Assembly: GCA_048884785.1 (NCBI GenBank)
Contig: JBHLQM010000036.1
Coordinates: 1 to 18,794 of the forward strand
Direction of reading: 5' to 3'
Length of the DNA: 18,794 nt
Source of the DNA: Candidatus Thorarchaeota archaeon
GTDB lineage: Archaea > Asgardarchaeota > Thorarchaeia > Thorarchaeales > Thorarchaeaceae
A program made the translations under genes and the position numbers. Of the stretch, positions 1 to 18,794 are shown piece by piece. Position 1 is the first letter of the stretch, and each line of letters begins with the position of its first letter. Under the pieces are notes generated by a model. That model worked only from the letters and a program-made list of their open reading frames with translations. It ran no database searches and had not been told where the DNA came from.

Positions 1-590
1 CTATCCATATAGATCTTCACGCCTCCAATCCTCAAATTTCCACTGAATTCCTGTCCAGGTTGATATGCTTGATACCAGTTGCCAAATCTCTCTAGTTGCC
101 AGTTCAATCGAAGGTAAGCATTGACACGAACACGAAGACGGTTTTCCTGATCTAAGGTAATCAACTCATCTAGGTGGTCTTGATTCACAAACAATTCTGA
201 GATACTCGTCCATCCATAACTCAGCACAGACTCAATCATTTCATCAGGTGTTGATTTGTTGAGATAATTCCATTGAAGAATCCAGTGAGCATGAGAGTCT
301 ATAAAGCCAGGTAGAAGTGCTCGTCCGTCAAGGTCGATTATTCGTGTGTTGGAACCTGCCATATCAAGAATCTGAGATTCATCACCGATTGCAATGATGG
401 TTTCTTCGTTTATGGCTATGGCATCAACTTGCGAAGGGGATTGCTCCATAGTGATGATATCACCGTTATGAAAAATAATTTCGGGTGAGAGGTCAGCATT
501 TGCATTCAGAATTCCTCCTAGAGCTATATACGCTGGAGATACTAACAAAAACATAAACAATAACATAACATGCAGTCTGAAACAATTCAG
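1..590 (-). CDS. Secreted metal-dependent amidohydrolase (YtcJ-like / Amidohydro_3), N-terminal part; runs off the left edge
   Basis: Not in the ORF track; translated by hand: (L)NCFRLHVMLLFMFLLVSPAYIALGGILNANADLSPEIIFHNGDIITME...AIAINEETIIAIGDESQI...TRIIDLDGRALLPGFIDSHAHW...GWTSISE...RLRVRVNAY...LRIGGVKIYMD. PGFIDxHxH and GxKxxxD are typical family motifs; the N-terminus is hydrophobic. Start uncertain: CTG at 590 (7 nt after GGAGG) or ATG at 566; an in-frame TGA at 633-635 bounds it. Confidence 0.85.
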   Translation of the reverse strand, partial: MNCFRLHVMLLFMFLLVSPAYIALGGILNANADLSPEIIFHNGDIITMEQSPSQVDAIAINEETIIAIGDESQILDMAGSNTRIIDLDGRALLPGFIDSHAHWILQWNYLNKSTPDEMIESVLSYGWTSISELFVNQDHLDELITLDQENRLRVRVNAYLRLNWQLERFGNWYQAYQPGQEFSGNLRIGGVKIYMD

Positions 591-664
591 CAGAATTCCT
601 CCTTTCTCATGGTGAATCTTTTCCCCTATGATTCACCTCAACCTAAGATGGTTGGCTACAAAGT

Positions 665-719
665 ATATAATCGTTCCATTCAATTTCTATTGAAGTTCGA
701 CTTCGAGAACCCTCGAAGT
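665..719 (-). promoter_or_regulatory. Putative promoter (BRE/TATA-like GAACGATTATAT on the minus strand) plus upstream palindrome ACTTCGAG-AACC-CTCGAAGT (700-719)
   Basis: Perfect 8-bp inverted repeat at 700-719. The block aligns without gaps to 2017-2071 (42/55 identical by manual count). Confidence 0.65.
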
Positions 720-732
720 ATACTAAAATGCA

Positions 733-752
733 ACTTTTAGAACTCTCGAAGT
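733..752. repeat. Second, degenerate copy of the palindrome (ACTTTTAG-AACT-CTCGAAGT)
   Basis: Right arm identical to the 700-719 copy, left arm 6/8; offset 33 bp. Confidence 0.7.
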
Positions 753-800
753 CGCAATAACACTCTACTTTGGCGCAATTATCCCGATTATTCACTACTC

Positions 801-1982
801 TCAGGGCAGTCTCGCGTATTCATGCCAAGGCCTTCGAGCTTTATCTTTGGGTGCATTCTTCGAGTTCCGGCAGAGAATGATTCCGATAGTAACTACACTG
901 ATTGTACTGGCGGCTAGCAGTAACTCAGCATAGCTAATTTCAGGTGTCGTAGGTGTCGTAGGGGTCGTATGCATTTCGGGAAACTCGACCGAATCGATTC
1001 CCAGGCTAAAGTTGTATTCAAGAGTTTCGTCACCAAAGTTCTCAAAGGCCGTGAAGATGACAGGAATATCTTGCGCATAGAATGGAAGCCAATAATCGTC
1101 TCTAATATCAGTGTGCGAAGCTTTCACCTCAATCTGTTGTGTCCCGTTTCCCACTGAGGCATTCTGAGGATACTCTAGGAATCCTTCACCAAAATGGAAC
1201 CTGTTATCTTCATGTTTAACAGTTGAAAACTCACGCACAGGTTCAGAATCTGAGTCGTAATATTCTGTGACCCTCACCTGAGGACTTAACATAAACACAA
1301 GAATCGAGTCATCATATGTCCAGTCCCACCCAGAGATTTGATAGTCGAGGTTGAAACGGTCTGGCGTTTTTGAGATGAAATGCGCCCCAATCTTTATCCC
1401 GATGTCCATAGAACGAGTGTGACCATCAACGCTGTCCCAATCCGTGATATCCACTAGAACTCGATCCCCATGGGTGATTGTCATATTAGCTGTGTAGTTT
1501 ACGTGTAATCCTGTTACTCCTTCCATCCCTGGCAAATCTGGTCCGGATGAAACTCGTTGATATCCAACCTGCCCACTCTTCTCCAATAGAAAATCACTAT
1601 AATTCCAGGAATCCCAAATGAAACTAAGTGGTACTATAGCACCCACTAGTTGGTCTATGCTTGGTGTGAAAGTACCATCTTTATTTGTATCAATTGCTTC
1701 GAAGAAAGCTGACCAAGCGAAATCATACCAAAAGATCCCAGAACCATCATCAGCTAAAGGTGCAGTACGATTGATGAAGTTGAATTGTGGGTTATCTGGA
1801 ATTCCATCGTACAGAAGGGAAGCGTCCACACGAATTGCATTAGTAAATACATAATAACAGCTACTTCCATCGTCGAAAGTAAAATCTAGTTCGATTATAT
1901 CCAGCGATTGTGCATTTGTAAATGGTACAGATGATAGAAGAAATACCACCACTAGAGTGATTATTGCTTCTTTTTTGATCAT
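801..1982 (-). CDS. Cell-surface protein: signal peptide, acidic/aromatic beta-rich ectodomain, Thr/Pro linker, C-terminal TM anchor
   Basis: MIKKEAIITLVVVFLLSSVPFTNA signal; DTNKDG (Dx[DN]xDG-like) motif; several N-x-S/T sequons (NRT, NYS, NYT, NMT, NAS, NGT, NFS); TTPTTPTTP linker; hydrophobic LLLAASTISVVTIGIILC followed by a basic tail; AGGTGG ribosome-binding site upstream. Confidence 0.8.
   Translation of the reverse strand: MIKKEAIITLVVVFLLSSVPFTNAQSLDIIELDFTFDDGSSCYYVFTNAIRVDASLLYDGIPDNPQFNFINRTAPLADDGSGIFWYDFAWSAFFEAIDTNKDGTFTPSIDQLVGAIVPLSFIWDSWNYSDFLLEKSGQVGYQRVSSGPDLPGMEGVTGLHVNYTANMTITHGDRVLVDITDWDSVDGHTRSMDIGIKIGAHFISKTPDRFNLDYQISGWDWTYDDSILVFMLSPQVRVTEYYDSDSEPVREFSTVKHEDNRFHFGEGFLEYPQNASVGNGTQQIEVKASHTDIRDDYWLPFYAQDIPVIFTAFENFGDETLEYNFSLGIDSVEFPEMHTTPTTPTTPEISYAELLLAASTISVVTIGIILCRNSKNAPKDKARRPWHEYARLP
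942..968. repeat. 9-bp tandem repeat x3 (AGGTGTCGT/AGGGGTCGT) encoding the TTP linker
   Basis: aggtgtcgt aggtgtcgt aggggtcgt read directly. Confidence 0.85.
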
Positions 1983-2016
1983 TCTGAACCACCTTCTATA
2001 AATATGTCAAATAGGA

Positions 2017-2071
2017 ATATAATCGTTCTATTCCAATTCCATAGAAGCACCACTTCGAGTATTATCGAACT
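2017..2071 (-). promoter_or_regulatory. Putative promoter of the 801..1982 gene; paralogous to 665-719, with palindrome copy ACTTCGAG-TATT-ATCGAACT (2052-2071)
   Basis: Identical 12-mer ATATAATCGTTC and the same 35-bp offset to the palindrome as in 665-719; TATA-like element about 35 nt upstream of the ATG. Confidence 0.65.
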
Positions 2072-2083
2072 CATAAACACACC

Positions 2084-2956
2084 TCAAACTAGTGCTGCAC
2101 TTATCAAAGCTAAGAGCAGAAGGTTCAGATTTGTGAGTATAAGAGTAACAATAACAGCTCGAGACGGCCTCACTGTCTTTGCCCTAGCAAGTGCTATTGT
2201 CAGAATGCAGGTGCTCCATGAGATGATACCAGTCAGGAATATTGTGAGGAGCCAGCCGCTAGGAAAGTTCCACGAAGGATTATAGAACCAGATGAGCTCT
2301 ACGAGTAAATGAGGAACAAAGGCCATGGGTGTAGAGGCAAGGAGCCCTCTGGAAAGGCCACTTTTTCCCAGAATGGGTATTGACAATGCCTCAACGAGCA
2401 GAAATGTTGCTACCCATGCAAGCAGAGCTGCAACTATTGTGATCCCTGTATCGAAAGATCCTTGCAGGAAGAAGAGAAAGACTGGGAGAAGACCTACTTG
2501 TGCAGCCAGGTATCCATATAGTCCGAGAAAGACAACAATCTCAAAGAAGAAACGCAATGGATCAGCTTGAATTCGTCTGATAATCGGTGCCATGGTCAAT
2601 ATATCTTGAATGACATATCTGGTTCTACCTTCACGCTCCTCTGTTGGCAGGACAGATTCTACTTGATCCTCACTCTGTTGTATAATTGCATATGCCGCTT
2701 GACCCAACTCTGTAAGAGAATACAACTTCTCTGAAGTGCGCGACACCAAGGGGTCATCAGACTTACTAAGATTATCCAGATGGAAATACAGAGTGCCTGG
2801 TTCCAGTTTCAAATCTGTAAGATCTGTGTATGAAACTGCCCCTTGATTCCCAATCATAGCGATGATTTGGCGTCTGATGAGATGGGATAATGCGCTGTGC
2901 ACACTATCCATTACGGAGTTTCTATTCCGCCGTATGACGCCACCTCCAATCAACAT
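2084..2956 (-). CDS. Membrane-tethered transcription regulator: N-terminal ArsR-like winged helix plus about 5 TM helices
   Basis: ALSHLIRRQII...VSYTDL...LEPGTLYFHLDNL...YSLTELG is an ArsR-type wHTH pattern; the C-terminal ~155 aa contain about five hydrophobic segments. The real start may be ATG 2911 (MDSVH). Confidence 0.8.
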   Translation of the reverse strand: MLIGGGVIRRNRNSVMDSVHSALSHLIRRQIIAMIGNQGAVSYTDLTDLKLEPGTLYFHLDNLSKSDDPLVSRTSEKLYSLTELGQAAYAIIQQSEDQVESVLPTEEREGRTRYVIQDILTMAPIIRRIQADPLRFFFEIVVFLGLYGYLAAQVGLLPVFLFFLQGSFDTGITIVAALLAWVATFLLVEALSIPILGKSGLSRGLLASTPMAFVPHLLVELIWFYNPSWNFPSGWLLTIFLTGIISWSTCILTIALARAKTVRPSRAVIVTLILTNLNLLLLALISAALV

Positions 2957-3094
2957 TACAAGCGAGTATAGGTTATGACAAGCTCTACCACAGAATTATC
3001 CTATCGTTTCTTACTAAAAGTAACTAAAATATTTTTGTTATTATTATTTTTTAACTTACTATTCCATTCTTTGAAACCTGAAGGAGAAATAGTT

Positions 3095-3118
3095 GGGCTC
3101 TAGCTTAAGCTAGAACCC
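3095..3118. other. Inverted repeat GGGCTCTAGCTTAAGCTAGAACCC (terminator hairpin or operator)
   Basis: Perfect 16-bp palindrome TCTAGCTTAAGCTAGA at 3099-3114 flanked by GGG/CCC; about 25 nt downstream of the 3144 stop. Confidence 0.5.
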
Positions 3119-3143
3119 GTAAGGACCAAAGCAAAGCAATAGT

Positions 3144-3347
3144 CTAGGTGCTGTCCACCTTCGCCAATTTACCATTGTAGTGTGAGCAAGTAATTACACC
3201 TGCTGTGACAAAAACTAGACCTCCAAGTATGGTGGCAAAGATCCAGTCTATTGCACCAGTACTGTAGTAGGTGCACATATTCGCACCCACGAACACAAAG
3301 ATCAATATCCCAAGTACAGCGACCAATAGTTTCTCATTTTTCTTCAA
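3144..3347 (-). CDS. Small two-TM membrane protein, hypothetical
   Basis: 67 aa with two hydrophobic segments; its TTG start overlaps the TGA of the upstream gene (TTGA 3344-3347), suggesting translational coupling. Confidence 0.65.
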   Translation of the reverse strand: MKKNEKLLVAVLGILIFVFVGANMCTYYSTGAIDWIFATILGGLVFVTAGVITCSHYNGKLAKVDST

Positions 3348-3631
3348 TCGGCATCATCTCCCACGGAATTTTTTTCCATATCAATTTCAGTGATTTCGCT
3401 AAATCTCAAGTATATCCTCAGGATCCCATAACTTCCCCTGACCTCAAGTATCTCAGGTTCCACAAATGAAGCCTGTTCAAGTTCTCCAATTGTTCCTTCT
3501 ATAATGATACCTTCATTTTCATTCTTAGCTGTATGCCAGTGTTTATTGGAATCGAGTTCAATAGAGAAGTCGCGTTCACCATTTTCGTTTACTTGAATAG
3601 CCATCTTGAATGCCTCATGACAATCATTCAC
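3344..3631 (-). CDS. Small archaeal hypothetical protein (beta-rich)
   Basis: FSIEL...IIIEGTIGEL...F.E..ILEVRGSYGILRI resembles a conserved uncharacterised archaeal family (recollection only); start GTG 3631 or ATG 3604. Confidence 0.65.
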   Translation of the reverse strand: MNDCHEAFKMAIQVNENGERDFSIELDSNKHWHTAKNENEGIIIEGTIGELEQASFVEPEILEVRGSYGILRIYLRFSEITEIDMEKNSVGDDAD

Positions 3632-3698
3632 CGGTATTTGTGATAACGTTTAATTAACGCGAATGCGAAATTTTCATCAAGGATGCGAAAAAATTACT

Positions 3699-4472
3699 AT
3701 GGCAAGACACGAAGAAGATTCTGAGGTTTCCAAGGTTCTTTTTGAACTTGCCAGCAATAGGAGGGCAAGTATTCTTTTCGAGTTGGAAAAGCAGGGTCTC
3801 AAGATGAAGCAGATAGCCAAAGCTCTTGACATGAATGTCACTGAAACTTTCAGGCACCTTCAAAGACTTGGTGATGCAAAACTTGTTGAGAAGCAAGTTG
3901 ACGGAACCTATGAAGCAACCCCTCTGGGCAACCTAGCTGTTGGTCTTCTTTCAACTATGAATTTTATTCTGAAACACGGGGACTATTTCTTGGAACACGA
4001 TCTTTCTCGTCTTCCATATGAGTTTCTCAATAGGCTTGGGGAACTATCAAATGGAGAGTTTTGTGAAAACACACTTGTCAATTTCAATCGAGTCAGAAGT
4101 ATGGTTTACGACGCAGATGAGTTCATTTGGGCGATGGCTGAGCAAAGTGAATCGAGTCATGTTCAGGTAACAAACGAGAAGGTTTCAAAGGGGCTAGAAT
4201 TCAAGTTTATTATGCAGGAGGACCTTGCAAAGACAATTAAGGTTGTCCCAGAAGTAGAGCATCTAAAGCAACGTAGGTTTCTTGAACGTATCTGTGTCAC
4301 GTTCTTAATAACTGAAAAAGAGTCGGTCGTAAACTTTCGCAGACGTGATGGTGAAATGCATTACATTGGCTTTTTTGGGAAAGATGACAAGTTCCGTAAA
4401 TGGACGCAAGACCTCTTCATGTACTATTGGGAACGCGCTGAACCGTGGTATCTAGAAATGCAGAATAAGTGA
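3699..4472 (+). CDS. Winged-helix transcription regulator (ArsR-like HTH plus DUF1724/FilR1-middle-like domain)
   Basis: LFELASNRRASILFEL...MKQIAKALDMNVTETFRHLQRLGDAKLVEK..DGTYEATPLG wHTH; YFLEHDLSRLPYEFLNRLGEL and KFRKWTQDLFMYYWERA match this common archaeal architecture. Start set at ATG 3699 (track ORF begins at 3663). Confidence 0.85.
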   Translation: MARHEEDSEVSKVLFELASNRRASILFELEKQGLKMKQIAKALDMNVTETFRHLQRLGDAKLVEKQVDGTYEATPLGNLAVGLLSTMNFILKHGDYFLEHDLSRLPYEFLNRLGELSNGEFCENTLVNFNRVRSMVYDADEFIWAMAEQSESSHVQVTNEKVSKGLEFKFIMQEDLAKTIKVVPEVEHLKQRRFLERICVTFLITEKESVVNFRRRDGEMHYIGFFGKDDKFRKWTQDLFMYYWERAEPWYLEMQNK

Positions 4473-4531
4473 GGGCAATCACAGTGATCATCAACGGTTT
4501 TGTGAAACTATTATCCACATCTATTGAAATA

Positions 4532-6058
4532 TCATACATTGACTATTGGAAGTTGTATCACGAATCTTGCGCCTTTTGAAAAGTCGCCGCTAATTCTATC
4601 TTCTACCCATATCCTGCCGTTACATAGGTCTATTATTTGCTTTGCAAGAGTGAGCCCAATTCCCGAAACTGCTGTTTTTCCTTCATCTAGTCTGCCTAAG
4701 ATACCACCCTTCTTGCTATCAGGAACTCCAACACCTCTATCTTCAACTGTCACCTGAAGCAAGGATTTGTCTGTGGATAATCCTGCATTTATATCCAGAA
4801 CTACAGGTTCTTTGGTATCGTATTTAACCGCATTGTGAAAAAGATTATAGAATACATCGACGAGGAATTCGGTTCCACGAACAAAGTAGGCGCCTGGACT
4901 GATGTTGGAGTTAACCATTATTCTCCTGCTGGGAAATGTACTCTTGATAGAAGCAATAGCCTTGGAAACTGGTATGTAGATATCTGTTCGAACTTGCTGC
5001 ATTGCCGATGATTTGGCATCTGATAATCTCCTTACCCTAGAAATAAGATCTGCAGCTCTTTGTAGCTGCGAGATAGCGCTTTCAAGAAGCATCTTGCTAT
5101 GAGGTGTAATCTTCTCCTGGAAGGATATGAGCTCGAGTCCAGTCATCATGCCTTGGTGAATGTTATTCAAGTCATGGCTCATTAAGTCTATCAGAAACTC
5201 AGTGAACTTCCTTGCATCCTCAGCTTCTTTCTGAGCGCTATGCCTTCTTGTTACCTCAATGAAAATTGCAAGGACAGCGAGCTCTCCTTGGTAAACGATT
5301 CTTGCCCCATGCACTTCAAACCATAGAATTTCTCCATCTTTTCTGATGGCTCGAAATTCGAAAGATTCAGGAACTGGTTTCTTCTCAAGCCTATCTCGGA
5401 ACCTGGCAAAAAAAGGAGCTCGGTCTTCAGGATGGACTAGTTTGTATACTTCTTCTTCCTTCCAATGCAGCATTTCCTCTCTTGAGTAGTACAGCATTTT
5501 TTCGATTGCATCATTCACATATACTATCCTCAATGGGTTCGCCTGGGCAATCGTTATCCCCAAAACTGGTTGCCCTGTGAGGGCCCGATATTTTTCCTCA
5601 CTTTCCGTCAGGGCTTCAAGAACACGAACTTGATCTGAAATATCTCTTGCAAATCCTAGTGCGCCCAGCGGTGTTTTCTTTTCATCTCTCAGCAATAACC
5701 ATGAACTCTCTAACCAGATAGATGCTCCATCCTGGTGTTTTGCCTCAACCCGAATCATTCGGGGTATTTGAAGAATGGCGTCGATAGAATCCATTGATAG
5801 GGCATCAGTGAACGCTTTGCTTACAAGTGAAAATGATTCCGGCGTGATAAGTTCATCTAATGTCTTTTTCAACATCTCTTCTTGCGAATATCCAAGAAGA
5901 TTTCCTGCCATTGGACTTAAGTATGTCAGTTTGAGATTCATATCAATTGCCCATATTATCTCGGCAAATCTGTCCTGGGCTCTTCTTTTTTCTAATTCGG
6001 CAAGAAGAATTCTGTATTCTTCTTCTGATATGAAGGGTTTCATGAATTCGTATTTCAT
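4532..6058 (-). CDS. Cytoplasmic PAS-PAS sensor histidine kinase
   Basis: Two PAS/PAC domains (YLSP...LLGYSQEEM; VHPEDR...RKDGEILWFEV), H-box DLMSHDLNN, N-box NLFHNAVKY, G1 EDRGVGV, G2 SGIGLTLAK; no TM segment. Confidence 0.93.
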   Translation of the reverse strand: MKYEFMKPFISEEEYRILLAELEKRRAQDRFAEIIWAIDMNLKLTYLSPMAGNLLGYSQEEMLKKTLDELITPESFSLVSKAFTDALSMDSIDAILQIPRMIRVEAKHQDGASIWLESSWLLLRDEKKTPLGALGFARDISDQVRVLEALTESEEKYRALTGQPVLGITIAQANPLRIVYVNDAIEKMLYYSREEMLHWKEEEVYKLVHPEDRAPFFARFRDRLEKKPVPESFEFRAIRKDGEILWFEVHGARIVYQGELAVLAIFIEVTRRHSAQKEAEDARKFTEFLIDLMSHDLNNIHQGMMTGLELISFQEKITPHSKMLLESAISQLQRAADLISRVRRLSDAKSSAMQQVRTDIYIPVSKAIASIKSTFPSRRIMVNSNISPGAYFVRGTEFLVDVFYNLFHNAVKYDTKEPVVLDINAGLSTDKSLLQVTVEDRGVGVPDSKKGGILGRLDEGKTAVSGIGLTLAKQIIDLCNGRIWVEDRISGDFSKGARFVIQLPIVNV

Positions 6059-6110
6059 ATACTCACTTTAGGATGCATTCGCGCTTATTAGACTTAATCC
6101 GATGCTATTT

Positions 6111-6899
6111 CTAGACCAAAGTAATTATCATTCCCCATTGACCGATACTGAGTTGGAGTTCATCTCGGTATTCCTTTACATATCCCTCTTCAATTCTCAT
6201 GTTTGAATCGAGCTCTACTTGTCTTATCTGGTCATTCCATAGAACAAGTTTGACTGCTCCAGTATCATCTGACAATATTGCATCAGCCACCTTCAATTCT
6301 TGGCTTGTCTTCCTAGAAGTGACTGTTCTCGTATCCGAAATATTTTCCACTAATCCCTCTACAACCACCCTTTGCTGTTTGTCTTGCAGATCCCCAATTT
6401 TCGACATTGCTCGAGGAAATCCATTTGAAATTCGTTTTTCATAGTAATTCCCCCTCCAGGTGGGATAATCATTTGTAATTCCGATGTGAATGAATCCCAC
6501 CTTCATATAAAATGGATTAGTTCTTGTATTCCATTCAGGAGTTCCCAATGCCCATAAGTCTGCAGAGGGATAAGCTTCCCACATTAATTCAAAGACTCTC
6601 ATACCAATGCCCCTTCTCATGTATGCCGGGTCAACCCAAATTCTCTCACAGACTTGATATCCAGGTCCTCTGTTTCCTGCAATGAATCCCCCAATTACAT
6701 TTTCATCGCAGAGAATCTTGTAGTATTGTAGATAATGGTTTTTTATTCGGCTTTGGTTCCATTCAATCGAATCATAGCCTGGCGGACCCCCTGGGCCTGG
6801 AGCACCTACTTCTGAATCAGAGTCGAATGCTCTCTTGCATGTTTTCGTTAATATTTCAACATCCTCTAATTCGGCTCTTTGCAGCGTAATATCAGTCAC
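6111..6899 (-). CDS. GNAT N-acetyltransferase fused to a C-terminal SSB/RPA-type OB fold
   Basis: aa 1-~157: GNAT (GPPGYDS; motif A IWVDPAYMRRGIG; TPEWN...FYMKVGF). aa 165-262: KIGDL...VVVEGLV...RTV...VADAILSDDTGAVKLVLWND...IEEGYVKEYRDELQLSIGQWG, which follows the crenarchaeal-SSB/RPA OB pattern. GTG start. Confidence 0.88.
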   Translation of the reverse strand: MTDITLQRAELEDVEILTKTCKRAFDSDSEVGAPGPGGPPGYDSIEWNQSRIKNHYLQYYKILCDENVIGGFIAGNRGPGYQVCERIWVDPAYMRRGIGMRVFELMWEAYPSADLWALGTPEWNTRTNPFYMKVGFIHIGITNDYPTWRGNYYEKRISNGFPRAMSKIGDLQDKQQRVVVEGLVENISDTRTVTSRKTSQELKVADAILSDDTGAVKLVLWNDQIRQVELDSNMRIEEGYVKEYRDELQLSIGQWGMIITLV

Positions 6900-7017
6900 A
6901 GTAGAAACGCCCCCGAAAGTTCAGACACAACTGTGCTATCAGGTCTTCTCTCAATCTTGACGAGCTATGCATCGACCCACCTGCTACATATGCTTCTCCT
7001 TCTACAGAAAGTGTTCA

Positions 7018-7767
7018 CTACCGACGCATATGTTTGAAGATGTCCAGAAGCTCTGAGATGTGTTCAATAACAATTACATCTTCTGGTGCCTTTTCGCTTT
7101 CCTCCAGACCACACCATACCAGCAAAATTGGAAGAAAATCGGCTCTTTTTGCCGCAGCTATATCATGCTTAATCCTATCCCCAATATATGCACACTTTCT
7201 TGGATTTATCCCAAGCTTAGACGCTACCTGAAGTAGCATATATGGTGATGGCTTCCTATACCCAGGCACACACGAGTATTCAACTGAATCAAATAGATGA
7301 AGAACTCCATCGGATTCAAGTCTTGGAAGAGGGTCGTTTCTCCTATTCGAGGCAACTCCTAGTTGATACCCGCTTGAGCGGAGGGTTTCCAGTACCTCTC
7401 TACATGGCTCTAGGAACCTAGGCATCATATTAGGGAGAGCTTTAAGCCATTCACTATGTGCATAGGAGGCCATTTCATTGAGATCTCCTTTCACTCCCAA
7501 TTCTTTCAAAATCAATCGGTCGTATTCTACTGAATCATCATATGATGGTAGCCAGTGCGGTTCCTGATTTGCTTCCACCAAATTTCTATCAAACAAATCA
7601 TCAATTCGATTAATAGTATCTTCAATGGTTTGATCCGAATATTCTTCAAACTCATGAAGCTCAAGTTCCTTGAGAATGAATCTCGTCATGACTGTGGTTT
7701 CTCTTGGCGTGTCATAGAGAATACCTCCCATGTCAAAAACCAGTGCACGGATATCCTCAAGACTCAT
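7018..7767 (-). CDS. HAD-superfamily hydrolase (subfamily IA-like)
   Basis: Motif I VFDMGGILYD, motif II ASN, motif III KPSP, motif IV YIGDRIKHD. Start set at ATG 7767 (track ORF begins at 7809). Confidence 0.88.
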   Translation of the reverse strand: MSLEDIRALVFDMGGILYDTPRETTVMTRFILKELELHEFEEYSDQTIEDTINRIDDLFDRNLVEANQEPHWLPSYDDSVEYDRLILKELGVKGDLNEMASYAHSEWLKALPNMMPRFLEPCREVLETLRSSGYQLGVASNRRNDPLPRLESDGVLHLFDSVEYSCVPGYRKPSPYMLLQVASKLGINPRKCAYIGDRIKHDIAAAKRADFLPILLVWCGLEESEKAPEDVIVIEHISELLDIFKHMRR

Positions 7768-7921
7768 GATGTCCCCCTTTGGGTTGAATCTTATAAGTAC
7801 ATCATTCATTCTGTTCTTTTTCCCCTTACCATGGACATGATTGCGCGCACTATTGCGCTATTCTTCTTGTATTATAGGCAGCAAGTATTATCTGAGTTGA
7901 ATCTAATTGGAGGTAGGATTC

Positions 7922-8695
7922 ATGCAGAATGAAATTAATTTTGAACTAGCGAAAAAACTGTTGGAGAATCCCGCATTTCCACGAACAACGAAATACGATC
8001 CTGAATGGATGGTTGGTTTGGATCTGGGTTGCCCAACTTTTTGGTTGCTTGAGCGATTATGTGAAGAAATGAACTTTGAATCAGATATGCGCGTTCTTGA
8101 CCTGGGTTGCGGGAAAGCCGGCGGGTCAATTTTCTTGGCAAGAGAGTTCGGAGTTCAAGTCTGGGCTGTAGACCTTGGAGTTAGTCAGAGTGAGAACTGG
8201 GAACGCATTAAAGAAAAAGGCCTGGAAAACCAAATCTTTCCGCTTAGAGCCGACGCCAGAGAAATGCCATTCCCGAAAGATTTCTTTGATGCCATTATAT
8301 GTGTGAATTCTCTCTTCTTCTTCGCTACGGATGAAATCTATCTCCGGCATCACCTAATTCCAATGGTCAAACCTGGCGGTCAAATAGGAAGTGTGGTTCC
8401 AGGGTTTTACAAGGATTTTGACGGAGAATTACCCATGAACCTACCAGAGCATTTGAAACGATATTGGGCATCTTGTATGCTATATACATGGCACTCTGCA
8501 GAATGGTGGCGGCGTCAGTGGCTTAAGACTGAAGCTGTGGAGGTTGAAGTTGCAGATAACTTCCCGGATAAAGAAGGATATCAGACGTATCTTGATTGGG
8601 AGAGAATAATAGGATATCCGCAGAAGATTGCAGAGGACGATAGGGGCAGGCATATCACATTCTCGCGTTTGGTTGCTCGCCGATTCATGACCTAA
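7922..8695 (+). CDS. Class I SAM-dependent methyltransferase
   Basis: Motif I VLDLGCGKAG, VWAVDL, ADAREMPF...FDAI, VKPGG; GGAGGT ribosome-binding site before ATG 7922. Confidence 0.9.
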   Translation: MQNEINFELAKKLLENPAFPRTTKYDPEWMVGLDLGCPTFWLLERLCEEMNFESDMRVLDLGCGKAGGSIFLAREFGVQVWAVDLGVSQSENWERIKEKGLENQIFPLRADAREMPFPKDFFDAIICVNSLFFFATDEIYLRHHLIPMVKPGGQIGSVVPGFYKDFDGELPMNLPEHLKRYWASCMLYTWHSAEWWRRQWLKTEAVEVEVADNFPDKEGYQTYLDWERIIGYPQKIAEDDRGRHITFSRLVARRFMT

Positions 8696-8835
8696 AAACG
8701 GATTGAAGCTCCGAACTATCTGAGTCTTTTTTCACTTGAGAATCAATCACTAAACTACCTTGAGTTATGTTTATCAATCAACCATAGGGAGCCGTGTGGC
8801 TTGATTACATTTTGTAATCAAAGGAGACCGAAAAA

Positions 8836-9207
8836 ATGAACTCTGAACAAGCAAAGAATCGGATTTCGACTCTTTGGATTTTTGTAATGTTCAATATGCT
8901 TGCTGCAGACATTCTAGGATTTATGCTGCCTGGAGCTATTGAGCAGATAATAGACAATCCCCTTGGCATCACGGCTGAATTTATGCTGATTGCGGCAGTG
9001 ATGATTGAGGTTCCAATTCTCATGATATTTCTTTCAACGATGCTTCAGTACAAGCTGAACCGTATTGCAAACTTCATTGCTGTTGCATTCACTATTTTCT
9101 TTATAGTAGGTTTAGGTTCAGCAAGCTTAGTCTACTATTTCTTCATGACAATAGAAGTTTTAGCCATGCTGTTAATTGCATGGTCAGCATGGAAGTGGAA
9201 AGAATAA
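8836..9207 (+). CDS. Four-TM membrane protein, DUF6326-like
   Basis: ISTLWIFVMFN..ADIL, EVPILMIFLS..L..K.NR..N and YYFF.TIEV...AWKW patterns; AAGGAG ribosome-binding site. Confidence 0.75.
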   Translation: MNSEQAKNRISTLWIFVMFNMLAADILGFMLPGAIEQIIDNPLGITAEFMLIAAVMIEVPILMIFLSTMLQYKLNRIANFIAVAFTIFFIVGLGSASLVYYFFMTIEVLAMLLIAWSAWKWKE

Positions 9208-9220
9208 TAGGAATATCTTT

Positions 9221-9255
9221 GCAGCTGCACTCGCAGCTGCGTTCAATTCTTTTTG
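9221..9255 (+). terminator. Putative terminator hairpin GCAGCTGC-ACTC-GCAGCTGC followed by a T-rich tract
   Basis: GCAGCTGC is self-complementary, so the two copies form an 8-bp stem; about 13 nt after the 9207 stop, followed by TTCTTTTT; lies between convergent genes. Confidence 0.55.
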
Positions 9256-9375
9256 ATGAACCTAATTTCTTGTTCCTAAATACATTCTTCATCCGATAGT
9301 TCTTTTCTCAGTCACATAGATGGGAAACATCTCCCCGTGATTGGCTGTACGCGGACTCTTGCCCTAATATGAATA

Positions 9376-10881
9376 TTAGAGCTCTTCGAAAGTCATTTTC
9401 CCTTTGACCAAACGTGATACAATCTTGGGCGCTTCTTTGAGTGCTATTCTTACTTGATTCATACTATCCCTATCTCTAATGGTGGCGGTGCCATCCTCCA
9501 GTGTCTGGTAGTCAATTGTAATGCAGAATGGTGTTCCAATCTCATCTTGACGTCTATATCTTCTTCCAATAGAACCTGATTGGTCGAAAAATGCAATGAT
9601 TCCAGTATCACTGATTTCATCATAGGTTTCTTGTGCAGGACCCAGAAGTTCAGGTTTGCCCATCAATGGGAATACTGCAACTTGGAGTGGAGCAACATGT
9701 GGGGCAAATTTCAACCATGTTCTCTCTTGATCCTCCACATATACATTATCAATAAGACAGAAAAGAGGTCTATCTACGCCGAATGCTATTTCCAAGACCT
9801 CAGGCACAACTACTTCATTTTCAACTTTCACCGACAGCTTCTCCTTCGAGTATTCCTGATGTCTTGTTAAATCATAGCTGCCTCTATCATGAACACCGCA
9901 ACATTCAACCCATCCAAAGCTTTGCGTGCTGATTTCGATATCCCATGCATCAGCCGCGTAGTGTGCCCTTTCCGTTGGCAAGTGCTGACGCAGCCTAATG
10001 GAATTACTGGGAAAACCCATCCCTTTGAAAATGGAATATGCCAAATGAACACACCAAGCATAGGCTGCTTTCCCGAAGTATTTCTTCTTTAGAGCCTCAC
10101 CTACACTAATATCCAGAACCTCTTCACTCTTCTTTTGCTGATTCTGATACGGAAGGAGCGGCATTTTCATGTCCGCAATTGTTTGAAAGGGCTCCCACTC
10201 ATGCTCATCCTTTTCAAGTAAGAAAATCTGTCCTTCAACCTGAGTAAATTCTCTTAATCGCAGCATTCCCTGTCTTGGGGATATCTCATTCCTGTATGCC
10301 TTGCCTATTTGGAAGACGGACATTGGTAGCTTGTCTCTAAAGAATGTCAGAAAACGTTTGAATAGAAGATAGGTCGTTGTGGCTGTTTCAGGCCTCATAT
10401 ATGCCTCCTGTTCAAGACCTAAACGAGTCTGCAACATTAAATTGTATTGAGATGCCGGGCCAAGTCTGCCTTTACACACTGGGCACACAATGCTATTCTT
10501 CTCTATTATCTCGGTAAGTTCTTCAAGCGTAGCTCCAGCTCTTTGCGCTTCTGGTGCTTGCTCTGAGATTAATGTGTCTGCCCTAAACGCTTGTTCACAC
10601 TTGCTGCATTTTACCACAGGATCAACAAAGCCATCAAGATGTCCTGACGCCTTCCAGACCATTGCTGGAGAGACGGTTGGACATTCAACTTCCCAGAATC
10701 CAGCTCGAACAAATTTGGAGCGAATAAGGTCCTCTAATCGGTTCTTCAAGAGCTTCCCAAGCGGTCCAAAATCATAGAATCCGGCGCTGCCACCATATAT
10801 CTCAGGCGACGGGCCCCAAATGAAACCTCTCTTTCTGCACAGACCCGTAATCACTTCACTGAAGTCTCTCTCTGAAGACAT
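9376..10881 (-). CDS. glyS: Glycine--tRNA ligase (class II, archaeal/eukaryote-type homodimer)
   Basis: RGFIW..PEIYGG.AGFYDFGPLG, WKASGH, MRPETA, QIGKAYRNEISPRQGMLRLREFTQ, ERAHYA, GWVE..G.HDRGSYDL, anticodon domain SGSIGRRYRRQDEIGTPFCITID; CxxC...CxxC insertion. Confidence 0.97.
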   Translation of the reverse strand: MSSERDFSEVITGLCRKRGFIWGPSPEIYGGSAGFYDFGPLGKLLKNRLEDLIRSKFVRAGFWEVECPTVSPAMVWKASGHLDGFVDPVVKCSKCEQAFRADTLISEQAPEAQRAGATLEELTEIIEKNSIVCPVCKGRLGPASQYNLMLQTRLGLEQEAYMRPETATTTYLLFKRFLTFFRDKLPMSVFQIGKAYRNEISPRQGMLRLREFTQVEGQIFLLEKDEHEWEPFQTIADMKMPLLPYQNQQKKSEEVLDISVGEALKKKYFGKAAYAWCVHLAYSIFKGMGFPSNSIRLRQHLPTERAHYAADAWDIEISTQSFGWVECCGVHDRGSYDLTRHQEYSKEKLSVKVENEVVVPEVLEIAFGVDRPLFCLIDNVYVEDQERTWLKFAPHVAPLQVAVFPLMGKPELLGPAQETYDEISDTGIIAFFDQSGSIGRRYRRQDEIGTPFCITIDYQTLEDGTATIRDRDSMNQVRIALKEAPKIVSRLVKGKMTFEEL

Positions 10882-10946
10882 AACCGATAACCGAAAGCGT
10901 GCTAGACTGTTGAAGTCTTAAATCTATGCTCTTGTGATAGTAGCTC

Positions 10947-10954
10947 AAAAAAAA
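10947..10954 (-). terminator. Archaeal oligo(T) terminator (T8) after the Roadblock gene
   Basis: A8 on the + strand, about 25 nt downstream of the 10980 stop. Confidence 0.55.
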
Positions 10955-10979
10955 GATGCAGCAGTTGTAGATTCGTTAA

Positions 10980-11366
10980 CTACTTCTCTAGAAGCTTGCC
11001 AATTTCCTTGGCGTATTTTCTCATCTGAGTGACAGCAAGTCCCATCGAAGTGAGATCTTTTGCTGAACCCATGATTAGAAACTCACCTGCGTGGGATAGA
11101 ACAACGAATCCATCCTTTCCTCTAATTACAACTTCATAAAGATCACTGAGCTCAAGTTTTTGAGCTGCCATCTCTCCCTGCACAAGCAGAGCTGCGCTAA
11201 CAGCAGCCATCAGGTCAGGATCAGCATCAGATTCCTCGGTGGCAAAATATGCAAGTTTCACTCCTTGCTTGCTGACAACGGCAATGGCATCTAAATCTGC
11301 ATAATTAGTCAATCCCATTAGGAGCTCAACGAGCTCTTTCTCTTTCTCTGGATCAATACTAGACAT
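10980..11366 (-). CDS. Roadblock/LC7 (MglB/LAMTOR-like) domain protein
   Basis: 128 aa; AIAVVSKQG...D.DLMAAVSAALL..GE.AAQKL....L.EVVIRGKDGFVVL..AG...MGL is the standard Roadblock pattern; its GGTGA ribosome-binding site overlaps the upstream TAG. Confidence 0.92.
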   Translation of the reverse strand: MSSIDPEKEKELVELLMGLTNYADLDAIAVVSKQGVKLAYFATEESDADPDLMAAVSAALLVQGEMAAQKLELSDLYEVVIRGKDGFVVLSHAGEFLIMGSAKDLTSMGLAVTQMRKYAKEIGKLLEK

Positions 11367-11377
11367 TTTTCTATCAC

Positions 11378-12289
11378 CTATTTAGCGACAAGCTTTCGTT
11401 TTTGCTGGCCTTTTTTGTCAGCTGTTTTTGCATCTCCTTCATCGATCTCTGATTTAAAGAAGCTAATCAAATCACCTAGTCTTTCTTTCATCTCAGTCTT
11501 TATTGGGCTCAGAATCGCGTCAGGAGTCCCTTTAAGAAGTTCAATACCAAGTACTCGTCCATCCTTGACGATTACTCTCGGTATGAAGCCTTCTGCCATG
11601 AAAGTGCCTTCAGGTGGGTCTCTAACCTTTTCGAACTTCCTCTCAATTTTTTCCTGACCAAATACTGACAGCTTGTGTTCTGCAACAGTGTATAGCTCAT
11701 TATACACAATCAGGAGTTCTCTCTGATACCCTTCAGGAGGTTCTTCCTGCTCAAGCTCGGCAATCATTGAGGAAACCTCAGAAGGATCAATTCTAGGACC
11801 AGCGGGAATTGCTGTTGGCGCTGGTCTTGGCGGCGATGTAGCAACCTTTGCTGTAGGCTTAGGTGTCGGTACTTCGGCCTTGGGCTTGACATCCTCTTCA
11901 ACTTTTACTGGTGGAGGTCTCTCAATAGTGACTTCTGCAGTTCGTGTTTCTTTGGGAATTGGGGGTCGCGGCGGCGGAGGTGCATCACCTGGTTTCATCA
12001 CTTTCGTAGCAGCAGTAGATCCATTCAGTGCCGAAAAGAATGTCGGAGGTTCTTCTCCTTCATCAAGTGGTCTCACTTTGAAATGAAATCCATACTCTGT
12101 CCTCAGATTCGTAGCCACTCTGGCACCAATGAATTTTCTGCGAATTCCTGCTTGGCTCCCCTTCCAGAGATAGATGCTTTTTGTTTCATCATCTACTACG
12201 CATACTACTTTCGTGGAATCAAGGTCTTCCTTTGATAGCTCCACTTCGTTTAGCGTCCCATCCTCTAAGACTTCATAGCCAGTAACCAT
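11378..12289 (-). CDS. Single-gelsolin-domain protein with Pro-rich linker and C-terminal unknown domain (Asgard 1DGelX-like)
   Basis: aa 1-89: LDSTKVVCVVD...IYLWKGS.A..RRKF.GAR.A..L...V..LDEGEEPPTFFSAL matches the gelsolin/villin core; aa ~90-167 are Pro/Thr/Lys-rich; aa ~168-260 look globular (PPEGYQRELLIV.NELY...PEGTF......PRVIVKDGRVLGIELLK). Confidence 0.85.
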   Translation of the reverse strand: MVTGYEVLEDGTLNEVELSKEDLDSTKVVCVVDDETKSIYLWKGSQAGIRRKFIGARVATNLRTEYGFHFKVRPLDEGEEPPTFFSALNGSTAATKVMKPGDAPPPPRPPIPKETRTAEVTIERPPPVKVEEDVKPKAEVPTPKPTAKVATSPPRPAPTAIPAGPRIDPSEVSSMIAELEQEEPPEGYQRELLIVYNELYTVAEHKLSVFGQEKIERKFEKVRDPPEGTFMAEGFIPRVIVKDGRVLGIELLKGTPDAILSPIKTEMKERLGDLISFFKSEIDEGDAKTADKKGQQKRKLVAK

Positions 12290-12530
12290 TACTTTTCACT
12301 ACGCCCATACTTGATTGTTGACCTGAGGCTGCTAGCTGTCAGTGATATTCGGTTATCTCTCTCAGCAGTATAATACTCTTGTTGTGTTGTATCCATCAAG
12401 ATTTGACTTATTCTAAGATTAATCTCAACCAAATGTCGCACTGTAACCTTGAGCTAAGACAGAAAGAATGTCGACCTTCAGGATGTTGTTGTTAATAGTC
12501 AACGGAGACCTGGAGCGAATCAAGTTTCTG

Positions 12531-12550
12531 TCCTCGAGAAATCTCGAAGT
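12531..12550. repeat. Fourth copy of the palindrome (TCCTCGAG-AAAT-CTCGAAGT)
   Basis: Right arm identical to CTCGAAGT, left arm 6/8, same 4-nt spacer; intergenic between thiQ and the gelsolin gene. Confidence 0.6.
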
Positions 12551-12581
12551 TATTTGACTTGCAAGAGAATGAATTGGATGA

Positions 12582-13637
12582 CTATTCTGTCCCAATGAGA
12601 TCGATTCCATACGGATTAATCGCAATGTTCACTCTGTGTCCGGGCTGGAGCTTGGCACTTTTCTCAGAGCTCGGTATTGATGTTTCAATCAGTTGCTTTT
12701 CAATCTCTAGCATTACTCTATAATGACCAACCTGAGGAGTTATGCCAATTATTGTTGCAGGTAAAGATTTCGTAGAATTATTCTCTATTCTTACGTCCTC
12801 AGGCTTCACAGAAAGCGTTACTTTGCTACCAACCTTTGCTGCCCCCTCTATTTGAATTGTCAAATTGCCAATTTTGACATCGAGCATACCAGCGGCTACG
12901 TTTTCAACAATCCCCCGTAGAATACTGCCACCTCCAATGAAAGTTGCAACGAACTCATTTGCAGGATTCCTGTACAGTTCCTCTGGCGTACCTGTTTGGA
13001 TGATTCTGCCATCATTCAAAATCGCGATTCTGTCTGATATCGCGAAAGCCTCTGACTGACTATGGGTAACATAAACAGTTGAAACACCAAGCTCTTGTTG
13101 TATCGACTTTATTTCCTCTTGAAGCCTCTGACGAAGCTTTGGGTCTAACGCACTAAGTGGTTCATCCAAGAGCAACAGCTCAGGCTCCAACGCTAATGCT
13201 CGGGCCAATGCAATTCTCTGTCCCTCTCCTCCACTAATCTCATTGATTTTTCGATGAAGCAGTTTTCTGACTCCCACAAGTTCTGCAAGTTCTTCCACTC
13301 GCCGAACCGCAGCTCTATGCTCCCAGCCAGCAACATCGAGAGCGAAGGCAATGTTTTGATATACAGTCATATTTGGAAAGAGCGCCACCGATTGAACTAC
13401 CATTCCTATTTTTCTCTCTCGAGGTGGCATCGTTGTAACATTTCTTTCATCAAATAGGAGGACACCGCCGTCCGGGTTTAGGAATCCCGCAATCATCCTG
13501 AGTGTAGTTGTCTTTCCTGACCCAGAGGGACCTAATAGAGCCATCATCTCTCCATCTTCAATTGTCAAGCTAATCGGTCCTATGCTAGTCCCATCTGGAA
13601 ATCTTTTCCGAAGGTCCTTAATCTCGATTCGAACCAT
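12582..13637 (-). CDS. thiQ: ABC transporter ATP-binding subunit (thiamine transporter by context; C-terminal TOBE-like domain)
   Basis: Walker A GPSGSGKTT, signature ISGGEGQR, Walker B LLLLDEP, H-loop YVTH; TAATG overlap with the permease gene. Confidence 0.85.
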   Translation of the reverse strand: MVRIEIKDLRKRFPDGTSIGPISLTIEDGEMMALLGPSGSGKTTTLRMIAGFLNPDGGVLLFDERNVTTMPPRERKIGMVVQSVALFPNMTVYQNIAFALDVAGWEHRAAVRRVEELAELVGVRKLLHRKINEISGGEGQRIALARALALEPELLLLDEPLSALDPKLRQRLQEEIKSIQQELGVSTVYVTHSQSEAFAISDRIAILNDGRIIQTGTPEELYRNPANEFVATFIGGGSILRGIVENVAAGMLDVKIGNLTIQIEGAAKVGSKVTLSVKPEDVRIENNSTKSLPATIIGITPQVGHYRVMLEIEKQLIETSIPSSEKSAKLQPGHRVNIAINPYGIDLIGTE

Positions 13638-15301
13638 TACAGTGTCCCTCCATATCCATTTTGAGAGAACTTCTCGATCAATATGAACGCTGCAACACAG
13701 AAACCAACTAACACCAATGAAGCCGCTCCAGCATCAACAAACTTCCTTACTGCTAAGTCACGATAGATGAGTATTGAGAGCGTGAAATTCTCGGGCCGGG
13801 CTAGAAATATAGTTGCTGACATCTCACCTATTGCCATGGCGAATGAAAAAACTGCGGCAACAATTATGCCCTGCGCTAATAATGGTAGTTCAACAAAGAA
13901 AAGCCTCTGGAGGGTATTTGCTCCCAAGGATTCCGCTTGCTCCAATAGTGCCTGATCTATCTTGGACATGGCTATTTCTAAAGCTCTCGCACTGAATGGA
14001 ATCCCTATAATGGTCTGAGCGATTACTATGAGTATCCAAGGATTGATAGTAAGACCCAGAGGCACTGCCAATGCTATCATCAATCCATACGCGATAGTGA
14101 TTGCAGAGACTCCCAATGGCAGTAGCGTAATCATCGACGATAGATTCGCAAGTCCCCTGATTTTTTCTCTCTGTGTATATGCCAAAATTGTTCCCAGTAT
14201 TACTGAAAATACTGTAGCCAGTGACGCATAAAATAATGAGTTAATGAGGGGCACCAAGCCACCATTAATCCCTGGAGTCCCAAGATTCACAAATCCGTTT
14301 AAAGTGAGTTGTCTTGTGTTTGGGTCATATATTGCTGCTCGAATAATCGATATCATAGGTCCAAAGCTTAGTAGCAGGAGAATGAAGGAATAAAACACAA
14401 TGAGAACTCTTGCTGTTTTTGAGAGCTCCCCGAGTGTGTATGTACGTGCATACCCCGTCTGACCAGATGTTTCATGTCTTCCGGTTCCAAGGCGAACATA
14501 TGAATATGCAAGAGTAATAGTAATGAGTATCTGCAAAAGAGCCAATGAGCTTGATTCTCCATAATCAAAGAAACGGAATGCATTCCAAATTTGAACTTCA
14601 ATGGTTAGGTAGGCACCCTCACCCAACGCTAGAACTATTGGAAATGACATAAAACAGAAAAGAAACGTCAAAATAGAAGCTGCAAATACAGAAGCACGAA
14701 TGTGAGGAATGATTATTCGCTTCAACTTCTGAACTGTATTTGCCCCAAGAACTTCTGCCATTTCTTCATACTCAGGATTTAGTTTCTCGAGTGCTGCTGA
14801 CACAATCAGAATGAATAGGGGGATGTTGTAGAATGCGTGTGCCAAGATTATTCCAGTGAATCCACTGGCCAAATCAAGAACCGATTCTTGGCTATTTAGT
14901 ATGAATCTGGCCATTGTGTCAAGGATACCTCCACTTCCAAACATTTGGAGGAATCCAACTACAACAACAATTGGTGGTAGTACAAAGGGCACGATAAGCA
15001 GTGCGCGAAGGAGTGATTTTCCGGTAAAGCTTAGTTTCGCCAAAAGAAATGCCCCTGGCAATCCCAAAATAAGAGCTAATAGCGTGCTCAATACTGCTTG
15101 AATGAGGGTGAATGATAGTATTCGATGTGTTACTACGGACGTTATCACTTCTTCAAACTTCGAGCCAGGTCCTACAGTTAGTCCTTGCACAAGAACGATA
15201 CCTACTGGGATGATAAGGAAAAAGACAAGCAATAGAAAGGGAATCGAGAGAACTGCGTACTGCAAGAACCTTCTCTTTTCCACACAGCATTCCTCTTTCA
15301 T
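13637..15301 (-). CDS. thiP: ABC transporter permease with two fused TM domains (ThiP/FbpB type)
   Basis: FTLIQAVLSTLL...GLPGA, PFVLPPIVV, ILAHAFYNIP, two EAA loops (EEMAEVLGA, LEQAESLGA); ATGA overlap with thiB. Confidence 0.88.
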   Translation of the reverse strand: MKEECCVEKRRFLQYAVLSIPFLLLVFFLIIPVGIVLVQGLTVGPGSKFEEVITSVVTHRILSFTLIQAVLSTLLALILGLPGAFLLAKLSFTGKSLLRALLIVPFVLPPIVVVVGFLQMFGSGGILDTMARFILNSQESVLDLASGFTGIILAHAFYNIPLFILIVSAALEKLNPEYEEMAEVLGANTVQKLKRIIIPHIRASVFAASILTFLFCFMSFPIVLALGEGAYLTIEVQIWNAFRFFDYGESSSLALLQILITITLAYSYVRLGTGRHETSGQTGYARTYTLGELSKTARVLIVFYSFILLLLSFGPMISIIRAAIYDPNTRQLTLNGFVNLGTPGINGGLVPLINSLFYASLATVFSVILGTILAYTQREKIRGLANLSSMITLLPLGVSAITIAYGLMIALAVPLGLTINPWILIVIAQTIIGIPFSARALEIAMSKIDQALLEQAESLGANTLQRLFFVELPLLAQGIIVAAVFSFAMAIGEMSATIFLARPENFTLSILIYRDLAVRKFVDAGAASLVLVGFCVAAFILIEKFSQNGYGGTL

Positions 15302-16416
15302 CCAGTCATTATGGCGTCATATTCATCTAGCCAAGATTCTAGATTCGAAGCTATTTCGGCGCTTGAAAATAGTTCGTTCAGCAAATTAATGTCATCTGGA
15401 TGCAACGCATAATCAAAGGCTGGATCGAAGTCAACATCCATGTTTGCTGGAAACATCCACTGATTTAATGATATATAGCCCTGAACTGCAGGTGTCAAGC
15501 AATACTCAATGAAACTCTGGGCAAGTGATGGATTTGGGCCATTCTTAACCAAACCTATCCCCTCCACCTGCATCCAAGCATAATCGCTTCCTTCAAAATG
15601 TATTGGTGCTATAGCTGTATTGGGCGTTCCACCCGTATAATAGGCATCGTATGCAGGATCTGTCCCATAGCTAACAAGTAAATGCTTTGTTGGATCCGAA
15701 TCCCATTTCGTCCAAGCTTCGGTCCATCCCTCTTGAACATCAATACTGCCTTTCACACTGCTCCACCACTGAGTCCAGTCCTCTTCCATTAGTTTGTCAT
15801 AGACTGCTATTTGACCAAGCAAGAACGCCAGGCCGGGGCTACTGAAATGTGGATTTTCAGTTACCAAATATGAAGAAAGATCTGACAACCCAAGAAAAGT
15901 CATGTTCTCAATCTGCGGATGCGATGTTGCATTGATTTCCGAAGGTCTGTAAATGACTGTTACTAGTCCAAAATCAAATGGAACAATGTAATGCTCAGGA
16001 TCGAGGGCGTTTATTATAGAGCCTTCAATTAGGTCAAGGTTGGCCGGCGTGAATCGTTCAAGAACGCTTTTTGCGATGGCCTGCAAAATCAGTATATTGT
16101 CTATCCCAATGACCACATCCGCAACTGGATTTTCAGCCTCAGCCACAAGCCTTGAAACAATCCCATTTGCATCTGTCGAAAGGCGTTCAATCTTAATATC
16201 GACTCCATACTGCGCTTCAAAAGGAGAGAAGACGATATTGTCAATGGTGTCGGGGTCATCACCCCATAACATGAAACTATCATAGGTGTACACAGTAAAG
16301 GTGGGTCGTTGATATGTGAGGATGCCATATGATGCGATGGCGATAATTATGACTACTGCAATAGCCACAACTACCTTCTTTGGATCCCTACGAACAGGAT
16401 ACTCCGACTCTGACAT
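15298..16416 (-). CDS. thiB: Thiamine/TPP ABC transporter substrate-binding protein, N-terminally membrane-anchored
   Basis: ThiB motifs TVYTYDSF, ADVVIGIDN, PFDFG, ENP..SSPGLAFLL, GW.EAW, VSYGTDPAY, QVEG, QWMFPAN; a single N-terminal TM helix. Confidence 0.92.
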   Translation of the reverse strand: MSESEYPVRRDPKKVVVAIAVVIIIAIASYGILTYQRPTFTVYTYDSFMLWGDDPDTIDNIVFSPFEAQYGVDIKIERLSTDANGIVSRLVAEAENPVADVVIGIDNILILQAIAKSVLERFTPANLDLIEGSIINALDPEHYIVPFDFGLVTVIYRPSEINATSHPQIENMTFLGLSDLSSYLVTENPHFSSPGLAFLLGQIAVYDKLMEEDWTQWWSSVKGSIDVQEGWTEAWTKWDSDPTKHLLVSYGTDPAYDAYYTGGTPNTAIAPIHFEGSDYAWMQVEGIGLVKNGPNPSLAQSFIEYCLTPAVQGYISLNQWMFPANMDVDFDPAFDYALHPDDINLLNELFSSAEIASNLESWLDEYDAIMTG

Positions 16417-16444
16417 CTAGACTGCATCCTTTATATTGGTGTTA

Positions 16445-16459
16445 TACAACTCTGTTATA
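16445..16459. promoter_or_regulatory. Candidate ThiR operator TACAAC-TCT-GTTATA in the thiB/thiR divergent promoter
   Basis: Imperfect palindrome (5/6) overlapping a TATA-like TTGTATAA on the minus strand about 26-33 nt upstream of the thiB ATG. Confidence 0.5.
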
Positions 16460-16504
16460 GGAAATCACTCGAATAAATAGTTTGTTGCAGGAGTGTAGAA
16501 GTAA

Positions 16505-17434
16505 ATGCGTCCGCCGTGTGAACTTGTTCAACGTGAATACTTACCTGTGCTGAGATCCCGCCTGTCAAAGAAACTCAGGGAGCGTGGCTATTCTCAAAAT
16601 GATATTGCCGAATGCCTTGGTCTAACACAGGCGGCTGTGAGTAAATACCTCGCGCAAGATTATTCGCCAAATCCACTCAATGAAACAGTTGATATCACTG
16701 CCTCTCGGATGGCAAATATGATTATTCAAGAGAATTCAACGTCAGATTTGCTGGTAAAGGAAGTATGTGAAGCATGTATGAGCCTTCGTATTGGTGCCGA
16801 TATTTGCATGATGCATAGAGAATCTGTGCCATCTCTGCGCGATCCACAGTGCGAGATTTGTGCAAGTTTACTTGGTGGAGAGGACAAGTTTCTAGTTAAG
16901 AGAGCAAAGATTCTTGAAGAGATGACAGAGGCACTCAGACTAATCTACAAATCCAATTCATTTGCCAAGCTTGTGCCACAAGTCAGGGCAAATCTTGTCG
17001 CATGTAATAAGGATGCATCAAACATATCGGATGTAATAGGTGTACCCGGACGGATAACATTGATCGAAGGGAAGGCACGAGCTTTAGTTGGCCCACGATT
17101 TGGTGCATCAAAACATATGGCTCTACTGCTTCTAGAGGTCAGGAAGCTCTGGTCTGATGTCTTCGCTTGTCTATGTCTTAGTGGAAGAAGCGAAATCATA
17201 GAAGCTGCAAGAGAGGAAGGCGTGAGAATCATTGGCATCAAGGAATCTCAAAGCGATCCAGTTATGATTGCAGGACTTGTTCGAGAATCTAAAGCAAAAA
17301 GAAGACAAGGGATTGCAACTGGGATCCATGTTCCCGGAGGCATTGGAGTCGAGCCCATTCTATACCTCTTCGCAAAGAGCCCCCTCGAACTGAGTTCAAT
17401 AAGTGAGGCGCTGGGCTCACATCAGAGGTTCTAG
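16505..17434 (+). CDS. thiR: ThiR-type transcription regulator (XRE HTH, Cys-rich linker, ThiN-like thiamine-phosphate-binding domain)
   Basis: MRPPCE...LP..R......L...GYSQ.DIA..LGLTQAAVSKYL HTH; C..C...C..H...C..C linker; ThiN-like L.PQVR.NL, GVPGRIT, FGASKH.A, GG.G.EP..Y; divergent from thiBPQ. Confidence 0.88.
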   Translation: MRPPCELVQREYLPVLRSRLSKKLRERGYSQNDIAECLGLTQAAVSKYLAQDYSPNPLNETVDITASRMANMIIQENSTSDLLVKEVCEACMSLRIGADICMMHRESVPSLRDPQCEICASLLGGEDKFLVKRAKILEEMTEALRLIYKSNSFAKLVPQVRANLVACNKDASNISDVIGVPGRITLIEGKARALVGPRFGASKHMALLLLEVRKLWSDVFACLCLSGRSEIIEAAREEGVRIIGIKESQSDPVMIAGLVRESKAKRRQGIATGIHVPGGIGVEPILYLFAKSPLELSSISEALGSHQRF

Positions 17435-17510
17435 CGACACTGTTTGTGTTACATCGATTTATCTTTCAAACTTCTTTAGTACCGACAGAGGCTTTATCGA
17501 GCTGACAACA

Positions 17511-18374
17511 ATGGTCGAAATTCGGCAAGGGAAACTAAGTGATTGCAAGGATCTACTCACCGTATATCAAACAACTAGATGGTATTATTTGGAACGAGAG
17601 AACGGATATACTACTGTAGAGGATGTAAAGGCGGAACACCAGCTGCTTGGATTTAAGAACTGGGGTTGGTTGGTTGCTGAAAAGGACGGCATTGTGATTG
17701 GTGAAATCGTCTTTAGGGTTGAGAAGAACCCTGTTGCAGGCAGAATTGGAATTATCCGGAGCTTGGATGTTGATGTTCGCCATCAAAAGACCACTATTGG
17801 AACTCAGCTAACGAGAGCTGCAGAAAAGACTCTCAAGGAGAAACGAGCCGCCAGAGTTGTTTCTATTTCCCCTCCTGAAGCCTACAATTTCTGGATGAAA
17901 GTAGAATACTTCGCCAGAGGAAGCTTGGTGAATATCAATGTAAATCCCGAGAGGGTAAAGAAAGTATCTCCAAAGGGTATGAAGCCATTTGAAATTAAGA
18001 ACCTTGATAAACTCCCGAAATCAATGGAGTTTTCAAATTTGGCGGTACCTGGGCTGATTGTAGAAATGATTAACCAAATCAAGATGAAACAGAGCTCAGG
18101 CAAGTTGTATGAATTCTATCAATCAGATGCCTTGATTGGGATTGGCGCTTTAAGAAGAGTAACACCAAAGCTCGCGGAATTCGTGATTGATTGCACTCTT
18201 CTTGGTAAAACGCATTTTGGTTTTCTTGTTGACAAAATTGCCACTGCTGCAATCAGACTTGGAGTGAAGAGAATTCTGAGCAAAATCCCCAAAGACCAGG
18301 TTGACCTCTACAGATCTGTTGGGCGCTGGTCTGTTGAGGATGCTCGTGAGATTCCTGTGACTCGTCTGCTTTGA
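17511..18374 (+). CDS. GNAT-family acetyltransferase, probably with a second degenerate GNAT-like domain
   Basis: MVEIRQG..., WLVAEKDG.VIG, motif A LDVDVRHQKTTIGTQL..AAE, AYNFW.K..Y. Start set at ATG 17511 because the track start (17403) overlaps thiR. Confidence 0.8.
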   Translation: MVEIRQGKLSDCKDLLTVYQTTRWYYLERENGYTTVEDVKAEHQLLGFKNWGWLVAEKDGIVIGEIVFRVEKNPVAGRIGIIRSLDVDVRHQKTTIGTQLTRAAEKTLKEKRAARVVSISPPEAYNFWMKVEYFARGSLVNINVNPERVKKVSPKGMKPFEIKNLDKLPKSMEFSNLAVPGLIVEMINQIKMKQSSGKLYEFYQSDALIGIGALRRVTPKLAEFVIDCTLLGKTHFGFLVDKIATAAIRLGVKRILSKIPKDQVDLYRSVGRWSVEDAREIPVTRLL

Positions 18375-18376
18375 AT

Positions 18377-18794
18377 CTATTCAGACTCCGCCGTAATTAT
18401 TGGAAAGACCCAATTCATGAAGACCAAGATTCCTCCAAGTATCCAGATGCTTGCGAGATTGGCATGCCAAATGAGCAGCGGAATGGTTGTCACTCCAAGA
18501 ATAAGGAAAGAGCCGACTAGAACCACAAGGTATACCAAATCGAGAATGAGAATGGGTTTTATTGGCTGGCCGTCTTTCTTTCGGTAGAGGGGTATCAAAA
18601 GGGCCGCTCCAATAAGAATTCCAAGACTCGCAATTTCCTCAATTTTCATATTAGCAAATCCGAATGAGGTTTCATCTTCTGCCGATTCTCCTTCGTCAGT
18701 TTCTACAACGACTTTAAGGATGTGCTGCCACTTTGAGTATATATTCGTATCAATGTAGAATGTGAATTCTCCTGGAGAAACATGAGTATAATTA
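18377..18794 (-). CDS. C-terminal part of a larger membrane protein (Ig-like beta segment followed by 3 TM helices); runs off the right edge
   Basis: The frame of track ORF 18377..18649 stays open to the window edge: NYTHVSPGEFTFYIDTNIYSKWQHILKVVVETDEGESAEDETSFGFAN-MKIEE... Confidence 0.8.
   Translation of the reverse strand, partial: NYTHVSPGEFTFYIDTNIYSKWQHILKVVVETDEGESAEDETSFGFANMKIEEIASLGILIGAALLIPLYRKKDGQPIKPILILDLVYLVVLVGSFLILGVTTIPLLIWHANLASIWILGGILVFMNWVFPIITAESE

Follow-up and report, generated by a model that had tools for sequence, protein, structure and literature searches.

Single-stranded DNA-binding proteins of the SsoSSB (1o7i, 2mna, 7wcg) and human SSB1/SOSS-B1 (5d8e, 5d8f, 4owt) type are built on a single OB domain of the PF21473 family, followed by a flexible C-terminal tail that recruits partners. 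Archaeal SSB1-type OB domains bind ssDNA as well as ssRNA, and tail-less SSBs occur in Heimdall and Korarchaeota lineages (PMC10684826). Among acetyltransferases, the RimI/Ard1 (Naa10-type) N-alpha-acetyltransferases (9mto, 5isv, 2cnm, 4pv6, 4r3k) are small single-domain GNATs of ~150 aa, and the Sulfolobus enzyme SsArd1, whose acceptor pocket is bounded by the α1-α2 and β6-β7 loops and by β4/β5, acetylates the N-termini of SSB, Alba and Hjc (PMC5390088). Other GNATs include PaiA of B. subtilis (1tiq), a spermidine/spermine N1-acetyltransferase, and the enzymes directed to nucleic acid or aminoacyl-tRNA, TmcA/NAT10 and the GNAT toxins TacT, AtaT and KacT. Here, we describe an archaeal protein in which a GNAT domain is fused to an SSB-type OB domain. 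Structure searches recovered no PDB chain spanning both domains and full-text searching of the literature gave no paper describing a GNAT-OB fusion, in agreement with an earlier sequence-only reading, which knew of no characterised protein with this architecture.

The sequence-only reading named no strand for the gene, which lies on the minus strand of the window, the whole stretch of 18,794 nucleotides of Thorarchaeota DNA that was analysed. The coding sequence (6111..6899, minus strand) starts with GTG at 6899 and ends with TAG at 6113-6111, giving 262 aa plus stop; the single, internally stop-free ORF announced from the letters of the DNA was thus found, and a database protein with GNAT and OB Pfam domains matches its product at 100%. 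A GGGGG run at 6910..6914 (minus strand), 11-15 nt 5' of the GTG, is a possible ribosome-binding site as judged from the sequence, and intergenic gaps of 52 and 118 bp flank the coding sequence. The internal ATG at 6407-6405 (M165) has no preceding Shine-Dalgarno-like sequence in the window and, in the family alignment, M165 is not kept beyond the Thor clade. Separate translation of the OB domain from ATG 6407 is therefore not supported by these sequence features.

The first 156 residues (6432..6899, minus strand) form a GNAT domain with β1-α1-α2-β2-β3-β4-α3-β5-α4-β6-β7 topology in the AF2 model. Both Acetyltransf_7 (PF13508, 31.4 bits for a gathering cutoff of 27) and Acetyltransf_1 (PF00583, aa 47-137, 28.6 bits for a cutoff of 20.7) match above threshold, and Foldseek and VIA returned Z scores of 13-16 to many GNATs, RimI, Ard1 and PaiA among them. 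The top fold matches were RimI 9mto (Z 15.8, rmsd 1.5 Å, 138 aa), Ard1 4pv6 (Z 15.1) and RimI 5isv (Z 14.9), with rmsd of 1.5-2.3 Å, a ranking which is weak since the top matches, unrelated GNATs included, are within ~1 Z of each other. The GNAT half is only 13-19% identical to RimI and Ard1, differs from them in its α1-α2 loop motif (GGPPGYDS) and is joined to a nucleic-acid-binding domain that both of them lack; the score with the TIGR01575 rimI model (22.7 bits) is below its equivalog cutoff of 86.4.

The GNAT half carries conserved motifs. The MRRGIG acetyl-CoA loop that had been recognised by eye was located at M94-R-R-G97-I-G99 (6603..6620, minus strand), between β4 and α3, where it would bind the pyrophosphate; it corresponds to the Q/R-x-x-G-x-G/A loop of GNATs. 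In 181 weighted family sequences, from which the other residue conservation figures (Y131, R191, W221, Y240, Y244) also derive, G97 is kept in 96% and position 99 is G/A in 97%. The domain is an intact GNAT. Two further motifs mark a distinct subfamily. The first, GAPGPGGPPGYDS (aa 32-44, 6768..6806, minus strand), occupies the α1-α2 loop, with G38, P39 and Y42 invariant in fused and stand-alone relatives, and by analogy with SsArd1 may form one wall of the acceptor pocket (PMC5390088). The second, W116-x-LGTPEWNxRTxxFYxKxGF (aa 116-136, 6492..6554, minus strand), is also found in stand-alone GNATs; W116 and G135 are conserved in 100% of the family and Y131, the likely general acid, in 90%. 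Given the intact acetyl-CoA loop, the conserved Tyr131 and the subfamily-specific acceptor pocket, the GNAT half most likely moves acetyl from acetyl-CoA to an amine.

Stand-alone GNATs carrying the GGPPGYDS and TPxWNxRT motifs are 150-165 aa long, lack an OB domain and are 35-46% identical to the GNAT half, with which they have all pocket and acetyl-CoA motifs in common. Their hosts are mostly bacterial (Bacillota, Chloroflexota, Acidobacteriota, Poribacteria), and Bathyarchaeota and Asgard archaea also have them. Genes of the bacterial members adjoin serine-hydrolase, GyrI-like and VanZ genes. Other fusions of the subfamily involve pentapeptide repeats, a SWIM zinc finger, transglutaminase-like, AAA_18 or metallo-beta-lactamase domains. 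The suggestion that the protein is a chimera with a bacterial-type GNAT is consequently plausible: the GGPPGYDS and W.LGTPxWN motifs are indeed shared with mostly bacterial stand-alone enzymes, yet with Bathyarchaeota and Asgard ones too, and the OB half is nearest to archaeal SSB/RPA.

The GNAT domain is followed by the linker ISNGFPRA (aa 157-164, 6408..6431, minus strand), seen in the translation, the alignment and the AF2 model, and from M165 onwards by an OB fold of SsoSSB/hSSB1 type (aa 165-262, 6114..6407, minus strand). Ssb-like_OB (PF21473) matches aa 179-258 with 35.3 bits (38.4 for the lone domain) above a gathering cutoff of 24, and the tRNA_anti-codon OB family PF01336 also matches the domain alone (29.4 bits). 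The best NCBIfam SSB equivalog of the PRK06461 models, NF005049, scores 66-69.5 bits, below its cutoff of 188. The OB half superposes on SsoSSB 1o7i with rmsd of 1.4-1.5 Å over 94-96 columns (TM by target 0.73-0.77), and the structure search also retrieved the RPA OB 3e0e (Z 13.4) and hSSB1 5d8e (Z 13.1). Compared with SsoSSB and hSSB1, to which identity is ~26%, it lacks the flexible C-terminal tail, as had been proposed, V262 closing the last OB strand, and carries an enzyme fused at its N-terminus.

The three base-stacking aromatics thought to be retained in LVLW, EGY and KEY are present. HMMER aligned the protein with S. solfataricus SSB (1o7i/2mna, E 3e-6) such that W221 (codon 6237..6239), Y240 (6180..6182) and Y244 (6168..6170), all on the minus strand, fall on W56, W75 and F79; W221 is 100% conserved, while Y/F is found in 89% of the family at position 240 and in 96% at position 244. 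R191, conserved in 93%, and V193 align with SsoSSB R28 and I30. Retention of this triad and of the basic residues R191, R196 and K197, as in SsoSSB and hSSB1, makes single-stranded DNA or RNA the most likely ligand of the OB half. Its net charge is -5 in the 262-aa protein. The host genome also encodes separate SSBs and an RPA-like protein, so that the fusion is not its sole SSB; the OB cores of these SSBs look acidic-rich too, by eye and uncounted.

Three predictions agree that the OB domain is packed rigidly on GNAT strand β6, beside the acceptor pocket. The AF2 model of the fusion has a pLDDT of 92.6 and a pTM of 0.86, and its two-domain shape recurs in 56 Thorarchaeota proteins that form one ESM Atlas cluster (TM 0.91, rmsd 1.9 Å over 259 residues). 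When the halves were folded as two chains, ipSAE reached 0.78 versus 0.30 for the best control, with at least 97% of contacts in common between runs and a partner pLDDT of at least 90; of the solved complexes, 58 of 80 reach this ipSAE mark, as do 2 of 110 mismatched pairs, counts that apply here only approximately because our own alignments were supplied. The predicted interface involves residues 76-81, 114, 138-144, 146 and 152 on the GNAT side and 164-165, 177, 179, 223, 226-227, 235, 237-238 and 257-262 on the OB side, and leaves the aromatic triad W221/Y240/Y244 outside its listed contacts. In this arrangement, which is not seen in SsoSSB or hSSB1, the C-terminal β-strand of the OB domain (aa 257-262, 6114..6131, minus strand) is predicted to pair with the GNAT edge strand β6 (aa 138-144) and to extend the GNAT sheet, so that the OB domain would adjoin the β6-β7 turn, which walls the acceptor pocket on one side. 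Since W221 is two residues away from the interface residue D223, a strand bound to the OB domain would have one of its ends near the GNAT domain.

The same fusion recurs in several archaeal lineages and is conserved in many archaea of sediments, which answers the question of architecture and taxonomic spread raised by the sequence-only reading. More than 180 distinct full-length homologues, from independent assemblies including closed chromosomes, share the GNAT and OB architecture and none has a stop at the junction; the homologue search gave 213 clusters, the best 120 of which are all near full length. The uninterrupted fusion is present in 75 species-level genomes. Its hosts are Thorarchaeota (64-71% identity), Heimdall-, Hod- and Hermodarchaeota, many Bathyarchaeia and Theionarchaea; the gene is optional and its distribution patchy. 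Rooted on five bacterial stand-alone GNATs, the fusions form a single clade (SH-aLRT 97). Both halves evolve under purifying selection, with dN/dS values of ~0.11 (GNAT) and ~0.14 (OB) in 41 Thor orthologue pairs. A genuine stand-alone 98-aa OB protein was found (P0189). A 96-aa OB protein (P0155), considered as a split form, was rejected because it is part of a fusion gene lying on a short contig.

The surroundings of the gene are conserved at short evolutionary range only. ORF clustering of 22 loci with 8-kb flanks and of 75 loci with 3-kb flanks gave no conserved neighbours beyond local synteny in close Thorarchaeota, which share a PAS kinase, an ICMT-like methyltransferase, an MFS transporter and a EutA-like protein, and neither antitoxin-like partners nor polyamine genes were kept nearby in either set. 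PADLOC models gave no match at E <= 0.1 with the whole protein or either half, and there was no phage match. Plasmid matches were Bacillus/Clostridium GNATs only, the two inspected being of 309 and 318 aa, the size of GNAT-pentapeptide fusions. The idea that the protein is a stress or antiviral effector is left unsupported by these PADLOC, phage, conserved-neighbour and antitoxin searches.

The reading we prefer, giving it about an even chance of being right, is that of a rigid two-domain acetyltransferase tethered to single-stranded nucleic acid and representing a conserved but optional archaeal family. Binding of single-stranded nucleic acid would localise or activate the enzyme, which would then acetylate an amine on something bound to the same strand. 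The acceptor would most likely be an N-terminus or lysine of a protein bound to nucleic acid; the nearest folds are RimI/Ard1, and Sulfolobus Ard1 acetylates SSB, Alba and Hjc. The pocket motifs are nevertheless all common to OB-less stand-alone bacterial enzymes, so that the acceptor would be older than the fusion and does not have to be a protein on nucleic acid. The net charge of -5 of the OB half also speaks against the preferred reading, and no conserved neighbour indicates a substrate. A bolder version, which we regard as unlikely, is a nucleic-acid-templated enzyme: the OB domain would guide an ssDNA or RNA end, or else a factor carried along on it, into the pocket of the GNAT, and the enzyme would acetylate a base, aminoacyl or terminal amine of the nucleic acid, or act on bound proteins or polyamines only when ssDNA or RNA is present.

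Doubtful, but deserving the most attention among the alternatives, is a small-molecule acceptor (a polyamine, another nucleic-acid-binding amine or a xenobiotic) ancestral to the GNAT subfamily, the OB domain placing the enzyme on single-stranded nucleic acid, where polyamines would accumulate, or making it responsive to nucleic acid. PaiA is the best solved profile relative of the subfamily over the whole GNAT domain (1tiq, E 1.7e-12), a value that measures relatedness only, as well as one of the top Foldseek matches; the next profile matches include the polyamine/diamine acetyltransferases 8a9o, 2bei, 2fl4 and SpeG. The stand-alone bacterial relatives with identical pocket motifs, their serine-hydrolase, GyrI-like and VanZ neighbours and their fusions to pentapeptide repeats are also consistent with such an acceptor. 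However, at such similarity between GNATs the acceptor is not predictable, PaiA lacks both subfamily motifs (GGPPGYDS being absent in the alignment) and the OB domain, the NCBIfam PaiA model NF053587 gives 14.9 bits for a cutoff of 250, and polyamine genes are not conserved near the 22 and 75 fusion loci. That the acceptor is itself nucleic acid or aminoacyl-tRNA is improbable in our estimation. The OB domain would then hold a single-stranded end (tRNA 3' end or RNA) while the GNAT acetylates an aminoacyl amine or a base, as TacT, AtaT and KacT or TmcA/NAT10 do, and the PF01336 match of the OB domain alone, the position of W221 next to the predicted interface, a weak KacT profile match (E 4.8e-4) and the optional nature of the gene in variable surroundings would fit. 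The likeness to these systems is one of concept: the fusion has two domains only in its 262 aa, without the helicase/ATPase or DUF1726 module of TmcA/NAT10, and, unlike the toxins, has no adjacent antitoxin-like gene, the flanking gaps being merely 52 and 118 bp. PADLOC matches are absent, the marginal KacT signal ranks far under generic GNATs, and the stand-alone relatives are devoid of an RNA-binding module.

OB folds often serve as protein-binding modules and many GNATs dimerise through edge strand β6, which raises the question of whether the OB domain has taken on a structural or protein-binding role without binding nucleic acid, capping β6 or recruiting a protein partner. The predicted pairing of the last OB strand with β6 and the acidic character of the OB half (net -5) argue for such a role. 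We nonetheless judge it unlikely, since the stacking residues and R191 are among the most conserved of the family and none of them is in the predicted interface; moreover, the genome's own SSB OB cores likewise look acidic-rich by eye. As for an artefact, in which errors of sequencing or assembly misjoined neighbouring GNAT and ssb genes or the gene is a decaying pseudogene, nothing speaks for it except the in-frame ATG 6407 at the domain boundary, and its probability is negligible. The uninterrupted homologues from independent assemblies and closed chromosomes, together with the dN/dS values, rule out misassembly, chance and pseudogene. Furthermore, the 3-kb surroundings of the 13 stand-alone GNAT genes examined contain no OB gene, so that no split form is available to misjoin.

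Both domains of the protein are textbook folds, and their combination is new among the studied enzymes and solved structures that we found. The small size of the protein (262 aa) and its rigid, well-folded predicted structure should favour expression, making the question directly testable. Were the templated reading true, acetyl-CoA availability would be written directly onto single-stranded nucleic acid, and the archaeal relatives of eukaryotes would contain nucleic-acid-dependent acetyltransferases of a new class. With a polyamine or nucleic acid as acceptor, the chemistry would be new for a GNAT and OB combination. Should the enzyme act on a protein of replication, repair, RNA or chromatin, the fusion would provide a simple prokaryotic model of locally targeted acetylation, an idea otherwise linked to eukaryotic chromatin and to the action of p300 on hSSB1. 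Conservation of the fusion across Asgard archaea, Bathyarchaeia and Theionarchaea suggests that a link between acetyl-CoA chemistry and single-stranded nucleic acid is genuinely and repeatedly needed.

The minus-strand ORF at 6111-6899 encodes an uninterrupted protein of 262 aa, beginning at a GTG at 6899 with a GGGGG run 11-15 nt upstream. As proposed in the sequence-only reading, it joins a GNAT domain to an OB fold, both recognized above the Pfam cutoffs: Acetyltransf_7 (31.4 bits, cutoff 27) and Acetyltransf_1 (28.6 bits, cutoff 20.7) matched aa 47-137, and the Ssb-like OB model PF21473 matched aa 179-258 (35.3 bits, cutoff 24), rising to 38.4 bits when the C-terminal part was scanned alone. 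All the motifs quoted in that reading were found, and the internal methionine at which it began the OB domain is M165 (ATG at 6407-6405). Archaeal SSB/RPA models matched partially and far under their cutoffs (best, NF005049, 66 vs 188 bits), and no NCBIfam model spanned the entire protein.

A word-indexed search recovered 213 homologous clusters. The best 120 of these were all near full length (256-326 aa, 65-74% identity), nearly all had both GNAT and OB Pfam matches, and they were labelled Thor-, Sif-, Hod-, Hermod- or Promethearchaeota. In an exhaustive search of representatives, full-length fusions made up about a dozen clusters at 50% identity; the search also gave many stand-alone GNATs (OB-free relatives of 150-165 aa, 35-46% identity) and SSB/RPA proteins aligning to the OB part only. 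Scanning species-representative genomes led to 75 archaeal fusion loci, in which every fusion not cut by a contig end was full length. A stop between the domains, which would have denoted two genes or an assembly error, was found in the matched frame of none of the 75; the fusion is genuine and an artefact is excluded. Among these loci were Thorarchaeota fusions (64-71% identity, plus a subgroup at 53-55%), Heimdall-, Hod- and Hermodarchaeota fusions (40-50%), about 25 from Bathyarchaeia, closed chromosomes included (36-51%), and two from Theionarchaea (43-44%). One contig (L091, DATKWN010000031.1) is binned as a Krumholzibacteriaceae bacterium; its fusion falls within a Bathyarchaeia clade on a short branch near loci L093 and L098, and the contig is probably archaeal and misbinned. 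Identical fusion proteins are encoded at loci L076 and L077, on contigs labelled Thorarchaeota (TM1M.79) and Heimdallarchaeota (TM2S.58) in the same study; their sequence clusters with the Heimdall/Hod clade, and at least one of the two labels is probably wrong.

In a maximum-likelihood tree rooted with 5 bacterial stand-alone GNATs, the fusions formed a single clade (SH-aLRT 97), which splits into lineage-specific groups. Distribution within the window's phylum is patchy: 74 of 400 genomes matched at E <= 1e-20, with 42 of 85 in the window's family, 15 of 22 and 10 of 19 in two others, and nearly none in the remaining families. Two divergent copies are present in some Thorarchaeota. The window's genome has a single copy; distinct from it are SSB-like genes whose products have RGG-rich tails, a gene for an SSB-like protein of 158 aa, and one for an RPA-like protein with multiple OBs. 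Because of this patchiness and these separate SSB/RPA-like genes, the fusion is an optional extra and not the main SSB of the cell. Three near-identical SSB-type OB genes lie on contigs C7, C85 and C109 of the same assembly (G000; loci L003, L005 and L004): the two complete genes have long RGG/GGY-rich tails (193 and 182 aa) and the third is a 126-aa ORF without one. They could be true paralogues or collapsed strain variants (bin contamination 5.4%). The multi-OB RPA-like gene (L006, contig C49) enters a run of N, bases either withheld or unassembled, and its C-terminal part is unreadable.

Both halves of the fusion are under constraint: across 41 pairs of Thorarchaeota orthologues in which dS was unsaturated, dN/dS had a median of 0.11 (GNAT) and 0.14 (OB). 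When 181 distinct members of the family were aligned and weighted, the acetyl-CoA loop proved to be retained (G97 96%, G/A99 97%) and Y131 in α4 was present in 90%. On the OB side, W221, aligned to W56 of S. solfataricus SSB (SsoSSB), is invariant (100%), Y240 (W75) is Y/F in 89%, Y244 (F79) is Y/F in 96%, R191 (R28) stands at 93% and V193 (I30) at 98%.

The whole chain was predicted by AlphaFold2, from a 20-sequence alignment, with a mean pLDDT of 92.6 and a pTM of 0.86. Using Foldseek, the OB half superposed on SsoSSB (1o7i, rmsd 1.4-1.5 Å) and the GNAT half resembled many small GNATs; no PDB chain covered both domains. Exhaustive VIA-align comparison of the GNAT half placed RimI 9mto at the top (Z 15.8, rmsd 1.5 Å over 138 aa), with Thermoplasma Ard1 4pv6 (Z 15.1) and E. 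coli RimI 5isv (Z 14.9), these scores all lying less than or about 1 Z from those of other GNATs; the OB half matched the RPA OB 3e0e (Z 13.4) and human SSB1 5d8e (Z 13.1). An independent model, of an ESM Atlas cluster of 56 Thorarchaeota proteins, shares this two-domain shape (TM 0.91, rmsd 1.9 Å over 259 residues). When the halves were folded as separate chains, ipSAE was 0.78 vs 0.30 for the best control, with at least 97% contact agreement between runs and partner pLDDT of at least 90. Of 80 solved complexes 58 attained this value, against 2 of 110 mismatched pairs; it is a model confidence and not a measurement, and the counts hold only roughly because custom alignments were used. The predicted interface involves β6 (138-144), the β6-β7 turn (146), β7 (152) and the β3-β4 turn (76-81) of the GNAT. 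The OB contributes its C-terminal strand (257-262), the beginning of β1 (177, 179), residues 223 and 226-227 in the helix that follows W221, and the beginning of β4 (235, 237-238); the aromatic triad W221/Y240/Y244 is absent from the contact list. The acceptor peptide of Sulfolobus Ard1 sits between the α1-α2 loop, the β6-β7 loop and β4/β5 (PMC5390088). Since this site borders the β6-β7 loop, the OB is predicted to lie beside one wall of the GNAT acceptor pocket, the other wall of which would be the GGPPGYDS motif.

The gene is separated by 118 bp from a HAD hydrolase gene (7018-7809) and by 52 bp from a PAS histidine kinase gene (4532-6058). Beyond close-relative synteny, no conserved neighbour was found in 22 loci (8-kb flanks) or 75 loci (3-kb flanks), and neither PADLOC nor phage sequences gave a match to the fusion, findings that speak against its having an operon partner or belonging to a toxin-antitoxin pair or a defence island. 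Plasmid matches were Bacillus/Clostridium GNATs only, and no OB gene adjoined any of 13 stand-alone GNAT genes. A genuine stand-alone, tail-less OB of 98 aa, 52% identical to the OB half, is encoded at L122:3001-3581, with a FEN1/XPG nuclease next to it and a TRAM-domain gene immediately downstream; TRAM proteins act as RNA chaperones in archaea. Elsewhere in the window, a 128-aa Roadblock/LC7-domain protein (10980-11366, minus) lies directly downstream of a Pfam-less 303-aa ORF (11378-12289, minus); Roadblock proteins, which often pair with small GTPases, count among the eukaryote-like signature genes typical of Asgard archaea. A three-gene ABC importer (12582-16416, minus; SBP_bac_6 binding protein, 554-aa double permease, ATPase with a TOBE domain) is divergent from an HTH-ThiN gene (16505-17434, plus; thiamine-phosphate synthase-like), and the locus may serve thiamine or iron(III) uptake. 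A second, unrelated GNAT-domain protein (17403-18374, plus, 323 aa) starts with GTG, and its gene shares 32 nt with the end of the ThiN gene.

The GNAT half falls in a distinct subfamily, with GAPGPGGPPGYDS in the α1-α2 loop and W-x-LGTPxWNxRTxxFYxKxGF. Both motifs are retained in stand-alone GNATs of Anaerolineae, Poribacteria, Acidobacteriota, Gaiellaceae, Bathyarchaeota and Asgard genomes, and the ESM Atlas has them in large clusters from Bacillota and Chloroflexota; other fusion partners of the subfamily are pentapeptide repeats, SWIM zinc finger, transglutaminase-like, AAA_18 and metallo-beta-lactamase domains. Since both motifs are common to stand-alone GNATs, the acceptor specificity would be older than the fusion. 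The suggested chimeric origin is plausible, the GNAT motifs being kept in stand-alone, largely bacterial, proteins. Two subfamily members on Bacillus and Cytobacillus plasmids (L123:4001-4930 and L124:3992-4948; 309 and 318 aa) match in size the GNAT-pentapeptide-repeat (DNA-mimic type) fusions P0181 and P0193 and lie near serine-hydrolase, GyrI-like and VanZ genes, a hint that the subfamily's role may be small-molecule or topoisomerase-related.

The best-supported reading is a rigid GNAT-OB enzyme whose SSB-type OB would bind single-stranded nucleic acid, the bound strand tethering or gating the GNAT, whose pocket would adjoin the OB; the exact course of the strand relative to the pocket is inferred. 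Positions aligned to the base-stacking and contact residues of SsoSSB rank among the most conserved in the fusion, and a purely structural OB appears less likely. The canonical SSB of Crenarchaeota binds both ssDNA and ssRNA and serves as an RNA chaperone, and SSBs without a tail exist in Heimdall and Korarchaeota (PMC10684826). The acceptor would most likely be a nucleic-acid-bound protein; the N-termini of SSB, Alba and Hjc are acetylated by Sulfolobus Ard1 (PMC5390088). A small, polyamine-like acceptor is a serious rival, as B. subtilis PaiA is the solved structure that the subfamily profile matches best (E 1.7e-12, full length), with generic GNATs and several polyamine acetyltransferases next. 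Direct action of the GNAT on nucleic acid or aminoacyl-tRNA is a less likely reading, and the evidence at hand gives no sign of chemistry beyond what ordinary GNATs perform.

Full-text literature searching brought up no account of a GNAT-SSB/OB fusion; none is mentioned in a survey of archaeal fusion proteins, and a preprint on Asgard histone acetyltransferases concerns other GNATs. The GNAT-OB architecture is novel and widespread, and the enzyme is open to direct testing.

Follow-up and report, generated by a model that had tools for sequence, protein, structure and literature searches.

A 1DGelX-type gelsolin gene and a Roadblock/LC7 gene form a recurrent gene pair in Asgard archaea

MglA and MglB make up the polarity switch of Myxococcus and Thermus, and in dynein an LC7/Roadblock dimer docks an amphipathic helix of the intermediate chain; dynein itself is not known from archaea. 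Asgard archaea crawl and change shape by means of an actin skeleton (PMC13716822), and the question we touch on here is how Asgard actin is controlled beyond the calcium-regulated 2DGels and the profilins. The closest described actin-binding protein is the Thorarchaeota 1DGelX of SMTZ1-83, which binds rabbit actin with a Kd of 7.7 uM and both nucleates and severs filaments with no calcium control (PMC7444086). Among the Thorarchaeota gelsolins assayed, 1DGelX showed robust gelsolin-like severing with no calcium switch, and in TIRF experiments 1DGelX alone severed filaments first and then collected the fragments into short bundles (PMC7444086). Because the recombinant protein is active in vitro without Roadblock (PMC7444086), a Roadblock protein is not required for basic 1DGelX activity. 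In our search of the literature, we found no paper reporting a gelsolin-Roadblock gene pair.

Here, we analyzed an 18,794-nt stretch of DNA from a Candidatus Thorarchaeota archaeon (hereafter the window), in which two genes on the (-) strand encode a 303-aa gelsolin protein and then, 11 nt further on, a 128-aa Roadblock/LC7 protein. With moderate confidence, we read these genes as a bicistronic operon that combines a 1DGelX actin nucleating and severing protein with a dedicated Roadblock, the two acting together on the actin cytoskeleton. The 1DGelX-type gene (11378..12289, (-) strand) closes with a TAG stop at 11378-11380 and is separated by the 11-nt spacer (11367..11377, (-) strand) from the ATG (11364-11366) of the Roadblock/LC7 gene of the 1DGelX-linked orthogroup (10980..11366, (-) strand; TAG stop at 10980-10982), so that the junction on the (-) strand reads AAA TAG GTGATAGAAAA ATG. 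Within this junction lies GGTGA (11374-11378), a Shine-Dalgarno-like motif whose first G overlaps the gelsolin stop codon by one base and which ends 7 nt before the Roadblock ATG; orthologous loci carry purine-rich motifs at the same spot in the spacer. A T8 tract (10947..10954, (-) strand; A8 on the + strand) starts 25 nt past the Roadblock stop and is a candidate archaeal terminator, but one that is poorly kept, with a run of at least 5 T within 80 nt in only 10 of 56 Thorarchaeota loci. On the other side, 292 bp of intergenic DNA (12290..12581, (-) strand) separate the gelsolin gene from that of the ABC-transporter ATPase and presumably hold the promoter and 5' leader of the gelsolin gene, with an A/T-rich TATTATA ~75 nt before the gelsolin ATG and a GTGA 8 nt before it. 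In each of these features (the 11-nt distance, the ribosome-binding site overlapping the gelsolin stop codon, the T8 tract, and the upstream gap of about 290 bp) our coordinates agree with the initial annotation of this DNA, which had also proposed that the genes form a discrete two-gene unit. This proposal holds as well: the pair is flanked by genes unrelated to it, those of a thiamine-type ABC transporter and a glycine-tRNA ligase, and its operon-like layout is kept across Asgard families. A three-gene unit that includes the downstream synthetase was considered and dropped, because the gene in question, glycine-tRNA ligase, is not conserved downstream in other Thorarchaeota loci.

Along its 303 aa, the first protein consists of a gelsolin domain, a Pro-rich linker and a domain X, in the order of the Thorarchaeota 1DGelX architecture (alignments A1 and A2; structure models). 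The gelsolin domain (residues 1-90; 12020..12289, (-) strand) carries the conserved W42 and G44 (alignment A1), is modelled at pLDDT 94-98, and shows in the AlphaFold2 model and by Foldseek the gelsolin-domain fold, in which a beta sheet has a long helix packed on one side and a short one on the other. The Pfam Gelsolin model PF00626 has no match in this protein but does match homologs of it (e.g., P0175); because the model misses the protein itself, we base the gelsolin assignment on the predicted fold and on sequence similarity to solved structures. In phmmer, residues 1-88 align with the Thorarchaeota ProGel chain 7c2f_B, a solved structure, at E 4.6e-14, with further phmmer matches of the domain to Asgard 2DGel3 (E 2e-7) and horse gelsolin (E 5.9e-4), and Foldseek superposes the AlphaFold2 model on 7c2f_B with a TM of 0.92 (normalised to target) and an rmsd of 1.0 A over 86 columns. 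Foldseek returns 91 PDB matches to the domain at E<=0.001, and those listed are gelsolin-family chains. The linker that follows (residues ~91-165; 11795..12019, (-) strand) is predicted to be disordered (pLDDT 48-77), and both its length and its sequence vary between orthologs (alignment A1). Only one gene in this genome carries domain X, and on the strength of architecture and single-copy status we infer that the protein is the ortholog of the characterised SMTZ1-83 1DGelX.

Domain X (residues ~166-290; 11420..11794, (-) strand) carries the conserved R190, G228, R238 and E250 (alignments A1 and A2). Modelled alone (pLDDT 91.9), it is predicted as a helix, a five-stranded beta meander and a long C-terminal helix, with the C-terminal end of 1DGelX forming a predicted helix of 34 residues (256-289). 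No Pfam family matches any of its 51 members, and Foldseek finds nothing for it in the PDB at E<=0.001. VIA-align wide matches the long helix only (Z 4.9), while a second look gives the beta core a Z of 3.3 to a dCache sensor domain; the Atlas search yields TM >0.5 for Asgard clusters only, with weak GAPES4/dCache rows besides, and the language-model search yields unnamed Asgard clusters only. Going by the predicted model, we provisionally describe domain X as being without a known fold or recognisable relative. A cryptic Roadblock, acting as a Ragulator-like second Roadblock, was tried and rejected as an identity for the domain, with hhalign of A2 against A3 giving a probability of 0.6% and the model showing no helix inside the sheet and hence no Roadblock or longin fold. 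We found nothing in eukaryotes that corresponds to domain X or to the gelsolin-Roadblock pairing.

For the second protein, the Roadblock assignment is firm (PF03259, residues 14-99, E 8e-12, 45.2 bits where the curated threshold is 23), with matches to the solved chains 9jue_D (E 3.5e-9) and 7f8m_A (E 7.5e-8); these sequence matches suggest that it shares the alpha-beta-beta-alpha-beta-beta-beta fold and the homodimer of the family. This genome has 14 Roadblock matches, a single one of which is of the 1DGelX-linked type (E 5e-61, vs. 1.6e-13 for the next), and in a phylogenetic tree all 14 of 14 gelsolin-adjacent Roadblocks fall into one clade (support 95/98), separate from other Roadblock paralogs. 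Sequence comparison thereby places the protein in a distinct Asgard-wide orthogroup that is single-copy in this genome.

A Roadblock protein next to an actin regulator need not touch it. The two genes could be co-expressed and serve one pathway without contact, the Roadblock regulating a distant small GTPase in the manner of MglB and this GTPase acting on actin or on 1DGelX. We consider this unlikely, though it has several points in its favor: Roadblock dimers are established GTPase platforms, as in MglB and Ragulator, and Asgard GTPase genes generally lie outside the operons of their Roadblock/longin partners (PMC10933270); a co-precipitate from L. ossiferum contained an ARF GTPase together with Lokiactin and gelsolins (PMC13716822); and a Ras-gelsolin fusion occurs on one metagenome contig. 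That fusion, however, is limited to one 2.1-kb contig and comes without domain X, and the flanking genes compared in 17 families have no GTPase family in common. In the window itself, none of the 18 large ORFs gave a Pfam match to a small GTPase (Ras, Arf, Roc or MglA-type), in line with what had been noted from the sequence at the outset. The initial annotation had also inferred a module linking GTPase or polarity signalling to actin remodelling; our results gave that GTPase link no support.

As for the fusion proteins in their own right, we treat the Ras-gelsolin protein P0264 as a lead only. Another metagenome protein, P0244, joins gelsolin, wHTH and Roadblock on a single 1.4-kb contig and was rejected as a Rosetta-stone fusion: in every reference genome searched, the two halves correspond to distinct genes, and the Roadblock segment falls into a different paralog group. 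Because P0244 may be a chimeric assembly, we left it out of the evidence.

Conservation of the pair bears on a different alternative, namely that the genes are adjacent simply because their order was inherited, without any functional link between them, and that the Roadblock serves some other process. In 55 of 60 Thorarchaeota loci, the gene immediately downstream of the gelsolin gene is a Roadblock ortholog (77-94% identical); the remaining five stop at a contig end (four) or run into an N gap (one), such that adjacency is 55/55 where downstream DNA is present. Spacers in these loci range from 11 to 146 nt (median 35), with a T6 tract in none, and the pair is found in 30/30 further loci of family f1, largely the same species re-sampled. 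However, the upstream ABC transporter is likewise syntenic (55/60 loci), and conservation within Thorarchaeota alone therefore proves little. Inherited order can also draw on the ~8 families that have both genes but keep them unlinked (f5, f6, f7, f13, f16, f18, f19 and f22), and on the unlinked members of the Roadblock orthogroup, whose neighbours are housekeeping genes such as those for ProRS, SRP54 and PfkB, with ProRS adjoining the orthogroup in f5, f18 and f27. In one f24 genome, the gelsolin and Roadblock genes are convergent.

Against this stands the pattern outside Thorarchaeota, where the pair is adjacent and on the same strand in 60 of the 67 genomes compared. Surveying synteny across Asgard archaea, the check that the initial annotation had proposed, we found the pair adjacent in 11 families, including Ca. 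Odinarchaeum yellowstonii with a spacer of 2 nt; the flanking genes differ between families. Indeed, the flanks of the gelsolin gene change completely across 17 families, yet Roadblock is a neighbour common to 11 of them, with no other neighbour common to more than 3, and order and strand stay the same, most of the exactly measured spacers being 2-55 nt long. Domain X and the Roadblock orthogroup also go undetected together, in the genomes searched from f17 and f20; elsewhere, f4 has the Roadblock orthogroup with domain X not detected, and the single f8 genome has domain X with no member of the Roadblock orthogroup. Because the pair turns up throughout the phylum amid changing neighbours, we take the adjacency to be far beyond chance and inherited order to be a quite improbable account of it. 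Collectively, functional coupling of 1DGelX and Roadblock is well supported. A vWA gene was seen downstream of Roadblock in f9 and f24, and near the gelsolin gene in f19, with no Roadblock there; in this Thorarchaeota genome, the vWA ortholog lies on contig C2 and the actin gene on C21, and only the gelsolin-Roadblock pair is together.

Under our preferred reading of an operon whose products act jointly on actin, a putative Roadblock dimer, probably formed as in other members of the family, would bind 1DGelX. The likely contact would be domain X or the long amphipathic helix at the C terminus, which would then dock much as the dynein intermediate-chain helix does on the LC7 dimer. Such binding might supply the control or localisation that a calcium-insensitive gelsolin is missing, and the Roadblock could perhaps also serve as a platform to a small GTPase whose gene lies at another locus. 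A complex prediction from the full-length 1DGelX alignment and two copies of the Roadblock alignment scored 0.00, which weighs neither way on binding. Weak and indirect support exists for domain X as the docking site: in this genome, the only gelsolin gene with a Roadblock neighbour is the one carrying domain X. Counting against such docking, Loki-type genomes have paralogous gelsolin-X genes without a Roadblock neighbour. It is very improbable that the Roadblock is a structural dimeriser, making 1DGelX, with its one gelsolin domain per chain, bivalent for filament cross-linking or bundling rather than regulating it through signalling. Solved Asgard Roadblock proteins do dimerise (PMC10933270), and bundling of severed fragments in TIRF calls for at least two actin sites, but 1DGelX produced those bundles by itself, Roadblock absent (PMC7444086). 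We are distinctly doubtful of the most specific form of the proposal, in which the Roadblock dimer would dock domain X or the C-terminal helix and make actin severing and nucleation depend on which nucleotide a small GTPase has bound, forming a GTPase-to-actin pathway of Asgard origin that predates eukaryotes; to speak of a pre-eukaryotic cytoskeletal control circuit is speculation.

Taken by itself, the pair points to Roadblock as an undescribed putative partner or regulator of actin remodelling, kept beside 1DGelX from Thorarchaeia to Odinarchaeia in the closest microbial relatives of eukaryotes. It is also open to cheap assay, as both proteins are small and soluble, 1DGelX has already been made in E. 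coli, and the actin assays are working. Should the Roadblock alter what 1DGelX does, or connect it to a GTPase, Asgard actin dynamics would have a first signalling input and the Roadblock fold an unexpected role; should it have no effect, the pair would stand as a still unexplained case of conserved linkage.

Set beside the known systems, the locus resembles MglA/MglB in that a small Roadblock/LC7 protein (PF03259) is tied to motility and cytoskeleton-related functions, but differs in that the partner gene is of the actin-binding 1DGelX type and neither the adjacent genes nor the rest of the window include one for an MglA-type GTPase. An MglB-type protein would be marked by a neighbouring or partnered cognate Ras-like GTPase, but the large ORFs of the window show no GTPase domain and the flanks in 17 families share no GTPase family. 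With dynein LC7 it may share a mode of docking, as 1DGelX also ends in a predicted long helix (256-289). Ragulator/LAMTOR and the Asgard Roadblock dimers (Tran et al. 2024, PMC10933270; PDB 7f8m, 9jue) belong to the same domain family, although the Asgard chains 7f8m and 9jue are paralogs outside the 1DGelX-linked orthogroup. The nearest counterpart is the Thorarchaeota 1DGelX itself (Akil et al. 2020, PNAS, PMC7444086), in whose description the words 'Roadblock' and 'operon' each have 0 occurrences, and in which domain X was predicted as a coiled coil, vs. the helix, five-stranded sheet and long helix of our AlphaFold2 model. In other respects the two agree closely, with the same architecture, the same source clade, one such gene per genome, and a gelsolin domain that is 36% identical to ProGel here (structural alignment), compared with the 35% given in PMC7444086.

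Gene 1, the gelsolin gene (11378-12289, minus strand, 303 aa), and gene 2, the Roadblock/LC7 gene (10980-11366, minus strand, 128 aa), lie as close together as the initial annotation had described: the minus strand reads AAA TAG GTGATAGAAAA ATG across the junction, with a spacer of 11 nt between TAG and ATG, and the GGTGA at 11374-11378 does overlap the gelsolin stop codon, sharing its first G with it and ending 7 nt 5' of the gene 2 ATG. The other features claimed for the locus were likewise recovered, namely a T8 run on the minus strand (10947-10954, starting 25 nt past the gene 2 stop), a non-coding stretch 5' of gene 1 (12290-12581, minus strand) that measures 292 bp where ~290 bp had been given, and the absence of any small-GTPase domain among the window's 18 large ORFs. 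The genes flanking the pair on both sides are unrelated to it: upstream lies a thiamine-type ABC transporter (12582-16416, minus strand; sfuA/thiB-like binding protein, fused permease and ATPase), and downstream a glycine-tRNA ligase. Divergent from the transporter is a gene for a ThiN-domain protein with an N-terminal HTH (16505-17434, plus strand), and together these resemble a unit for thiamine uptake and salvage that carries its own regulator. Elsewhere in the window, neither Pfam nor NCBIfam matches two large minus-strand ORFs (801-1982 and 2084-2956; 393 and 290 aa).

Within Thorarchaeota, the Roadblock gene sits directly 3' of the gelsolin gene on the same strand in 55/60 species-representative loci; four of the five others end at a contig end, and the fifth has an N run in the linker. 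A downstream Roadblock gene was also present in 30/30 further loci of family f1, which largely re-sample the same species. Spacers between the two genes range from 11 to 146 nt (median 35), most loci carry a purine-rich motif before the Roadblock start (27/56 by a strict pattern), and no T6 tract occurs in any Thorarchaeota gelsolin-Roadblock spacer examined. Such adjacency alone proves little, because synteny across Thorarchaeota also takes in the ABC transporter upstream of the gelsolin gene (55/60 loci).

Outside Thorarchaeota, the flanking genes change while the gelsolin-Roadblock pair persists. Based on best-match coordinates of 1DGelX (gelsolin domain, Pro-rich linker and domain X) and Roadblock profiles in 67 non-Thorarchaeota genomes, Roadblock lies downstream on the same strand at <400 nt in 60, ~800 nt from the gelsolin gene in one, convergent with it in one, on a different contig in four, and 124 kb away in one. 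When all ORFs around the gelsolin gene were clustered across 17 families, Roadblock flanked it in 11, and every other real gene family did so in at most three. Measured exactly, the spacer has 2 nt in f15 and 2-3 nt in f3; it spans 21-55 nt in f2, f12 and f21, and 115-154 nt in f9. Family f3 corresponds to Ca. Odinarchaeum yellowstonii, whose Roadblock is 100% identical to a record on a 1,418,269-bp chromosome. The pattern has its limits: in eight families (f5, f6, f7, f13, f16, f18, f19 and f22) the two genes are unlinked. Family f4 has the Roadblock orthogroup with no domain X detected, the single f8 genome has domain X with no orthogroup member found, and neither was found in f17 and f20, whose genomes are 81-91% complete; no Roadblock adjoins the additional gelsolin-X paralogs present in Loki-type genomes. 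The adjacency is real and deeply conserved.

Gene 2 is a Roadblock/LC7 protein (PF03259, scoring 45.2 bits where the cut-off is 23) of a dedicated orthogroup. Its nearest solved chains, the Roadblock/LC7-domain 9jue_D (3.5e-9) and 7f8m_A (7.5e-8), are paralogs. The window's own genome has 14 Roadblock hits; against the gelsolin-linked-type profile gene 2 reaches E 5e-61, and the paralog ranked next 1.6e-13. We built a maximum-likelihood tree from 39 Roadblock sequences, eight of them other own-genome paralogs. One clade (support 95/98) holds all 14 gelsolin-adjacent copies together with 9 unlinked ones; of the eight paralogs, six form a separate group, and the remaining two are long-branched and unsurely placed, still outside the gelsolin-linked clade. 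The orthogroup is present in 272/301 Asgard genomes sampled (E<=1e-22), and a 1DGelX-profile match in 292/301 (E<=1e-10, a count that includes gelsolin-only genes). Families f14, f26 and f27 have duplicated the orthogroup, one copy adjoining 1DGelX and the other lying elsewhere. Copies unlinked from 1DGelX adjoin prolyl-tRNA synthetase at L115, L116 and L137 (loci of f27, f5 and f18) and are divergent from SRP54 at L124 and L125 (loci of the sister families f13 and f6). Four Roadblock/LC7 hits cluster within ~4 kb on own-genome contig C27 (20870-25096).

We also observed a vWA gene 3' of Roadblock in f9 and f24, and near the gelsolin gene in f19, with no Roadblock at that locus. The own-genome ortholog of the large vWA protein encoded after Roadblock in Loki-type and f24 genomes (contig C2:130552-131826, ~32% identity, E 8e-56) is apart from the pair, and the genome's single actin gene is at C21:4523-5629. 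The pair of gelsolin and Roadblock is conserved more widely than its combination with vWA, since no vWA gene stands beside it in the Thorarchaeota and Odin-type loci examined. Two metagenome ORFs carry joined domains. P0244 (L138:160-1311, on a 1419-bp JGI contig) combines Roadblock with a wHTH-like segment and a 1DGelX gelsolin domain of Loki type; in 151 reference genomes its halves match only separate genes, and it represents a rare fusion or else a chimeric assembly. P0264 (L139:730-2019, on a 2097-bp ENA contig) has a Ras-family GTPase domain (PF00071, E 2e-34) and, C-terminally, a gelsolin domain. It may connect a GTPase directly with gelsolin, and is seen on this one short contig only.

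The gene 1 protein is a 1DGelX-type gelsolin. The Pfam Gelsolin model does not match it, and its residues 1-88 align with the solved Thorarchaeota ProGel 7c2f_B (E 4.6e-14), as well as with Thor, Loki and Heimdall 2DGels and animal gelsolin. Its AlphaFold2 model (mean pLDDT 84.8; 94-98 across residues 1-90) aligns structurally with 7c2f_B at TM 0.92 and an rmsd of 1.0 A, and has 91 PDB matches at E<=0.001, those listed all being gelsolin-family chains. Residues ~91-165 are Pro-rich, variable and modelled with low confidence; this linker (11795-12019, minus strand; containing PPPPRPPIP) differs strongly in length and sequence between orthologs, with the domains on both sides conserved. Its architecture is identical to that of the SMTZ1-83 1DGelX, its full-length identity across Thorarchaeota is 65-75%, and the genome has a single domain-X gene; on these grounds gene 1 is a putative ortholog of the SMTZ1-83 protein, which binds rabbit actin (Kd 7.7 uM), nucleates at low ratios and inhibits polymerisation at 1:1, and robustly severs filaments, all without calcium control (Akil et al. 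2020, PMC7444086). That protein could not be crystallised; the authors predicted a coiled coil for its domain X, which they guessed to bind the filament side (PMC7444086).

Domain X (residues ~166-290; pLDDT 91.9 modelled alone) is modelled as a helix (169-181), a five-strand antiparallel meander (188-254) and a long helix (256-289), with R190, G228, R238 and E250 conserved. The 51 members compared had no Pfam match, and Foldseek against the PDB returned nothing at E<=0.001. VIA-align matched the long helix alone (Z 4.9), a dCache sensor domain matched the beta core at Z 3.3, and an Atlas search gave Asgard clusters alone at TM >0.5, with weaker GAPES4/dCache rows; in one Asgard cluster a domain-X-like fold is attached to SAP/HeH-type domains. 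By hhalign, domain X does not conceal a Roadblock (probability 0.6%). It has no recognisable relative, and because the long helix dominated the searches, novelty of the fold is not established.

We consider it likely that the two genes form a single transcript whose products act together on actin. Potent severing and nucleation without a calcium switch lead us to expect an additional control on 1DGelX, and we tentatively suggest that Roadblock would bind it directly, since Roadblock proteins are dimeric docking platforms, and the orphan folded domain and long terminal helix of 1DGelX have no assigned partner. The initial annotation's hypothesis joined GTPase/polarity signalling to docking on this C-terminal domain; GTPase input is possible, if improbable, and gene context gives it no support. 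Gene order cannot settle the matter, as Asgard GTPase genes generally do not share operons with Roadblock genes (Tran et al. 2024, PMC10933270).

Both protein families are already known. In the limited literature collection searched we found no account of their pairing: the 1DGelX paper (PMC7444086) has 0 mentions of roadblock or operon, the Asgard Roadblock paper (PMC10933270) has 0 of gelsolin, and the pairing is not described in a crawling-motility paper (PMC13716822) or its preprint, in a structural-modelling survey, or in the asCOG survey. The gelsolin-Roadblock pair offers a new, testable association for a known actin regulator, different from the Roadblock-Rab-DENN operon of the asCOG survey.
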